Assembly: GCA_963827275.1 (NCBI GenBank)
Contig: CAWHAA010000001.1
Coordinates: 32,001 to 96,000 of the forward strand
DNA length: 64,000 bases
Direction of reading: 5' to 3'
DNA from: an uncultured Spirochaetota bacterium
GTDB taxonomy: Bacteria; Spirochaetota; UBA4802; UBA5550
Below the pieces are notes generated by a model that made no database searches, was not told where the DNA came from, and worked only from the letters and a program-made list of their open reading frames with translations. The position numbers and the translations under genes are program-made. Below are positions 1 through 64,000 of the stretch, in pieces (within the stretch, counting starts at the first letter, position 1; each line of letters begins with the position of its first letter).

Positions 1-507
1 GGCCTCTTCCGAGAGGTTCCTCGTTCCCGTGCCGCAGAAGGTCGCGTAGGTGATGACCGGGGCATCTTCCTTCCACGCGCCATTGATCCACGAGAACCAC
101 GCCGTGCGGTCCTGGTCATAGACGTGGATGGGCCGGTTGAAAAGCTTGGCAAGCTCCACGCCCCAGCCGGTGCCGCCCTTCACCGTGTTGTCTTCCTGTA
201 TCCAGCCGACGGCGAACACCTGGAAGCCGTTGTTGACCATGTGGAAGATGGATTGAATCACCTTCCTGATCTTGCCGACCTCTGAAAAATTTCTGCCCAG
301 CCGCAGGGAAACGATCTCCATGCTGACATCGCCCTTTGCCAGGTCCTTCGCTTCGAGAAAGCGGGTGCCCCTGCTGCGCTCCATCATGTGCCCATCAAAG
401 GAAAAGTTGACCTCGTTTATACCGTACCGCTCGGCCTGCTTCCCGAATTCAGCCTCAGCGCCTTTATGGCCGCCGCTGAACATGGTAAATCCCGATACTT
501 CCGCCAT
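1..507 (-). CDS. Conserved hypothetical protein, SLOG-like (partial, runs off window start)
   Basis: Not in the ORF track. ATG at 507 with GGAAGGAG RBS; translates MAEVSGFTMFSGGHKGAEAEF...VKGGTGWGVELAK...FCGTGTRNLSEEA to base 1. Confidence 0.75.
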   Translation of the reverse strand, partial: MAEVSGFTMFSGGHKGAEAEFGKQAERYGINEVNFSFDGHMMERSRGTRFLEAKDLAKGDVSMEIVSLRLGRNFSEVGKIRKVIQSIFHMVNNGFQVFAVGWIQEDNTVKGGTGWGVELAKLFNRPIHVYDQDRTAWFSWINGAWKEDAPVITYATFCGTGTRNLSEEA

Positions 508-707
508 AGTTGCTCCTTCCTGTATCAATTATATTAAAATATGAAGTGGAATTTCTTACGATGTATGTTCTGCAAGTTTATACGAATGTCCACTGCGTCC
601 GGACTAAAAAAAGACAATGCGGGTTTTTGTCAATGCAAATATTGGCTTTCCTTTCAGGCAGGGTGGAGGTTGCACCCCGCCCTGCCGAAGCAGAACTGAT
701 ATTCAAT

Positions 708-1349
708 TTATTTGTTAAATATAATCGGCATCTTCCTGATGTAGGAGTTTTCCGATGCCACCCGGTACATGAACGCACCGACATTCTCGCGCGAAACGCC
801 CATTTTGGCCGGCATATCACCCAGAGAAATGCCATACCCGCCGTCCTTCTGTTTCTTGCCTGGTTTTATCATCCGGACGACCGTCCACTCCAGGGAAGAC
901 TTTTTAACGATCTCTTCGATAATCTTCATCTCGCGATATGGATTCGGGAAAAGTACCCGCGCAATTATCGGTGGCAGCACGGTGCTGATCCGTATCCGGT
1001 CTTCATCGGAACGGACAGTCGGCGTGGCCAGCGTGATGAACCGTTTCTTGTCGAGCCTTTCCATCGCGTGTATGATGACCGCATGGCCGTCCGCGATCGG
1101 GGTCCCCTTTTTCCGGGAAGTGTCCAGCGCCGGCCCGAGCGCGCTTATCACGACATCGGCGTTCTCAATTGCCTTTTCAATCAACAGCCGGTTCGACAGG
1201 TCGCCCACCATGATAATAAAATTTGCCCGCGAACGGTCCAGGCCATTGGCACTGCGCACGTAGGCCGTGACCGTATCACCGTGATCGAGCGCGTGCCCGG
1301 TTACAATCCTTCCTATCGCGCCGTTGGCCCCGAAAATCGTGATATTCAC
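708..1349 (-). CDS. NAD(P)H-binding oxidoreductase (flavin reductase/BVR-B-like atypical SDR)
   Basis: N-terminal GANGAIG Rossmann motif, DVVISALG, LEWTVVR; GGGAGGAG RBS before GTG. Confidence 0.85.
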   Translation of the reverse strand: MNITIFGANGAIGRIVTGHALDHGDTVTAYVRSANGLDRSRANFIIMVGDLSNRLLIEKAIENADVVISALGPALDTSRKKGTPIADGHAVIIHAMERLDKKRFITLATPTVRSDEDRIRISTVLPPIIARVLFPNPYREMKIIEEIVKKSSLEWTVVRMIKPGKKQKDGGYGISLGDMPAKMGVSRENVGAFMYRVASENSYIRKMPIIFNK

Positions 1350-1367
1350 CTAGTGCTCCTCCCGCAA

Positions 1368-1883
1368 TCATTCAATTAATATCAGCCCGTACCGGTTCAC
1401 CATACAGGAATCGTCTGTCACCACTTCGATGGGATACCCGTTATTGCGCGCCGTCGCAAACACGTCGATGCCGCATGATTCCATTGACGGACGGGCCTTT
1501 TCCGCATGCACGCATCCGTCAAAATTGCACTCGGTGCAGATCGTACATGGGCCGGCGCCCAGGCCGAAGGCCTTGTAGTAGCCGGCAAGGAAGATGTCCC
1601 TCTCCAGCTTCACGATGATCTTCGTCGGGGAGTTTTTCCCGGTGATTTTTCCCGCGCAATGTATGAGGACCGCCTTTGTATAGCAATGTATCACTTCCCG
1701 CATCTGCCGGTAATCCGGCGTATGGGGCGGGCAGCACAGGTTCGAGTTGTACCCACCGCAGCCGAACTGGCACCGCATCCGCACCCACGCGGCGGTCACG
1801 ATGGTCTCGGCCTTTATGATTTTCGCTTCCGTCGCGCCGTATTTCACTGCGCTGTCGATGAATCGGGCGGTTCCGGCTTTCAT
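1368..1883 (-). CDS. DUF2284-like Cys-rich metal-binding protein
   Basis: CQFGC...CCPP and GPCTICTEC...C...ARPSMESCGIDV motifs. Confidence 0.8.
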   Translation of the reverse strand: MKAGTARFIDSAVKYGATEAKIIKAETIVTAAWVRMRCQFGCGGYNSNLCCPPHTPDYRQMREVIHCYTKAVLIHCAGKITGKNSPTKIIVKLERDIFLAGYYKAFGLGAGPCTICTECNFDGCVHAEKARPSMESCGIDVFATARNNGYPIEVVTDDSCMVNRYGLILIE

Positions 1884-2060
1884 GCTGAGCTCCGTTTCTC
1901 ATTAGTCATGGGTTGCGAAGGCTGTATATACAACATCAATAATCTTTATATTTAATTTCTGATATATATTTATCACGAATAAGATAAATAATAATGTTAC
2001 GCAAACTTCCATGTCAAATACAAAACAGCCGCAGTAAATATTGAGATACATTGCGAGATC

Positions 2061-2083
2061 GGCCCTGAGCCTGTCGAAGGGCC
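2061..2083. repeat. REP-like palindromic unit GGCCCTGAGCCTGTCGAAGGGCC
   Basis: GGCCCT/AGGGCC inverted ends around a CTGAGCCTGTCGAAG core, which I recall as a dispersed palindromic repeat in many bacteria. Confidence 0.45.
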
Positions 2084-2157
2084 ATCGAAGCGAAAGGTAT
2101 AAGCTTGCGAATCACGAATTGAGAGGCTAATTTACAACACAACAAAGCCATTAAAAC

Positions 2158-2367
2158 GTCCGCCCGAAGGGCGGACAAACCAATCGGGCGTCGGTCTGGA
2201 CAGGAAGTCCAACTGCCGCGCGCGACAGGATGTCGAAAATCGCGCGGCGATGAGGCCGAATCCTGCGAAGCAGGTTCGGCCGAGTTACGCCCGGAGCCCG
2301 TCCCGGCGTTTGAGGGACCGGGTGGGAGGAGCGCGAGGAGGGAGGCCGCGAAGGCCTCCATCCTCGC
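2158..2367 (+). ncRNA. Putative structured RNA or palindromic repeat element (multi-hairpin)
   Basis: At least six stems, including GTCCGCCC-GAA-GGGCGGAC, TGGAC-AGGAA-GTCCA, CGAC-AGGAT-GTCG and GGCCGAA...TTCGGCC, with an outer CGGGCGT/ACGCCCG pair. Confidence 0.4.
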
Positions 2368-2422
2368 ATGAATTGCCCGGGCCGTCTCACGGCCCATGGC
2401 GCCGCCCTTCCCTTTGATAAGT

Positions 2423-2695
2423 TTACATCTCCGTCATTCTCCGCTCATCCATGAGCCTGTCCAGGTCCGACGCGTCGAGCTCATGGCTTCTTCTCTCCGC
2501 GAGGATGCGGTCAAGATCGGTCATGGCCGTCTCGTTGGCCTTCATCTCCTCGATCAGGACCTCGAGATCGCTCTTGTCGAGCTCGCGGGCCTTCATCTCT
2601 TCAATCATGCGGTCAAGATCGGTCCGATCAAGCTCATGGGCCCTGCGCGCCGCGATCACCGCATCAGCATCAGGATTGATTCTCTGTGTCTGCAT
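2423..2695 (-). CDS. Small helical repeat protein (four 17-aa repeats), unknown function
   Basis: GGAGG RBS; repeats HELDRTDLDRMIEEMKA / RELDKSDLEVLIEEMKA / NETAMTDLDRILAERRS / HELDASDLDRLMDERRM. Confidence 0.7.
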   Translation of the reverse strand: MQTQRINPDADAVIAARRAHELDRTDLDRMIEEMKARELDKSDLEVLIEEMKANETAMTDLDRILAERRSHELDASDLDRLMDERRMTEM

Positions 2696-3000
2696 ACGCC
2701 ACCTCCATATTATACCCCCGGAGGCATCCGCAATGACGGGCCAACCAGCCGAAGGTACGTTACGGATGCAGGGGGAATGATGTAAACGGCAAGATACAAG
2801 GAACGTCCGTAGCTATTAATATACCAAGGGAATGAGGAAAAATCATGCAAAATGTGATGGGCATACTATGATAACCGGCTTTCTCCAGAATAATTGGCAG
2901 CGCCCGGCGCCGGCCGTTTTGCAATATATTTGCACATGGTATGAAAATATCTTGAAATTTAATAAACGGTGGCATGATATTTAATTGCGATGTACGCTGA

Positions 3001-5196
3001 ATGATCTTAGGGTGGGGGATAATGATGAAAGGACATCTAATTGCGTTCCTGTTCGTTGCCTGTGTGATTGTGCCCTGCGTTGACGCACTCCCGGCGGAAA
3101 AAGCCTTCTTTATTCAGGAAAACCAGCAGAACACCATGATCGGTACATTTATGGATGTGCTGGAGGACGAAACCGGGAGCCTGACAATCAACGCAGTGTC
3201 ATCGGCCCGTTACATGGACAACTTCATCCCGTCTGAGGAGGAAGCCCCCAATTTCGGTTACACCCTTTCCGTCTACTGGTTGCGTTTTACGATAGCCAAT
3301 AACTCGGAGGAAACACGCTCGTTTATCCTCCTCGACGATTATCCGCTGACCGACGATATCCGGCTTTACAACCCGAAGATCAACGGCGATGAGCCGATCA
3401 AGACGGGCGGGCGATATTATCCCCTGTCGGCACGCGACGAGGACTACCGCGCCTTTGCATTCCACCTGCGCATCCCGGCCGGCGCGGCATACACCTATTA
3501 CATGAGATTGCAAAGCGACGACTCCCTTGCCGTACGGGTCTCCGTGGCGTCGAAGGGCGCCTTTGACAAAATGGCCCGGCGGTCACAGCTCTTCCTCGGC
3601 CTCTATTTCGGCATGGTGCTGGCCCTGTTCTTCTACTACCTTTTCATTTTCTTTACCACCCGCGATTTAAACAACCTGTATTACGTGCTGTCGCTTCTCG
3701 TCCTCGGGTTCCTTTTTTTCCTGTCGCTGAACGGCCTCTCAGCGCAGCTCCTTGAAACAGATTCCCTGTGGGTGTCCCGGACCTCCACCGCGGTATTTAT
3801 CGCGACCGGGGTCCTGATGGGGCTTATCTTTTCACGCTCGTTCTGCCAGATCAACAGGAATGACCGGCTCATGTACTACAGCTACTGGGCCTTCATGGCT
3901 CTCCTCGCCCTGGCGGTCGGGGCAAGCTTTTTCATCCGCTATTTCTACGTGATACTCGCCTGCGTGATCATTTCAATGGGCGCCACGGTGATCATGTGGA
4001 CAAGCGGCATCGTCAGCTTCCGGAGGGGGTTCAAGCCGGCGCGGTTCTACCTGCTCGCGTGGAGCGGCATACAGGTCGGCGGGCTGGTCTATGGCCTGAA
4101 AACGCTCGGGTTGTGGCCGAGCACGCTTTTTTCCGAATACTCATTCCAGGGCGGGGCGGTCGTGTTCGCGCTCCTCCTCGCACTGAGCCTGGGCGACCTC
4201 CTGAATGTCTACCGGCAGGAACTCATGCAGAACGCCGAGCGCGCCAGGGAGCGGAGCGCCTATCTTGAAAAGGCGGTGGCCTCGGTCAGCCAGATCTCGA
4301 GCAACATACTCAGCTCCAGCAAGGACCTCGATGACCTCGGGAAAAACTTTGTCGAGATGTCGGGGGAACAGGCGGCCACGAGCCGGAACATGCTCGATAT
4401 GTACACCAAGCTGTCGGCCGAGAACAAGAGCATATACCAGGCGACGCTTGACCAGGAAAAGGAGGGCAAGGGGACCAGGGAGGCGATCGACCGCCTCAAG
4501 GCCTTCAGGGACCGGCTCAACGCGGCGAACAGGTCGGTCGAGGACAGCATGCGCGTCATATCGGACTCCACCGCCGCCACGGAGACGACCTTCACCCTCA
4601 TGTCCGGCAAGATGCAGCAGATCCGCGAAAGCGGGAAATCGATCGGCGGCCTCATATCCCTGATCGACGATATAACCGACAGGATCAACCTCCTCTCCCT
4701 GAACGCGGCCATTGAAGCGGCGCGCGCGGGAGAGCACGGCAGGGGCTTCGCGGTCGTCGCCGACGAGATCGGCAAGCTTGCGTCCGCAACCGCCGACAAC
4801 TCCAAGGAGATCACGACGCAGATCGGCCGCATGGCGGGCAACATCGACAGCGGCATGGCCGAGGTGGCAAACACGGGCAAGATCATATCCCAGACCATCA
4901 ACATGGTAAACAGCATCAACCAGAGCTTCGGGATCGTCATGGAAGTGGTCATGGAGCAGAGCAACGCCATCAATGAATTCATGAAGCAGATTGAGGTTTC
5001 CGACGCCATTGCCGGCCGGATCGCCCGCTCCACCAAGGAGCAATACGACATGATGAAGGAGACCTCCGGTGTCGTGGAAAAAATGTCAATGGTCGGCGGG
5101 GTCCTCGGGAATGCCAACAGGCATATCGCGGAATTTACCGTGCTGCTGAAGGAAAAGATCCAGGAGATGGACATGATGATCCGGAGCATCGTCTAG
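3001..5196 (+). CDS. Methyl-accepting chemotaxis protein with 7TMR-DISM sensor domains
   Basis: PNFGYT..YWLRF (DISMED2-like), seven hydrophobic segments, MCP signature [33 protein letters not shown]; start may be 3022 or 3025. Confidence 0.9.
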
Positions 5197-5408
5197 GCCG
5201 GCAGGTCCGTGCCGGCATCCCCGTCCCGCGGCGGGTACCTCCGGCGGCCGTTCAAAATAAAAAGTATTTATTAATTCACTTGCGCTGCAGGGTGATATAC
5301 CGCACAATGTCATTAATTGTTTAATAATATAGAAAATACTTATACAGTACTTCCTTTTTACATTATGAGTACATATTATTCGGCAAAATACATATCAAGG
5401 AGCCATGA

Positions 5409-5675
5409 ATGCAAGGAAGAACACTGTATATCGGCAACATGAGTGAGACCCTCAAAAGGGAGACGTTAATCGAGCTTTTTTCCGCGTATGGCAAGGTAGT
5501 GGACGTCAAGATACTGGGATATAACGCGTTCGGTTTCATAGAGATGTCGAGCCAGGAAGAAGCGGAGAAGGCGAAAAACTCGCTGAACGGACACGATCTT
5601 GACGGGACCCGCCTGAAAGTCGACGAAGCCCGCCCCAAGAATTACAAACGGTCAGGCCATTCGAACAGGTACTGA
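5409..5675 (+). CDS. RRM-domain RNA-binding protein
   Basis: RNP2 LYIGNM, RNP1 FGFIEM, LNGHDLDGTRLKVDEARP. Confidence 0.92.
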   Translation: MQGRTLYIGNMSETLKRETLIELFSAYGKVVDVKILGYNAFGFIEMSSQEEAEKAKNSLNGHDLDGTRLKVDEARPKNYKRSGHSNRY

Positions 5676-5699
5676 GCGCGGCGCCGGGCTGCCGGGGCA

Positions 5700-6827
5700 T
5701 CATTTTTTTATGAACTTCTGGTACGAGCCCGGTGACACGCCCGTAATCTTTTTAAACACGGTATAAAATACTGACAACGAATTGAACCCGACCCGGGAAG
5801 CTATATCCATCACCGGCGTATGCTTCTCCCGTTCAAGGATCACCCGCGCCTCATTGATGCGGTAATTATTTATGTACGGGATAAAACCCAGGCCGCTCCT
5901 TATTTTCAGTATATCCGACAGCAGGGACTGGGGGATCTCCAGCCGTTCCGCAAACGACTTGAGGGTCAGCCGGCTGTCATGATAGACCTTGTCCCAGGAC
6001 ATCATGATCTCGATCTTTTCCATTATCGCATCGACATCCTGACCGTAATCGGGTCGCGCGGGCGCCGCCCCCCGCGCCGCTTCGTCACGCACGATCTGCA
6101 GAGAGACGGTGATCATATCGACGAACAGGTACTGGGTGATGAGCGCCGCCAGGACAAGGATCGAGATCACCAGCCGGTCCCCCCACATGTAGGCAAGCGA
6201 TGCACCCATTACCAGCAGGGAAATGACACCGAGAATGAAAAGAAAATTCTTCTGCGACATGCTCCCATCTTTAAGGAGAATCAGAATTTTTACCAGAAGG
6301 AATGCCACGTAAACGCAGACCAGGACAGTCGCGGCGTTCACTGATATAGTATTTATCAATTCATTCCAGGAATCATCCAGAATTTTTATGCCGGTAAAAA
6401 TAGAAACGCTGACCAGCATGGCCGCATTCAGGGACGGAATAACCATGTGTGGGAGCATGGTGACGTCGGAATCATCCTGATATGAAATATAATAATTGCC
6501 ATACAAAAACACGAACGGCCCTGTATAAAAATACGCGATAGTTGTAACCATGTCAACCGTGATCGGGAGTTCGAAATAGCGGTGAAAATCGTCCAGATAC
6601 CGGAACCCGTCACTGAGGCGCCAGGCAAATACCAGGAACATCAATATGCAGAGGAACAGGTCCCCCCGGTTTTTTTCCCCGGCCAGAGCATACTTGAGGG
6701 CCATCAGCAGGGCCAGGATGGAACTGAAAAATGTAAGTGTAATCGTGATATAGTCGTTACATGAATGAAAGGTAATACCGCTCATTGATGATTGGAACAC
6801 CCTGCGCTTTTTTTCATATATCGGCAT
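5700..6827 (-). CDS. Membrane-anchored AraC-family transcriptional regulator
   Basis: Multi-TM N-terminus; C-terminal YINNYRINEA...IASRVGFNSLSVFYTVFKKITGVSP; exact start uncertain. Confidence 0.88.
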   Translation of the reverse strand: MPIYEKKRRVFQSSMSGITFHSCNDYITITLTFFSSILALLMALKYALAGEKNRGDLFLCILMFLVFAWRLSDGFRYLDDFHRYFELPITVDMVTTIAYFYTGPFVFLYGNYYISYQDDSDVTMLPHMVIPSLNAAMLVSVSIFTGIKILDDSWNELINTISVNAATVLVCVYVAFLLVKILILLKDGSMSQKNFLFILGVISLLVMGASLAYMWGDRLVISILVLAALITQYLFVDMITVSLQIVRDEAARGAAPARPDYGQDVDAIMEKIEIMMSWDKVYHDSRLTLKSFAERLEIPQSLLSDILKIRSGLGFIPYINNYRINEARVILEREKHTPVMDIASRVGFNSLSVFYTVFKKITGVSPGSYQKFIKK

Positions 6828-7025
6828 TTTTACTGCGCAAGTTAAGAAACATAAAGGGAGTGCCCTGGTTCCTTCCGGCGTACATTATAATCTATTTTTT
6901 AAATGTTTAGTATTTATTATATTAATTATTGACAAACGGCGCCCTTCCCCGATCATGGTCCCCGATACCGTGACGGCGACAGTTACACCGGCCGCTCAGT
7001 ACAAACCACAGAAACAGGAGGCACC

Positions 7026-8297
7026 ATGAGCAAAGAATACATCGACATGTGGAAGGAACTCGGTCTTGACCTTGAACCGCACGACCAGCTCCTGTCGGTT
7101 TTAGGACAGGCGTACGGCGACATTTTCCTTTCCCAGAAAAACAGGCCCGAAGGGATGAACTACTTCGATTTCGTCGTTTCCGAAGTCCACGGCCTCAGGA
7201 TCCGCGAGATCATGGATGAAAAAAACAAGGGAAACATCATCGTGGGGACCTTCTGCGTGTATGTTCCCGAAGAGCTGGTGCTCGCCGTCGGGGGCGTACA
7301 GGTAGGCCTCTGCGCAGGGGCGGAAATTGCCTTCGACAAGGTTGAGGAATTCCTGCCGCGGAACAGCTGCGCGCTGATCAAATCATCCCTTGGCTTCAGG
7401 CTGGGCCGCATGTGCCCGTACACGCAGGCATGCGACTTCGTAGTAGGCGAGACCACGTGCGACGGCAAGAAAAAGGCGTATGAGATATTCGGCGAAATGA
7501 AGGACGTGTACGTGATGGAGATCCCCCAGATGAAGAATGATTCAGACCGCGCGCTCTGGAAAGGTGAAATCGAGCGTTTTAAAATTGAGCTTGAAAAAAG
7601 GTCAGGGAGAACCATCACGCCCGACTCCCTCATGAAAGGGATCAAGATCGTCAACAGGAAGCGCGCGGCACTGCAGCGTCTGGCGTCAATCCGCTACAAA
7701 TATCCGTTCGTGATATCCGGACGTGATGCGCTCCTCATCAACCAGGTTTCTTTTTACGACAACCCCGAGCGCTTCACGGACTCGGTAACCAAGCTCTGCG
7801 ATGAGCTCGAGCAGCGCGGGAAAAACAACGTTACCATAGGAGACGCGGGAGCCAAGAAGATCCTCGTGTCCGGGTGCCCGATGGCGGTCCCCAACTGGAA
7901 ACTGCCGTTCGTGGTCGAGACCACGGGCGCGACCATCGTGGCGGAAGAGTCCTGCGTCGGCGAGCGCAACAGCAGGAATGCAGTCAGCGAATCCGGCAAA
8001 TCAACCGACGACCTGTTAAACAATATCGTGGACCGCTACATGAAGATCAACTGCGCCTGCTTCACGCCGAACAGCGAGCGGATCAAGGACATCAGCGAGA
8101 TATTCAGTTTATCGAAGGCCGACGGAGTGATACACTATTCACTCCAGTTCTGCACCCCCTACCTGGTGGAGTCGAAAAAGGTGAAGGACCTCTGTGACGC
8201 GCGGAAGATGCCGTTCATCGCGGTTGAAACCGACTACTCGTCGGGGGATATCGAACAGCTAAAAACCAGGATCGGGGCGTTCATAGAAAAAATCTGA
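7026..8297 (+). CDS. Double-cubane-cluster reductase / 2-hydroxyacyl-CoA dehydratase (HgdB/FldC) family protein
   Basis: GTFCVYVPEEL, GLCAG, CALIKS, CPY, ETTCDGKKK, NCACF, QFC, ETDYS..D.EQLKTRIGAF. Confidence 0.85.
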   Translation: MSKEYIDMWKELGLDLEPHDQLLSVLGQAYGDIFLSQKNRPEGMNYFDFVVSEVHGLRIREIMDEKNKGNIIVGTFCVYVPEELVLAVGGVQVGLCAGAEIAFDKVEEFLPRNSCALIKSSLGFRLGRMCPYTQACDFVVGETTCDGKKKAYEIFGEMKDVYVMEIPQMKNDSDRALWKGEIERFKIELEKRSGRTITPDSLMKGIKIVNRKRAALQRLASIRYKYPFVISGRDALLINQVSFYDNPERFTDSVTKLCDELEQRGKNNVTIGDAGAKKILVSGCPMAVPNWKLPFVVETTGATIVAEESCVGERNSRNAVSESGKSTDDLLNNIVDRYMKINCACFTPNSERIKDISEIFSLSKADGVIHYSLQFCTPYLVESKKVKDLCDARKMPFIAVETDYSSGDIEQLKTRIGAFIEKI

Positions 8298-8364
8298 ATC
8301 AAAAGTGGGCAGGCTGGTTCGCCCGACGGACCGCGCGACAGTGACATTGACCCTGCGGGGATTG

Positions 8365-9318
8365 TCAGATAGTTATCTCCATCCCCTCGCAGGCGATGTC
8401 CACGCGGAGCGCCCCCCGTTTCGGGTTCATGCTCTGGTAGGTCCGCGCGTTGAAAAGCATGTTTTCCAGCTTGTCATCGTCGTAGTTCGGCTCGTGGTGG
8501 AACAGAATGAGGCGCTTGACGTTGAAAAGGCTCGCGATATCTATTGCGATCGCCGACGATGAATGGCCGAAGTCAAACTTGCTGATGGCCTCGTCGAAGG
8601 TGTACTGCGTGTCGAATATGACCACGTCCGCGTCGGAGAAGAAGCCGCGGTAGTTCTCGATATTGTCGATCTCGTTGATATTGAATTCGCAGTCGCTGGT
8701 GTAGACCAGCACCCCGCCGTTGTCCTCGATACGGAAGCCGTAAGCCCCGCCCGGGTGCGGCATCAGCTTGTTCACCACCTTCGTGTCATTGAGGTGGAGA
8801 TCCTCCTCGACCTCCAGCGTAAAAAATTCTTTTGTCGCCTGGAGAAAATCGAAGGTGACCGGGAAATGCGAAAAAACCTGCTGGTGGTCAAGGCGCTTTT
8901 TCAAGTCGGGAAACACCGAATAAAAGTTAAAGCGGTTGCCCTTTATATAGAGCGGCACAAAAAAGGGTATGCCCTGGATATGGTCCCAGTGGGTATGCGA
9001 CAGGAGCATGGTGGCAACCCCCTTCCCCCGGCTGAAATCGCCCTTCATCAGCTCGGTACCGAGGGCCTTGAGCCCGCTTCCGCAATCTATGATGATGGTA
9101 TCGCCCCCGACGGTCGTCACCTGGATCGTGGTGGTGTTGCCGCCGAAGGTGCTGCGGATTGAATACGGGAGCGACCGGATGAAGGATTCGATGGCCTCAC
9201 CGGAAGATATATCGCCCGGCCTGGCAAGCGACAGGGCCTTCCGGATCTTGTTTTCGATATGTTCCCCTGTCAGAGGTGTCGGCAGGGACCCTCTAACACC
9301 CCACAACTTGACCTGCAT
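8365..9318 (-). CDS. Metallo-beta-lactamase-fold hydrolase
   Basis: WGVRGS, GGNT, DCGSG, SHTHWDH, FHHEP motifs. Confidence 0.9.
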   Translation of the reverse strand: MQVKLWGVRGSLPTPLTGEHIENKIRKALSLARPGDISSGEAIESFIRSLPYSIRSTFGGNTTTIQVTTVGGDTIIIDCGSGLKALGTELMKGDFSRGKGVATMLLSHTHWDHIQGIPFFVPLYIKGNRFNFYSVFPDLKKRLDHQQVFSHFPVTFDFLQATKEFFTLEVEEDLHLNDTKVVNKLMPHPGGAYGFRIEDNGGVLVYTSDCEFNINEIDNIENYRGFFSDADVVIFDTQYTFDEAISKFDFGHSSSAIAIDIASLFNVKRLILFHHEPNYDDDKLENMLFNARTYQSMNPKRGALRVDIACEGMEITI

Positions 9319-9671
9319 AGTGATTCTCTTTTGTATTTAATGGAAATCTATCAGCGTGCTATCATCACTATACCATCCATGGTCATTTAGTCAATAGAAA
9401 TATCGAAATCATCGATCATGAGGGAGCACGAATTACCTTGTTCTTTGCGATTCATTTCACGACCCCTCTGTCCCCCGCTGAGGACGTAATGGACGTTGTT
9501 CTACCTGAAATGTTTCACGCCCGCCTGTACCCGCCCGGGACAAGGAACGTCTGCAATATCTTGAGGCCATGAATATTTATACGCATCGCTTAATTAAAAA
9601 ACTTGACACTCCAATACCATCTTTTATCTGATGAGAGATTGCATTAAAGGTACGCAGACCAGGAAGGTTAC

Positions 9672-10883
9672 ATGAAATTTTCAGAGAGGATCCTTCAAGT
9701 CAAGCCGTCGCCCACCCTCGAGGTAACGGCCCTGGCAAACGCACTTAAGGCGAAAGGCATAGACGTGATCGGGTTCGGCACCGGGGAACCGGATTTCGAC
9801 ACCCCGGACCACATCAAGCAGGCCGCCATCCGCGCGATAGAGGCCGGAAAGACAAAATACACCCCTTCGGGCGGCATACCGGAGCTGAAGAAAGCCGTCA
9901 TAGAGAAATTCAAGCGGGACAACAACCTCGATTACAAACCGTCGGAGGTCATAATAAATTCCGGCGGCAAACATTCATTCTACAACCTGATGCAGGTCCT
10001 CCTGAACCGGGGCGACGAGGTGATCATTCCCTCGCCCTACTGGGTATCCTACCCGCCCATGACGCTGCTCGCGGACGGAGTCCCGGTCATCGTGGACACC
10101 ACGGAAGACGCCGGTTTCAAAATGACGCCCGTCCAGCTTGATGGGGCGATCACGGGAAAAACCAGGGCAGTGGTCATAAACTCGCCCTCCAACCCGACGG
10201 GCTCTGCGTATACGAAAAAGGAGATCGGCGCGCTGGCGGAAGTCATCGGCGACCGCGACATCATCCTCATATCCGACGACATGTACGAATCCATACTCTA
10301 CGACGGGTTTGAATTTTTCAATATAGCCCAGGTGTCAGAGAAGATGAAGAAAAAAAGCGTGGTCATGAACGGCGTATCAAAGGCCTATTCCATGACCGGC
10401 TGGCGGATCGGCTATATGGCCGGCGACGCGGAGATCATCGCCCAGGTGGACACGCTGCAGAGCCAGTCAACGTCAAACCCGACATCAATATCCCAGTGGG
10501 CGGCGGTTGAGGCCCTGAACGGCGGCCAGGGCACGGTGAAAGAGATGGTCGGCGCCTTTGACCGTCGGCGCAAAATAATTGTAAAGGGACTGAACGACAT
10601 CCCCGGGTTCACCTGCCTGAGCCCGAACGGCGCGTTCTACGCGTTCCCCGGGGTCGAGGGAGTGTACGCAATGAAGGGGTGGCAGGGCATCGTAGAGAAA
10701 TACAAAAGCGGGAACAACTCGTCCCGTCTGAGCTCCTATCTCCTCGAAGAGGCCCGGGTCGCCGTCGTGCCGGGAATTGCATTCGGATCGGACCGGCATA
10801 TACGCCTCTCCTTCGCGACATCAGACAAAAACATCATAGAGGGAGTGAAACGCATCGACGAGGCGATTCGGAGGCTTGCGTAG
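9672..10883 (+). CDS. aspC: PLP-dependent aspartate aminotransferase (class I/II)
   Basis: GEPDFDTP, NSPSNPTG, SDDMY, SKAYSMTGWRIG. Confidence 0.9.
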   Translation: MKFSERILQVKPSPTLEVTALANALKAKGIDVIGFGTGEPDFDTPDHIKQAAIRAIEAGKTKYTPSGGIPELKKAVIEKFKRDNNLDYKPSEVIINSGGKHSFYNLMQVLLNRGDEVIIPSPYWVSYPPMTLLADGVPVIVDTTEDAGFKMTPVQLDGAITGKTRAVVINSPSNPTGSAYTKKEIGALAEVIGDRDIILISDDMYESILYDGFEFFNIAQVSEKMKKKSVVMNGVSKAYSMTGWRIGYMAGDAEIIAQVDTLQSQSTSNPTSISQWAAVEALNGGQGTVKEMVGAFDRRRKIIVKGLNDIPGFTCLSPNGAFYAFPGVEGVYAMKGWQGIVEKYKSGNNSSRLSSYLLEEARVAVVPGIAFGSDRHIRLSFATSDKNIIEGVKRIDEAIRRLA

Positions 10884-10894
10884 GGGGTGCGGGG

Positions 10895-11314
10895 CTACCC
10901 CACGGTATTGTAAAAAAGACCTTCACCGTTCTGGATATTATTGATCAGGTCATTGAACTCGCGGTGAGTGATGTTATTCTTTTTCACCTCGAGGATGTTC
11001 CCGTTTCCGTCCAGCAGCACCAGGTTGACAAAGATCTCCTCGAACTCACGGTATATGTAAAACCGGTAGGGTGAATTTTTTTTCTCCAGCTCCCTGTTCG
11101 CCAGGTCGGCGGCATTTTTCAGGCTCTCAAAATGCGCGGCTGCCTCATCGTCCCGCTTCCCCTTCTGTTCATGCCCATGCTCATGTTTTTTCACGTCAGG
11201 CTCGATCACGGGGTCACGGGAGCCGATCATGTCCGTACGGTTGATTTTTTCAAGATTGGAGGCCATCGCTTTGTCAACTACTCCAACTTTTTCAAAGTAG
11301 GGGTACAGATCCAT
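10895..11314 (-). CDS. Hypothetical protein, possibly FlaG-like
   Basis: Low-complexity N-terminus, then LANRELEKKNSPYRFYIYRE..EIFVNLVLLDGNGNILE, loosely like FlaG; sigma28-like promoter upstream. Confidence 0.55.
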   Translation of the reverse strand: MDLYPYFEKVGVVDKAMASNLEKINRTDMIGSRDPVIEPDVKKHEHGHEQKGKRDDEAAAHFESLKNAADLANRELEKKNSPYRFYIYREFEEIFVNLVLLDGNGNILEVKKNNITHREFNDLINNIQNGEGLFYNTVG

Positions 11315-11348
11315 CTTGCCACCTGCCGTTGAGTATTTGTCACCTGTA

Positions 11349-11376
11349 GTATCGGCAGATTGAGAGTGTTTTATTA
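11349..11376 (-). promoter_or_regulatory. Possible sigma28 (FliA) promoter
   Basis: Minus strand TAAT-N16-GCCGATAC versus consensus TAAA-N15/16-GCCGATAA. Confidence 0.4.
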
Positions 11377-11446
11377 GGATTAAGTTAGCAGGTTGCGTGG
11401 ATATATATATTATTGTTAAAAGTGTCAGTTTTTATCGATGGAATTG

Positions 11447-11588
11447 TACTCTGACCCCGCATTGCACCGATAGTTATCGGTAGCCCGGTTACTCTGACCC
11501 CGTATTGCACCGATAGTTATCGGTAGCTCGGTTACTCTGACCCCATATTGCACCGATAGTTATCGGTAGCCCGGTTTACTCTGACCCC
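11447..11588 (+). repeat. 43-bp tandem repeat array A (3 units plus a terminal motif), REP-like
   Basis: TACTCTGACCCC starts at 11447, 11490, 11533 and 11577; unit TTACTCTGACCC-CGCATTGCA-CCGATAGTTATCGGTA-GCCCGG with an internal palindrome. Confidence 0.95.
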
Positions 11589-11599
11589 GGGTTGACCTC

Positions 11600-12589
11600 T
11601 TATTTTATATCATTCACCGAAATCGTTCCCGGGTACCGGGCCCCCACCTGGGCCACCACCTTCGAAGAAACATAGCTGCCTATTCTCCCCGCCCGCTCAG
11701 GGCTGAAGCCGTTCGCGATGCCATAGAGTACGCCGGCCGCGTACATGTCGCCCGCCCCGTTGGTATTGACCACATTGGTCCTGAATACCGGGATCTGGTA
11801 CATCAGGCCGCCGCTTTTAATCAGGCTCCCTTCGGCCCCGAGCTTGACGACTGCGATATCGGACATTTCGGATATATGATGAAGGGCATGCTCCTTTTCC
11901 TTGCCGGTGAACGCCCTGGCCTCGTCTTCATTGACGAAAATAATGTTCGCATACTCGCGGACCACCCTCTCGAAGGTGGGATGGATCCTCTGGATCAGGC
12001 CCGGGTCCGACAGGTCCAGCGATATGATGACATGGTGCTTTTTAGCAAGCTCAAGCGCGTGCATGCACGCGTCGAGAAGGCCCGGGGGCTCGAACAGGTA
12101 GCCTTCCAGGTGAATTATTTTAGCGTTCCGGATATGCTCTTCCCGGACATCGTTTCTGTTCAGCATGAGCGCGGCGCCCAGATGGGTCGCAAAGGTCCGC
12201 TCGGAATCGGGAGTGATGAAGGTGATCGCGTGGCCGGTCATGCTGTCATGCCTGCCGATATCCGATGTTACGCCGGACCGCTCTGTTTCCGCAATGTACC
12301 GGTCGCCATGCTGATCTCTCCCCACCTTCCCGAGGAAGATGCCTTTTCCTCCCAGCATGGAGACCCCCGCCAGGGTATTGGCGGAGCTGCCGCCGGGGGT
12401 GATCTCCATCGCCCTGCCGGTCAGGCGCGACAGTATCTCGCGGCTCCGTTCAGCGTCTATGAGCGCCATCCCCCCCTTGCTGAGCCCTAACTCTTTCAGG
12501 TCAGCGTCATCAACCATCACGGTAAAATCCAGCAGGGCCGAACCGATACCCATCACGTCATATTCGGCATTCTTATTCAGTATTTCCAT
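11600..12589 (-). CDS. PfkB-family carbohydrate/adenosine kinase
   Basis: GIGSALLD, PGGSSAN, DSERTFATHLGA, NTNGAGDMYAAG; start placed at ATG 12589 (track gives 12628). Confidence 0.9.
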   Translation of the reverse strand: MEILNKNAEYDVMGIGSALLDFTVMVDDADLKELGLSKGGMALIDAERSREILSRLTGRAMEITPGGSSANTLAGVSMLGGKGIFLGKVGRDQHGDRYIAETERSGVTSDIGRHDSMTGHAITFITPDSERTFATHLGAALMLNRNDVREEHIRNAKIIHLEGYLFEPPGLLDACMHALELAKKHHVIISLDLSDPGLIQRIHPTFERVVREYANIIFVNEDEARAFTGKEKEHALHHISEMSDIAVVKLGAEGSLIKSGGLMYQIPVFRTNVVNTNGAGDMYAAGVLYGIANGFSPERAGRIGSYVSSKVVAQVGARYPGTISVNDIK

Positions 12590-12642
12590 TACTCTCTTCT
12601 CCGGAGATTCCTCACCCGCTTCGGGCAAGGATCATGATCTGG

Positions 12643-13107
12643 TCATCTGGTCTCTGTCGCTGTTCCGGGCACCGCGTCAACCGGTTCGCTCCCGGTCCCG
12701 GCCTCCCGCTCCGGCCGGATCCCTGTATCCGCGTCAGTCTTCGGCCCGGTCCTGACCATTTTTTTCAGGCCCTTCTTCCTGATCATATAATGCAGGACAG
12801 CGTGATCGGCCGCATACTCAATCTTTTCTGTTTTCCCGTCCCTGTCCGGGGCCACCGACTCGTTAAACACCTGCCCGATAAAATAATACGCGCTGAGCAG
12901 GGCGGCGCGCTTCGAAGACTCGGCCCGCTGCAATCCCTCAAGGCCCTCGAGCGGGAATCCGCGGCATATGATCCTGTAGGAGTTGTCGTCCACGAAGCCC
13001 TGGCTGACAAGGACTTCCTTCGAGCCGGGGCCCTTGACCGATTGCTCATCACAGCCGTTCAGCACGATCAACAGAAATAACATGGCTATACGGGCGTTGT
13101 TTTTCAT
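12643..13107 (-). CDS. Putative lipoprotein
   Basis: Signal peptide with LNGC lipobox; AGGAG RBS. Confidence 0.7.
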   Translation of the reverse strand: MKNNARIAMLFLLIVLNGCDEQSVKGPGSKEVLVSQGFVDDNSYRIICRGFPLEGLEGLQRAESSKRAALLSAYYFIGQVFNESVAPDRDGKTEKIEYAADHAVLHYMIRKKGLKKMVRTGPKTDADTGIRPEREAGTGSEPVDAVPGTATETR

Positions 13108-13315
13108 GATACGGCTCCTGTTGTTATATCAGGGGACAATCATATCCAGATTGCATCGTAACGGGGACAGCGACAGTGACCGGTAATCATGCTATAAAAT
13201 ACGCGGTCTCCAGTCAAGTACTTGGGAAAAAATGGATTGATAATTTTCCCGGTTTTTTCAGGATACCCCTTGAAGCCGGTGCGGAACGCCGCGCCCGGCA
13301 AAAGGAGGCCAGACC

Positions 13316-13999
13316 ATAAAAGCCGTATTGTTCGATATCGACGGCACCCTGCTGAAGTGCTTCGGCGCAGGCAAGAAGGCCCTCATCCAGGCCTGCCAGG
13401 AGGTCTTCGGCACCGTCGGAAAAATGCACTACGTTGACTTCCAGGGGAAGACCGACCCCCTTATCCTGAGGGAATCACTGGGCATCATGGGGTTCGGCGA
13501 CGAGGAGATCGAGCGCAACACCGGGGCGCTCAAAGCGCGCTACTTCCACTACCTCGCGCTCCACATGGGCGACAGCTCTTCCATGCTCATGCCGGGGGTC
13601 TTCGAGCTGTTGGAGGCACTCTCGCGCGCCGAGTCGGTGCTGCTCGGCCTCCTCACCGGCAACTTCAGGGAGAGCGCGCGGATCAAGCTCGGCCATTTCG
13701 GCCTGAACCGGTTCTTTCCCTTCGGAGTGTTCGGCGATGACGCGGCATTCCGCAATGACATGCCCGCGATCGCGAAAAAAATCATCATGGACGACTTCGG
13801 GGTGGATATGCCGTTCAGCGACATCGTCATCATCGGGGACACGGTGTACGATATCGAGTGCGCGAAAAAATCAGGCGCGGTCTCGGTCGCCGTCGGCACG
13901 GGCTGGGCCGAGAAGGAGAACCTGCTTGCCCGCGGCCCTGACTATTTCTTCGATGACCTGGGCAATCCGGGCCCGGTCATGGACGCGATCCTCGGCTGA
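13316..13999 (+). CDS. HAD-family hydrolase (phosphoglycolate phosphatase-like)
   Basis: KAVLFDIDGTL, LTGN, IGDTVYDIECA; probable ATA start at 13316 (track starts at TTG 13328). Confidence 0.9.
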   Translation: MKAVLFDIDGTLLKCFGAGKKALIQACQEVFGTVGKMHYVDFQGKTDPLILRESLGIMGFGDEEIERNTGALKARYFHYLALHMGDSSSMLMPGVFELLEALSRAESVLLGLLTGNFRESARIKLGHFGLNRFFPFGVFGDDAAFRNDMPAIAKKIIMDDFGVDMPFSDIVIIGDTVYDIECAKKSGAVSVAVGTGWAEKENLLARGPDYFFDDLGNPGPVMDAILG

Positions 14000-15548
14000 A
14001 CCGCCTCAACGCAGCGAATTTTTCAAATATATACGCCGTCTCCGGCGACTTCATCGCGCGGCACGCGGCAACATACGCCGCCGCGCCGGAAAAAACAATC
14101 AGCAGGAGATACGCGAGCCGCCATGCGAGGGGACCGCTGTTCCAGTCGGTCACGCCAGCCATGAGCCACACCACCACTCCCATGATGCCCGCTGCCGCTG
14201 ACTGCCTTACGGCTGACAGCGCGATCGCTTTCATGCCGATGGCGTCGATTGTCCTTCCGAGCAGGACCAGCAGTATCACCGCCTGCACTGCAGATGCGAC
14301 TGTCACCGCAAGGGTGAGCCCGGCGTGCCGTAGCGGGGTCTGCATCAGCGCCAGACCGCAGGCGACGGTGACGGCGAACGAGGCCAGGGCTGCGTAGAAC
14401 GGGGCCCGGGGCATGCCCAGGGCGAAAAAGACCGGAACGGTGCTCCTGGTAACGGCGATAGCGGCAATCCCCGGGGCGGCCCAGAAAAGCGCGCGGTATG
14501 TCATCAGGGCCTCGTGCGAGGTAAACCTGTTGTGCATGAACAGCACTGAAACGACGGGATAGCCGACAACCATCAGGCCGACGGTCGCGGGGATCGCCAT
14601 GAACAGGGCCATCCGCACCGACCGGGAGTAGAGCTCCACGAGCCGCGCGTGGTCCTTCCGCGCCGCCGCTTTCGACATTTCGGGATAGACCACGCTGCCG
14701 ATCGCCATCACGGTGACACCGAGCACCAGCTCGTGGAGGCGGTCTGAAAAATATATGTAGGAAACGCTCCCGGGCGCAAGGAACGAACCAAGCAGCGCCG
14801 CGACGAGAATATTTATCTGCTGCCCCCCCATGGCCGGTATGCCGAGGAGGCCGATTCGCACGATTTTTCTGAGCCCGGGATGGTCCATGTTGAGTGTAAG
14901 CCTGAACCTGAACCCGGTGCGCGCCATGTAGGGGATTTGAAGAAGCACCTGGAGGAGTCCGCCCAGCACCACGCCGGCTGAAACGCCGTAGAGCGGCTCG
15001 TCGCACAGCCGGCCCAGGAAAAGGATGCCGGTGATGATCCCCGCATTCAGCAGCACCGGCGCGAATGCGGGTGCAAAAAACCGCTTGTGCGAATTGAGAA
15101 CGCCCGAGCAGAAGGCCAGGATCCCGGATGTCACCAGGAATGGCATCATGATCCTGAACATCACGGTGGTGTCCCGGATACGGGCGGGATCATCGAACCC
15201 CATCGCGATGACATGTACGATACCGGGCGCGAAGAGCGTCCCGAGGACGAACAGCCCAGCGAGGAGCGCCAGCAGCAGGCTGAGGGTCTTCCGGGCGATG
15301 TCGAGGGCGTCGCGGGGGTCCCCGCCGACGAGGTATTCGGTGTATACCGGGATGAATGATATCGTGAAAACGCCCTCGCCCACCAGCCGGCGCACCAGGT
15401 TCGGGATTCTGAACGCGATATAGAAGGCATCGGTCGCGCCCGTCGCGCTGAAAAACGCGGCCATGAGCACGTCACGAACAAGCCCGAGGAGCCTGCTCAG
15501 GAGGGTCGAGGCGGCAACAATTCCGGTGGATCGAAAAATTCCGCTCAT
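13977..15548 (-). CDS. murJ: Lipid II flippase MurJ (MviN)
   Basis: SRLLGLVRD, DAFYIAFRIPNLVRRLVGEG, many TM helices; start placed at ATG 15548. Confidence 0.93.
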   Translation of the reverse strand: MSGIFRSTGIVAASTLLSRLLGLVRDVLMAAFFSATGATDAFYIAFRIPNLVRRLVGEGVFTISFIPVYTEYLVGGDPRDALDIARKTLSLLLALLAGLFVLGTLFAPGIVHVIAMGFDDPARIRDTTVMFRIMMPFLVTSGILAFCSGVLNSHKRFFAPAFAPVLLNAGIITGILFLGRLCDEPLYGVSAGVVLGGLLQVLLQIPYMARTGFRFRLTLNMDHPGLRKIVRIGLLGIPAMGGQQINILVAALLGSFLAPGSVSYIYFSDRLHELVLGVTVMAIGSVVYPEMSKAAARKDHARLVELYSRSVRMALFMAIPATVGLMVVGYPVVSVLFMHNRFTSHEALMTYRALFWAAPGIAAIAVTRSTVPVFFALGMPRAPFYAALASFAVTVACGLALMQTPLRHAGLTLAVTVASAVQAVILLVLLGRTIDAIGMKAIALSAVRQSAAAGIMGVVVWLMAGVTDWNSGPLAWRLAYLLLIVFSGAAAYVAACRAMKSPETAYIFEKFAALRRFSRGSRP

Positions 15549-15771
15549 GGGACAACCATAGCCCGCGGCGCCGGGTTTATTCAAGCACATAATCAGCCAT
15601 GCCCTTAAATCTTCCCGCGCCCGCGCCCGGAACAAATATCTTGACATTTCTCTTACAATTTAAATGATATTCATAAACTATCGTGATATATTCCTGTCTA
15701 ATAAACGGCGGCACCGGCACAATTGGACCCCCCGGCACCGCCGGAAACAACAACATGTATGGTCGTATAAA

Positions 15772-17394
15772 ATGACAAATAAAACAATTTCCGCACTCTC
15801 GCTTATGATCGTGCTCATCTCTGCAGGCATGCTCCATGCCGGGAGCTATGAGGAGGGACGCCGGCACTACATCCGTAAAAATTACGTGAAGGCGAAGGAA
15901 TACTTCCTGAAGGCGGCTGATCCGGGAGGCAGCGGCGACGCGTATTACTTCCTGGGGGAGATCGAAAAGCAGAACAAAAACTACCGGGAAGCGGAGGAGT
16001 ACTATAAAACGGCGATCACCAAGAAAAACATCTCCCGTCAGTACCTGATCAATTCATACTGGAACGCCCTCCTCATGGCCGAGCAGAGGAACGATTACGA
16101 AAGCGCGGTTTCGATATGCCGCTCGATGTGGCTCAGGACCCGCGACGCCGCCGCCCGCCAGAAGATCGAGTCGCTCATCAACAAGTTCCTCTGGACCGAC
16201 AATAACGACGCCATTGAAAAATACAACGAGGGCATCGAGCTGAAAAAGAGCGGCAAGGGTGCGGAGGCCATGGACCGGTTCCGGAGCGCCGTGAGCATCG
16301 ACGGCTCCTTCCTGGCGCCCAAGTTCGAGCTCGGCATGAACGCCTACAACACCGGCGACCTGGACCGCGCGACCGGCTACCTCGGCGATATCGCCTCCCG
16401 GATACCCTTCTACGCCGAGGTGCAGATGGTCCTTGCCGACATACAGTTCGAGCGGCACAACTACCGGGAAGCCCTCGCACACTATGACAAGGTGATTGAA
16501 TTCGGATTCAACGAGAGCGCGGCCGAATACCGGATACGGATCAGGCGCGGGACCTGCTATTACAACATGGACGATTACGCGGGCGCGGAGCAGGAGATCG
16601 ACAAGGCCCTCAGGTACAGCCCGAAATCCGTCGAGGCCGCCCTCCTCATGTCGGCGATCAAGATCAAGCTTGAAAAGTACGATGACGCGCTCAAGACCCT
16701 CCAGCGTGCAGGCGCGTCCAACCCCGACAATCCGGAGATCCAGTACCAGATGGGCAGCGTGTATTACAGGCAAAACGACCCGCGGTACGTCGGCTGTTTT
16801 GAAAAGCTCTTCTCTCTCGCCGGGGGCAAGAAGGAATATCCCGCGAAATACCGTAAGGTCTTCACTATACTGGCCGCGCATGACTTCGACAGCGGGAATT
16901 ACCGCCGCTGCGTAACGATACTGAACACGTTCGATGAAAAATCGCAGACCTTCGACACCAGGCTCATGACCGCCCGGTCGTATTTTCATCTGAAAGAATA
17001 CGATGCGGCCATCGACCACTTTGAAAGGCTTTCGCTCGCGAATGACGACCGCTTCATGCTCTGCAAGGCCTATGCCCTGAGCGGCAGGAGGGAAAAGGCC
17101 AGGACCATCCTCTCGGAGCTCTCCGCGTCGGGCGACTACCTGTCGCGGGCGAAGAAGGACCCCGCTCTCTCCGGAATCGCGAAGGAACTGTATTCACCGG
17201 CGGCGCCGGAAACAATCGATCCGGAAAAGAAGGATCCCGCCGTTGACGCACCGGCGAAAAAAGAGACCGGCGAGAAAAAGCCCGACGAGCAGGTCGTAAA
17301 GAAAAAACCGCCGGTCAGGGACGCTGACGAGGATGATGAGGATGACGACGATGGGTCCGATGAGAGCGGCGACGACGACAGCGATGACGAATGA
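15772..17394 (+). CDS. Secreted tetratricopeptide-repeat protein with acidic tail
   Basis: Signal peptide MTNKTISALSLMIVLISAGMLHA, TPR patterns, poly-Asp/Glu C-terminus. Confidence 0.85.
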   Translation: MTNKTISALSLMIVLISAGMLHAGSYEEGRRHYIRKNYVKAKEYFLKAADPGGSGDAYYFLGEIEKQNKNYREAEEYYKTAITKKNISRQYLINSYWNALLMAEQRNDYESAVSICRSMWLRTRDAAARQKIESLINKFLWTDNNDAIEKYNEGIELKKSGKGAEAMDRFRSAVSIDGSFLAPKFELGMNAYNTGDLDRATGYLGDIASRIPFYAEVQMVLADIQFERHNYREALAHYDKVIEFGFNESAAEYRIRIRRGTCYYNMDDYAGAEQEIDKALRYSPKSVEAALLMSAIKIKLEKYDDALKTLQRAGASNPDNPEIQYQMGSVYYRQNDPRYVGCFEKLFSLAGGKKEYPAKYRKVFTILAAHDFDSGNYRRCVTILNTFDEKSQTFDTRLMTARSYFHLKEYDAAIDHFERLSLANDDRFMLCKAYALSGRREKARTILSELSASGDYLSRAKKDPALSGIAKELYSPAAPETIDPEKKDPAVDAPAKKETGEKKPDEQVVKKKPPVRDADEDDEDDDDGSDESGDDDSDDE

Positions 17395-18277
17395 TGCGCG
17401 CGGCCTGGTCCTGACCGTACTTATCTTCACGGTCGGTCTCTCGGCCCTGCTGTTCAATCTGCTGTCGGGCGTCCCCCTGCCTCTTCTCGTGCTTGCCCCG
17501 GCGGGCGCGGCGGCATATGCTGCGCTGGTGCGCCTCGGCGAGTACGACCCGCGCATCGCCTGCGACCACGTCCAGTCCGGCGAGGCCGGGATCGGCTCTT
17601 TTGCCCTGTTTGTCGCCTCGGCATTCCTTGCCTGGGGCCCCGCCCTTGCCGCCGCCACGTTCGCCGCACTTCTCGCCTACGTGTTGTTCATAAGCACCGT
17701 GATATCGCCGGACAGCAGGGAGATCGCCATCAACGGCGCCCTCACACAGGCGGTCCTCGCCGCGGCGGTCATCCTCATGCTCTCGGGAAGCGGCATCGCG
17801 GGCACGGCGGGACCGGACGCGATGCTTCTCGGCTATTTCGCCGTCAATCCGCCCCCCTGGGCCCTTGTCCCCGCCGCACTGGCGCCCGCGGCACTCACCC
17901 TGGTGCTGGCCTGGGCCCTGCGCCCGGAGCTCGGTTCCTGGTCACAGGGACCGTCCTTCTACAGCGGGTCGGACCTGTCGCGCAGGCTGATCGCTGCCGG
18001 CATGATGGTAACGCGAGCCCTCCTGACGACCACCGCCGTGCTCTTTGCCGGGTGGACCTGCGGGATCGGCATCAGCGTGCACCGTCTCGCGCGCGGCGCC
18101 TTCAGCAAGGCTATCACGATCGCGTCACTGCTGGCCTTCCAGCAGGCCGTCATCGCTATCGCCCGGCTGGCCGGCCCATGGTACGCGTGGGGATGCGCGC
18201 TCGCGGTATCGTACGCGCTGTACCTGTTCTACATCACCAAAAGGAACCACCTGTATGATAGACATCAAAAACCTTGA
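17384..18277 (+). CDS. Integral membrane protein, probable divergent ABC permease (FecCD/BtuC-like)
   Basis: Very hydrophobic; overlaps the upstream TPR gene and the downstream ABC ATPase gene. Confidence 0.6.
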   Translation: MTNDARGLVLTVLIFTVGLSALLFNLLSGVPLPLLVLAPAGAAAYAALVRLGEYDPRIACDHVQSGEAGIGSFALFVASAFLAWGPALAAATFAALLAYVLFISTVISPDSREIAINGALTQAVLAAAVILMLSGSGIAGTAGPDAMLLGYFAVNPPPWALVPAALAPAALTLVLAWALRPELGSWSQGPSFYSGSDLSRRLIAAGMMVTRALLTTTAVLFAGWTCGIGISVHRLARGAFSKAITIASLLAFQQAVIAIARLAGPWYAWGCALAVSYALYLFYITKRNHLYDRHQKP

Positions 18278-19028
18278 TTGTTCGATGAACGGCAGGATGA
18301 TACTCAAGGGGATCGGCGTATCATTCAATGACGGTGAGACGATCGGCATTATCGGCAAGTCCGGCTCCGGCAAGACGCTCTTACTCAAGACCATCGCGGG
18401 ATTGACCGGGCGTTTCCCCGGCGCGGTCTCGGTCAACGGCTCCCCGCTGCCGCGGCGCAGGTCCGAAGCGCAGAAAATGGTCTCGTTTCACGGCGCCGGC
18501 CTCCACCCGCTCAATCCTTCCGAGGTCCTGCTTGATTTTCTCCTCCACGCGAGGGTCCCGTTCAAGCGGCCGTTCAGCGCCTTTTCGGATTATGACCGCC
18601 AGATCACCGAGGAATACATCGGCCTGCTCGGCCTCGGCCCGTTCAGGGACGAGCCGCTGGGCATCGTCCCCGACGGCATCTTCGCGCTGGCCATGCTGGC
18701 CCGCACCTTCATCGGCGAGTCCTATGCCGTTGCGCTCGACAACCCGACGAATGACCTGGATATCGCTTCCGTGCGGTTGCTGGAAAAAACAGTGGGAAGG
18801 TACGTGATAAACGGCGACCACGTCGCCGTCCTCTGCTCCAACGACCTCAATTTTATCGCGCAGACGGCCGACCGGGTGCTCGTAATGGACGGCGGCCGGA
18901 TCGCTGAAACGGGCGGCGTGGCAATGCTGGACCGGGACCTGATACAGCGGTATTTCGGCATCGAGGTGATGGTATCAAAGAATGTCTATAACGGCAGGCC
19001 GGAATTCCACATCTTTCCGGATGCGTGA
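18255..19028 (+). CDS. ABC transporter ATP-binding protein (FepC/BtuD-like, degenerate motifs)
   Basis: Walker A GKSGSGKT; LDNPTNDLD in place of LDEPT; ADRVLVMDGGRI; start ATG 18255. Confidence 0.82.
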   Translation: MIDIKNLDCSMNGRMILKGIGVSFNDGETIGIIGKSGSGKTLLLKTIAGLTGRFPGAVSVNGSPLPRRRSEAQKMVSFHGAGLHPLNPSEVLLDFLLHARVPFKRPFSAFSDYDRQITEEYIGLLGLGPFRDEPLGIVPDGIFALAMLARTFIGESYAVALDNPTNDLDIASVRLLEKTVGRYVINGDHVAVLCSNDLNFIAQTADRVLVMDGGRIAETGGVAMLDRDLIQRYFGIEVMVSKNVYNGRPEFHIFPDA

Positions 19029-19083
19029 GTTCTACTATCCGGCACGTTGCGCCCTGCCAGAGGGGAATCACAAGCAAGACCCG

Positions 19084-19425
19084 TCAGATGAAAAACTTGA
19101 TCTTCATCTTGGCCTCGTCCACGCTCTGGGCGAAGATGAGGTAGTTGTACACGCCGAGCGTCTCCGCCATCTTGAGGAGCTCTTTTTCCGGCCAGAGGAT
19201 GATGACGCGCCGGTCATGATCCTTGGCGAAGAAGGAGACGTCCACCAGCGCGTTCATACCGGCGGAGGTCACCAGGGTGACGTTTTCAAAATTTATTATC
19301 AGGCTTTCGCGCTCGGTCACCTGCCGGACAAGGGAGATGAAGTTCTCCACCGTGTCCGCGGTGAGGCTCCCGCTCATGACGAGCACCTTGACGCCTTCAA
19401 TTTCGTTTATCGAATAGTTCAGCAT
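19084..19425 (-). CDS. STAS-domain anti-sigma-factor antagonist
   Basis: SGSLTAD, INFENVTLVTSAGMNAL; 113 aa. Confidence 0.85.
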   Translation of the reverse strand: MLNYSINEIEGVKVLVMSGSLTADTVENFISLVRQVTERESLIINFENVTLVTSAGMNALVDVSFFAKDHDRRVIILWPEKELLKMAETLGVYNYLIFAQSVDEAKMKIKFFI

Positions 19426-19449
19426 GTGGTCTCTCTCGCCGCGCCGGCG

Positions 19450-20541
19450 TTATGTAAGGACTTCGGTCATCACCCTTTTCAGGAGGTCCGCCGGTATGTG
19501 CTGATTAATCCTCGGTTTTCCCAGCCCGTCAAGCAAAACAAAATTCACGGCGCCCCCGAAATTTTTCTTATCGTACGCCATGTGCCCGATGACGCCGTCG
19601 ACATCAAGGCCCTCCATGCGTTCCGCCAGCCCGTAGCGGTCGATCAGGGTGCCGACGCGGGCGGCATCGCCCTCGGTCACGAGACCCATCCGCCGCATGG
19701 CCTCGATCTTCACGCGGATCCCCGCGGCGACGGCACCGCCGTGCGAAATGCCCCGGTACTCCATGAAGGACTCGATGGCATGCCCGACGGTATGGCCGAA
19801 ATTCAGGATGGCCCGCAGGCCGCTCTCCCGCTCGTCCTTTTCCACGACGCCCGCCTTGAACGAGGCCGAAAGCGCGACGAGGCGCTCGACCGCGTCCCGC
19901 CCCCTGATCGAGGCCAGGTCGTTGGCCTGGAGGAGACCCAGGGTGTGCGGCTCGCCGACCAGCCCGTGCTTGAGCGCCTCGGCGATTCCGTTCTTCAGCT
20001 CGCCATCGGGAAGCGTCCCGATGAATACCGGGTCGCTCACCACCATCAGCGGCTGGCGGAACACCCCGGCGATGTTCTTTCCCACGGACAGGTTGACCGC
20101 CGCTTTCCCCCCTATGCTCGAGTCCACCATCGCCAGCAGGGTCGTCGGGACATGGACCACCGGGACCCCCCGCATGTAGAGGCCCGCGCAGTAGCCGGCA
20201 AAATCGCCGACCACGCCGCCCCCGATGCCGATTATCGCCGATTTGCGGTTCAGCCCGCTCTCGATGAACTTTTCGAGGAAGCGCCCCGCATGTGCGTAGC
20301 TCTTGTTCTCCTCGGAATCGTCAAAAACAAGGAAGCGGCACCTGTCCCGGATCCCGGCGAGCGCCTCGTCTATGTACGGCCGGTGCAGGTCATACACGCG
20401 CGCGCCGGCTATCACCGCGATGCGCTCGAACGGGTACAGCTCCTTGCGGCGAAGGGACTCGCCCAGGATGCCGCTGCCGATGAGAATCTCATAGGCAGCG
20501 CCGCCCGCGGACGCCGATATGTGCCGTATTACATCTGCCAT
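19450..20541 (-). CDS. aroB: 3-dehydroquinate synthase
   Basis: GGGVVGD, YMRG, VPTTLLAMVDSSIGGK, LNFGHTVGHAIE. Confidence 0.96.
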   Translation of the reverse strand: MADVIRHISASAGGAAYEILIGSGILGESLRRKELYPFERIAVIAGARVYDLHRPYIDEALAGIRDRCRFLVFDDSEENKSYAHAGRFLEKFIESGLNRKSAIIGIGGGVVGDFAGYCAGLYMRGVPVVHVPTTLLAMVDSSIGGKAAVNLSVGKNIAGVFRQPLMVVSDPVFIGTLPDGELKNGIAEALKHGLVGEPHTLGLLQANDLASIRGRDAVERLVALSASFKAGVVEKDERESGLRAILNFGHTVGHAIESFMEYRGISHGGAVAAGIRVKIEAMRRMGLVTEGDAARVGTLIDRYGLAERMEGLDVDGVIGHMAYDKKNFGGAVNFVLLDGLGKPRINQHIPADLLKRVMTEVLT

Positions 20542-20984
20542 AAGCTTCCCAGGTACTGTTCATGTTCGCGGTGTTCGATGATCGACGAGAGGGTATCGTT
20601 GATAGGGGGATAGAGGCGCATCCGGGAAATCTCTTCCGGGCTGAAAAACCCGTAGTCGCGCAGGCGCCGTTCTTTCCCGATACGGTATTCCCCGCCGCGG
20701 TACGAGCAAAAGAACGAAATGTTCAGGATGTGGCGTTTCCCGTGCGGCTCGATGGCGTCGCTCATGCAGGCAAAGCCCTCCACGCCGACGCGTATGCCGA
20801 GCTCCTCGCAGAACTCGCGCTCGAGCGCCCGGACAAGCGATTCACCGTACTGTACCCCGCCCCCGGGGAGCAGCCAGTATGTCTCGCCCTTTTTCCTGTG
20901 TGATATCAGGAGGAGGGCCCCGTCCCGGACAAGGATCCCAGACACCCGCACCCTGACCATCCTGTTGAACATGTCAAATATCAA
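20529..20984 (-). CDS. NUDIX hydrolase
   Basis: Nudix box PGGGVQYGESLVRALEREFCEELG. Confidence 0.92.
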   Translation of the reverse strand: MIFDMFNRMVRVRVSGILVRDGALLLISHRKKGETYWLLPGGGVQYGESLVRALEREFCEELGIRVGVEGFACMSDAIEPHGKRHILNISFFCSYRGGEYRIGKERRLRDYGFFSPEEISRMRLYPPINDTLSSIIEHREHEQYLGSLWQM

Positions 20985-21732
20985 GGTCGCCTGCCTCTAT
21001 CTTCTTGAGGGAGGCCCGCGCCGCGTTCATCTCGGCCTTTCGCTTGCTCGGCCCTTCGCCGGTGACGACCTCCCTGCCGTTGATCACCAGGCTCACGGTG
21101 AATTCCTTCTGGTGGTCGGGCCCCCGTTCATCGATGACGCGGTAAACCGGGCGCTCCTTGTATTTTTTCTGAACATATTCCTGGAGGGCCGTTTTCGGGT
21201 CGCGCAGGTACGTGAGGTTATTGACCCTGCCTATCTCGTCCCGCAGGAGCGAGAGTACCAGCTTGCGGCATTCCTTGAGGCCCGAGTCCAGGTAGAGGGC
21301 GCCGATGATCGCCTCAACGGTGTTTGCCAGGATCGACGACCGGTCCCTGCCGCCGCTGTGCTCCTCACCCCTCCCCATGAAGATGAACCTGCCGAGGTCG
21401 GTGCTCCGCGCCAGCTTGGCGAGCGTCGCCTCAGACACGACGGCGGACTTGATCTTGGCGAGCTCGCCCTCGCGGTACTCCTCGAATTCCCTGTATAAAT
21501 ATTCATTGACGACAAGCCCGAGCACCGAGTCGCCGAGATATTCAAGCCGCTCGTTGTCCGTAGTCGCCCCCCCTGATTCATTCACAAACGACCGGTGCGT
21601 GAGGGCGCGCTTCAGGAGGTTCTTGTTCTTGAATTTTACATGAATAACTTTTTGAAGCCGGTCAATAGTGGTGTCTGCGATTTTCTTTTCTTGCCGCTTT
21701 TTTTTTGTATGTGGTGTGTTTTCCGGTACCAT
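20974..21732 (-). CDS. rnc: Ribonuclease III
   Basis: ALTHRS, NERLEYLGDSVL, dsRBD DPKTALQE...GPSKRKAEMNAA. Confidence 0.96.
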   Translation of the reverse strand: MVPENTPHTKKKRQEKKIADTTIDRLQKVIHVKFKNKNLLKRALTHRSFVNESGGATTDNERLEYLGDSVLGLVVNEYLYREFEEYREGELAKIKSAVVSEATLAKLARSTDLGRFIFMGRGEEHSGGRDRSSILANTVEAIIGALYLDSGLKECRKLVLSLLRDEIGRVNNLTYLRDPKTALQEYVQKKYKERPVYRVIDERGPDHQKEFTVSLVINGREVVTGEGPSKRKAEMNAARASLKKIEAGDLDI

Positions 21733-21765
21733 GGGTTTCAGGCCGCCCTGCGGGCAAAAGCGCTA

Positions 21766-22005
21766 TCACTTTCCCAGGACGGTTTCGAGGTACTTGACGA
21801 CATTGTCAACCTTCTGGAACCCATCGGCGTCCTGCTCCGGTATATCTATCTTGAACTCGGCCTCCAGCGCCATGACCAGCTCTACCGAGTCGATGGAATC
21901 CGCGCCGAGATCATCGACAAAATGCGCATCGCCGGTCACCAGCTCGTCGTCCACATTGAGCTGTTTCGTGATAATCTTCTGTACACGTTCAAAAACAGTC
22001 GCCAT
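21766..22005 (-). CDS. acpP: Acyl carrier protein
   Basis: DLGADSIDSVELVMALEAEF; start ATG 22005 with GGGAGG RBS. Confidence 0.95.
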   Translation of the reverse strand: MATVFERVQKIITKQLNVDDELVTGDAHFVDDLGADSIDSVELVMALEAEFKIDIPEQDADGFQKVDNVVKYLETVLGK

Positions 22006-22148
22006 GTTCTTCCTCCCGGGCCCCTGCAGACGAAAATACCGGCATGGAACAGCCGCCCGTACCAGCAATAGTTATCGGTAAATATAAAATTGTCAAGATA
22101 TTCTGCAAAAAACGGCCTGCCGGACCGCCGTCCGGGCCAGCGGCAAAA

Positions 22149-22175
22149 AAAAAGACGCCCTGGCGGCGTCTTTTT
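22149..22175. terminator. Intrinsic terminator (bidirectional) downstream of rpmF
   Basis: AAAAAGACGCC-CTGGC-GGCGTCTTTTT. Confidence 0.75.
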
Positions 22176-22197
22176 CCTGATGATCGATATGCTCGGA

Positions 22198-22389
22198 CTA
22201 TTCCTTGATCTTCACCTTTTTTTCAACGATGACTGTTCCCTTGTAAGAACCGCATTCAGGACATACCCTGTGCGGGAGCGTGTAGGCGCCGCAGCGGGGA
22301 CAGGGCCTGAGGTTGGGAACTCCGATAGCGTCATGGGAGCGTCTCATTCTTGATTTGGACTTCGATTTCCTTCTCTTTGGTAATGCCAC
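22198..22389 (-). CDS. rpmF: 50S ribosomal protein L32
   Basis: [34 protein letters not shown]. Confidence 0.96.
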
Positions 22390-22478
22390 GATACAACTCC
22401 ATTAGTGCCTAAATTAAAACCGTATGGTATCAGGGATTTTCAATATTTTGACCAAAATCTGTCAAGATATTTTTTGAA

Positions 22479-23189
22479 TTATTTGCCGCCCAGCAGGAAC
22501 AGCCTCTTTTTCGCCATCTGCGCATAGGATGATTCGGGAAATGACTTGATCACCCGGTCATAGCTGTTCCGCGCATTTATGATGTCGTTCATCTTGCCAT
22601 ACACGCGGGCCTGGTTGAAGAAGATCTGGTCGGCGACCATGCTCTCGGAATACTTGTCCTCAAGGCGCTTGTAGATTTCCATCGCGCCCTTCAGGTCCTT
22701 TGCCTCCTCCAGGGCGACGGCCGCCTTCAGCAGGGCCAGCGGCGCGAGGCGGCTCTTCGGCTTCTTGTCGGCAAAGCGCACAAGGCACGCGCTCGCTTCG
22801 CGATACTTGTCCTGGACGTAATACATGTTGCCGAGGGCGTAAAAACCCGCGATATGCGCGAAGCCGAAATAGGTGTCATCGACAAATTTTTGCATCTCGA
22901 CGGTGACGCCCTTGATCTTTTCGATGTCACCGGTCGCGGAATCTTTCGCGTAACGTTCCATTATCTTGTCAAAGCGCTGGTTGTTACGGGCGGTCGCGAA
23001 ATCCGCGGCGATCACGGCACCCAGTATGATCACAATGAGCGCAAGCAGGCCGGCCAGTGAATAGAGGACCGGCTTCCTGTTGTTTTTCAACACGTCTTTC
23101 GCGTCCATGAGAAACTGCTCAATGACGTTTCTCTCGATCTCGATCTTGCTGGCCTCGCGCTCCGGCCTGTTCCTCGGTTTCCGTGCCAT
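22479..23189 (-). CDS. Membrane-anchored TPR protein (YfgM-like)
   Basis: Single TM segment followed by TPR repeats. Confidence 0.75.
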   Translation of the reverse strand: MARKPRNRPEREASKIEIERNVIEQFLMDAKDVLKNNRKPVLYSLAGLLALIVIILGAVIAADFATARNNQRFDKIMERYAKDSATGDIEKIKGVTVEMQKFVDDTYFGFAHIAGFYALGNMYYVQDKYREASACLVRFADKKPKSRLAPLALLKAAVALEEAKDLKGAMEIYKRLEDKYSESMVADQIFFNQARVYGKMNDIINARNSYDRVIKSFPESSYAQMAKKRLFLLGGK

Positions 23190-23192
23190 CGG

Positions 23193-24863
23193 TTATTTGT
23201 TCTCCAGGTTTATATTGACGAAATCTCCAAGGGTGACCGTGCTCGGCCTCGTTCCCTTCATTATCCTTTCCAGCTCCTCCTTCTCGGAGGCCGACTCGAA
23301 GCTCTTGATGCTCAGCGAAAGCCGCTTCTTGTCAACGTCAACGTCGAGCACCACCGCGCTCACGGGATCGCCGATCTTGAATTCATCCTCGAGTTTTTCA
23401 ATACGCCTTCTCGAGATCTCGGATATGTGGACCAGGCCCTCGACGTCGTTCTCGATCTTCACGAAAAGCCCGAAAAGGGTGATGCCCGAAACCGTCCCCT
23501 CGACGCGGGTGCGCGGCGGATATTTCTGCTTGATCAGCTCCCAGGGCGAGCGGGTGAGCTGCTTGAGGCCGCACGCTATCTTCATCTGTTCCCTGTTGAT
23601 CTCCAGGATCTTGATTTCCACTTCGCCGCCCGCCGCGTACTGTTCGGGAACGCTCCGTATGTTGCCTTCCCACGAAATATCGGAAAGATGCACCAGGCCG
23701 TCGATCCCCTCCTCAAGCTCGACGAACATGCCGAACTTGACGATTTTCTTTATCTTCTTGCGGTGGACGGAGCCGACCGGGAAGCGCTCATGAACCGTGT
23801 CCCACGGATTCGGGGCGAGCTGCTTGTATCCCAGGGTCAGCTTCCGCTCCTCCTGATTGATGTCAAGCACCATGAAATTGACGGGCTCTCCCTTCTTCAG
23901 TATGTCCGCGGCATTGACGCCGCTCTTGCTCCAGGACAGGTCCGCGTTGCCGACGAATCCTTCGACGCCGTCGTCTATCTCGACAAACGCCCCGTGGTTC
24001 GTGATGGTGACGACCTTGCCCGACACGGTATCGCCCGGCTTGTATTTTTCATTTATGCTGATCCAGGGGTCCTCGGCAAGCTGCTTGAGGCCGAGGGATA
24101 TCCGCCGGTCCGCGCGGTTGATATCGAGGATCACGAACTCCTGCTCCTTGCCGAGCTTCAGCACCTTGCGCTGCTTGAAGACCTTTTTCCAGGACATGTC
24201 ATTGCGGTGCAGGAGGGCATCCAGCCCCTCGACCCGCACGAATATGCCGAACTCCACGTATTTCAGGCCGACGCCGGTAACGATGTCGCCCGGCTTGTAC
24301 TTGGCGGCGAAGCTCTCCCACCTGGCCTCGATCTCCTCGTCCAGGTAGTCCTTGCGCGACACCACTATTGATTTCTTTTTTTTATCGATGCTCTTTATCT
24401 TGAAGGTGTATTCCTCGTCGGACTCATTCCTGTTTTTCAGGTCGGCGGTAAGGGAGAACGGGAGAAAGGCGATGACGCCGCCGCAATCGACCAGCTTCCC
24501 CTTGTTGATCGAGCTCTTGATCCTGCCGGAGATGGAGGTGTGGCCCTGGTCGCACAGCTCCATGAATTTTTTCCAGCCGAGCTCCGCCGACGCGGAGTTC
24601 TTTGAAAACTGGAACATCCCGTCCACCATTCTCTTGTTCTGCATCATGACGGGGACAACGTCGCCGATCACCGGCTTTTCATCGAATTCCTGGAGCGGGA
24701 TCCTGCCGTCGGTCTTGGAGCCGACATTCACGTATACGTAATCGCTGTCGATGGTTACAATTTCACCCTGTATGATCATGCCGGGCTGGATATCTTCCGC
24801 GGTCGAATCCGCGACATGTTCCATGTCTATGTTTTCATTGGGTTCGGGGGTGAAATTCTCCAT
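23193..24863 (-). CDS. rpsA: 30S ribosomal protein S1
   Basis: Six S1 repeats (FGMFVELEEGIDGLVHLSDISW, ISLGLKQL..DPW). Confidence 0.95.
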   Translation of the reverse strand: MENFTPEPNENIDMEHVADSTAEDIQPGMIIQGEIVTIDSDYVYVNVGSKTDGRIPLQEFDEKPVIGDVVPVMMQNKRMVDGMFQFSKNSASAELGWKKFMELCDQGHTSISGRIKSSINKGKLVDCGGVIAFLPFSLTADLKNRNESDEEYTFKIKSIDKKKKSIVVSRKDYLDEEIEARWESFAAKYKPGDIVTGVGLKYVEFGIFVRVEGLDALLHRNDMSWKKVFKQRKVLKLGKEQEFVILDINRADRRISLGLKQLAEDPWISINEKYKPGDTVSGKVVTITNHGAFVEIDDGVEGFVGNADLSWSKSGVNAADILKKGEPVNFMVLDINQEERKLTLGYKQLAPNPWDTVHERFPVGSVHRKKIKKIVKFGMFVELEEGIDGLVHLSDISWEGNIRSVPEQYAAGGEVEIKILEINREQMKIACGLKQLTRSPWELIKQKYPPRTRVEGTVSGITLFGLFVKIENDVEGLVHISEISRRRIEKLEDEFKIGDPVSAVVLDVDVDKKRLSLSIKSFESASEKEELERIMKGTRPSTVTLGDFVNINLENK

Positions 24864-24959
24864 GGCCTTCCATCCTGGTTTTAGTTAGATACAACCGTCC
24901 GTCCGCCCTCGCGGAAGCATCCGCGGTGCGGCCGCCGGTCTCCGCCGGTCCGGCACATG

Positions 24960-25634
24960 TTATGGCTTGATGTGAAGGACCAGGTCCTTTATAGTACCGA
25001 CAACTTGTTCCATTGTCATGTTCGATGTGTCGAGGTACACAGCGTCATGGGCGCGGACGAGTGCGCCGTACGGCCGCCGCCTGTCCTGCTCGTCACGCTG
25101 TATAATCTGTTTTTTGATTAGATTTTCGTCAACATTTTTTCCCAATTCCCGGTATTCTTTGATCCGGCGGCCGGCACGCACTTCAACCGACGCGTCCAGG
25201 TAAAGCTTCAGATCGGCGTCGGGGAACACCACGGAGCCGATGTCCCTGCCGTCCATGATAATGGACCTGCTCCCGGCCCACTTCCGGAGAAGGCCGTTCA
25301 CGAAATTACGCACGTCCACGTTGTCGGATATTATGCCGATGTTCTTCGCGATGGCCTCGTCCCTGACAAGGAGCGTGACATCGACGCCGTTCACGCTGGT
25401 CAGGGAGACGCCGTCGCGGGTGAATTCCTGTGAAATATCAAGCGCGGCGATGTCGCCGGTGAAGGTGAACGCGGGCGTGATCCCGCCGTCACGGCGGAGG
25501 ACATGCCAGGTGATGGACCGGTAGATCGCGCCGGAATCGATGTAGGTGAGCCCCGCGTCGACCGCCACGCGGCGCGATACGCTGCTCTTCCCCGAGCCCG
25601 CGGGCCCGTCAACCGCCACCGTTATCTTCCTCAT
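24960..25634 (-). CDS. cmk: Cytidylate kinase
   Basis: DGPAGSGKS, DSGAIYR, MDGRDIGSVVFPDA. Confidence 0.96.
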   Translation of the reverse strand: MRKITVAVDGPAGSGKSSVSRRVAVDAGLTYIDSGAIYRSITWHVLRRDGGITPAFTFTGDIAALDISQEFTRDGVSLTSVNGVDVTLLVRDEAIAKNIGIISDNVDVRNFVNGLLRKWAGSRSIIMDGRDIGSVVFPDADLKLYLDASVEVRAGRRIKEYRELGKNVDENLIKKQIIQRDEQDRRRPYGALVRAHDAVYLDTSNMTMEQVVGTIKDLVLHIKP

Positions 25635-26494
25635 TTAAGACCGTCCCGTACCGACTTCGCGCCGGCGAAATACTCATGCAGCCGTCCGCCGTCCGTGTCC
25701 GACAGGGCCTTCCTGATGCGCCCGAGCTCGGCGGCCATGCGGTCTATCGCTTCGATGATGTTGTCCCTGTTCATGAGGGATATATCGCGCCACATGTCGG
25801 GAGACCCGGAGGCGACCCTGGTCGTGTCCCGGAAGCCGTTTCCGATAAAGGCGCCCGGGTCCGCGACGCCGCGGAGGGTGCGAAATTCACGGAACACCGC
25901 CACAAGCGAGGCGGCGACGAGGTGCGGGAGATGGCTGGTGTAGGTCACGATGCGGTCGTGCTCGTCCGGGGAAACCTCGAGGGTACGGGCCCCCAGAGAT
26001 TCCCAGAACCGGCCGACCGCGGCGACGTCCTCGGCGCGGTTACGCCGGTGAGGGGTGATGATGACCGAGGCGCCGCTGAAGAGGTCGTCCCTGGCGTGCT
26101 CGTATCCCATCTTCTCCGACCCCGCCATGGGATGGCACCCGATGAACTGCCCCGCCCTGTCGAGCCGTTCCACCGAGCTGATGACGCGCTCCTTGACGCT
26201 CCCGACGTCGATCACGATGGCATGCGGCTCCAGGTCGGGCGCGGAAAGGATGCGATGTATTATTTCAAGCGAGGAATCCACCGGGGTCGACACCACGGCG
26301 AGGTCAACGCCGGCGAGGGACACCCGGTCGAACCCGCCGATGGAATCAACGAAGCGCGACTCGAGCGCCGGCGCTAGCCGCTCGGGGCTCCTCCCGTAGG
26401 CGTGGATGCGCGTGCCGGGAGCTGTCTTTTTCAGGCCCCTGCAGATGGAACCGCCCAGCAAACCCAGGCCGAATAGTGCGATGGTGGTGAACAT
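25631..26494 (-). CDS. tyrA: Prephenate dehydrogenase
   Basis: GLGLLGGS, DVGSVK, HPMAGSE, HD..V..TSHLPH, GFRDTTRVA. Confidence 0.94.
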   Translation of the reverse strand: MFTTIALFGLGLLGGSICRGLKKTAPGTRIHAYGRSPERLAPALESRFVDSIGGFDRVSLAGVDLAVVSTPVDSSLEIIHRILSAPDLEPHAIVIDVGSVKERVISSVERLDRAGQFIGCHPMAGSEKMGYEHARDDLFSGASVIITPHRRNRAEDVAAVGRFWESLGARTLEVSPDEHDRIVTYTSHLPHLVAASLVAVFREFRTLRGVADPGAFIGNGFRDTTRVASGSPDMWRDISLMNRDNIIEAIDRMAAELGRIRKALSDTDGGRLHEYFAGAKSVRDGLK

Positions 26495-26558
26495 GCTGTC
26501 CCGTCAGTAGCGGCGCGGAAGGTGCGCGCGCGCCGCAGAAAAATTCATGGCCGGACGC

Positions 26559-27617
26559 CTAACTGCCGACCGGGTATGAGCCGAGTATCTTGAGAAACAT
26601 CGTTTCAGCCTTTACCAGCGCCAGGGCCTGCCGAACCGTTTCGTCCCCGGTATGGCCCATGAAATCGATGAAAAAATTATACTCCCAGATCTTCTTCTTG
26701 TCAGGCCTCGATTCGATCTTCGTCATGTTGATGCCCGCGTCGCTGAACGGCTTCAGGAGCGCCAGGAGCGCGCCCGGCCTGTCCTTCACCGCGCATACGA
26801 TCGAGGTCTTGTCATTGCCGGTGGCGGGTTCCGGCTCCCTGCCGAGCAGGAAAAACCTCGTAACGTTCTGGCGGGAATCCTCTATCATGGTGGCGAGCGT
26901 GTTCAGCCCGTAGATCTCGGCCGCGAGGCCGGACGAGATGGCGGCGGCGCCCTCTTCCCGCGAAACGATCTCAGCGGCGCGCGAGGTAGAATCGACGCTG
27001 ATCACTTCCGCGTTCGGCAGGTTTCCCCTGATCCACCCCTTGCACTGGCCGATGGTCTGGGGGTGCGAGTAAATTTTCCTGATGGAAGACATGCTCCGGT
27101 CGCGCGACAGCAGGCTGTAGGTCACCCTGACGAACTGCTCCGACTTTATTACAAGGCTCGTCTCAACCAGCTCGTCAAGGGTGAAGGTGACCGGTCCCTC
27201 GGTGCTGTTCTCCACCGGCACGACGCCGTACCGTGCGGCGCCCGCCTCCACCTGCTGGAACACGTCCTGAATCGTCCGCTGCGGCAGCGGCGTTATGGCT
27301 TCGCCGAACAGCTGCCTGACCGCGATCGCGGTGAAGGTGCCCTCCGGCCCCAGGAAGGCCACGGTGGCCGGCGCGACGGACGCCATCGCGCCGGAAAGCA
27401 TGTCAACATAGATTTTCTTGATGATGTCGGCGGAGAGCGGGCCGTTGTTGAACTTTTCGATCATGTCAAAGAGCGCGCCGCGGTCCCCGGCGCTGAAGAG
27501 GTCGCCCGCGGGCCGCTTCCTGAGCTCCTCCATGTAGAGGGCCGACCGGCGCGAGATCAGGTCCATGATCTCCCTGTCGATCCGCTCGATGTCTTCCCTG
27601 GACGCCATGTCATTCAT
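26559..27617 (-). CDS. pheA: Chorismate mutase / prephenate dehydratase (P-protein)
   Basis: N-terminal REDIERIDREI, FLGPEGT, PVENSTEG, SHPQ, NVTRF, TKIESRP. Confidence 0.95.
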   Translation of the reverse strand: MNDMASREDIERIDREIMDLISRRSALYMEELRKRPAGDLFSAGDRGALFDMIEKFNNGPLSADIIKKIYVDMLSGAMASVAPATVAFLGPEGTFTAIAVRQLFGEAITPLPQRTIQDVFQQVEAGAARYGVVPVENSTEGPVTFTLDELVETSLVIKSEQFVRVTYSLLSRDRSMSSIRKIYSHPQTIGQCKGWIRGNLPNAEVISVDSTSRAAEIVSREEGAAAISSGLAAEIYGLNTLATMIEDSRQNVTRFFLLGREPEPATGNDKTSIVCAVKDRPGALLALLKPFSDAGINMTKIESRPDKKKIWEYNFFIDFMGHTGDETVRQALALVKAETMFLKILGSYPVGS

Positions 27618-28215
27618 CCCAGTTTAATGAGAATTCCTTGATTTCGGAAAGCTTCGGGAGGTCCGCAAGCTTGTTAAGGCCGAAATATTTCAAAAATTCG
27701 ATGGTCGTGCCATAGGCAAGGGGACGCCCCGGCAGCTCCTTGCGCCCCACCGGCTTCACCAGGGTGCGCTCCATCAATTTCACCACCATCATTCTCGATG
27801 AGACGCCCCGCAGCTCGTCTATCTCCGCAAGCACGATCGGCTGCTTGTAGGCGATGATCGACAGCGTCTCCATCATCCCCTTTGACAGGCCCTCGCGCTT
27901 CCTGACGCCGATGACCCTGCGCAGCTGGTCCGCGTAGCGCCCGCTCGTGACGAACTGGTACCCGCGGGCAATCTCCTGGAGCAGTATGCCGCCGTCGCGG
28001 TCGCCGTATTCATCGACGAGGGAATCGAGGATGATCTTCGCCTGCGTCGGGTCGATGGAAAAATTGGTGACGAAGAATGAAAGCGGTACAGGCTCGTTGC
28101 TCAGAAACAGCACCGCCTCCATCAATCCCTTTATCGATTCATCGTCCCTGTGGGCATCATCAGGCCCGGTTTCCTGGCCGTCTTTTTCCACGACATCATC
28201 CTGTATGGTTGCCAT
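27610..28215 (-). CDS. scpB: SMC-Scp complex subunit ScpB
   Basis: EAVLF, ETLSIIAYKQP, GRPLAYGTT.EFLKYFGL..L.DLP. Confidence 0.95.
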   Translation of the reverse strand: MATIQDDVVEKDGQETGPDDAHRDDESIKGLMEAVLFLSNEPVPLSFFVTNFSIDPTQAKIILDSLVDEYGDRDGGILLQEIARGYQFVTSGRYADQLRRVIGVRKREGLSKGMMETLSIIAYKQPIVLAEIDELRGVSSRMMVVKLMERTLVKPVGRKELPGRPLAYGTTIEFLKYFGLNKLADLPKLSEIKEFSLNWDE

Positions 28216-28231
28216 TGCTCCTCGTAATCCG

Positions 28232-29008
28232 CTATAACGTCTCCGGTAATGCCGCGGCGTTTTTCACTATCCGGATGGTGCCGAATACTTTATGCTGCAG
28301 CAGCCGTATTATCCTTGTCCTGGCCAGTTCCAGTATCGCCATGAACGACACCACGATCTCCATGCGCGACGGGTTCGTCGGGAAGATCTCGGGGAAATGA
28401 AGCACGTCCCGCTCGGCCAGCATCTTTTTTATATACTCAATCCTGTCGCTTACCTGGATCTCGTCAAATACAATTTCCTTTTCATCCACCGCCTTCTGTG
28501 ACTCGATCACCGCCGCGAAGGCCTTGAGGAGGTCGAAGAGCGATACATCGCCGTAATCATCCACCTCGATAATCTCTTCATGAATGTTCATCCGCGCGTA
28601 CCGGTTGGCGCTGGTTTCGAATTCCTCCAGGAGCCTTCGGGAGGCGTTCTGGAACTTCTTGAATTCCAGGAGCTTCTGCACCAGCTCGGGCGGCAGGGGC
28701 GGGACGAAATATTCGTCCTCGATCTGGCCCGCCGGGAGCAGCGCGCAGCTTTTATAAAAGAGAAGCTCCGACGCCATGCGTACGAATTCCGTCGCCACCC
28801 GCACGTTCAGCTTTTCCATGAGCTTCATGTACGCCATGTACTGCTCGGTTATGTGCGAGATGGTAATCTCCGTGACATCGATCTTTGCCTTCTTTATCAG
28901 GTCCCACAACAGGTCGAGGGGCCCGTTAAAGTTATCGATGTGGAGTATCGGGTTGGGTTCCGCCGCCTCTGCCTGGGTAATCTCTGTTTTTTCCTGAATA
29001 TCGCTCAT
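28232..29008 (-). CDS. scpA: Segregation and condensation protein ScpA
   Basis: FNGPLDLLWDLI, ITEQY, VVSFMAILEL; start placed at ATG 29008. Confidence 0.92.
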   Translation of the reverse strand: MSDIQEKTEITQAEAAEPNPILHIDNFNGPLDLLWDLIKKAKIDVTEITISHITEQYMAYMKLMEKLNVRVATEFVRMASELLFYKSCALLPAGQIEDEYFVPPLPPELVQKLLEFKKFQNASRRLLEEFETSANRYARMNIHEEIIEVDDYGDVSLFDLLKAFAAVIESQKAVDEKEIVFDEIQVSDRIEYIKKMLAERDVLHFPEIFPTNPSRMEIVVSFMAILELARTRIIRLLQHKVFGTIRIVKNAAALPETL

Positions 29009-29159
29009 ACGACCGTTCCACTGACGTTCGATACGCCGCCGCGGCATTTCCGCCTGCACGGGGAATGCCGTGTGTACCGTTGCTTCATCACTATGCCGGA
29101 TTGCAGCGCCCATGACCGCCCGGCGACAGGTTCGTTCCCGCCGGGGCGGAGTATAACGC

Positions 29160-29189
29160 AAAAAGCCCCTTTTTGACAAGGGGCTTTTT
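29160..29189. terminator. Intrinsic terminator downstream of cheY
   Basis: AAAAAGCCCCTT...AAGGGGCTTTTT. Confidence 0.75.
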
Positions 29190-29226
29190 GTATATATCCG
29201 GCATAAATTATGTCAATCAGTTTATT

Positions 29227-29586
29227 TCAGGCAAGGGCTTTCTCGGCCGCCTTCTGGAGCCGTTCCGGGGGGAACGGCTTCACGACGAAGTCCCTGACGC
29301 CGAGCTTGATCGCCTTGGTGAGCAGGTTCTCCTGTCCGAGCGCGGTGACCATGATGATTCGTGCATTCGGGTCCTGGCGAAGGATCTCTTCCGCTGCCTC
29401 AATCCCGTCCTTTTCGCGCATGGTGATATCCATGGTCACGAGGTTCGGTTTCAGCCGCTTATACAGCTCTATCGCCTCGTTGCCGTTCTCGGCTTCACCG
29501 ATAATCTCATGCCCGGCAGGAACAAGCGCGTCCTTGACGAGAGTTCTCATGAATTTTGCATCATCTACAATTAAAATGGTCGCCAT
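29227..29586 (-). CDS. cheY: Chemotaxis response regulator CheY
   Basis: LIVDDA.FMR, MDITM, FVVKPF; single receiver domain in a che operon. Confidence 0.92.
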   Translation of the reverse strand: MATILIVDDAKFMRTLVKDALVPAGHEIIGEAENGNEAIELYKRLKPNLVTMDITMREKDGIEAAEEILRQDPNARIIMVTALGQENLLTKAIKLGVRDFVVKPFPPERLQKAAEKALA

Positions 29587-29791
29587 GCACCTACCCCATT
29601 TAATGTTTCGACATATCCGTAAAAAATATTAACGCCATATATACAAATTTTAAGACTTTTTCAACATTCCCGAACTTTTTTATTACCAGTCCCGATTCTC
29701 CGGTGTCGAACAGGCGCTGCCCCACGGCCTGAAAGAAGTGCATCGCTGCGATGTGTTAAAACAGGGCACATTGGCATAGTACAGTATTGTG

Positions 29792-30874
29792 TTAAATATA
29801 TTCAACAATTTTTTTTGGAATTTCCGATAACGGAAGCACATCATGAATGGCCCCTTTTTCAACCGCAACCCTGTTCATCCCGTAGATGACCGACGTATCC
29901 TCATCCTGGGCTATGGTACGCCCGCCGGAATTCTTGATTTTCAGGATGCCTTCGGCCCCGTCCCTGCCCATGCCCGTCATAATTACCGCCACGGACTCGC
30001 GTCCCGTGATCTTCGCCATCGAATCAAACAGGACATCGATCGAGGGACGGTGTCCCGATACTTTTTCACCGCCGAACACCCTCACAAACCTCTTGCCGTT
30101 CTTTTCCTCTATGCCGATATGCGAATTCCCCGGCGCGAGATATCCGCACCCGGGGAGCACCGGGTCCATGTCCTCGGCCTCCTTGACCTCGAGATGGGAC
30201 ATCATATTAAGCCGTTCCGCAAACGCTTTTGTAAATCCCTCCGGCATATGCTGTACGACAAGGATCGACGATGAAAAATCCGCCGGAAGGTGGGTAAAGA
30301 CCTGCATGAGCGCCGCGGGCCCGCCCGTGGAGGTGCCTATCCCCACTATCTTTGAACTCGATTTTTTCAGGTCGGCGGGCTTTTCCGGCTTTCCCGCGTC
30401 CTTTTTCCCCCTGGCGCCCGCCGCCTTCCCTTCCATCTCTTTCAAAAGGGCCGCGCTGGATTTCGAGACCTTGGAGGTGTGCGCCAGCTTGACCTTCGAA
30501 CGGAGCAGGTCGCCGAACTCGTTAAGCGACATCGACACGACCGTAGACGGCTTGGGGATAAAATCCACCGCGCCGTATTCCAGGGCCTTGAAGGTTTCCT
30601 CGGCGCCATGCTGGGTAAAGACGCTCATCATGATGACCGGCTTGGGGTTTGTCGCAATTATCCTGCGCAAAGCCGAAAGCCCGTCAAGGACCGGCATCTC
30701 GATATCCATGGTAATGACATCAGGATCAAGCCTGCCGCTCGCGGTCACGGCTGCATCGCCGTTATCGGCGGTCCCGATGACCTTTATCTGGGGATCGCTT
30801 TCCAGAATCTCGGTGATAGCTTTCTGTACCAGGATCGAATCATCGACAACCAGGACCTTAATTTGACCCGACAT
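29792..30874 (-). CDS. cheB: Chemotaxis methylesterase CheB
   Basis: Receiver domain plus GTSTGGP, VQHMP, HRPSIDVLF, MTGMGRDGA. Confidence 0.96.
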   Translation of the reverse strand: MSGQIKVLVVDDSILVQKAITEILESDPQIKVIGTADNGDAAVTASGRLDPDVITMDIEMPVLDGLSALRRIIATNPKPVIMMSVFTQHGAEETFKALEYGAVDFIPKPSTVVSMSLNEFGDLLRSKVKLAHTSKVSKSSAALLKEMEGKAAGARGKKDAGKPEKPADLKKSSSKIVGIGTSTGGPAALMQVFTHLPADFSSSILVVQHMPEGFTKAFAERLNMMSHLEVKEAEDMDPVLPGCGYLAPGNSHIGIEEKNGKRFVRVFGGEKVSGHRPSIDVLFDSMAKITGRESVAVIMTGMGRDGAEGILKIKNSGGRTIAQDEDTSVIYGMNRVAVEKGAIHDVLPLSEIPKKIVEYI

Positions 30875-33800
30875 GAGACCTCATCCGATCAACGATAATC
30901 TTCAACGTATCCGCTTCAGGCAGGATAAGGAGGTTCCCGATTATCCTGTCATTCTCAAAGAAAAAGGAGGTGTCCATCACTATCGCGTAGTCGTTTATCA
31001 GCGAATGAAGTACCAGTATTGAATCGATGACCGACTGGAGATAATCGTGCACGATCGTCGGGATCCCCGCCCGTATGACCAGCCCGGTCTTTTCGGCGAT
31101 GATATTGATGACCGACGAACCGACGATGTTCGTCAGCTCCTGGAGCGCCGATTCCCCGTCCTCGTTGAGTTCTTTTGTCCTGCTTGTTCCCTTCCCGTAA
31201 AGCAGGTCGATCACCTCGAAGCCCGTTTTCTCCTGGAAGATGAAGAGAACGGTCCCCCGCGCGTCGCCGAGGACCGGCATCATGATGCCCATGTATATGC
31301 TGTCGATATTGCCGATATGCCGCGGGATCTGCTCGAGCGGCATCAGGGTGACTTCGGGAATTGACAGATCGATCCGCTTCTTCAGTATCTTGGAGATTGA
31401 TTCCGCCGCATTCGTGGCGCCGACGTTCGCGATAAGCTGGAATTCCGTCAGGTCGCGCGGCGTGAGGTCAAGGGCCCCGATCATATGCGAAGACGGGTCG
31501 CCGGTCGAGGCGGTCGTCTTGATGCTTTCCCGGAGCTCGTTTCTGAACTCGTCAAGGGTGTCGTGCACCCGCTGTTCTATCTGTTCGTCCGATACCGCTC
31601 CGGGCGCGGGGCCGGCGCCGGCGCCGGCCGGTTGCGGTCCCTTCAGTGACGACGCCGCACGGTCCTTCCTGTCGGCCTGCACCGGCCGCTGCGGAGCGGC
31701 TTCCTTTTGAGGGGTCGTCCCGCGAAGCGCCGGCCCGTTGCCGGCCGAGAAACCCGCGGACGACTTCCGCGTGGCGATCTCCGGCTGCTCGAGCTCTTCA
31801 TACGAGGCCTCGCCCGAATCCACGACCCGGTTCCGTTCATATTTTGATATCTTGTCCTGCTCGGCGATCACCTTGTTTATCATCGAGGCGATGTCGAGGA
31901 TGAGGCAGATGCTGCCGTCGCCCAGGATGGACGCGCCCGCGAGCCCCTCGACGGTCATATAGTTCTGCTCCAGGGACTTGATGACGATCTCCTGCTTGCC
32001 TTCAAGGTAATCGACGATCAGGCCGATCTTCCTGTTGCCGAAGCCGACGACCACGACCGGCATCTTGTCATCCGGCCCCAGGACGCTGTCGAGCTGGATG
32101 AAGCGGGACAGGCGCAGGAGCGAAAGTATCTCGCCCCTGAGGTTTATCACCTCGTGGCCCTCGATGGTCGTTATATCGGAACTGGAAATCTTTATGGTCT
32201 CAATGACGTCTGTCAGGGGTATCGCGTACATCTCGTGGCGGACCTTGACCATGATGGCGGGGATGATAGCGAGCGTTATCGGGAACGCGAGCACAAAGCG
32301 CGTGCCCATCCCCGATTCGGTTTCGATCGCCACGTTGCCATTCAGCTCGTTGACGATCTCCTTCACCACGTTCATGCCGACGCCGCGTCCCGATATGTCG
32401 GTCACGCGTTCCGCCGTGGAAAAGCCCGGGATGAAGATAAAATTATATATGTCCTGGTCGTCCATCGCCGCGATCATCTCGGGCGTGGCAAGACCCATGG
32501 CGACCGCTTTCCTCTTGATCTGGTCGAGGTTCAGTCCGCGTCCGTCATCGCTCACCTCGACGAAAATCTGGTTCCCGCCCTGGTAGGCGTTCATCGTGAT
32601 GTGCGCAACTTCCGATTTCCCCAGCCGCTTGCGCTCGGCCGCGGACTCAATCCCGTGGTCGACGGCGTTGCGCAGGAGATGCAGCAGCGGTTCGCCGATA
32701 GAATCGATAACTTTTTTATCAAGCTCGGTGTCTTCACCCTTGATGGTAAGCTCCATCTCCTTGCTGTATTCCTTGGCAAGGTCGCGCACCAGCCTCCTGA
32801 ACCGGGTGAACACCTGCCCGATAGGGACCATCCGGGTCTTCATGATGCCGCTCTGCAGGTCCTTCGCGATCCTGGACATCTGCTCCATCCGGCTCTTGAA
32901 TTCATTGACCAGCGACTTCTCTTCGTATATCTTGCGCATCTCCTCGTAGAGCTTGAAGAACCCGGAGTTCGCGATGACCAGCTCGCCGACGTTGTTCAGG
33001 AGCAGGTCCAGCTTGTCGATGGACACCTTCACGGTCTTGAGCGCGGTTATCTTCTTGCGTTCCTCGGGCTTCTCGCCGGCCCGGACGGCAATTTTTTCCT
33101 CTTCCTGCAGCTCGGTCTCTTCATCCTCGTCTGCGCCGTCATCGACGGCATCCTCATCATCAGCGGGCCCCATCGCGGCAACCGACACCGCCTGCTCATC
33201 CGCACGGTACGAGGGAGTCTCTTCCTGGTCCGTGCTGAAGGTCTCGAGATCGCCGAATTGAAGCGCCTGCTTGCCGTCCCTGACGCCGAGGCCGATCGAA
33301 CGCACATCGACCCGGTATATCAGGTCGATATTCGCGGCCCGCTTGATATCGTCGATGCCCGCATCCGAAAGCATGATGATCTTTATAATGCTGTTCTTCT
33401 CGTCATCGCTGAAATCCTCGATCGGCGGCGAGGTGAGGAGTATCTCGCCGATCCGCTCCATGTTGCTGACGACCAGCTGCGCCTTCACCCACTTCATCTG
33501 CGCCTTGTCGTCGATGAACACGGTGATCTCCGAGCAGGTGTTCCCCCGCTCGATACCGTCCTTTATCGTTTTACGCATGTCCGCGTCGATGACCGCCTTG
33601 GGGATGTCCGCCGGGGTCCTGGCCGCCGCGGCGGGGCCGGGGGAACGTTTTTTCTCTTCGGCCGGACCGGTTGAAATTTCGGAAATCTTCCTGATGTCAT
33701 TTATAAGCCACTGCAGGTCCTGCTCCGGCTTCTCGCCGGACGCGATGGTGTCTATTATGTTGTGGATTTCATCGAAGCACTTGAAAATTATATCGATGAT

Positions 33801-34058
33801 CTGCGACGTCACCCTCATGCTGCCGTCGCGTATGCCCTGGAGCAGGTTCTCCATCATATGCGCGAGGTCGCTGAGCTCATTAAGACCGACGAAGGCAGCG
33901 GAGCTTTTCAGGGAATGCGCGGCGCGGAAAATATTATTGATGATTTCGAGATTTTCCGGGTTCTTCTCGAGCTCGAGAAGGTTCTGGTTCAGTTCCTGGA
34001 GCTGCTCGTCTGCTTCTTCCAGAAATATATCCTGATACTCGCCGAGAGAAAAAGCCAT
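30858..34058 (-). CDS. cheA: Chemotaxis histidine kinase CheA with C-terminal CheC-like domain
   Basis: Hpt FRAAHSLKSS, HLLRNAVDHGIE, DDGRG, PGFSTA..VTDISGRGVGM, CheW domain, then SALQELTNI CheC-type repeat. Confidence 0.94.
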   Translation of the reverse strand: MAFSLGEYQDIFLEEADEQLQELNQNLLELEKNPENLEIINNIFRAAHSLKSSAAFVGLNELSDLAHMMENLLQGIRDGSMRVTSQIIDIIFKCFDEIHNIIDTIASGEKPEQDLQWLINDIRKISEISTGPAEEKKRSPGPAAAARTPADIPKAVIDADMRKTIKDGIERGNTCSEITVFIDDKAQMKWVKAQLVVSNMERIGEILLTSPPIEDFSDDEKNSIIKIIMLSDAGIDDIKRAANIDLIYRVDVRSIGLGVRDGKQALQFGDLETFSTDQEETPSYRADEQAVSVAAMGPADDEDAVDDGADEDEETELQEEEKIAVRAGEKPEERKKITALKTVKVSIDKLDLLLNNVGELVIANSGFFKLYEEMRKIYEEKSLVNEFKSRMEQMSRIAKDLQSGIMKTRMVPIGQVFTRFRRLVRDLAKEYSKEMELTIKGEDTELDKKVIDSIGEPLLHLLRNAVDHGIESAAERKRLGKSEVAHITMNAYQGGNQIFVEVSDDGRGLNLDQIKRKAVAMGLATPEMIAAMDDQDIYNFIFIPGFSTAERVTDISGRGVGMNVVKEIVNELNGNVAIETESGMGTRFVLAFPITLAIIPAIMVKVRHEMYAIPLTDVIETIKISSSDITTIEGHEVINLRGEILSLLRLSRFIQLDSVLGPDDKMPVVVVGFGNRKIGLIVDYLEGKQEIVIKSLEQNYMTVEGLAGASILGDGSICLILDIASMINKVIAEQDKISKYERNRVVDSGEASYEELEQPEIATRKSSAGFSAGNGPALRGTTPQKEAAPQRPVQADRKDRAASSLKGPQPAGAGAGPAPGAVSDEQIEQRVHDTLDEFRNELRESIKTTASTGDPSSHMIGALDLTPRDLTEFQLIANVGATNAAESISKILKKRIDLSIPEVTLMPLEQIPRHIGNIDSIYMGIMMPVLGDARGTVLFIFQEKTGFEVIDLLYGKGTSRTKELNEDGESALQELTNIVGSSVINIIAEKTGLVIRAGIPTIVHDYLQSVIDSILVLHSLINDYAIVMDTSFFFENDRIIGNLLILPEADTLKIIVDRMRSHVGSN

Positions 34059-34192
34059 AGTAAAACTCCACGATTTCGATTAACAGGCCCCGGTTGCAAG
34101 CCCGCGCGGCGCCGGGTCCCACCCGCTACCTGACGCCACGGTACATTCCATTTATCAGAACGTATTCTGAAAATGCCGATCCATGATACCCG

Positions 34193-34714
34193 TTATTCCT
34201 TGTCTTCCTCCAGGAAGAGGATGTTCGAAAGATTTAAAATTACGATCAGCCTGTCTTTGAGCCGCCCGATGCCCCAGATATACTCTTCCGATACCCCCTC
34301 GATGAGCTCAGACGGCGGATCAACGTTGTTCCGGTTAAGCCTGACCACCTGGTGGACATTGTCAACCATGAGCCCGGTCAGCTTATCGCTCGTTTCAATA
34401 ACGATGATCCTCGTCAGGTCGGTGACCTTCCCCTTTGAATAGCCGAACCGTTTGCGGACGTCAACGACCGGAATGACATTGCCGCGTAAATTGATCACCC
34501 CTTTTATGAATTCGGGGGTATTCGGCAACCTGGTGATTTCCGGGAAGCGGAGTATTTCATGAACGGCGAGGATATCGACCCCGTACTCGACATCCTCAAG
34601 GAGAAAACTGACCAGCTGGATTATCGAGCCTTCTGCGATGAGGACCTGCTCCTCCTCTCCCGTCATCTGGACGGCAATCTGCTCCTGCTTGTTGATCAGT
34701 TCGTTTAAATCCAT
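34193..34714 (-). CDS. cheW: Chemotaxis adaptor CheW
   Basis: YGVDILAVHEI, IKGVINLRGNVIPVVD. Confidence 0.95.
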   Translation of the reverse strand: MDLNELINKQEQIAVQMTGEEEQVLIAEGSIIQLVSFLLEDVEYGVDILAVHEILRFPEITRLPNTPEFIKGVINLRGNVIPVVDVRKRFGYSKGKVTDLTRIIVIETSDKLTGLMVDNVHQVVRLNRNNVDPPSELIEGVSEEYIWGIGRLKDRLIVILNLSNILFLEEDKE

Positions 34715-34914
34715 GTGGGTATCCCGATGTCGTTAATATACTTATTAAGCAATTTACTTTAAAATAAAAGCCGTACATTTCAAGCATTTTTTTAAAATAA
34801 ATGGCAGCGGCCGCGGCAATGGAAATATGCTCGTAAAATGAAAAACGTTGACTGGTAACTCGGCGCGATACAGATAACAATGCCGGCATGGGATGCCGGC
34901 ATTCGGTGAACAGC

Positions 34915-35238
34915 TCAATTTCTCGCCGCGGGCGCCGTCTTGGCAAAAACATCCCCGATGAGCCCCTGGTCCAGCATCGATATCAGCGCCGTGGCCCTTC
35001 GTTCTACCTCGCTCTCTTCGCCCGATTTCAGCCTTTTCAACTGGAAATATTCATCGGCGACGTTCAGCGCCGCCAGGATGGCCACCTGGGCCGTGCTTGC
35101 CGCCGGGCAGTTTGCCTGGACTTCCTCCATCTTGTCGTTCAGGTACCCGGCGAGCTGATGGATATAATCACCGGGCGCATCGCCATTGATGGTGTATGTC
35201 TGCCCGAATATCGCCACCTTGACCCTGTTCTGTTCCAT
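34915..35238 (-). CDS. zapA: Cell division protein ZapA
   Basis: VAIFGQTYTI, AILAALNVADEYF. Confidence 0.92.
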   Translation of the reverse strand: MEQNRVKVAIFGQTYTINGDAPGDYIHQLAGYLNDKMEEVQANCPAASTAQVAILAALNVADEYFQLKRLKSGEESEVERRATALISMLDQGLIGDVFAKTAPAARN

Positions 35239-35257
35239 GACACACCTCGCTGCGGAC

Positions 35258-36007
35258 CTACTTGTCGTCTTCCTCTATTATAAGGAACTCATCGTCCTGT
35301 TCTTTTTTCTTGCCTTTACGGGCCGGTTTTTTCTCGTCCTCGTCGATGATGATGGTATCATGCTCAACGTCGTCGATGATGATCTCCTCGTCCTTCTCGT
35401 CAAGGAGGATGATATCGTCATCCTGCTCGCGGACCGTCTCCAGCGCGACGCCGTCGCTCCCCTTGGACGCGAGGTCCCCCTCGTCATCGATAATGATTAT
35501 ATCTTCCTCTTCGTCAATGGTGACCGTCTCCGACTTGGGAACGTTCTCGACCCTGACTTCCTCTTCCTTGAAATCATCAAACGATTCATCGAGGATGATG
35601 GTGTCCTCTTCGGCGGCGAATGACTTCGCCTCTTTTTTCCGGGGCGCGCGCGTGGAGCCGCCCCTGGGGGCCTCATGGGATTTACGCTCTATCTTAACCC
35701 CGGCCGGGATGGTCCCGCCGCCGGAAAGGGTGTCCAGCTTGCCGAGAAGTCCGATCACCTTTTTCTCAAGGACTTCCTCCTTGGCGTTGAGGTCGTCAAG
35801 CTCACGGGTGGCGTCGTCCAGTGCTTTCCTGATCTTCTCGATCTCATGCTCTTTCTCCTCGAGGCTGAGCTTTGTCTCCTCCAGGTCGCTCTTCAATTCT
35901 TCATTCTCGTTTTCGAGCTTTGAATTTTCACTCCGCAAATCGCCTATCAGCTGAAGGGCCTTGACTACCCGGTTTTCAAGCTCTTCCAGTTGCTGCATGG
36001 AAATCAT
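35258..36007 (-). CDS. Coiled-coil (ZapB-like) protein with acidic repetitive tail
   Basis: LEELENRVVKALQLI..LRSEN coiled coil directly upstream of zapA; tail of D/E-III-D/E repeats. Confidence 0.7.
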   Translation of the reverse strand: MISMQQLEELENRVVKALQLIGDLRSENSKLENENEELKSDLEETKLSLEEKEHEIEKIRKALDDATRELDDLNAKEEVLEKKVIGLLGKLDTLSGGGTIPAGVKIERKSHEAPRGGSTRAPRKKEAKSFAAEEDTIILDESFDDFKEEEVRVENVPKSETVTIDEEEDIIIIDDEGDLASKGSDGVALETVREQDDDIILLDEKDEEIIIDDVEHDTIIIDEDEKKPARKGKKKEQDDEFLIIEEDDK

Positions 36008-36289
36008 CTGGTACCTCCGTTTCCCCGCGCCGGTGCATTGCTCGGGTATGTATCACTATAATTTATTTTCGGCTGATAAAAGGGCCGACATTAAAATAAT
36101 AATCAATTTAATGCGTAATATCTATCCAAAGAGTCTCTTTTTATATTAAAAAACGGCTATTACGTCAAGCTATATTTTGAAGGTTGATGAACGGGATCCC
36201 CGGCCTGCCCGCCCTCCGTCGGGCGGCATCTACCTTACGGCTCCGTACCCCGCCGGGCACCGCGGAAAAGTGCGGCTGATCGCCACCGC

Positions 36290-37210
36290 CTATATCTGGA
36301 AACTCAGCTCCAACCCGTAAACCGCCTGTACATAATCCTTCTGCGACAGCCGGAGCGGGTTCTGGATGGTGTATATGCCCAGGTATACGGCATCCATGAA
36401 AAAATAACGGAGGCCGGCGCTCATCAAAAACACGTTATACCGGGCCGCTTCGATGGGGACCATGTCGGTGTCGGTGCCGGCGCTGCTCACGCGGAACGAT
36501 CCGTAAAACTCGATATAGGGAACGAACGGGTAGAAGTACCCGGTGTTCCAGGCCATTGAAACCGTCAGGTAATCGTTGTTCAGGCGGCCCGTGCTGAAAA
36601 ACGTGTCTTTCTCTTTCGGGTTAAGGCCGAACACCTTCTCCCAGGTCTCCTTTTTGGTGATGTCGAAATAGAACCCGCCGAAAAAATTTTCGCTGTTACC
36701 CTCGCGGAAGGTATAGAAGAAGTTCAGGTGGATGAAGAATAGATCGAGGATATCGAACCGGGCGAAGGGGCCCAGCTTCAACTCGTATTTTCCCAGCGCG
36801 AGGTTGCGCCATTCATCGGTGACGTAGGCGTTCTTCCCGAGGGGGAAGCGCAGCGAGAGGAGGAACCCGAGGTGTATCTGGTTCCGGACGTAATCGCCGA
36901 TATAGAATTTACCCTTGATAAAGAGGTCGCCGAGGTCCGAGCGGGTCGCCTTGAACGCGCTCCCGCTCAGATAATCGAACTGCATCCAGAGGGAGAATTC
37001 ATCGGTCGCGCCGAAGCCGATGCCCGCGGAATCCTTCCGCGAGTAGTTGCCCGTCTGGACCACTTCGTCGCGGAGATAGATTTCAACATCGTACTCCGGC
37101 ACCATGTATATCGTCTCCGTAAGGGGAAGCGCGGAGGCGCGTTCCCCCGGGGCCGGAAACAAAATTAGCGCTATGGCTATAGCGCTAATTTCAAAAAGCG
37201 TACGTTTCAT
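36290..37210 (-). CDS. Putative outer-membrane beta-barrel protein
   Basis: Signal peptide, aromatic-rich alternating strands, C-terminal YGLELSFQI. Confidence 0.6.
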   Translation of the reverse strand: MKRTLFEISAIAIALILFPAPGERASALPLTETIYMVPEYDVEIYLRDEVVQTGNYSRKDSAGIGFGATDEFSLWMQFDYLSGSAFKATRSDLGDLFIKGKFYIGDYVRNQIHLGFLLSLRFPLGKNAYVTDEWRNLALGKYELKLGPFARFDILDLFFIHLNFFYTFREGNSENFFGGFYFDITKKETWEKVFGLNPKEKDTFFSTGRLNNDYLTVSMAWNTGYFYPFVPYIEFYGSFRVSSAGTDTDMVPIEAARYNVFLMSAGLRYFFMDAVYLGIYTIQNPLRLSQKDYVQAVYGLELSFQI

Positions 37211-37230
37211 GTCGGCCCGGAATGGTACGG

Positions 37231-37587
37231 TTACGCCGCCTTTTCCTTGACCGTATCAACTATTTTCTGAAACGCCTTCATGTCATGCACGGCGAGGTCC
37301 GCCAGCATTTTCCGGTTGATCTCAATGTTCGACGCGATCATCCCGGAGATCAACTTGCTGTAGGATATGCCGCAGAGCCTGGACGCCGCTGCGATCCGCA
37401 CGATCCACAGGGCACGGAAATCCCGTTTCTTCTTCCTGCGGTCGATATACGAATTCTGCAGCGCCCTTCTCCGCGCGTCCTTCGCCGTCCGGAATATGGT
37501 GCTCCGTGCGCCTATATATCCCTTGGTGTCCTTCAGAATTTTTTTGCTTCGCTTGCGATGCACTCTACCTGTCGTTGCTCTCGGCAT
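37231..37587 (-). CDS. rplT: 50S ribosomal protein L20
   Basis: MPRA, KGY.GAR, DRRKKKRDFRALWIVRI, NRKMLADLA. Confidence 0.97.
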   Translation of the reverse strand: MPRATTGRVHRKRSKKILKDTKGYIGARSTIFRTAKDARRRALQNSYIDRRKKKRDFRALWIVRIAAASRLCGISYSKLISGMIASNIEINRKMLADLAVHDMKAFQKIVDTVKEKAA

Positions 37588-37649
37588 GGTGATACTCTCC
37601 CTTCTATCTTATAATAATCGATATATCGCGATAGTGCGCTACCGTGTCC

Positions 37650-37847
37650 TCATTTGTAGGGGATCATCCGCTTGATCCGCTTGGTCTCCGTGCTGCTCGT
37701 TACTGCGGTGCCGCGGAGCTTGCGCTTCCGCTTCGGCGATTTAGCTTCAAGCAGATGGCTCTTATATCCCTGCGCGCGAACGGCTTTTCCCTTTCTGGTC
37801 ACGCGGAACCTTTTTTTCGCCCCGCTGTTTGATTTCACCTTTGGCAT
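37650..37847 (-). CDS. rpmI: 50S ribosomal protein L35
   Basis: MPKVKS..GAKKRF.VT..GK, HLL..KS.KRKRKLR. Confidence 0.96.
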   Translation of the reverse strand: MPKVKSNSGAKKRFRVTRKGKAVRAQGYKSHLLEAKSPKRKRKLRGTAVTSSTETKRIKRMIPYK

Positions 37848-37871
37848 ATTCGTTTCCTCTTTATTCCGGTA

Positions 37872-38428
37872 TTATTTTACCTTTGTACCGCTCGGCTTCG
37901 CCGACACGATCATGGTTATATTTCTGCCTTCCTGGGACATGTCCTTCTCTATCTGGACAAGCTCCTCAATCTGCGCCTTGACTTTATTCATTACATCGAA
38001 GCCGAGTTCGGGATGGACCATCTCCCTGCCCCTGAACATCAGCGTGAACTTCACCTTGTCGCCGCCGTCAAGAAATTCCATCGCGTGCTTGATCTTGTGC
38101 TCGAAATCGTGGGAATCGATGTTCGGACGCATCTTGATCTCTTTCAGATGGACGATCTTCTGCTTTTTCTTGGCCTCCTTGGCCTTCTTCATTTGCTCGA
38201 ATTTGAACTTGCTGTAGTTGACAATTTTCACGACCGGCGGGTCCTGATTCGGTGAAATCTCCACCAGGTCACATTCCTCTCTCGCGCCATCCTCAACGCG
38301 TCGATGGTCGGTATGACTGTCGGTTCACCTTCTTCCCCCACAAGCCTGACCTGCTGGGACTTAATGCCCTCGTTAACATTGTACTTATCAAACTTATCTA
38401 AGCTGGTCCGCCTTCCTTTATCTACCAA
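37872..38428 (-). CDS. infC: Translation initiation factor IF-3, interrupted by a 1-nt deletion near 38270
   Basis: N-part NEGIKSQQVRLV...ALRMARERNV and C-part DLVEISPNQDPPVVKI...KEIKMRP are in different frames; probable TTG start at 38428. Confidence 0.9.
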
Positions 38429-38618
38429 GCGTTGCAAACCCCCTGCGTTATTATTTATTTCAGAACAGGGCGGAAATTCATGCCCGCCCGCCGCTATCAT
38501 ACACAAGAATAGAACATTGTACAAAATCCCCGCACTCATTATGAAAATCAACAAGTTTTCGATTAATTTCGATGAAATTTCAAAAAAGCGTTGTTTGATT
38601 TCCCACGGCCGGCAGCGG

Positions 38619-40541
38619 TCACCGCCTGTTTGCCACGTCACCCCGTATCATGTCAACAAGTTCTTCGTTCTTCATGGGGACCGATTTGTTCTCGCCGAGT
38701 TTCCGCACCGATACGGTGCCTTCGGCGACCTCTTTTTTGCCTATAACGGCGATATAGGGGGCCTTTTTCGCTATGGCGTCGCGGACCCGGTATCCCATGG
38801 TCTCTTCCCTGCGGTCGATTTCGGGCCTGAGCCCCAGCTCGATCATGCGGAGCTTCAGCTTTTCGACCGCGTCTGCCTCGGCATCGGACACGTTGATGAG
38901 GACCACCTGCACCGGGGCAAGCCATACCGGGAACTTTCCGCCGTAATGCTCGATCAGCACGCCGATGAACCGCTCCAGCGAGCCCAGCAACGCGCGGTGT
39001 ATCATGTATGGACGGTGCTTCTTCCCGTCGGTATCGACGTAGGTCAGGTCGAACCGCTCAGGCAGGTTGAAATCGAACTGTATGGTCGAGCACTGCCACT
39101 CACGACCGAGGATGTCCTTTATCTTGATGTCGATCTTGGGGCCGTAGAATGCACCGCCGCCCTCGTCCAGCTCGTACTGGATGCCGGCGCGCTTGACCGA
39201 CGCCTCGAGTGCCTTGATCGCCTCCTGCCACATCGCCTCGTCGCCGACGGATTTTTCCGACGGCCGGGTGGCGAGATAGACCTTGAAGTCCTCAAAACCG
39301 AATGAGCGGAGCATATAAAGGCAGAACGCGAGCACGCGGTCTATCTCATCCGGCATCTGGTCCGGGCGCACAAAGAGGTGCGCGTCGTCCTGCGTAAAGC
39401 CCCGCACCCGGAGAAGGCCGTGGAGCACGCCGGAGCGCTCGTACCTGTACACGGTGCCGAGCTCGGCCCAGCGCAGGGGCAGCTCGCGGTACGACCATCC
39501 CTTGTTCATATAAATCATTATATGGAAAGGGCAGTTCATCGGTTTGACGTAATAGGGCTGCCCGTCGATATCCATGGGCGAATACATATTCTCGGTGTAG
39601 AAGCCGAGGTGGCCGCTGGTCTCCCATAGCTGCGATTTCCCGATGTGGGGAGTGCCCACCAGGTCGTAGCCGTTCTTGAGGTGCTCATTGCGCCAGAAGT
39701 CCTCTATGATGTTGCGCAGGCAGGCCCCCTTGGGGTGCCACAGCACAAGGCCTGCCCCGGTCTCGTCGTGTATGGAGAAGAGATCGAGCTCCTTGCCGAG
39801 GCGGCGGTGGTCGCGGCGCTTCGCCTCTTCGAGAAACTCGAGATGCGACGCCAGGAGCTTTTTGTCGGGAAAGGCGATCCCGTATATGCGCTGCAGCATT
39901 TTGTTTTTTTCGCTGCCGCGCCAGTATGCGCCGGCGATGGAGAGGAGCTTGCAGGCCTTCAGGTACGAGGTGCGCGGGACGTGCGGCCCGCGGCAGAGGT
40001 CGTAGAATTCGCCCTGGCGGTAGATGGAAACGACGTCACTGGCCATGCCGTTGAGCATCTCCACCTTGTATATCTCCCCGGCGTCGGAGAACATTTGTAT
40101 CGCGTCCTGGCGCTTGATCTCCTCGCGGCGCACCTCGAGGTCCTCGCCGGCGATGGTGGCCATCATCCCCTCGATCCGGACAAGGTCTTCCGGCGTGAGG
40201 GCGGCGCCCATGTCGATGTCGTAGTAAAATCCATTTTCGATGGAAGGCCCGATCGCGAACTTGGCGTCGGGGAAGAGGCGCCGCACCGCCTGCGCCATCA
40301 GGTGCGATGCGGAGTGCCAGAATATCTCCTTTCCCGCGGGCGTGTCGAAGGTGACGGCCTTCAACGACGCGTCGCCATCCACCGCATGCCCGAGGTCAAC
40401 CGGCACGCCGTTCACCTCCGCCGCGAGTGCGGCTTTCTGGAGGCCGGCGCCGATTTTTCCCAGGATGCCGTGGACCGATTCGCCCCTTTCAGCCGTGACG
40501 GTCGATTTATCGGGTAATGTGATGGTTATCTGGCCGCTCAA
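38619..40541 (-). CDS. thrS: Threonine--tRNA ligase
   Basis: TGS domain, HSASHLMAQAV, DLCRGPHV, RDHRRLG, KPMNCP, FYGPKID, HRALLGSLERF. Confidence 0.97.
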   Translation of the reverse strand: MSGQITITLPDKSTVTAERGESVHGILGKIGAGLQKAALAAEVNGVPVDLGHAVDGDASLKAVTFDTPAGKEIFWHSASHLMAQAVRRLFPDAKFAIGPSIENGFYYDIDMGAALTPEDLVRIEGMMATIAGEDLEVRREEIKRQDAIQMFSDAGEIYKVEMLNGMASDVVSIYRQGEFYDLCRGPHVPRTSYLKACKLLSIAGAYWRGSEKNKMLQRIYGIAFPDKKLLASHLEFLEEAKRRDHRRLGKELDLFSIHDETGAGLVLWHPKGACLRNIIEDFWRNEHLKNGYDLVGTPHIGKSQLWETSGHLGFYTENMYSPMDIDGQPYYVKPMNCPFHIMIYMNKGWSYRELPLRWAELGTVYRYERSGVLHGLLRVRGFTQDDAHLFVRPDQMPDEIDRVLAFCLYMLRSFGFEDFKVYLATRPSEKSVGDEAMWQEAIKALEASVKRAGIQYELDEGGGAFYGPKIDIKIKDILGREWQCSTIQFDFNLPERFDLTYVDTDGKKHRPYMIHRALLGSLERFIGVLIEHYGGKFPVWLAPVQVVLINVSDAEADAVEKLKLRMIELGLRPEIDRREETMGYRVRDAIAKKAPYIAVIGKKEVAEGTVSVRKLGENKSVPMKNEELVDMIRGDVANRR

Positions 40542-40672
40542 AATAATACACTGTTCCTCTTATTACTTATTCCGGAGATACAAAACCCCCTCCATGTCCC
40601 CTGTGTCAGCTGTTTTTATGGCTTATCACATGGGGAGAGCGAGGGGGGTACGGAGAAAAACCCGTTGTTCTG

Positions 40673-40747
40673 TGGGCGATACTGGAGTTGAACCGGTGAC
40701 CTCCTGCGTGTCGAGCAGGCGCTCTAACCAAACTGAGCTAATCGCCC
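40673..40747 (-). tRNA. tRNA-Val(GAC)
   Basis: GGGCGAT acceptor strand, AGCTCAGTTTGGTTAGAGC D-arm, CCTGC-TCGACAC-GCAGG anticodon arm, GGTTCAAC T-loop; CCA not encoded. Confidence 0.93.
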
Positions 40748-40812
40748 AATGAGACAATAATATGGTAACTATTTTTTAGTAAGGAACATTGTCAACAATT
40801 TTTTATGGCGCG

Positions 40813-41136
40813 CTATACCAGCTGTTTCTTAAAAAGGACCACCACCGTAAGGTGGTCCTGTTCGTTGATGACGCGCATCACCCTGCCCCTGCGGTGGAGA
40901 CGGAATGACAGCTCGGGGCTTTCCGATATCACCTGCGCCCGCGCGCCCACGTTCTGTTCGGACACGAACTTCCTGTACGCATCGTCGATCAGGAGCGACG
41001 CGCCCCCCTCGGAGATATCGCGCAGCTTGCAGATGATTTCCCGGTCCTTGAAAAAGAACCTCTTTAACATGAGCTTTACGGAAAAGTCGGATCTGTTCTT
41101 GGGAAATTTAATGCGAGGAGATTTTCGTCGTTCCAT
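40813..41136 (-). CDS. PilZ-domain protein
   Basis: RRKSPR (RxxxR) and DISEGG (DxSxxG) c-di-GMP motifs. Confidence 0.85.
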   Translation of the reverse strand: MERRKSPRIKFPKNRSDFSVKLMLKRFFFKDREIICKLRDISEGGASLLIDDAYRKFVSEQNVGARAQVISESPELSFRLHRRGRVMRVINEQDHLTVVVLFKKQLV

Positions 41137-41266
41137 GATGCCGCCCTGGTCCCTGTAATGCGGAATGATACTATATGAGCGGGGGGGACGGCAAAAAAAG
41201 CAAATCCTTTTTCACGGCCGTGAAAAAAAAGGGACGCCCCGGGGGTGCCGGGACGATTCCGATGCG

Positions 41267-41881
41267 TCATTCTCCCAGGAGAATGGTCCGGTTTACCCTG
41301 CTCGATTCCAGGCGAACGGTCTTGTTCTTGTATAATTCCATCTTATTGACAAGCGCGAAATAATAGGAGTAAAATTGCCGTACGATTATCTTCTGCGAGT
41401 CCCTCTTCTGCAATTCGTTGACGGTATATTTTTCCTTTTCCCCTGTATTGGTGGCATACTCAACGAGAAGCTGCCCGAGGTCGTCACTGCCCGGCGTTGC
41501 GCAGGTATAGGTCTTCACTTCCCGCACCTTGGAGGTCATGTTGTACTGATAATATTCAAACACGATCTTGCTGATGCTGTTTTGCGACATATAGACCCTG
41601 GCCCTCTTGTTGTAAACCATGAAGATGCGGTCGATATGGTCGTACTGGTTCCCGGAGCTGATAACAAACGTATGCGTTCCCTCTTCGTCCGGCTTCAGCT
41701 TCAGCGCCTGCACCGCCGCCACCAGCCTCTGGTAGAGCTGGGGGATACGGTCATCGCGTGTGACATTTTCCCCTGAATCCCCGGCCCTGTTTTTCGATGA
41801 CACGGTTTCCTGCGCCCGGACTGTCCCCTGGGTCAGGAGGAGAGCGAGGGCGATGACGAAAATTAAAGAAATTTTTTGCAT
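41267..41881 (-). CDS. Secreted hypothetical protein
   Basis: Signal peptide ending VRA-Q; AAGGTG RBS; TTGCAG-N17-GATAAT promoter-like sequence upstream. Confidence 0.7.
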   Translation of the reverse strand: MQKISLIFVIALALLLTQGTVRAQETVSSKNRAGDSGENVTRDDRIPQLYQRLVAAVQALKLKPDEEGTHTFVISSGNQYDHIDRIFMVYNKRARVYMSQNSISKIVFEYYQYNMTSKVREVKTYTCATPGSDDLGQLLVEYATNTGEKEKYTVNELQKRDSQKIIVRQFYSYYFALVNKMELYKNKTVRLESSRVNRTILLGE

Positions 41882-42029
41882 TTCACACCTTTTGAAATAT
41901 TATCGGTAATGCGATTCCTTTCTGCAAGTACAAAAAATAGCATATTTTTGCATTTTTTCCTTGTCTAAAACAGGCGAGAACCAAAAAAATCATACACATA
42001 GGTCGTATAACTGCCACAGGAGGCCCCCC

Positions 42030-42800
42030 ATGCTCAAGCAAAGGATAGAGGATAACATCATCATTGCCACGCTGGATGACGGTATAACCAATACCATCAC
42101 CGAGGATGCACTGGACACGTTGAGCACCATCATCAAAAATGTTAATGAAAACAACGAAATCAAGGGCCTCATCATTACCGGGGCCGGAAAGACCTTCTGC
42201 TCCGGGTTCGACCTCCCCCTCTTTCTCGGCTTCAAAGACCTGGCGGAAGTGATCGCGTTTTTCAACAAGGAGGAGGAAATCCTCATTAACCTGTTCATGT
42301 GCCGCAAGCCGGTTGTCACGGTATGGAACGGGGCCGCAGTGGCCGGCGGTTTCATCTTTTCGATGGCGGCCGACTACCGGATCATGAAACGCCACCCCAA
42401 GATCAAGGTCGGCCTGAACGAGATCAAGATAGGGCTGGGCCTCTCCATCGTGCAGACAGAGGTGGTCCGCTTCGGCCTTGACAGCGACCGCCTCTACCGC
42501 GACGTCCTGTATAATGGGGAGATGCACGATATGGACAGGGCCCTGGAGCTCGGGATCATCGACGAAACGGCGGAAGAAGACCAGCTCATACCGCGGGCCA
42601 AGCAGGTGGTCTCCCGGTGGATCGACAACCCCGGTCGGGCCTTCATGCTTCTTAAGTATTCGCAACGGAAACCCTATGAAGACCGGATGCGCCAGCGGCT
42701 CAGGGACGAGGACTGGCAGAGCGGGTTCAACATCATGTTCGACAAGCAGACCAGGCAGTTTCTGCAGCTCGGGGCGAAGATGCAGCACCCGGACAAGTGA
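42030..42800 (+). CDS. Enoyl-CoA hydratase/isomerase family protein
   Basis: FCSGFDL, KPVV...NGAAVAGG, ADYR, GLNEIKIGL; ATG 42030 with AGGAGG RBS. Confidence 0.88.
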   Translation: MLKQRIEDNIIIATLDDGITNTITEDALDTLSTIIKNVNENNEIKGLIITGAGKTFCSGFDLPLFLGFKDLAEVIAFFNKEEEILINLFMCRKPVVTVWNGAAVAGGFIFSMAADYRIMKRHPKIKVGLNEIKIGLGLSIVQTEVVRFGLDSDRLYRDVLYNGEMHDMDRALELGIIDETAEEDQLIPRAKQVVSRWIDNPGRAFMLLKYSQRKPYEDRMRQRLRDEDWQSGFNIMFDKQTRQFLQLGAKMQHPDK

Positions 42801-42954
42801 GACACTACTTAAAATATGCCTGCCGGGGACCATCCCGGCGGGCAATTATGAATGCACATAAGCACGCATATCATTGATACTTAAAAAAGGCTTGACTTCC
42901 ATTGATTTTTACCGATTGTAAGGGTAATCATTAACTACAAGCAGGGCGATAATC

Positions 42955-43419
42955 ATGAAACTTATAGAAGGCAAAATTGACGCGACCGGTCTCAAGGTCG
43001 CCATCGTCGTATCCCGGTTCAACGAGTTCATCACCAACAAGCTCCTCAGCGGCGCTATCGACTGCCTGAAGCGGAACAACGCCGACGAAGAAAACATAAC
43101 CGTCGCGTGGGTGCCCGGGTCGTTCGAGATCCCCTCCGTGGCCAGGCTCCTGGCTCTGTCGAACAAGTACGACGCGGTCATATGCCTCGGCGCGGTGATC
43201 CGCGGGTCCACGCCGCATTTCGATTACGTGGCGGCGGAGGTCTCCAAGGGCGTGGCCAGCATCAGCCTCGCATCAAAAATACCGGTCATCTTCGGCGTGC
43301 TGACCACCGACTCGATCGAACAGGCAATTGAACGCGCGGGCACCAAGTCAGGCAACAAGGGCTTTGATGCCGCCATGTCGGCGATCGAAATGTCAAATCT
43401 CTACAAGCATATAGGATAA
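42955..43419 (+). CDS. ribH: 6,7-dimethyl-8-ribityllumazine synthase
   Basis: [40 protein letters not shown]. Confidence 0.97.
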
Positions 43420-43847
43420 TGGGGCACAGAAGAAAAGCCAGGGAATACGCCCTCCAGGGCCTTTACATGCATGAAATTTCAGGTACCCCGGTTGAAGACC
43501 TGCTCAGGATCGGGTGGGCCGAGACGCCGATTCCCGACAACATCCTCGAGTTCTCCGTTACCCTTATCGAAGGGACGCTCGGTCATCTCGGCGAAATCGA
43601 CGACATCATCAATACACATTCGAAAAACTGGAAATTTGAGCGGTTGAGCGCCGTGGACAAATCAATCCTCAGGATTTCGATATTTGCCCTGCTCTACCTC
43701 AAGGACATCCCCGCGGCCGTAACCATTAATGAAGGGATCGAGCTGGGGAAGATATACGGCGGCGAAGGCTCCGGCCAGTTCATCAATGGCATCCTTGACG
43801 CAGTGCGCAAGCAAGTTTTCAGAGAGGAGGAACAGAAAAACCAGTGA
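43419..43847 (+). CDS. nusB: Transcription antitermination factor NusB
   Basis: RRKAREYALQGLY, VDKSILR, INEGIELGK.YG, FINGILD. Confidence 0.95.
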   Translation: MGHRRKAREYALQGLYMHEISGTPVEDLLRIGWAETPIPDNILEFSVTLIEGTLGHLGEIDDIINTHSKNWKFERLSAVDKSILRISIFALLYLKDIPAAVTINEGIELGKIYGGEGSGQFINGILDAVRKQVFREEEQKNQ

Positions 43848-45895
43848 TGAAAGAAAAAGACAGACCCCGATCACCGGAACCCGGCATCGACCGTGACGAC
43901 CTCCTGCTTGAAAAAAACAGGATCAGCGGCATAGAGCCCGCCGCGGAAGACGCAGGAACGGCGCCGAAGAAATTCGATAAAAAACCCCTCATCATACTTT
44001 CCCTGATCGTGGGGCTCCTGCTGATCGCCATTCTCGTCCTCACACAGTTCGTGTTCAAAAAGCCCCAGGGGTTCGCCCCGTCGGCCACGAACCCCAACGC
44101 GCCGTTCGACGAAAAGCGGAGCGAGGAAAACCTCAAATCGGAAAACCCGGGCATACAGCGCGGCAGGGAGAGCTACTCCCGCGGCTATCTGGCGGACGCC
44201 ATTACCGAATTCAATAACGTGGTCGAATCCGACGCAACGGACCGCGACAAGGCCATCGCCCTCACCTACCTGGGCATGATACACGACGACAAGGGCGACT
44301 ACGACAGCGCCGAGAAGTACTTCACCCGCGCCCTGACCTATGACAAGAACAATCCCGATATTTACAAAAACCTCTCCATGACGTACCGGCACAAGAAGCA
44401 GTTCGACAAGGCCGTGGAGAGCGCGGAAAAGTCCGCCTCGATGAAGACCGATGATACCGACGCGAAGATCCTCCTCGGAAACGTCTATTTCGAGACCGGG
44501 CGCTACGACGAGGCCATCGCCGCATACCGCGAGGCCCTCGACAGCGCGCCGGACAACCCCCGGCTCCTCTACAACCTCGGCTCGGCCCTGATGAAGAAAG
44601 GGGACGAGTTTGCGGCCATGGAATACTTCAAGAAGGCGGGCGCGGCGGACCGCATCGGCGAGGTGGCGCACCGCGCCTACTCGCGGCTCGGCGTCATCTA
44701 CACCGAGAGAAAGGATTTTGCCGAGGCGGAAAAATACCTCAAGGAGGCCGTTTCGATCAGGCCCAACGACGCGCTGAACCGCTACAACCTCGGCATCGCG
44801 TACCTGAGGCAAAAGAAGACGGATGAGGCGATCGAGGAGCTCGCCAAAGCTGAAGCGCTGGGCGAGAACAACGCGGCGGTGCTTGAAAATATCGGCGAAG
44901 CGTATTTCTCCATGAAACAATACGATCGGAGCCTCGAGGTTTACAACAGGGTTAAAAAGGAAAACGAGCGGAACGTGAAAATCCTCTCCCGCATCGCCGA
45001 GATATACTATGAAAAGGGCGAGCTTGACAGCGCCTACGAGATGTACCGGAAGATAACCGTGCTGGAGCCGGCCACCGAGAACGCGCGGGTCGCCTACCTG
45101 AACATGGGCAACATCCTGGACGACGCGCAGCGGTTCGACGAGGCGGTCGAGGCATACCGCAAGGCGCTGACCATCAGCCCCAAGGACGATACCGTATACT
45201 ACAACCTGGGCATCGCCTACAAGCACGCGGGAAAGCCCGAGCTCGCCATCGCCGCGTGGAAGAAGGGGGCCGAGCTCGACCCGAACGATTCCCAGCCCGC
45301 CGTCGCCATCGCGGACTATTACTACGAGCGCGGGTACTACGACCTCGCCGAGACGGAATACCGCCGCATCGTCGGCCGGTGGCCGAACATCCAGGAGCCC
45401 CACTTCAAGATGGGCACCATGTACTACAAGCGCGGCAATTTCGACTACGCGCTGAACGCGTACAACCGGGTGATCGAAATCGAGCCGAACTCCGACCTCG
45501 GCCGCAAGGCCCTGATCAACAAGGCCATCCTGGTTTCGAAGACCGGCGCCGGCGACGAGGGCGTCGAAAAGGCGATGAACCTGGTCCAGAAAGCCATCCT
45601 CATGAAGCCGGAGGACCCGGAGGCCCTCTTTGCGCTGGGGATCATCTACATGAAGAAAGAGATGTACGACAACGCCATGGACACCTTCTACCAGGTAGTG
45701 AAAAGCGCCGGGGAAAACCGCCTCGTTGCCGATGCGTACAACAATATCGGCAAGTGCTATTACAAGAAAAAGCAGTACAAGAAGGCGCTCCAGGCCTTCA
45801 CCAGGGGCATAGAGGAAGACCCGGAGAGCGAAGAGCTGAGGATGAACCGGAAGGCCGCGACACAGGCCTACGAGGCGGAGCTGAGCAGGGAATAA
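43844..45895 (+). CDS. Membrane-anchored TPR protein
   Basis: One TM segment, then many 34-aa TPRs (YNLG...A...Y..A). Confidence 0.9.
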   Translation: MMKEKDRPRSPEPGIDRDDLLLEKNRISGIEPAAEDAGTAPKKFDKKPLIILSLIVGLLLIAILVLTQFVFKKPQGFAPSATNPNAPFDEKRSEENLKSENPGIQRGRESYSRGYLADAITEFNNVVESDATDRDKAIALTYLGMIHDDKGDYDSAEKYFTRALTYDKNNPDIYKNLSMTYRHKKQFDKAVESAEKSASMKTDDTDAKILLGNVYFETGRYDEAIAAYREALDSAPDNPRLLYNLGSALMKKGDEFAAMEYFKKAGAADRIGEVAHRAYSRLGVIYTERKDFAEAEKYLKEAVSIRPNDALNRYNLGIAYLRQKKTDEAIEELAKAEALGENNAAVLENIGEAYFSMKQYDRSLEVYNRVKKENERNVKILSRIAEIYYEKGELDSAYEMYRKITVLEPATENARVAYLNMGNILDDAQRFDEAVEAYRKALTISPKDDTVYYNLGIAYKHAGKPELAIAAWKKGAELDPNDSQPAVAIADYYYERGYYDLAETEYRRIVGRWPNIQEPHFKMGTMYYKRGNFDYALNAYNRVIEIEPNSDLGRKALINKAILVSKTGAGDEGVEKAMNLVQKAILMKPEDPEALFALGIIYMKKEMYDNAMDTFYQVVKSAGENRLVADAYNNIGKCYYKKKQYKKALQAFTRGIEEDPESEELRMNRKAATQAYEAELSRE

Positions 45896-45897
45896 CG

Positions 45898-47049
45898 ATG
45901 CGGGTCGACCGGAATTTCTTACAGGAACTCGAGAAAAAAACGCTGGCGCCCTATGCGGCCCTTTCCGCCGCCTCGAGAGGAAGGCGGTTCAAGGAGAAGC
46001 CCCACTCCTACCGGACGGAATTCCAGCGCGACCGCGAGCGCATCATCCATTCCCGCGCGTTCCGCAGGCTTGAATACAAGACGCAGGTCTTCATCAACCA
46101 CGAGGGCGACCATTACCGCACGAGGCTGACCCACACCATAGAGGTTGCCCAGATCGCCAGGGGGATTGCCCGGGCGCTCCGGCTCAACGAGGACCTGGCC
46201 GAAAGCATCGCGCTGGCGCACGACCTCGGCCATACGCCCTTCGGGCACGCGGGGGAACGGGAGCTTGACCAGCTCCTCAAAGACCACGGCGGGTTCGAGC
46301 ACAACCGCCAGAGCCTCAGGGTGGTGGACGAGCTGGAAAAGCGCTACCCTGACTTCAACGGCATAAACCTCACCTGGGAGACGCGCGAGGGCATCATCAA
46401 GCATTCCTCCGCGCACGACCATCCGGAGGCGAGCGAATTTTCCCCCGGGACCCAGCCTTCACTTGAGGCCCAGACCATCGACCTCGCGGACGAGATAGCC
46501 TACAACAACCACGACCTTGACGACGGTCTGTCGTCCGGGATCCTCGCGCCCGGCGACGTAAAAAAACTCGCGATATGGTCAATGGGCGAGACGCGGTACA
46601 ACCGGGAGGCAAAGGGCGACCTGAAGATCAGGCGCCAGGGGATCATACGCTCGATCATCGACCTGCTCGTGTCCGATCTCATTGAGAACACCCTGCGGCG
46701 CATTGAAAAATTTTCCATCAAAAGCCTCACCGATGTCGGCAGGGCGCCAGAAAAAATAGTCACGTTTTCAAGCGATATCGAGGCGGCAACCGGCGAGCTG
46801 AAGGACTTTCTCATGGAAAACCTCTACCAGCATTACCGGGTCGCCAGGATGACCATCAAGGCCTCCATGGTAATCCGGGACCTGTTCCAGATTTACACCG
46901 GGCACCCGGACACGCTGCCTGAAGACTATCAGAAAAAATACCCGAAAGACGGGGTGGTCCTGACCGCGACGGATTATATTGCCGGCATGACTGACCGTTT
47001 CGCCCTTGAAGAGCACCAGAAGCTGACCGATCCGATGATACGGGTATAA
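45898..47049 (+). CDS. dgt: dGTP triphosphohydrolase (HD domain)
   Basis: RTEFQRDRERIIHSRAFRRLEYKTQVF, RTRLTHT, HDLGHTPFGHAGE, DYIAGMTD; start ATG 45898. Confidence 0.95.
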   Translation: MRVDRNFLQELEKKTLAPYAALSAASRGRRFKEKPHSYRTEFQRDRERIIHSRAFRRLEYKTQVFINHEGDHYRTRLTHTIEVAQIARGIARALRLNEDLAESIALAHDLGHTPFGHAGERELDQLLKDHGGFEHNRQSLRVVDELEKRYPDFNGINLTWETREGIIKHSSAHDHPEASEFSPGTQPSLEAQTIDLADEIAYNNHDLDDGLSSGILAPGDVKKLAIWSMGETRYNREAKGDLKIRRQGIIRSIIDLLVSDLIENTLRRIEKFSIKSLTDVGRAPEKIVTFSSDIEAATGELKDFLMENLYQHYRVARMTIKASMVIRDLFQIYTGHPDTLPEDYQKKYPKDGVVLTATDYIAGMTDRFALEEHQKLTDPMIRV

Positions 47050-47126
47050 CGGACACTGCCCGGACACCGGGACCGCCGGGACCGATGAGATCGCAGCGCA
47101 TATCAGAAGCGCAGAGGAATCACGTC

Positions 47127-47624
47127 ATGGACAACGAATATCCGGAACTGCCGGAAGAGATCAGGGAGCTGCTGGAACGGGGCGAGCAGATCGACGAGAT
47201 CCGTCTCGACCGGGACGGCAGCTGGTTCCACAACGGCCAGCCGTTCGCGAATAAAAAGATCATCGATTTTTTCAACCGCTCGATAAACATCACCCGCGAC
47301 GGCACCCACGTGATCCATTATGGCCGGTACACCTATCCGATCATCGTGGAAGACGCCCCTCTTTTTGTATCCGGCGTCTGGTTCAAGGGGTTCGGGCAAT
47401 GGGAAAAAATCACCATCAACCTTTCCAACGGCTCCTCGGAACTGCTTGACATTCACTCGCTCTGCTACAAAAATAAGACCCTGTACTGCCGGGCAGCGGG
47501 AGGCAGGATGATCGCGAAATTCAGAAATTCACCCTTCTATCACCTCATGGAACGGATTGACGAGATTGATGGGAAATTTTATCTTACCCTCTGCGGCACA
47601 AAAATCCAGATTGAACAGGACTGA
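47127..47624 (+). CDS. DUF1285-like protein
   Basis: IRLDRDGSWFHNG, PIIVEDAPLFV. Confidence 0.7.
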   Translation: MDNEYPELPEEIRELLERGEQIDEIRLDRDGSWFHNGQPFANKKIIDFFNRSINITRDGTHVIHYGRYTYPIIVEDAPLFVSGVWFKGFGQWEKITINLSNGSSELLDIHSLCYKNKTLYCRAAGGRMIAKFRNSPFYHLMERIDEIDGKFYLTLCGTKIQIEQD

Positions 47625-47627
47625 GAC

Positions 47628-48875
47628 ATGAAAAAATTCACCTACCCGCTTCTCGCGCTGGCCATCGCGGGCGCAATCATTTCAGGGATGCTGCTCCTGC
47701 AGCATTATTATCCCGATGCGAAAATCGGACTGATTACCTGCGGCGACGGGATATTCAACCCCTGCCTCTCGCTCGCCCAATCAGGCTATGCAACGCTCTT
47801 CAACATGCCGATTGCCGCCTACGGCCTCCTCTGGTACCTGCTCGCACTGTTCATCCTGCTGATCGCCGATTACGCCGGCGGACGGTACCATGCCTATTCA
47901 CTCGCGCTGATCCTTCCCCTGTCGGCCGCGGGCGTCGCCGCCGACATCGCCCTTGGAATAATCCTGATCAAGCTGAAGATACTGTGTACTTTCTGCGTGG
48001 CCACCTACGTGATAAACCTTGCTATCCTGGCCCTGTCGTTACTATGGTTTCGATCGGCAAAACAAAGCGACGGCTTTTCACTCCCGGGGGCTCTGCGCGA
48101 GCTGACGGCGGCTGATTCAACCCCCGACCGCAAGGCATTCCATTCCGCTTTCATCCTGTTCTTTTTTCTCCTCGTATTTTCGGTATTTGCGACATCACTC
48201 ATATTGAAGGTCAAGACCGCGACAGCGAAAATCCCCGAAAACAAGGCGACCGCGTTTCTCCAGAATTTTTATCGCGCTCCCGCGCAAAATATCACGTTCC
48301 CCGACAGCGGCATCACCCTGGGAAATCCGAGGGCAGAGGTGACCATTGTCGCCTTTACCGATTTCCTTTGCAGCGCCTGCTACCAGCTGTACCGGCAGGA
48401 ATCAATGATCTTTTCGAAATACAGGGACCGGGTAAAAATAGTCTATTATAACTATCCTCTTGACAGGAGCTGCAACCAGGAGCTGAAGAGGACCGTGTAT
48501 AATAATTCCTGCATCGCCTCGCGCGCATTCCTGGCGGCGTCAGACCGCGGCATGGTAGAGGAATATATACTCAAGCATTTCGCAGACTATGAGAACACAC
48601 ATTCCCGCTATTCCATGGAGCTGGCGCTCCGGGCATTCACCCATATTGATGAGGGAAAACGCGGGGGAATGACCGCCGGGCAATTCCAGAGCCTCATGAC
48701 ATCTCCCGCGATAGCTGCGAGGCTCGACGAGCATGTACGGCTTGCCAAACAGCTCAAGGTTGACGCCACGCCGACGCTCTACATCGGCGGCAGGAGGCTG
48801 GTCGGCGTACCGCCAATGGAAATACTTGACCAGATACTGCAAAACGAGCTGGCCGGCAGGAAGTCGTCACATTAA
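47628..48875 (+). CDS. VKOR-family membrane domain fused to a DsbA/thioredoxin domain
   Basis: C...C loop and CTFC in the TM domain; FTDFLCSAC and DATPTLYI in the C-terminal domain. Confidence 0.88.
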   Translation: MKKFTYPLLALAIAGAIISGMLLLQHYYPDAKIGLITCGDGIFNPCLSLAQSGYATLFNMPIAAYGLLWYLLALFILLIADYAGGRYHAYSLALILPLSAAGVAADIALGIILIKLKILCTFCVATYVINLAILALSLLWFRSAKQSDGFSLPGALRELTAADSTPDRKAFHSAFILFFFLLVFSVFATSLILKVKTATAKIPENKATAFLQNFYRAPAQNITFPDSGITLGNPRAEVTIVAFTDFLCSACYQLYRQESMIFSKYRDRVKIVYYNYPLDRSCNQELKRTVYNNSCIASRAFLAASDRGMVEEYILKHFADYENTHSRYSMELALRAFTHIDEGKRGGMTAGQFQSLMTSPAIAARLDEHVRLAKQLKVDATPTLYIGGRRLVGVPPMEILDQILQNELAGRKSSH

Positions 48876-50906
48876 TTCGTACGGGTCGATATCGATTTCA
48901 AGATATACGTCACGTCCGGTAACGGCGTTCCTTGAAGCGGTGATTGCGTCACGAAGGGCTTGTATGTTGCCTGATTTCAGGATTATATGGTGACGCCAGT
49001 TGCCCCCGATCTTGCTGAAGGGGGCGGCTGACGGGCCGAGTATTATGATATCCTTGCTCTGACCCCTGATATCCTTACTCTGACCCCTGATATCCTTACT
49101 CTGACCCCTGATGTTGCTCTTACCACTGGTATCCTTGCTCTGACCCCGCATATTCTCCTCAAGGGCCAGTTTCAGGTCATTTATACAAGCAATCACCCGT
49201 TCTTCATTCTCTCCCCTGACCAAAAGACGCGCGATCCGGGTAAAGGGGGGATATTGGAGCATCCTCCTCGCTTCCAGTTCAGACCGGTAAAAACCATAGT
49301 AATCCTGATTCCTTATAAAACGAAACAGGGGATTTTCATTATCAAGGGTTTGTATAACCACTTTCCCAGGTGAATCCCCACGGCCAGAGCGACCCGCCAC
49401 CTGAACGAGTAATGCAAATATTCTCTCTGTGGAGCGAAAATCCGGCATATTCATGCCTATATCAGCCAGGAGGACCCCAACAAGGGTGATATTTTTGAAG
49501 TCAAATCCCTTGGCAACAAGCTGGGTGCCTACCAGTATATCGACCTCTCCCCTGTTCATCTTCCCGATCAACTCCGGCACCGTATCCTTATGCCTGGAAC
49601 TATCCTGGTCGAGGCGGAAAATCCTGAAATCGGGAAATTCCTCCACTACGATATCCTCGATCCGTTGCGTCCCCGAACCGACTTTATCTATTTGCTCTGA
49701 CCCGCATCGAGCACATGAGGTCGGAACCGCATCCTGATGCCCGCAATAGTGACAGAGCATATTGCGGTCCCGGTGATAATTCATGCCGATATTACAGTGG
49801 GGGCACTCAACAGTCCATCCACACTGACTGCAAATGACGATAGGCGCAAATCCACGCCGGTTAAGAAGGAATACAACCTGTTTTCCCTGGTCAACAGCCC
49901 TCTTTGTGTAAAGCTTCAAAATTGGAGAGATGAGTTTACTCGGTTTCGTGGAATTGATCTTAACGATTTCAACATCCGGAAGTGACGCGTTCCCATAGCG
50001 TGTTTTCAGAGCATGAAGTTTCATGACACCGCGCTCACATGCATAGAGCGTCTCCACCGCTGGTGTTGCTGATCCCATCACGACCAGAGCCCCTTCCGTC
50101 TTGCTACGGTATAATGCAAGACGCCGTGCATTATACCGGGGGGTGCTGTGCTCCTTGTATGATCCGTCATGCTCCTCATCAATAATGATCATTCCCAGCC
50201 TGGGGCATTGAAGAAATACCGCTGAGCGCGTACCGATTGCTATATGTGCATCCCCCTTAAAGAACCTGATCCAGTTATGAAGACGCTGGTTAGAGGTTAG
50301 ATGGCTGTGATAAATGATAAGATCGTCACCGAAAACACCATACAGCCGTTCGAAAATCATTGAAGAGAGTGATATTTCAGGGACCAGATATATCACCGAA
50401 TACCCCCTGGCAATCAGCGACTTCGCAATCTCAATATATATCTCCGTCTTTCCGCTGCCAGTTATTCCGAAAATACAATGACTTAGCTCACCTTTATGGT
50501 ATGATTCCATGATATTGAAATACACATTCCGTTGTTCATCATTTAGTTGAACGTCCCCTGTTACAGTTTTTTCAAATGGAATTTTATACCGGGCCGATGG
50601 TCTAATTCCTGATGGAAGCGCCATTGCAAGCGCTTCACCAATGGAGGAAAGATAATTATCCGCGGTGTATCGAGCAAGCGACATTAACCGATTGTCATAA
50701 ATCAGATCTGTGTCAATAACATCAAGTATCTCTTTAACTTTATAATCACCAGGCTCGTCTTCATGGGTTCTGTCAACGAAGGCAATAGTATTTCTTCCTG
50801 AAAAATTTACCTTTACTCGCATGAAAGGCGTAACATGCATTCCCGAAGGCACACGATAAGTAAAAGTTGTCGAGAGGGGATAACCGATATATACATCTGC
50901 GAACAT
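48867..50906 (-). CDS. priA: Primosomal protein N' (PriA) with an in-frame repeat insertion
   Basis: GITGSGKTE, DEEHD, GSATP, LNRRG, four CxxC pairs, QVAGRSGR, YPPF, IDIDP. Confidence 0.96.
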   Translation of the reverse strand: MFADVYIGYPLSTTFTYRVPSGMHVTPFMRVKVNFSGRNTIAFVDRTHEDEPGDYKVKEILDVIDTDLIYDNRLMSLARYTADNYLSSIGEALAMALPSGIRPSARYKIPFEKTVTGDVQLNDEQRNVYFNIMESYHKGELSHCIFGITGSGKTEIYIEIAKSLIARGYSVIYLVPEISLSSMIFERLYGVFGDDLIIYHSHLTSNQRLHNWIRFFKGDAHIAIGTRSAVFLQCPRLGMIIIDEEHDGSYKEHSTPRYNARRLALYRSKTEGALVVMGSATPAVETLYACERGVMKLHALKTRYGNASLPDVEIVKINSTKPSKLISPILKLYTKRAVDQGKQVVFLLNRRGFAPIVICSQCGWTVECPHCNIGMNYHRDRNMLCHYCGHQDAVPTSCARCGSEQIDKVGSGTQRIEDIVVEEFPDFRIFRLDQDSSRHKDTVPELIGKMNRGEVDILVGTQLVAKGFDFKNITLVGVLLADIGMNMPDFRSTERIFALLVQVAGRSGRGDSPGKVVIQTLDNENPLFRFIRNQDYYGFYRSELEARRMLQYPPFTRIARLLVRGENEERVIACINDLKLALEENMRGQSKDTSGKSNIRGQSKDIRGQSKDIRGQSKDIIILGPSAAPFSKIGGNWRHHIILKSGNIQALRDAITASRNAVTGRDVYLEIDIDPYELM
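49047..49148 (+). repeat. 21-bp tandem repeat containing TTRCTCTGACCCC, inside priA
   Basis: GATATCCTTRCTCTGACCCCT at 49047, 49068 and 49089, a degenerate 18-mer at 49110, a variant at 49128; encodes RGQSKD(I/T) on the minus strand. Confidence 0.95.
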
Positions 50907-51047
50907 TCTGTAGATTTCCCAAGTTTATAAAAGAATTATTTGCAACAAGATTTATTAATGATGAATAACCCGTCATTATGGTTATGATAATTTAAAAGTC
51001 AACGGAAAAGATTTAATTTATTTTAAATCAAAAATTTATAAAATACA

Positions 51048-51061
51048 GGTGTCAGAGTAAC
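51048..51061 (+). repeat. REP-like motif variant GGTGTCAGAGTAAC downstream of the RAYT-like gene
   Basis: One mismatch to GGGGTCAGAGTAAC. Confidence 0.7.
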
Positions 51062-51223
51062 ATTATTTTAGTACTGGAATAGCATAGTAGCAAAAATATC
51101 TAGTAATCTGGGATCTATGGACTCTAAAGATAATCAGAACTGATTTGAATTTTAAGGAGAGAAGGCTTAATATAATAAGCTAAATATTTGTACTTCTGGA
51201 ATTCCAACTGTTGCGATAACCAA

Positions 51224-51823
51224 TTACCCAAACAGGCTTTCCGGGAAGATTCGCTTTCTATACCTTTCTTCGTATTCAAGAAATTTTCCGACCCGTTCCT
51301 CGAAGGTAGCCCCCAGCTTTACAAAATATTCATGCAGGGTGATGGTTACCGGCGGAATGAATTCCTTGCTCAAATAGCAGCGGATAGACCCATACTTGTA
51401 ATCTCGGGGATCTGCGACAGTTTTGCTTTTTACCGGATTATAGGCCATATAAAGCAATATTACGAAAAACGTCGAAACCGGGTCGTCAGTAAGTTCAATA
51501 ATGGTATCGCTGAAGCGCTCATTCCAGAAGGGGCCAATCCTGCCCATGATCCGGTTATATCGCCGTGCAAATTGTGACTTGATGAACTGCATGATACGAG
51601 AAATGGACTCGCCGCCATCAAGCGTACGGATAAGAAAATGGAAATGATTGGCCATGAGGGTATAGTTGATCAGCTCAAAATGGTATTTTTCAAGCGCCAG
51701 GTCTAAGACAAAAAGCATCAAGTCTTTCATCTCATCAGAATGCATGAGGTGTTTTTTCTCGATGCAGCGTGACATGGTGTGATAGGTATGTTCCGGCAGG
51801 CAGTTCCGTTGTTTTCGCGGCAT
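51224..51823 (-). CDS. REP-associated tyrosine transposase-like HUH endonuclease (Y1_Tnp, IS200/IS605 TnpA superfamily)
   Basis: MPRK.R, YHTMSR, HUH motif MANHFH, GPFWNERF, catalytic Tyr region LYMAYNPVKS, DYKYGS; no tnpB next to it. Confidence 0.9.
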   Translation of the reverse strand: MPRKQRNCLPEHTYHTMSRCIEKKHLMHSDEMKDLMLFVLDLALEKYHFELINYTLMANHFHFLIRTLDGGESISRIMQFIKSQFARRYNRIMGRIGPFWNERFSDTIIELTDDPVSTFFVILLYMAYNPVKSKTVADPRDYKYGSIRCYLSKEFIPPVTITLHEYFVKLGATFEERVGKFLEYEERYRKRIFPESLFG

Positions 51824-51902
51824 GGCGTCCTCCTTTGCTTGTGGGATGTCTTGCTTGCGTTTGCTGTATATACGAATGGGAGGCCGCCTTCTGGTAATAA
51901 TT

Positions 51903-51964
51903 TTATGGGGTCAGAGTAAAAAATTTAAAATAAAACTATATCATCAAAAAAAGGGTCAGAGCAA
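51903..51964 (+). repeat. Two REP-like motifs upstream of the RAYT-like gene
   Basis: TTATGGGGTCAGAGTAA at 51903-51919 (identical to 62893-62909) and GGGTCAGAGCAA at 51953-51964. Confidence 0.85.
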
Positions 51965-52048
51965 TCTTTATTGCAAAAACTAAATAATAATTGACATAAT
52001 TCATCAATCTCAGACCAAAATATATTATCATTCATCGAGGTGAATTAA

Positions 52049-52495
52049 ATGAACCTATTAGAAAAAATTGAATCTGACCTGAAAAAGGCCATGAAAGCCA
52101 GTGACACCATCAGGGCAGAAACACTAAAAATGCTCAAATCAGATCTGGCGTATGAGAAGGCCAAGACAGGAAAAGAACTGACTGACGAGCAAATGCTTGA
52201 AGTAGTGAACAGGTCGGCCAAACGCCGTCGTGACTCCATAAAGGAATTCCAGAAGGGTAATCGCCAGGACCTTGTTGATAATGAGACAAAAGAATTGTCC
52301 ATTGTCGAGGAATATTTGCCCAAACAAATGAGTGAAGCTGAAATCGATAAACATATAACTGACAAGATCGCCGCCCTTGGATCAGTCTCGCCGAAAGATA
52401 TCGGCCGGATAATGGGAGAAATAATGAAAGAACTCAAGGGAAAGGCGGATGGTAGTGTTGTTAAATCAATTTTATCGAAAAAAATCGAAAAATAA
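52049..52495 (+). CDS. GatB/YqeY domain protein
   Basis: DLKKAMKA, KRRRDSI.EF.KGNRQDL, YLPKQMSE, DIGRIMG, GKADG. Confidence 0.92.
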   Translation: MNLLEKIESDLKKAMKASDTIRAETLKMLKSDLAYEKAKTGKELTDEQMLEVVNRSAKRRRDSIKEFQKGNRQDLVDNETKELSIVEEYLPKQMSEAEIDKHITDKIAALGSVSPKDIGRIMGEIMKELKGKADGSVVKSILSKKIEK

Positions 52496-53507
52496 TAATA
52501 TACTGTTTTGTTTTCTTATTTTTTTCATGCCTGTGGTATCAGCTTATGGGCAAGAAGAAGATATCAAACTCGAAAATCCGCCTCTCGAAAAAAAAATCGG
52601 GGTCTTTAATCTTGAAAATGGCTTCGAACGATATTTTTTCTATACTAGATACCAGATTGGTGGTAAAACATTGTCACGGCAGGGAGCCGGAATCACTTAT
52701 TTTCCCTTCAGCGAGCTAAAGTTTCCTCTCGATGTTTTCATGATTTACGCAAATCTTACTCTGACCCTGCTCGATAGAATTTCATTCCACTATGGAGTAA
52801 AGAAAAACATCCACAACCGGGTTGGCAAGATGAAAGATACCGACTGGATACCCCTCCCCGGATTTAAAACAATCTATTCTGAAAGCGACGCCAGGCTTAA
52901 CGCCATTATCACCGAGGCTGATTTAGTCGTTAATCTTTACACGATATCATTTTTTTCTATAAAAGTTGGGGCAGGATTCATGCACCAGTACCTCTACTAC
53001 TGGTGCAGCAACGTGGTTCAAGAAGACATCATTGACGCAAATATGAATCTTGAAATGCCGTCAATAACGGTTATCCAGGGAAAGATAATCACTTACGAAG
53101 TACAGTATTACATTTTCACGATGCAGATTACGCCTGTTTTCACCATTCCTTTAGGGAAGGGATATCTGGAGATAATCCCTGCAATTCGGTTTTCCCCTTA
53201 TCTCAGGGCAAAAGATATTGACGACCATCTCCTGAGAGGAAAAGTTGCAAAAGGCGACAGCAAAGGAACCGCCTTCATGCCTTTCCTGAGCATCAGGTAT
53301 TTATTTGCCAGCAGGGTCTTTATATCGGCAAAGCTCGAATACATGTACCTGGTAACGAAGGGAAAACAGACGCAATCATATTACAACCCATTTATTGAAC
53401 CAGACGTCACCAACAATATTCCGGGATGGTCGGCACGCATTGAAAATAAACTTAAAAGCGAACAGCTATCGGTCAGTCTTGGGGCAGGCTATTCATTCGA
53501 ATTTTGA
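52449..53507 (+). CDS. Omptin-like outer-membrane protease
   Basis: SELKFP, GKMKDTDW and DIDDHLLR resemble omptin catalytic motifs; C-terminal GAGYSFEF; start uncertain. Confidence 0.65.
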   Translation: MVVLLNQFYRKKSKNNNILFCFLIFFMPVVSAYGQEEDIKLENPPLEKKIGVFNLENGFERYFFYTRYQIGGKTLSRQGAGITYFPFSELKFPLDVFMIYANLTLTLLDRISFHYGVKKNIHNRVGKMKDTDWIPLPGFKTIYSESDARLNAIITEADLVVNLYTISFFSIKVGAGFMHQYLYYWCSNVVQEDIIDANMNLEMPSITVIQGKIITYEVQYYIFTMQITPVFTIPLGKGYLEIIPAIRFSPYLRAKDIDDHLLRGKVAKGDSKGTAFMPFLSIRYLFASRVFISAKLEYMYLVTKGKQTQSYYNPFIEPDVTNNIPGWSARIENKLKSEQLSVSLGAGYSFEF

Positions 53508-53535
53508 ACGGTTCATGAAAGAATAAGCGTGGTTG

Positions 53536-54192
53536 CTATTGCATATTTAATTCCTTCAATTTTGTCATGATGAGCTTGAGCGTACTCCATGCCGCCCGTT
53601 TGAGATCCGGGTTTTTGATGAGTGTTATCGGATGCTCAATATTGTACCAGAAAATCTCCCGGCTGTTTTTGATTATATTCTGCAATGGCAATATATCACC
53701 AAAGACTATCACCACGCGGGGCTGCATCACTTCAATCTCGCGCGCAACAACCTTTTCGCAATTTCCCATGACCTGGCTCGGCTTCATGAGGGGATCGTTG
53801 ATATCGCATTTCACCAGATTGGTGATATAACATTCGCCGAAGGAGAGGTGTGCCGCCTGGATAATCTTCTTCAGCAAATCAACCGATTCTTTTTTTAACA
53901 GTTTCTTCTCGATGATGTTGACAAGCTGCGGCGAGTTAAGAATCACCATCACGCCGTTCGTTCCGCTGCCAACGCCGAATTTCCTTTCTTCGACACCGGA
54001 GCACAACGCGCACGCCTCGATGATCTTTTTGAGGGTCTCCTCGCGCGCTTCCTCCTGGGCGCGATCCTGCCGGCACACCCACCCGGATAGCCGATCAAGC
54101 TCATCATCGCCCCGTGACACGATCACCCTTCCACGGAGGGACCTGTCTTTCAATAATCTGGACAGCTCCAGAAATACGGTCTGTTTTTCCAT
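53536..54192 (-). CDS. Uracil-DNA glycosylase family 4-like protein (degenerate)
   Basis: CALC, YITNLVKC, C...REI...QPRVVIVFG, HP...IKNPDLKRAAW..LK. Confidence 0.75.
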   Translation of the reverse strand: MEKQTVFLELSRLLKDRSLRGRVIVSRGDDELDRLSGWVCRQDRAQEEAREETLKKIIEACALCSGVEERKFGVGSGTNGVMVILNSPQLVNIIEKKLLKKESVDLLKKIIQAAHLSFGECYITNLVKCDINDPLMKPSQVMGNCEKVVAREIEVMQPRVVIVFGDILPLQNIIKNSREIFWYNIEHPITLIKNPDLKRAAWSTLKLIMTKLKELNMQ

Positions 54193-54217
54193 TTGCGTTC
54201 CGGCAAGGCCTCGCCGG

Positions 54218-55573
54218 TTATAACCGGTCTAAATTAATATTATACTGCTTGATCTTCCTGTGCAGATTCGTCCGTTCGATGCCAAGTTCCTTCGATGTCA
54301 CCGTAACATTCTTGTCATTCTTTTTGAGCACCTTGATGATCAGGTCCTTTTCAAATTCCTCGCGCGCCTTCTTCAGTGAGGATATGTCCTTGGTCATCAG
54401 ATCATCATAATCATATGCTTCCAGGTGCTTGCGGACCTCATCCCGCCCGATCGATTCTCCGGGCACCATGATACTGAGCCGTTCGATGACATTTTTAAGC
54501 TCCCGCACGTTCCCCGGCCAGGTATGGCGGGTAAGCTCCTTCATGCCGCCATCGTCTATCTGTTTGAGCCCGATGCCATGCTCCTCGGAAAAACGCTCCA
54601 GGAAATAATTCACCAGGAGGGGGAAGTCATCCATGCGCTCCGACAGCGCCGGCATATGGATGGGGATCACGTTCAGCCGGTAGAAAAGGTCTTCGCGGAA
54701 CGTCCCCTCCTCCACCGCCTTTTTCACGTCAACGTTGGTGGCGGCGATAACGCGCACGTCAACCGTGATGGTCTCGTTTCCGCCCACGCGCTCAAACTGG
54801 TTCTCCTGGAGGACGCGGAGCACCTTGGACTGGGCCGAGGCGCTCATGTCGCAGACCTCGTCGAGGAACATTGTCCCCTTGTTGGCTATTTCGAACTTCC
54901 CCATGCGCCGGTTGATGGCCCCGGTAAATGCGCCCTTTTCATGACCGAACAGTTCGCTCTCGATCAGCTCGTTCGGTATGGCGGCGCAGTTCACCTTCAC
55001 GAACGGCCTGTCCAGCCTCTTGGAGCGGTGGTAGATGGCGCGGGCCACCAGCTCCTTGCCGGTCCCGCTGTCGCCGGTGATGAACACGCGTGCGTTGGTC
55101 TTGGCCGCGGTCTCGATGATCTCCCGGATCTCCTCTATCTTCGGCGAGCTGCCGATCATCTCGTCGTCGAGATGGAACTCCTTGCGGAGCTTGATATTCT
55201 CCTTGCGGAGCCGCATGTGCTCCAGGGCGTTATTCACCGAGGTGATGATACGCTCCATCGCCAGCGGCTTCTGGATAAAATCATAGGCCCCCAGCTTGGT
55301 CGATTTTACCGCTATATCGATTGATCCGTGCCCTGATATCATGATGACCGCCGTGTCCTGGTAAAGGCTCTTGATCCGCTCAAGAAGATCAATGCCGTCA
55401 ACATCAGGGAGCCAGACGTCCAGGATCGCAAGATCAACATCATTCATGCGTAAAAATTCGAGCGCCCCTTCGCCGTTCCTGCTTGAATAGACGATGTGGT
55501 CCTCGTCCTGAAGTATCGAGCTCAGCGTCTTTATTATGTTTATTTCGTCGTCAACGACCAGTATCTTAGCCAT
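54218..55573 (-). CDS. ntrX: Sigma54-dependent response regulator (NtrX-like)
   Basis: Receiver domain with MISGHGSID, GDSGTGKE, ESELFGHEKGAFTGA, WPGNVREL, HTH. Confidence 0.88.
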   Translation of the reverse strand: MAKILVVDDEINIIKTLSSILQDEDHIVYSSRNGEGALEFLRMNDVDLAILDVWLPDVDGIDLLERIKSLYQDTAVIMISGHGSIDIAVKSTKLGAYDFIQKPLAMERIITSVNNALEHMRLRKENIKLRKEFHLDDEMIGSSPKIEEIREIIETAAKTNARVFITGDSGTGKELVARAIYHRSKRLDRPFVKVNCAAIPNELIESELFGHEKGAFTGAINRRMGKFEIANKGTMFLDEVCDMSASAQSKVLRVLQENQFERVGGNETITVDVRVIAATNVDVKKAVEEGTFREDLFYRLNVIPIHMPALSERMDDFPLLVNYFLERFSEEHGIGLKQIDDGGMKELTRHTWPGNVRELKNVIERLSIMVPGESIGRDEVRKHLEAYDYDDLMTKDISSLKKAREEFEKDLIIKVLKKNDKNVTVTSKELGIERTNLHRKIKQYNINLDRL

Positions 55574-55585
55574 ATTGTCGCATCC

Positions 55586-57377
55586 TTACTTGATATCAAT
55601 TGGCAGGTCAATTATGAATTCCGTGCCCTTCCCGTATTCCGACGTACATGAGATCTCGCCCCGGTGCTCCATGATGATCTTTTCCACGATGGCAAGCCCA
55701 AGCCCGGAACCCGAGGTTTTTGTGGAATAGCCCGGGTTGAAAATCTTGTCCCTGTCGGTTTCCCTGATCCCGATACCGTCATCGCGGATGATGATCCTGG
55801 CCGTCCCGCCGCCGGGACCCTCGATGAACGCGGACTTGACCTCGATAGTTCCCGATTTGCCGACCGCCTCCACCGCATTTTTTATCAGATTGTTAAATGT
55901 CTGCCGCATCATCATCCTGTCAATATAGATTTCAGGAATTCGCTTGTCAATTTCTGAATTAAACCTGATATTTTCATGCCCGGAAAAAAAATTCACGCAG
56001 TTTTCAATCAACGCGTTGATGTCGGTCTTGACCGGCTTCATTTCGGGAAGCCGGGCGAATTCGGTGAATTCATTCAGGATATTTTTCAGAACGCCGACCT
56101 CTTCAACAATAGTGTCGGTACCGGACAGTATTATGTTCTTAATGTCAGGATGGTTCTCCACGTAACGCTTCCGGATCCTTTCCGCTGAAAGCTGTATCGG
56201 AGTCAGCGGATTCTTGATCTCGTGGACCACCTGGCGGGCCATCTCCCGCCACGCCTCAAGGCGCTGCTTCTGGTAGACGATCCTCCGGTTCCGGTTGAAT
56301 TCATATACCATCCGGTTGAACGACTTGAAGAGCACGCCAAGCTCATCGTCGGAATCCCGGTAGAGCGATATATCGTAATTCCCGTCCGCGAAGTCCTTGG
56401 TCGCCTCGGAAAGTTCTATGACCGGCCTGGTGATGTTCTTGGAAAGGTAGAGGCTCAGCAGTACCGAGATCAGGACGACTATGAGCACGACCCCGAAGAG
56501 ATACATGCCGCCGTCGCTTTTCAGCTCATTGATCGTGCTCGCAAGCCTTTTGTGATCACTGAGGGATTGGGCGAACAGCTCCGCCCTCTTCGCGACTTCT
56601 TCGGGGATGGTCCTGCAGATCACCAGCAGATAATTATTGTACCTGAGAGACCCGGCAAGATAGTCTTTTCCCAGGATCGACAGCTTGTCTATGCGGCTCG
56701 TTTCGTTAAAACCGGATACGCCGTAAAAATCGGTTATCGGTTTCTGGATGTGATCGGGAGCCCCGTCGACCAGCCAGAGTTTATTGTCAACTTCTCCCGG
56801 GTAAAAGGTATAGGAAAATACATACAGTCCCTTGACGGTATATACATTTCGGATATAATCCCTTCCCTCCGGGGTCTCGAGCGACAGGGTCCCATTGTCC
56901 ATCTGGTACTTGATGGACTGGAGCTCGCCGCGCATGCCCTTCTTTCATCTGTGTCACCGGGTCATTGGCCACGGTTATCGCTTCATCCAGGGCCTTCGAC
57001 GTCTTGTCAAGTATGAGGCCTGACAGGGTCTGGTTCAGAATATAATTCGACGTAAGAACGACCGGCAGCGATGGCAGCACCGCGACGAACACGAACGCCA
57101 TCGCCATCTTGTACTGGATGCTGGAGCCGGCGCGCGGCCCCCCGGTATAGAGGTTCCTGCGCAGAGACATGATGATAAAATAGAGGGCCGCTACCAGGGG
57201 CACCGTCATGACAGCGTAGAGAAAAAATTCCCGGCCCTTCACGATCATGACGTTCTTGCCGGGAAAGAGCCCTATGATCAGGATTGATACGAAAACGAAT
57301 ATCCCCACCAGGAACATGACATCCTGGACACGGGTATCCTCCGGAAAAAGGTTAATTTTTTTCAGCAGATTTTTCAT
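55586..57377 (-). CDS. NtrY-like HAMP sensor histidine kinase, interrupted by a 1-nt insertion at 56937-56939
   Basis: N-terminal TM part (KMAMAFVFVAVLPS) and HAMP/HisKA part (AWREMARQVVHEIKNPLTPIQLSAER, GSGLGL) join if one G is removed. Confidence 0.85.
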
Positions 57378-57639
57378 GGATGGTGAAATTATTCTCTATC
57401 ATCGAGACGATTGCGTCAACGACTTTCTCTTCGCCTTCGCCGCTGGCCCTGATAACCAGGCGCGACCCGGACACAATCGCCAGGCCCAGGACCGACATGA
57501 TGGACTTGCAGTCGGCCTCCACGTCTTCCTTGATGAGCTTAACCTCACAGGAATATTTCATCGCCTCTCTGACTATCATCATCGCCGGCCTGGCGTGCAC
57601 GCCGGCATCGCTTTTCACCACGACCTCACGTTCCGTCAT
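57352..57639 (-). CDS. ptsH: Phosphocarrier protein HPr
   Basis: GVHARPA (His15), KSIMSV (Ser46). Confidence 0.94.
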   Translation of the reverse strand: MTEREVVVKSDAGVHARPAMMIVREAMKYSCEVKLIKEDVEADCKSIMSVLGLAIVSGSRLVIRASGEGEEKVVDAIVSMIENNFTIHEKSAEKN

Positions 57640-58586
57640 CCGTTGCCGTTCTCCCTCTTCAGGTTTTCCTGGATATTCTGGTCAAGATCGCGCGCGGTGA
57701 ATATACCCAGTTTTTTCAGGCGCTGGTTGAGCGCGGCGGTTTCAACAATGATGGGGATATTCCGCCCCGGCCGCACCGGCACCATGATGCTGGGAACATG
57801 CATATCGAGCAGCGGATAGGTGGTTTCCTCGAGACCGAGCCGGTCATATTCCTTGTTCTGCACCCATTCCTCCAGTACCACGACCAGTTCAACGCGTTTC
57901 CTGTCCCTGACGGAACGGATGCCGAATATGTCCTTCACATTGATGATTCCAAGGCCCCTGATCTCCATGTGGTGCTTCAGGAGGGGCGACCCGCTGCCCA
58001 TCAGGATGGATTCATCGACCCGTTTCACCAGGACCACGTCGTCAGCGATGAAGCGGTGCCCCCGCTCGACCAGCTCAAGGGCGCATTCGCTCTTGCCCAC
58101 CCCGCTCTTCCCGATAAGGAGAACACCGATGCCGTAGACATCAATAAACGTTCCGTGCATGGTAAGCGTTGGCGCGAACGCCTCGTTCAGGAGATACACC
58201 AGAGAACTGGTAAATTTGGTGGTATCCTTAAGCGTGACAAAAACGGGGACGCCCTTTTGATCGGCGAACTCAACGAACTGGCGATCAGGCTCCTCGTTAT
58301 GGGTAAATACGCAGCAGAGAACGTCGTAGGAAAAAAATTTTTCGAGCACATGCCGCTTCTGCGTGTCCGAAAGCTGCCGCAGATAGGCGCTTTCACCCAG
58401 GCCGAATATCTGGATGCGGTCATAGGCGAAAAATTCATAAAACCCGGCAAGGGTCAGACCCGGCCGGTTGATATCTCCAACGCGGATCTCCTTGTCGAGC
58501 CCGGATCTCCCCGCCACCAGCCGAATCTGCAAATCGATCGGGCCGGTGTCCTCTAAAAAATTTTTTACAAGTATCGTGTTAGGCAT
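57636..58586 (-). CDS. hprK: HPr kinase/phosphorylase
   Basis: NRPGLTLAG, GKSGVGKSECALELVERGHRFIADD, MEIRGLGII, PVRPGRN. Confidence 0.96.
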   Translation of the reverse strand: MPNTILVKNFLEDTGPIDLQIRLVAGRSGLDKEIRVGDINRPGLTLAGFYEFFAYDRIQIFGLGESAYLRQLSDTQKRHVLEKFFSYDVLCCVFTHNEEPDRQFVEFADQKGVPVFVTLKDTTKFTSSLVYLLNEAFAPTLTMHGTFIDVYGIGVLLIGKSGVGKSECALELVERGHRFIADDVVLVKRVDESILMGSGSPLLKHHMEIRGLGIINVKDIFGIRSVRDRKRVELVVVLEEWVQNKEYDRLGLEETTYPLLDMHVPSIMVPVRPGRNIPIIVETAALNQRLKKLGIFTARDLDQNIQENLKRENGNG

Positions 58587-58697
58587 AATTATAACTATTC
58601 ACCCTGCAAGGCAACCATCATTCCTCGCCATCGCCAGATTTTTTGATCCGGGTTCATCGCGTGAGCCGGGGGAAAACAGGCCGGCAGTCCCGCTATC

Positions 58698-59504
58698 CTA
58701 AAATGCCGGGACCATTACTTCGTACTTGTTCCCAGTTTTATATATGATATTGATATACTCTGATTCGATATTAAAAAACGGCAGAAATTTGCTCATTGAT
58801 TTTTCCACCTCCGCGATTGCCTCATGAAGGGTGAGCTTCATGATGTCGGAGGAGCCGATTTTCTTGAATTCAATTTTCGGGTTTGACACTGAATCATCAA
58901 AAATATCGAGCGCATAAGCGACAAAGCGGTCGGGATTGATACCGTAGGTCTCCTTGTCGTAGGGAATTTCCACCATTCTCAATCCGTTCGGGACACGGTA
59001 AATTACCGCATAATTCTTATTGGTGAACGCCTGGTCCTCTTCGATCTTGCTCGCGCCTTTTTTGTACAGTATGAAATCCTTCTTGTCCATGCGCATCTGT
59101 AAAAACGCCTCGATATTATCGACCGGTTTATTGCTGACCTGCCGGAGGACTATCTCCTTCCCCTCATTGCTGGTAAAACCTATGGTCGCGCCCTCTCCCT
59201 TGTCAGGGCCTTTATGCATCTGGTGCTTCTCCTTGTACCTGCGGATCTGCTTTTCCATCTTCTCGAACAGCAGGTCTATGGCCGAGTAGAGGTCCGCGGC
59301 CTTTTCCTTGCCATGGAATTGCACGCCGTCCCCGTTCATCACGACTTCGGATATATGGTCCAGTTTCTCAACAGCAAGGATGATATGTGCGTCAATCATC
59401 TGGTTGAAATGCTTTTCCAGCTTTTTTATCTTTTTCTCCGCGTAATCCCGCACGCTGTCTGAAACATTGACATGTCTTCCCGTCACTGATATATTCATGT
59501 ACAT
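58698..59504 (-). CDS. hpf: Ribosome hibernation promoting factor (long HPF/RaiA) with extended C-terminus
   Basis: ISVTGRH, YAEKKIKKLEK, DLYSAID...KMEKQIRRYKEK; downstream of rpoN. Confidence 0.88.
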   Translation of the reverse strand: MYMNISVTGRHVNVSDSVRDYAEKKIKKLEKHFNQMIDAHIILAVEKLDHISEVVMNGDGVQFHGKEKAADLYSAIDLLFEKMEKQIRRYKEKHQMHKGPDKGEGATIGFTSNEGKEIVLRQVSNKPVDNIEAFLQMRMDKKDFILYKKGASKIEEDQAFTNKNYAVIYRVPNGLRMVEIPYDKETYGINPDRFVAYALDIFDDSVSNPKIEFKKIGSSDIMKLTLHEAIAEVEKSMSKFLPFFNIESEYINIIYKTGNKYEVMVPAF

Positions 59505-60943
59505 TCCTCTGATTTGATTTTGTTGATCCTCTTTCTTTTATTCGACGGGGGGATATTCAGCAACCCCCGGTATTTCGCCACTGTCCGCCGCGCGACCTCG
59601 ATTCCCGCCTTGCCCGCCCTCCTGACGATCTCCTCATCGCTATAGGGCCGCCCCGGGTCCTCGCGCTCGACGATGTCGCGGATAATGTTCATCACCGCGT
59701 CGGAGGAAGCGTCGCTGTCGCCGTGTGACGACTTGATCCTTGACACGAAAAAATACTTCAGGTCGTACACGCCCCAGGAAGTCTGGACGTATTTATTGCT
59801 GGTGACCCGGCTCACGGTCGATTCGTGCATGCCCACCTCCCTGGCGATCTCGCCATGGGTGAGGGGCTTGAGGTGGCCCGGGCCCCGCTCGAGAAAAACC
59901 CTCTGGTGCTCCATGATGGAGCCGACCACCCGGAGTATGGTATTCCGCCTGTTCGATATGTTCTTCACCAGGTAACGGGCCGACTGCATCTTATCCTGAA
60001 TATAATCTTTCAATTTTTTTTCAATGTTTTTTTTCTTGATGAGCGAAATATAATAGGAATTTATATGGATGCCCGGCATCCAGTCATCATTGAGGCTCAC
60101 GATGATCTCGCCGTCAACCAGCTTGACGTCGATATCCGGCATGATGTACCGGATGGTCCTGTTTGAATACTGGCGTCCCGGATAGGGATCAAGTCCCTGG
60201 AGCAGCCTGCTCTTCTCAAGGACTTCCGCCATCGGGATGCCGAGAGAATCCGAAATTTTCTTGTAATCCAGCTTCTCGAAACTCGCAAAGCAATCCGTAA
60301 CCATCCGGAGAAGCGCCCCGTCACCGGGATAAAAATGACGGCATTGCACCGCAAGGCTTTCCTTTATATTTTTCGCCGCGCATCCCACCGGGTCGAATAG
60401 CTGTATCGACGCGATCACGTCTTTTGCCGGGGCGGCCCCGGGGTCCTGGCCCAGCAATCTGTCGGCATCGGCGGGCAGAAAGCCATTTTCGTCAAGCGAT
60501 GTTATTATCGTTTCATAGGTGGAGAGTTCACGTTCATCGCGCGCGGTAAGACGCGCCTGCCAGAGGAGGTGCTCGGCAAGCGACTCTTCCCGGATGACGG
60601 CATGTTCCAGGTAATTCCGTTTCCTGTCATCGTCCCCTTCTCCCGGAAAGCCCGCATCACTCGAATTCTCGAAATTACTGCGCCGTTCATCCCGTGTATC
60701 GAGGAGCGATTCATCGCCGCTCAAATTCCGGACAACGCCCTCATCAGCGGAAGCCCCTCCATCATTCGGTACTATCGCCATCTCCCCATCCTCCTCGAGG
60801 ACGGGGTTTTCAACAAGTTCTTTCGTTATTCTTTCGTACAGTTCGACCGTGGATAATTGCAGGAGCTCGATAGCCTGTTTCAGAGACTGTGTCATCACCG
60901 TCTTCTGGGTTTGCTTCAATCCTGTATGGAGAGAAATCGCCAT
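59495..60943 (-). CDS. rpoN: RNA polymerase sigma-54 factor
   Basis: LKQAIELLQL, ENPVLE, HESTVSR, RpoN box ARRTVAKYR; start placed at ATG 60943. Confidence 0.96.
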   Translation of the reverse strand: MAISLHTGLKQTQKTVMTQSLKQAIELLQLSTVELYERITKELVENPVLEEDGEMAIVPNDGGASADEGVVRNLSGDESLLDTRDERRSNFENSSDAGFPGEGDDDRKRNYLEHAVIREESLAEHLLWQARLTARDERELSTYETIITSLDENGFLPADADRLLGQDPGAAPAKDVIASIQLFDPVGCAAKNIKESLAVQCRHFYPGDGALLRMVTDCFASFEKLDYKKISDSLGIPMAEVLEKSRLLQGLDPYPGRQYSNRTIRYIMPDIDVKLVDGEIIVSLNDDWMPGIHINSYYISLIKKKNIEKKLKDYIQDKMQSARYLVKNISNRRNTILRVVGSIMEHQRVFLERGPGHLKPLTHGEIAREVGMHESTVSRVTSNKYVQTSWGVYDLKYFFVSRIKSSHGDSDASSDAVMNIIRDIVEREDPGRPYSDEEIVRRAGKAGIEVARRTVAKYRGLLNIPPSNKRKRINKIKSEECT

Positions 60944-61050
60944 ATAATCGGTCACCGGGACGCGTATTTCTACGCAATTCACCTATGATAATAATACAAA
61001 TAATTCAGAATAAAAGCAATACAATCCGCCAAAAAAGGAAGCATGCGCCC

Positions 61051-61482
61051 CTATTTCACCACGCATACGCTGCAGTGCGCATGGTGGACCACCCTGTCGG
61101 ATATCGACCCCATGAGAAACCTTCCTATGGCAGAGCGCCCCTTGCCGCCCAGGACGATGATATCGTAATTCTCTTTTTCGGCAATTTCGCATATCTTATC
61201 AGCGGGATATCCCTCCACCACCTTCCTGTCCCAATCCACATTTTCTTCATCAAGCATCGGGTGCACTTCCTCGAACCTCTGCTCCGAGAGCCATTTCACG
61301 CGGTCCACTCCCTCCGGCGCCGCTCCGTAAAAGCCGGGGAGAGGGCCGAACTCCTCAACCACCTCCAGGACGGTGAGCTTCGCATGGGCTTCCTTGGCGA
61401 TGACAATCGCCATATGCAGCGCTTTCTTTGATAATTCCGAACCGTCAACTGGTGCGAGAACTTTTTTGATATAACGTCGCAT
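61051..61482 (-). CDS. Universal stress protein
   Basis: [34 protein letters not shown]; start placed at ATG 61482. Confidence 0.92.
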
Positions 61483-61668
61483 ATGCTTTCTCCATAGTTG
61501 GTATCGGCAGGGCCGCAGCATCACCCATAAAGTATCGAGACAGGAATGAACGGTCAAGGATTATTTTCAAATTTGCATGTCCGCCATCCCTGTGCCACGC
61601 GGCGGATGACTTTTTTTAAAGATTATACGATTAAAAAAGCATTTTGTCAAATGAATTCCGGAAGCGGA

Positions 61669-62715
61669 TCAAGTGCCGTCATCGTCCCTGAAGACATCAT
61701 CGAGAAAATCAATCAGGTCGCCGATTTCCTTATACGTCTTGAAGATTGACATTTTTTCTGAATGGCTGAAGATCCTTGTCCCCACAAACCGGCTCTTCGC
61801 ACCGTATCCGACAAGGAACTTATGGAGGCTCAACCCAAACGAATATGGAATTATATTATCCGAGGTTGAATGGATAATAAAGAACTCAGTATCCGGGACT
61901 TTTTTCCCTTTCGTAAAAATGCTGCCCTCATTAATTGAGATGAATTCCTTATTGTCAACCGTTGATGCGTCGATCCGCCGGAACAAGGCGTCGCCCAGAA
62001 CGGCCCGCATTGCTTCGCGGTCGGTGGTTCCCGGCTTTGATGCGGTGATGGCCCTGGCGACAAGCTCCCGTTCCCTGTGGTTATAATCGCTGCTGTTAAG
62101 CGCGTTGGCCATCTTGACAATATAATCGATCTCAACGCCCGCCTTATTATAATAATCGACGAGAAGTTTCCCCGTGAAAAAAGGGCCGTATAAAAACAGC
62201 TTGTCCGGATAGTATGCCAGCGGGATGGTATTGAACGCCACCAGGAGTCCGGTGCCGGCCACACATGCGCCGAAGGCATTATACTGTCCGGGATATTGTC
62301 TTCTCAATTCCATGTATATAGCCCCGGCGTCATCAGCGACCTCGACCAGCTTCCATCCTTTCTTGGTAATAGCGGGGATGAAGGGCACAAAGACCGTCCG
62401 CCCCGTTGATCTGCCGATGGCGATGGCCATTTTTTTCAACGTGGGATGCCGGTATGCCTCGGGCGAAAACCCATGCAGGAAAAAGTAATACTTACCCGGG
62501 ACCCTGTTGGCCGGGGTAAAAATCATCATGGGGGTGTTCCCGTTCTTCATCGCAAGGGTGATCTCTTTTGTTTCACAACCGGCAGGCGGTATGACATCTG
62601 ACATGGTCAATAAAAATCTCACGCTCGGTTTTTGACAGAGTGCATAGCCCACGACCCCAAGTGCGGCGCTGATGGTCCCGATACAGATCAGGGCAATAAT
62701 GATTATTTTCTTCAT
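61669..62715 (-). CDS. Hypothetical protein, alpha/beta-hydrolase-like, N-terminal membrane anchor
   Basis: MKKIIIIAL signal/TM, FLHG, GACVAG at the nucleophile elbow position, IIHSTSDNIIP; start placed at 62715. Confidence 0.55.
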   Translation of the reverse strand: MKKIIIIALICIGTISAALGVVGYALCQKPSVRFLLTMSDVIPPAGCETKEITLAMKNGNTPMMIFTPANRVPGKYYFFLHGFSPEAYRHPTLKKMAIAIGRSTGRTVFVPFIPAITKKGWKLVEVADDAGAIYMELRRQYPGQYNAFGACVAGTGLLVAFNTIPLAYYPDKLFLYGPFFTGKLLVDYYNKAGVEIDYIVKMANALNSSDYNHRERELVARAITASKPGTTDREAMRAVLGDALFRRIDASTVDNKEFISINEGSIFTKGKKVPDTEFFIIHSTSDNIIPYSFGLSLHKFLVGYGAKSRFVGTRIFSHSEKMSIFKTYKEIGDLIDFLDDVFRDDDGT

Positions 62716-62896
62716 GGCATTGTTCAATCTCGTGTTACAGGCAAAAATTTTTTTCCATGGAGTGAAACCCACAACATGAAAAATATCGTCCCGAGGGTGA
62801 AAGGTCAAGGATAATTTTCGATTATCACTCCATATGAGGGTATACGAACAGACAGGTAGAATCATGAAATTATTTCAGGACACATGGCATTATTAT

Positions 62897-63084
62897 GGGG
62901 TCAGAGTAACCCACTTACCGATAACTATCGGCCCCACAGTGGGTCAGAGTAACCCGCTTACCGATAACTATCGGCCCCACAGTGGGTCAGAGCAACCCGC
63001 TTACCGATAACTATCGGCCCCACAGGGGGTCAGAGCAACCCGCTTACCGATAACTATCGGCCCTCACAGGGGGGTCAGAGCAAC
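62897..63084 (-). repeat. 43-bp tandem repeat array B (4 units plus a terminal motif), same family as array A, opposite orientation
   Basis: GGGTCAGAG at 62898, 62941, 62984, 63027 and 63072; unit GGGTCAGAGYAA-CCCGCT-TACCGATAACTATCGG-CCCCACAGT. Confidence 0.95.
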
Positions 63085-63091
63085 TACAATA

Positions 63092-63124
63092 TAAAACAAT
63101 GGCGGCACCGGAGTGCCGCCATTG
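63092..63124 (-). terminator. Intrinsic terminator of the last gene
   Basis: CAATGGCGGCAC-CGGA-GTGCCGCCATTG followed by a T-tract on the minus strand. Confidence 0.8.
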
Positions 63125-63157
63125 CATATTCATCAACCAATTAATCCGAACTATCCG

Positions 63158-64000
63158 TTACAGATAATCCTCAATCTCAAGCGACAGTTCCGAGCAGATA
63201 TCAACCAGCTCTTTCAGCGTCGCCTTGTTGGGATACGTAGCATTGTAATACGCCGAATCCCACATGGAGCCGCTGTTGAGAAGATCGTACATCTCGGGTA
63301 TGACCTCCCCGGCCGTATCGCCATGGATGAGCAGGTCAACCAGGTAATCATTGATCTCGTAATCAGCCGGATTGTCCCAGATGCCGTCGCCATTAGTGTC
63401 TATTCCGTCATTATCGACGTCCATGAGCGACTTGAGGGCAATGAGCAGATTTTCATAGTGGCCGGTGGCCGACGTCATGACCTCGGGCAGGTATGTGCGG
63501 AGAATGTCCCGCAGTTCCGTATTGGTCACCCAGCCGCCATCATACCGCGCCATCAGCACCCCCAGGGTGTGCCGCAGCGCCTGCCGGTCCGCAGTGGTCA
63601 TCGTGGTGGCGGTGAGCATGTTATTTATGACATGCACCAGGTTCCCGTGCGTCGACTCGCTGCCCATTATATAGTACGGGCCCGCGCTGTTGCCCATCAT
63701 CTCGCCTGCCGCATTCAGGAGCCGGTCATAGTTGTTCCACGCGGCCCCGATCGGGTGGTCGTCTATGAATTCCGATATCCCCGTGGTGTCGGTGTGGCCG
63801 ATCAGCTGATCGAGCGCCACTTCCAGGTCTGCGCTGATCGGCGCCGGCGTTCCGGTGACACGGCTCGCCACATCAGTGTACATCCACCCGTAGCGGTTGC
63901 TGTTGAGCTTCCGGTCATACCTGCCGGAGTCGATCCAGGAATAGCCGTTCACGTAGTTATTGCCCCTGTCTATCTGCAGCGAGGTCACGACCTGCTCAAG
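63158..64000 (-). CDS. Hypothetical protein, C-terminal part (frame open to window end)
   Basis: No stop up to base 64000; contains DVDNDG and DTNGDG motifs. Confidence 0.7.
   Translation of the reverse strand, partial: LEQVVTSLQIDRGNNYVNGYSWIDSGRYDRKLNSNRYGWMYTDVASRVTGTPAPISADLEVALDQLIGHTDTTGISEFIDDHPIGAAWNNYDRLLNAAGEMMGNSAGPYYIMGSESTHGNLVHVINNMLTATTMTTADRQALRHTLGVLMARYDGGWVTNTELRDILRTYLPEVMTSATGHYENLLIALKSLMDVDNDGIDTNGDGIWDNPADYEINDYLVDLLIHGDTAGEVIPEMYDLLNSGSMWDSAYYNATYPNKATLKELVDICSELSLEIEDYL

Follow-up and report, generated by a model that had tools for sequence, protein, structure and literature searches.

The gene for the replication-restart helicase PriA in an uncultured Spirochaetota bacterium carries a run of short tandem repeats that preserves its reading frame, and a gene for an HUH transposase lies close by. 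The question raised by this locus is how the repeats arose within priA and whether the transposase had a part in their origin. Positions are those of the window, which is the whole 64,000-nucleotide stretch of DNA that was analyzed; the genome from which it derives is termed G000. The repeats are built on a 13-base sequence with the core CTCTGACCCC, here called the word.

Structure and ancestry of the priA array

The features of priA were located as follows.

48867..50906, minus strand: priA, encoding a replication-restart helicase of 679 aa
49046..49147, minus strand: five-unit in-frame array, PriA residues 587-620, net gain of 27 aa
49135..49147, plus strand: word (13-mer) of the first unit in reading order, colinear with the native sequence of orthologues
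49114..49126, plus strand: degenerate word of the 18-bp unit (2 mismatches); GQS is retained here in homologue P0002
49046..49087, plus strand: two 21-bp units missing from a near-identical strain (42-bp skip, run X11)
49692..49703, plus strand: second, single word copy (12 of 13 bases), colinear, in the PriA zinc-binding region (CGSEQ)

On the plus strand, the array units were found at 49046-49066, 49067-49087 and 49088-49108 (21 bp each), 49109-49126 (18 bp) and 49127-49147 (21 bp), for a total of 102 bp that leaves the reading frame intact. The encoded peptide was RGQSKDT-SGKSNI followed by three copies of RGQSKDI, after which comes ILGP at residue 622. These results confirmed the five tandem units, their lengths and their peptides as proposed by the sequence-only reading, which was off by one base in register and which had also rightly placed an HUH gene (51823-51224) near the array, at a distance of 2.1 kb. 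The 102-bp array was thus present, but its net gain over orthologues was 81 bp (27 aa) and not 102 bp, since one unit stands in for native sequence. The exact core was detected in four of the units and the 18-bp unit differed from the 13-mer by 2 mismatches; in the window as a whole, 21 matches to CTCTGACCCC were found at one mismatch or fewer compared to a shuffle mean of 3.95 and a shuffle maximum of 8. Each unit consisted of the 13-mer and 5-8 bases of priA's own flanking codons, with the spacer of the 21-bp unit provided by Asp-Ile codons native to priA, and the bases ATCA occurred directly before the word and again at the unit end, 21 bases apart. No GTAG or CGTC tag and no hairpin was detected in the units (centroid structure fully unpaired on both strands). 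A proposed identity between the continuation of one priA unit and the first unit of an array termed A was reduced to a shared GCAT, a 4-base coincidence, as Met-Arg codons set those bases in priA and relative G009 differs there.

The array was also followed in sequencing runs, of which 24 were listed and 20 had this stretch; contigs of eight runs were compared, and run X13 gave no cover. Contig pieces that require an allele of at least five units were found in six of the eight runs (X1, X4, X5, X6, X7 and X12), X1 being the possible source of the assembly and the other five coming from different studies. This evidence consisted of a contig of 46-51 bases whose sequence requires two identical units in a row following a word, the whole array being spanned by no single run contig. 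By contrast, a 687-base contig of run X11 (depth 3.3) omitted 42 bases (49045 to 49088) with 10 bases common to the joint. Collapse of a 31-mer graph would not give a 10-base joint, and the X11 contig was thus taken as a true three-unit allele of a near-identical strain. Five and three units, therefore, segregate within the species; four-unit alleles may also be mixed into the runs, as the depth of the loop contig was 0.3-0.9 of that of its flanks. The possibility that the repeat is an artefact, raised beforehand as grounds for refutation, did not hold in the run contigs, where independent runs carried the array. No match was obtained when metagenome contigs were scanned by pattern for the word as embedded in priA.

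Orthologues were compared to establish the ancestry of the array. A priA gene was found in all 41 genomes searched, with the array in two of 30 aligned loci. Among 89 database homologues (query included), three carried the array and 86 did not; 82 of the latter were parsed, the four unparsed showed no repeat, and all homologues with source names were Spirochaetota. The PP-to-GP segment spanned 43-48 aa in the 82 array-free homologues, 59 aa in P0002, 60 aa in P0003 and G009 and 73 aa here, with unit architectures (in aa) of 7-6-7 in P0002, 7-7-7 in P0003 and G009, and 7-6-7-7-7 here. The array is common to four related lineages (+13, +14, +14 and +27 aa), which formed one clade with an SH-aLRT of 100 in a quick tree of 40 rows; with one origin, it counts as a single event. 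These segment lengths indicate a net gain of 27 aa and three units ancestral to the group, and by this comparison two further units appear to have been gained in this species or to be now in the course of loss. A scan of 80 mostly distant priA loci, with one near outgroup (L092), revealed no array in the loci whose C-terminal loop was parsed, many of the 80 falling outside that set. Likewise, no array was found in orthologues from genomes without a close HUH homologue; its presence there would have spoken against the tie first proposed.

The one-unit state, E-N-I-R-G-Q-S-K-D-I-x-I, has the same length as the native orthologue segment, and L092, the outgroup whose DNA is nearest, had the word's flanks in register on both sides of a different core. 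The colinearity of this state, together with the host origin of the spacers, suggests that the word replaced native bases first and that host flank was duplicated with the word later. Thus, base changes likely created the word in priA, and tandem copies of it and of host DNA then grew from that seed. The first gain may have been one duplication of 39-42 bp or two of 21 bp, as the sequence fits either.

PriA was found as one full-length copy in the genome, with the 3' DNA-binding domain, SF2 helicase core, two-zinc region, C-terminal domain and all 8 zinc cysteines present. A structure prediction based on 80 sequences (mean pLDDT 86, pTM 0.86) was used, as a model based on 11 sequences was poor (pTM 0.52). 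Residues 594-617 were the only stretch with a pLDDT under 50 and were located between a helix (568-593) and a strand (621-633), placing the array in a loop of this domain, the C-terminal one, that is predicted to be disordered. The predicted fold matched 8FAK with a TM-score of 0.83 and, like PriA of E. coli (8FAK, 6DCR) and K. pneumoniae (4NL4), included the 3' binding domain, helicase lobes, zinc region and C-terminal domain. By contrast to E. coli PriA, 27 extra residues were present at the array position, which aligns with E. coli residues of about 662-669, and in this group a short linker takes the place of the E. coli winged-helix domain (by alignment to 6DCR and 8FAK), as it does in the alignment of the deletion construct. 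Protein identity of 78% was found together with near-saturated synonymous sites, a pattern consistent with a kept host frame and a protein under purifying selection; the extra peptide is likely near-neutral for PriA. The 3' end of a VKOR-DsbA fusion gene (47628-48875 of the window) overlapped that of priA by 9 bases. In G015 (and G012), the word overlapped the priA stop codon at a convergent junction with a DsbA-like gene (L009, L013, priA 3' end), and in G000 three other genes, whose peptides end in GSE, take their stop codon from the word.

The word in coding DNA and its tie to the HUH cassette

The genome was found to contain 143 exact copies of the 12-mer TRCTCTGACCCC compared to 0 of reversed controls. 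A slightly wider pattern matched 194 copies in 4.13 Mb, with none on 4 of 11 contigs; the density of the word was about 0.05 per kb. Gene calls were rough (priA was split), and coding copies were thus re-listed from open frames and Pfam.

Coding copies were compared among relatives for base changes and length. Between the priA genes of G000 and G009, 75 of 231 four-fold sites were identical; both outer array words were perfect in the two genomes and the spacers differed entirely. At the zinc-region copy, the Gly-Ser-Glu codons of the word were used in 7 of 8 subclade genomes, compared to other codons in 10 of 10 further loci, and the single mismatch of this copy was forced by a zinc cysteine codon. 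In hrpB, one word copy was kept in 8 of 14 genus genomes, among which 8 of 150 four-fold sites and none of 29 Gly codons were invariant. These comparisons show that the word is kept as DNA, codon for codon, at synonymous sites otherwise near saturation. Some copies do decay, with single mismatches in close relatives. Eight of 16 candidate word-bearing genes were searched in relatives (an acyl-CoA ligase had no orthologue at threshold in 5 genomes). When 10 single internal coding copies were compared to orthologues (hrpB, two copies; Rrf2; MptE-like; sulfatase; glycosyltransferase, two copies; omptin-like; ilvD; radical SAM), nine were length-neutral and one was one codon shorter. One ilvD site carried the word in opposite orientations in G000 and G016, and the omptin-like copy lies within the window.

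52757..52768, plus strand: single colinear word copy in the omptin-like gene, also in G009, absent in 4 other relatives

Codon-aware enrichment of the word's translations was modest and uneven, as judged from rough gene calls: counts were above expectation for GSE (12 vs 3.7), GQS (5 vs 1.8) and SDP (9 vs 3.4) and below it for LTP (22 vs 36.9). Special targeting of repair genes was considered and rejected: coding copies were not confined to priA, hrpB and an AlkZ-related gene but occurred in many metabolic genes as well, and priA of the word-rich genomes G020, G022 and G023 was without the array. Nearness to HUH genes was thus preferred. As a separate observation, three word sites were seen in hrpB (L172, G000:C5:226833-229343) across the genus, and 8 species keep one of them. 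In G001, G004 and G016, hrpB and an HUH gene are separated by about 40 kb.

The HUH gene near priA was found to be part of a cassette with the following features.

51049..51941, minus strand: HUH cassette; a second copy, on contig C4, matches it at 99.3% identity over 894 bp
51224..51823, minus strand: HUH/Y1 tyrosine transposase, 199 aa (PF01797; NHFH at 59-62, YMAYNP at 125-130)
51048..51060, minus strand: downstream cassette word, a CACC variant; same variant at the empty site in G010 and G011
51907..51919, minus strand: upstream cassette word, same orientation as the downstream word

Identity between the two 0.9-kb cassette copies started and stopped at direct copies of the word, and the cassette has been copied recently. 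The 199-aa protein had both the HuH motif NH[YF]H and the class 2 Y---NP motif and scored 73 bits against NF047646, below the cut-off of 80; at E 0.001, PF01797 was the only domain found in it, and no C-terminal helix-turn-helix was detected. The word core fits GGGGWSAS, the motif of TIRYT-type HUH transposases. The flanking words were direct and not inverted at four close HUH copies in G000 and at most genus homologues, and a distant HUH copy on contig C10 had inverted flanking words. Behind another copy (copy C, G000:C5:600112-601699) was a small cysteine-rich gene, a possible passenger, with further direct words on either side of it. In G010 and G011 a single word was found at an empty site, and in G001 and G009 an HUH gene was found at that site. 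This comparison of empty and filled sites suggests that the word likely serves as the crossover site for the cassette.

The tie between word and enzyme was also apparent across genomes. Nine of 41 genomes had no HUH match better than 1e-25, and all nine had 0 word copies; all 32 genomes with such a match had at least one copy, and 28 had at least four, kin among these not being independent. With the flanks of the HUH genes themselves excluded, word clusters were found 50 kb or less from such a gene in 25 of 87 cases in G000 compared to 11.6% of the genome, in 18 of 77 in G016 compared to 8.5% (16 matches beyond the 100 listed being counted as outside 50 kb), and in 5 of 15 in G013 compared to 2.3%. 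Closeness to an HUH gene is nonetheless not a sufficient cause, since in G001 an HUH gene occupies the same place next to priA, which lacks the array. Array edges displayed a weak asymmetry (9 vs 4 of 40 clusters, P 0.049, the clusters not being independent), and no nick site was mapped from them.

The word was nearly absent near the replication origin and terminus and was concentrated mid-arm on both replichores. In G000, 0 copies were on contigs C2 (dnaA) and C6 (skew switch). Among 100 listed of the 116 matches in G016, four were within 0.83-2.15 Mb of contig C2 (dnaA at 1.42 Mb), three of these being the flanks of an HUH gene, and none were within 3.53-4.24 Mb; the word was likewise scarce around dnaA in G008 (C7, 0-1.09 Mb). 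No strand bias by replichore was seen. Local spread together with origin-symmetric inversions could explain this scarcity, as could a chromosome-domain role.

Other arrays and the origin of the priA repeats

The sequence-only reading held that units in coding DNA are tolerated only as multiples of 3, and set 21 bp in coding against 43 bp in intergenic DNA. Neither generalization stood. The linker of an Fe-S protein had in-frame arrays with steps of 19, 19; 39, 19, 20; 42, 62, 20; and 54, 105, 22 bp, with 106 bp also seen, and all three frames of the word are read in these arrays; the frame constrains the net length only. Intergenic steps of the word alone were also 19-22 bp, and the 43-bp unit consisted of the word and a second, palindromic module. 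Short word steps had their floor and mode at 19-22 bp, within which 21 is the sole value that keeps the frame in one step. The Fe-S linker was 15-27 aa in nine genomes without the word and 31-76 aa in seven with it (16 of 17 parsed), and array expansion appears to need a permissive place in the protein. Helical phasing of word spacings was examined and rejected, as 22 pairs in G000 gave a P of about 0.004 against a crude uniform null and 30 pairs at relatives' loci gave 0.2-0.5.

Several further repeats were observed. The word was present in 19 of 64 tandem arrays of the genome. Arrays of 43-bp units (word and 16-base palindrome) were at 11447-11589 and 62897-63084 of the window, and palindrome-only arrays elsewhere in the genome had periods of 20-22 bp. 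In the Fe-S protein with the expanded linker, a 4Fe-4S protein (L171, G000:C4:635962-637692; L202-L217), the palindromic module was read as TDNYR/SDSYR. Two 22-bp tandem arrays with a GGGGTCACGTG core (G000:C4:639567-640425) contain a possible word variant, and a further family had a CCCCCTGTCCCCC core in 39-79-bp tandem units.

G000:C10:207337, 256429, 471188 and 471451; C4:178726; C5:807196: CCCCCTGTCCCCC repeat family

We consider it probable that the priA array is the two-step footprint of the local TIRYT-type HUH transposase, in which a length-neutral word was followed by tandem duplication in a predicted surface loop. In the first step, the 13-base word would replace native priA codons with the length unchanged; the HUH protein may cause such substitutions if it binds or nicks near-matches in the vicinity of its gene, with biased conversion or drive as the result. 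In the second, the word would seed tandem duplications of itself and priA flanking bases in the tolerant loop, either from nicks or by word-to-word slippage, aided by the ATCA microhomology. Against this footprint, the same microhomology permits plain slippage, G001 is without an array, repair would normally lose nick sites rather than gain them, opposite to the direction of the proposed drive, and the cassette appears to integrate at resident words, so that clustering near HUH genes could run the other way. A wider form is possible but doubtful, namely that HUH acts in cis in a molecular drive like that of uptake sequences: near-matches around its gene would become the word up to the limit set by protein function (even at the PriA zinc site), be held against synonymous drift over long periods and seed loop expansion, sparing origin and terminus.

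It is unlikely that the word is instead a host-selected site (for chromosome organisation, protein loading or DNA uptake) at which the HUH cassette only attaches, with the priA array formed by ordinary slippage. Long-term keeping at synonymous and orthologous intergenic positions would agree with such a site, and scarcity around origin and terminus keeps it alive. However, these transposases are flanked across phyla by a motif that the word matches; the word went undetected in the nine genomes without a close HUH homologue, has no strand bias by replichore and varies from 1 to 143 copies, those of G013 clustering around one HUH gene.

Insertion of a REP- or MITE-like mobile repeat into priA as a foreign unit, kept as a multiple of 3, is quite improbable. 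The word does bound a recently moved cassette, the Fe-S linker arrays contain a foreign palindromic module, and intragenic REP clusters are known (PMC3733652), but for priA this route is largely refuted: the units consist of the word and priA codons only, with no hairpin, the one-unit state adds no length, and nine of 10 single coding copies add none. Thus, of the original claim that a repeat element adds peptide to PriA, the part that stands is that an HUH-associated word lengthens PriA in frame; the part that falls is the insertion of a foreign element. Selection of the RGQSKDI repeat for a changed PriA function, in DNA or partner binding by the C-terminal domain, is highly improbable. This domain is described as binding DNA and contributing to the SSB site (PMC5778457), and RGQSK is kept in four lineages, but the length varies (+13, +14, +27 aa) and is polymorphic within the species, it is the DNA word that is kept with other frames giving other peptides, and the segment is predicted to be disordered. 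An assembly artefact or chance resemblance is refuted, for although short tandem repeats assemble poorly and no run contig spans all five units, independent runs and three other lineages carry the array, and chance is at odds with the word count against reversed controls.

Comparison with known systems

Literature searches (on TIRYT, and on the word with transposase terms, covering few subscription papers) returned only PMC3733652 and PMC6006769 as relevant and no biochemistry on a TIRYT/TnpA-Y1 enzyme binding or cleaving its flanking repeat. The word, its near-matches and the empty and filled cassette sites offer concrete substrates for the first TIRYT biochemistry. In addition, a single essential gene lets the sequence of steps be followed, from a length-neutral word through long synonymous keeping and duplication with host flanks to copy-number variation in living strains; this would be one way for a mobile enzyme to alter host proteins with no DNA inserted.

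The GGGGWSAS motif flanks TIRYT genes (Di Nocera et al. 2013, PMC3733652; PMC6006769), and TIRYT has been equated with TnpA-Y1 subclass 2.1 (Quentin et al. 2018, PMC6006769). The present system is similar to TIRYT/TIRtron in its HUH/Y1 enzyme with NHFH and Y---NP, in a flanking word that fits this motif, and in a moderately abundant repeat family with dimers and clusters. By contrast, TIRYT/TIRtron flanking repeats are terminal and inverted whereas the cassette here is bounded by direct copies, and subclass 2.1 has a C-terminal HTH that was not found in the HUH protein here. Also unlike TIRYT/TIRtron, the cassette moved recently and the word occurs alone in coding DNA by substitution; intragenic TIR words are not described in the parts of PMC3733652 covered here.

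Rickettsia RPE and REP/BIME are both intragenic repeat elements. The present array resembles both in that in-frame repeat clusters lie in working proteins, and the word at the priA stop in G012 and G015 has a counterpart in the intragenic REP/BIME ends that supply stop codons (PMC3733652). Such clusters are described as adding 20-82 aa in frame to working proteins, often of replication and repair, so that in-frame repeat clusters in repair genes are already published for REPs (PMC3733652); priA was not found in four supplementary files of that paper, of which Figure 7B and other files could still list it. However, REP and RPE are tagged hairpins inserted as foreign units, and REP repeats in repair genes were taken as insertions, whereas the repeats in priA have no palindrome, derive from the host except for 13 bases and began with a substitution that left the length unchanged, by which the word was apparently written into priA.

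In mode of origin, the word resembles the DNA uptake sequences USS/DUS, which are reported to arise by mutation, not insertion, in poorly constrained protein parts (Findlay and Redfield 2009, PMC2817400). Like these, the word is short and non-palindromic, appears substitution-born at permissive coding sites and shapes residues (PMC2817400). By contrast, USS/DUS are evenly spread at 0.8-0.9 per kb (PMC2817400), about twenty times the density here, and the word is patchy. USS/DUS are tied to the uptake machinery; the word is tied to a transposase and, in addition, seeds tandem duplications.

Follow-up and report, generated by a model that had tools for sequence, protein, structure and literature searches.

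A class-2 TnpA-Y1 gene of an uncultured spirochaete lies in a duplicated 0.9-kb unit edged by a dispersed 13-nt word

Within their family, the class-2 TnpA-Y1 proteins that fall outside the GTAG-REP groups make up the largest and also the least understood part; the class 1 TnpA proteins of IS200/IS605 carry a Y-x3-Q motif and have distinct LE and RE hairpins. The TnpA-Y1 enzymes characterized to date all need a folded hairpin, as the relevant part of Corneloup et al. 2021 (PMC8266576) and the titles of PDB entries indicate; this includes E. coli TnpA-REP, and the same part of PMC8266576 presents REPs as palindromes, perfect or imperfect, with GTAG in front. A statement in the preliminary description of the present locus, that characterized RAYTs also act on CGTC-tagged REPs, found no support. 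In the sections of Di Nocera et al. 2013 (PMC3733652) that concern them, RAYT-like TIRYT genes occur as several different genes per genome, and their flanking repeats (TIRs) share GGGGWSAS and form moderately abundant dispersed families, arranged as dimers or clusters. The corresponding text of Quentin et al. 2018 (PMC6006769) equates its subclass 2.1 (Bertels group 1) with most TIRYTs, quotes GGGG[AT][CG]A[CG], and describes low-copy proteins of ~238 aa (median 238) with a C-terminal HTH-like domain (Bac_DnaA_C/HTH_23/HTH_28), for which it found no associated repeats; it also supplies the Y-x3-NP signature of class 2.

The window analyzed here is a 64,000-nt stretch of an uncultured Spirochaetota bacterium (GCA_963827275.1, contig CAWHAA010000001.1, positions 32,001 to 96,000). 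In it, a RAYT-like gene at 51224..51823 on the minus strand encodes a 199-aa class-2 TnpA-Y1 HUH single-strand DNA transposase, whose frame is intact and contains NHFH and YMAYNP, as had been noted from the sequence; YMAYNP satisfies Y-x3-NP, with Y125 as the tyrosine. Pfam Y1_Tnp (PF01797) matches the protein at E=3.2e-10 (40.6 bits; gathering threshold 23) and also matches 31/31 of its homologues. REP_Tyr_transpos (NF047646) is the top-scoring NCBIfam model for all 31 homologues and gives the protein itself 73.2 bits, below the equivalog cut-off of 80; the IS200 model reaches 23 bits against a cut-off of 55. The catalytic residues are intact: H60, H62, W100, R103, and Y125 are invariant among the 31 homologues, and N129 is nearly so. 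Since phmmer with the single protein proved too weak (ISDra2 was its only match in the PDB, at E=0.38), a profile search was needed, and the 31-homologue profile gave 4ER8, E. coli TnpA-REP, as its first PDB match (E=1.1e-4). A fold search with the AF2 model (pLDDT 94) likewise placed 4ER8 first (E=6e-8, TMt 0.76), before the IS200/IS605 TnpAs, with ISDra2, IS608, and IS200 TnpAs as further matches, and the HUH, W-x-R, and Y-x3-NP motifs align with those of 4ER8. These results bear out the RAYT-like identity first proposed. The ESM Atlas returned generic Y1_Tnp clusters alone (Spirochaetota, Cyanobacteriota, Myxococcota), which were of no help for subclass placement.

The gene lies between priA (six PriA/helicase Pfam families) and yqeY (PF09424, E=1.7e-45), and the list of open reading frames holds no tnpB-like ORF between the two, in agreement with the preliminary description. 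It has five paralogues in the genome, two of them identical at the 100% protein level, and related genomes contain as many as 24 protein matches each. With subclass 2.1, as far as the text of PMC6006769 cited above characterizes it, the protein shares Y-x3-NP, an HuH motif of the NH[YF]H type, and a setting with no canonical REP hairpin nearby. It differs in its length of 199 aa, in the absence of the HTH-like domain (0/31 homologues match Bac_DnaA_C, HTH_23, or HTH_28 in Pfam at E<=1), in a W motif that reads WN rather than W[EQ], and in a Y motif of the form Y[LIM][AG][YF]NP rather than YIELNP or Y[IV]HLNP.

The gene had been regarded as stand-alone, with no obvious IS ends. Comparison within the genome overturned this reading: the gene is part of an 893-bp unit (51049..51941), which runs from a motif through a 175-nt AT-rich segment, the gene, and the promoter region to a second motif, and which has a second copy on contig C4 of genome G000 (514674-515567; 99.3% identity over 894 aligned bases). 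Between the two motif cores, 850 nt are 99.77% identical in both copies; the shared identity begins at GTGTCAGAG and ends ~10 nt past GGGGTCAGAGTAA. The 13-mer stands at both edges, as a direct repeat, with GGTGTCAGAGTAA at 51048..51060 on the plus strand, 3' of the gene at the outer unit edge, and GGGGTCAGAGTAA, from which it differs by one mismatch, at 51907..51919 on the plus strand, that is, on the antisense strand of the gene and 84 nt upstream of its start codon. A distal second motif, GGGTCAGAGCAA, occupies 51953..51964 on the plus strand, just beyond the unit common with contig C4. The three flank motifs reported earlier, at 51048 (with one mismatch), 51908, and 51953 in one orientation, are accordingly all present on the plus strand. 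A conserved TTCGTATATAC box at 51866..51876 on the minus strand, between motif and start codon, is probably the -10 region of a promoter, and a TCGTATAYA-like box recurs at a comparable place in the upstream regions of most homologues inspected. In all five paralogues, the motif lies 67-96 nt upstream, oriented as at 51907..51919; the paralogue on contig C10 shows an inverted (TIR) flank arrangement. The downstream segment of 170-330 nt is AT-rich and not conserved among paralogues.

Like IS200/IS605 elements, the unit has both ends in the same orientation on one strand, neither terminal inverted repeats nor a target duplication (none was seen at the unit edges in the comparison with the C4 copy), and near-identical copies within genomes; a moderate GC-skew orientation bias of the motif, which lies on the C-rich strand at 56 loci versus the G-rich strand at 29 (p=0.0045), recalls the targeting of single-stranded DNA at the replication fork. 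It differs from them in its Y-x3-NP rather than Y-x3-Q motif, in the lack of tnpB, in having the same word at both ends instead of distinct LE and RE hairpins, and perhaps in subterminal hairpins, for which MFE folds of 37 upstream regions and reading of the downstream ends by eye revealed none at a conserved position beside the end motifs. A systematic GGGG versus GGTG difference between the two end motifs was considered and fails across loci. Generic mobilization of cargo was likewise rejected, as besides the RAYT unit 0 motif-to-motif segments longer than 100 nt are duplicated at high identity.

The word at the unit edges belongs to a dispersed family, as the preliminary description had proposed. 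In the window, GGGTCAGAG occurs 17 times, whereas 100 shuffles gave 0.37 on average and 2 at most. The genome-wide Markov count gave 179 copies of the 9-mer core versus 17-27 expected (orders 1-5), 84 copies of GGGTCAGAGTAA versus 0.1-0.2, 55 copies of GGGTCAGAGCAA versus 0.2-0.4, and 139 copies of GGGTCAGAGYAA with <1 expected. Together with its main one-mismatch variants the 12-mer has 139 + 32 + 9 + 4 + 4 copies, the 32 being GTGTCAGAGYAA, and the genome, a bin that is 92% complete and 3.9% contaminated, holds ~190 copies of the word in total. The conserved word is sharply limited to 13 nt, with flanks that are not conserved, and it is not self-complementary. By a crude gene call, which makes the genome ~86% coding, 123/151 12-mers (81%) are intergenic; no orientation bias relative to neighboring genes was found. 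Single 12-mers also lie within the coding sequence of priA (49692..49703, minus strand) and within an omptin-like ORF at 52449-53507 (52756..52767, minus strand). The 17-mer TTATGGGGTCAGAGTAA is present both at 51903 and at 62893, the start of array B described below, as had been observed. A literature search with the motif and palindrome strings returned, among the matches listed, unrelated papers on eukaryotes or other organisms, in which the palindrome strings were absent.

The first eight positions of the upstream end motif, GGGGTCAG (51907-51914), fit the GGGGWSAS of the TIRYT TIRs (a fit expected by chance at ~1.5e-3 per 13-mer, both strands counted), so the type of system is already known, and the word "undescribed" in the preliminary description had to be withdrawn in view of the GGGGWSAS-flanked RAYT-like genes in the cited sections of Di Nocera et al. 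2013 (PMC3733652). Here, too, the RAYT-like Y1 protein is without GTAG REP flanks, and the C10 paralogue and 13/34 distant loci have inverted (TIR) flanks. However, relative to TIRYTs as those sections portray them, with inverted flanks, the flanks are direct at the gene itself and at 13/14 loci of >=59% identity (own locus counted), the word is 13 nt only and not self-complementary, and its ~190 copies include head-to-tail arrays and copies that invade coding sequence. Judged by its sequence, the system is an unusual variant of REP/RAYT-type repeats, TIRYT-like by flank consensus, the comparison being one of flanks.

To examine how far motif and gene go together, we surveyed 40 related genomes, counting the 12-mer and taking E<=1e-40 as a strong homologue. 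At least 5 motif copies were present in 21/30 genomes with a strong homologue versus 0/10 without, the latter having 0-2 copies each. Fisher's test gives p=1e-4, which overstates the case because the relatives share kinship. The 9/30 strong-homologue genomes with <5 12-mer copies count against the explanation favored below; some of the low-count genomes still have the 9-mer core at the flanks. The motif lies <=150 nt upstream at 37/48 homologue loci versus 1/48 for the reversed control. Both the co-occurrence in relatives and the placement of the motif beside homologues, for which the preliminary description had asked, are thus observed. The inverted arrangement at 13/34 loci is found among the more distant homologues.

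Recent duplications recur in several genomes. G016 has three copies whose common unit runs exactly from TTACTCTGACCC to TTTTACTCTGACAC and starts at a distal-type motif, and identical or near-identical copy pairs occur in G016, G011, and G023. At the contig C4 site, the RAYT gene is absent in 13 same-genus relatives; the contig of G009 stops too near the site to decide. Within the genus, 3 genomes (G000, G001, G011) have an occupied priA-yqeY spacer and 10 an empty one, while the locus of G007 ends short of priA; the copy of G000 and those of G001/G011 belong to different starred clades, which indicates independent insertions. The empty spacer of G010 holds a solo GGTGTCAGAGTAA at the position matching the unit edge. 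Among contigs of 4 public runs from 4 studies, none directly links the two flanks of the RAYT unit, as a site emptied by excision would; contigs cannot show rare variants, and this result is therefore uninformative about excision.

The motif also builds tandem arrays, two remote from the gene and one within priA, as first reported. Array A (11447..11589, minus strand; period 43, 3.3 copies) consists of three 43-44-bp units and a fourth, closing motif, and array B (62897..63084, plus strand; period 43, 4.3 copies) of four 43-45-bp units and a fifth, closing motif. Unit content had been thought to depend on the locus. This holds for the short spacers, which alone differ; the units of the two arrays are not unrelated and have a common architecture of GGGGTCAGAGYAA, ~9 nt, (A)CCGATAACTATCGG, and ~8 nt. 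The direct tandem arrangement of the asymmetric copies, also anticipated, is seen in 16/16 arrays of >=3 copies, all head to tail, and in 21/24 pairs, the other 3 being inverted. In priA, an array at 49046..49147 on the minus strand (period 21, 5 copies) encodes (I)RGQSKD repeats in frame. The PriA alignment is broken at this segment in 15/16 same-genus relatives; the repeat is missing in two relatives read, and G009 alone carries a shortened form, with two copies of the motif. Array copy number differs between samples: in public run X14, one contig passes directly from 62981 to 63070 in array B, so that 88 nt, or two units, are skipped. An Rfam scan of the window found one tRNA and nothing else, so none of the arrays corresponds to a known RNA family. 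The idea that whole 43-bp units disperse was rejected, as 0/55 exact unit types are found at more than one locus and one inter-locus pair has <=2 differences in the ~20-nt variable part.

The explanation that we favor, with a joint probability of roughly two in three, is that the gene encodes a predicted active, IS-like class-2 TnpA-Y1 within a ~0.9-kb unit, that the 13-mer is its cognate end and target, and that the arrays derive from direct copies of it. The gene would travel in the unit, whose outer edges are direct copies of GG(G/T)GTCAGAGYAA, and the ~190 further copies of the word, mostly intergenic, would be cognate end or target sequences in the form of solo ends, insertion targets, and small derivatives. 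The word would already be present where new insertions land. DNA between two direct copies would be duplicated head to tail to give arrays of 20-21 bp units (motif alone) or of 42-46 bp units (motif plus the separate CCGATAACTATCGG palindrome), and the same duplication inside priA would yield the in-frame peptide repeat. From the sequence we infer binding and cleavage of the 13-mer by the protein, strand and cut position included, and the enzyme rather than replication slippage may make the arrays. Against this explanation stand the non-hairpin nature of the motif, the lack of an empty-site allele in the public contigs, the absence of other duplicated motif-to-motif segments longer than 100 nt, and the motif-free arrays described below. 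A further, tentative possibility, which we consider unlikely, is a class-2 Y1 HUH enzyme that works free of hairpins, with the linear 13-nt word as left end, right end, and target, and with any DNA between direct copies, from 7 nt to the whole gene, mobile or amplifiable. If true, one mechanism would account for the 0.9-kb autonomous unit, the 20-46-bp arrays, the RGQSKD repeat in PriA, and the repeated hits on the same spacers, and one protein family would offer a natural switch between inverted and direct ends.

On a classical REP/RAYT (REPtron/REPIN) view the RAYT would be a domesticated, vertically inherited single-copy gene acting on REP hairpins in inverted pairs, the CCGATAACTATCGG palindrome of the 43-bp arrays its REP hairpin, and the 13-mer the tag. 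The palindrome does lie 2-39 nt (mostly 9-12 nt) downstream of 82/179 motif copies, counts of motif and palindrome correlate within the genus (Spearman 0.72), the top structural match shows TnpA-REP in complex with a REP hairpin, and as in a REPtron the flank repeat is a high-copy intergenic family. The palindrome is nevertheless an element separate from the 13-mer: in 45/145 cases a perfect palindrome stands more than 55 nt from any motif, its loop orientation is uncoupled from that of the motif (50 GT versus 32 AC), it is absent within 350 nt of the RAYT-flanking motifs, and outside the genus G021 has 88 palindromes and 0 motifs with a weak homologue only, while a single palindrome each accompanies the 21 motifs of G022 and the 32 of G023. 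Its role as the REP hairpin of this enzyme was rejected on these grounds, and the decoupling largely refutes the classical view, which we hold to be very improbable. The flank word is moreover linear and direct and has no GT[AG]G-tagged hairpin, nor is such a tag present at a hairpin foot; REPs usually form inverted pairs, whereas pairs here are direct 21 to 3, and the gene is multi-copy, recently duplicated, and polymorphic in site, unlike the single domesticated copy of a REPtron. A distant Y1 fragment on contig C4 at ~391.3 kb was considered as another partner for the palindrome and rejected, as its frame stops past the W motif without the Tyr motif and both palindrome and motif are absent nearby.

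Arrays A and B and the priA repeat may have arisen by replication slippage or unequal recombination between direct motifs, the transposase having seeded single copies only. Among the 58 tandem arrays of the genome (period 15-100, >=2.5 copies), 38 contain neither motif nor palindrome, and some of these repeat at 22 or 43-44 bp with 93-97% identity, with the 20-22-bp range also represented; the palindrome alone builds 20-22-bp arrays of as many as 10.8 copies. Units are identical within a locus only, and the reading frame is preserved in the priA array, which is what selection acting on slippage products would lead to. Since motif-free arrays of comparable period exist, array formation need not depend on the enzyme, and slippage accounts for the tandem amplification just as well as the nick-driven process first suggested. 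On the other side, the remaining 20/58 arrays contain motif and/or palindrome although both cover a tiny share of the genome; every motif array opens and closes with the motif, as expected under either mechanism. Nothing in the present evidence separates slippage from enzymatic duplication, and we give slippage even odds. The 13-mer might, alternatively, have a host function of its own (protein-binding, promoter-associated, or structural) and merely be preferred by the element as a target, in which case the enzyme would not have produced the dispersed copies and the motifs at the flanks would be captured target sites. The motif already present in the empty priA-yqeY site of G010, the entry of two different RAYT sub-lineages into that same spacer, the position of the motif directly upstream of the conserved promoter-like region in every paralogue, the 81% of copies that are intergenic, and the sharp limit at 13 nt all fit this alternative. 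We nevertheless judge it distinctly improbable: the motif is nearly absent in the 10 relatives without a strong homologue, so that a host function would need to have been lost together with the gene; a role as promoter or terminator is disfavored by the lack of an orientation preference with respect to genes; both motifs travel with the unit in G000 and G016; and the motif invades the coding sequence of priA.

To our knowledge, no member of subclass 2.1 has been assayed. The spirochaete lineage described here is a compact natural system in which direct-end and inverted-end arrangements of one protein family occur in one genome, together with clear recent mobility, a short and sharply bounded cognate word, and visible consequences for the host, namely sample-to-sample array variation and a repeated peptide in PriA. 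Such a system could reveal whether a Y1 enzyme works without a hairpin and what purpose the GGGGWSAS sequences noted in 2013 serve, and short, programmable recognition of single-stranded DNA by an HUH enzyme would be of interest to users of HUH-tags.

The 199-aa open reading frame (51224-51823, minus strand), which carries NHFH and YMAYNP motifs, lies between the Pfam-confirmed genes priA (48867-50906, minus strand) and yqeY (52049-52495, plus strand). The protein matches Pfam Y1_Tnp; its top NCBIfam model is REP_Tyr_transpos at 73.2 bits, below the curated cut-off of 80, and the IS200 model yields 23 bits versus a cut-off of 55. Alignment of 31 homologues, none of which has a second Pfam domain, reveals invariant residues H60, H62, W100, R103 and Y125, and the resulting profile first matches E. 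coli TnpA-REP (4ER8, E = 1.1e-4), with ISDra2 and IS200 transposases ranking lower. A confident AlphaFold model (pLDDT 94) again retrieves 4ER8 first in Foldseek (E = 6e-8, TMt 0.76), followed by IS200/IS605 TnpAs. Domain models, invariant residues, and profile and fold matches together identify the protein as an intact, RAYT-type TnpA-Y1 enzyme of class 2 (Y-x3-NP).

The preliminary description saw no obvious IS ends around this gene, a view that the paralogues do not support. By tblastn, the genome (G000) contains five RAYT copies, namely the window copy on contig C1, a 100% identical copy on contig C4, and copies at 73%, 67% and 44%, as well as one further truncated fragment. The C1 and C4 copies have 894 bp in common at 99.3% identity (window 51049-51941), and at the edges of this unit stands the motif, a 13-mer repeat word with shorter 12-mer and 9-mer forms; the 850 nt between motif cores are 99.77% identical. 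One border of identity falls exactly at GTGTCAGAG and the other ~10 nt past GGGGTCAGAGTAA, and no target duplication was seen at either. The three copies at 51048 (one mismatch), 51908 and 51953 are all on the plus strand, as first described. In gene orientation, TTACTCTGACCC precedes the start codon by 67-96 nt in all five paralogues; past the stop, four of them have another copy that is likewise oriented (at 170-220 nt), and the 44% paralogue has an inverted one (at 73 nt). The relative G016 contains three near-identical copies whose common unit spans precisely TTACTCTGACCC to TTTTACTCTGACAC, and a fourth that matches them only between the proximal motif and the stop codon. The borders in both genomes and the paralogue flanks thus show the 13-mer at the outer edges of a recently moved unit. 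Near-identical RAYT pairs occur in G011, G016 and G023. Upstream of the gene (51824-51906 and homologues), a conserved layout comprises the motif, a T-run, ~20 nt, a TCGTATAYA box, ~35 nt, GGAGG and ATG; the TCGTATAYA region is a probable promoter, which would place the motif directly 5' of it, where it could have a second role as operator.

Within the window, GGGTCAGAG occurs 17 times versus 0.37 expected from shuffles. Across the assembly (4.13 Mb, 11 contigs), the 9-mer has 179 copies at 107 loci versus 17-27 copies expected (Markov orders 1 to 5), bearing out a dispersed family; GGGTCAGAGTAA has 84 copies and GGGTCAGAGCAA 55 (each <0.5 expected, same orders), with 32 further copies of the variant GTGTCAGAGYAA and 9 of GGGCCAGAGYAA. 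Position counts at 136 loci define GG-GGTCAGAG-YAA as a sharply bounded word with unconserved flanks. All 16 arrays of at least three motif copies are head-to-tail, and pairs are direct in 21 of 24 cases and inverted in 3. By a crude gene call, which puts 86% of the genome in genes, 123 of 151 12-mers are intergenic, in every spacer type, with no link between motif orientation and neighboring genes (27 same versus 29 opposite). With respect to GC skew, 56 loci have the motif on the C-rich strand and 29 have it on the G-rich strand (p = 0.0045, in a single test). The G-rich strand is the one usually taken for the lagging-strand template; the complement of the motif, at this RAYT gene the sense strand, therefore tends to lie there. 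By reading the listing rather than by scripted tally, most 9-mers are on C1, C4 and C5, with 3 on C2 (340 kb), 1 on C6 (313 kb) and 5 on C8 (550 kb); this uneven spread could be a regional or an assembly-binning effect.

The proposed link between gene and repeat is supported across relatives. A RAYT homologue is present in 37 of 41 same-order genomes (own included), with a maximum of 24 matches per genome, and GGGTCAGAGYAA in 33 of 41; a reversed control word was all but absent. At least five motif copies occur in 21 of the 30 relatives (of 40) that have a strong homologue (E ≤ 1e-40) versus none of the 10 with a weak or no homologue, where the maximum is 2 (Fisher p = 1e-4, a value overstated since the genomes are kin). 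Some genomes poor in the 12-mer have its 9-mer core at RAYT flanks with a different 3' extension. We surveyed 50 homologue loci, own included; upstream sequence was sufficient at 48, of which 37 have the motif in the same orientation within 150 nt upstream, versus a single one with the reversed control word. Loci of at least 59% identity have direct flanks in 13 of 14 cases and inverted flanks in none; the 34 more distant loci divide into 13 whose inverted copy lies no more than 40 nt from the stop, 4 with direct flanks and 17 others, and a maximum-likelihood tree splits close from distant loci with 100/99 support. A scan of 185,579 species genomes yielded 295 relatives, although its two narrow peptide patterns give less than the full range of the family; the best 80 of the 295 are all labelled uncultured Spirochaetota/Leptospirales bins bar one 1-kb Caldithrix-labelled contig. 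The best homologue in G013 (L011, G013:C1:1281814-1283592) reads NHFN in the HUH motif and has Cys for the catalytic Tyr, and that genome has just 3 copies of the 12-mer; this single case may be a natural inactive copy.

RAYT occupies the priA-yqeY spacer in three same-genus genomes (G000, G001 and G011), and the spacer is empty (170-460 nt) in ten others; G007, whose locus ends short of priA, is outside this count. In the tree, the G000 spacer copy clusters with G009_C41 and G000_C5 (97/94), and the G001 and G011 copies are in another clade (100/99), placements that indicate independent insertions. The empty spacer of G010 retains a solo GGTGTCAGAGTAA where the edge of the unit falls, and G004 has a degenerate copy at that position. 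At the C4 site, RAYT is absent from all 13 same-genus relatives with a readable upstream region; in G009 the contig ends there 70 nt past a motif. In G012, G014 and G015, RAYT lies in the interval that houses array B in the window. At these loci (L007, L010 and L048) it adjoins the orthologue of a universal-stress-protein-like gene (window 61051-61557), and in G015 its other flank matches the gene at 63158-63988; the same interval of the window (61500-63180) carries array B and a 398-aa gene. The RAYT gene is also present in contigs from four public runs, each of a different study; one contig bridges the priA-side junction, and none of them has an empty-site allele.

The two 43-bp arrays (A, 11447-11589; B, 62897-63084) and the 21-bp priA repeat (49046-49147) are real, as is the 17-mer common to the RAYT flank and array B. 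Arrays A and B have identical architecture, each closed by an extra motif, and units are identical within a locus only (0 of 55 exact unit types at two loci); in a contig from run X14, array B is two units (88 nt) shorter, with 62981 joined to 63070. Inside priA the motif encodes RGQSK, with five copies in G000, four of them exact and one degenerate, and two in G009; for the other 15 same-genus genomes the segment is a break in the PriA alignment, and in the two inspected, G010 and G001, an unrelated short segment replaces the array. The repeat reads in frame as RGQSKD (codons about 586-615) where the C-terminal domain of PriA begins, and among 16 same-genus relatives only G009 aligns through it. 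Di Nocera et al. (2013, PMC3733652) observed that replication/repair genes are a frequent location of intragenic REPs. Genome-wide, 20 of 58 tandem arrays contain the motif and/or a palindrome, CCGATA(AC/GT)TATCGG; other arrays of 22- and 43-44-bp period have neither. Array formation therefore cannot be credited to the enzyme, and the nick-driven amplification first proposed is one possible route to the arrays. High-identity arrays of these periods built on different words include two on C4 (639567-639669 and 640293-640425) and two on C10 (471188-471345 and 471451-471609); two of the words, GGGGTCACGTGCACATGT and GGGGGACAGGGGGG, match GGGGWSAS, and these may be repeat families of other Y1 paralogues. 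On C6 (307319-307899), a 78-bp array (7.4 copies, 97% identity) has a unit that resembles a tRNA gene and contains GTAGCTCAGTCGGTAGAG.

The palindrome, found within the 43-bp arrays, has 145 perfect copies versus ~0.1 expected. It lies 3' of the motif at 82 of 179 copies, mostly 9-12 nt away, with loop orientation uncoupled from the motif (50 versus 32); 45 of the 145 have no motif nearby, and palindrome-only arrays of 20-22-bp period occur, for example, at C7 112677-112852, C9 26039-26274, C4 712947-713132 and C5 19225-19322. The flanks of the five G000 paralogues lack it, and its abundance tracks that of the motif within the genus (Spearman 0.72) versus 0.18 outside. G021 has 88 palindromes and no motif, and G022 and G023 have 21 and 32 motifs with one palindrome each. 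These distributions indicate a separate, independent dispersed family. G017, like G021 a relative without the 13-mer, has 47 palindrome sites.

The system was first taken as a candidate undescribed one; however, GGGGWSAS-flanked RAYT-like genes were published in 2013, and the motif fits them. In that work (Di Nocera et al. 2013, PMC3733652), TIRtrons/TIRYTs are RAYT-like genes with flanking inverted repeats unrelated to GTAG REPs; GGGGWSAS is common to many of them, and for some there are dispersed families of moderate abundance with dimers or clusters. Here GGGGTCAG matches this TIRYT consensus. Quentin et al. (2018, PMC6006769) equate most TIRYTs with subclass 2.1, for which they report no REP-like sequences and whose proteins have a median length of 238 aa and an HTH-like domain at the C terminus; compared with this published description, the spirochaete family differs in its 199 aa, its lack of the HTH-like domain, and deviating W and Y motifs. 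Other work describes low flanking 16-mer frequencies for group 1 RAYTs (Bertels et al. 2017) and a requirement of characterized TnpA-REPs for folded REP (Corneloup et al. 2021, PMC8266576). Among the best 20 of 954 hits of a literature search, no paper reported either the motif or the palindrome sequence as a bacterial repeat. These sequence comparisons are best read as pointing to an IS-like class-2 TnpA-Y1 element that is active and would use the linear 13-mer for its ends and preferred targets; among the GGGGWSAS-flanked elements of 2013, it would then best be regarded as a variant with direct ends, high copy number and array formation.
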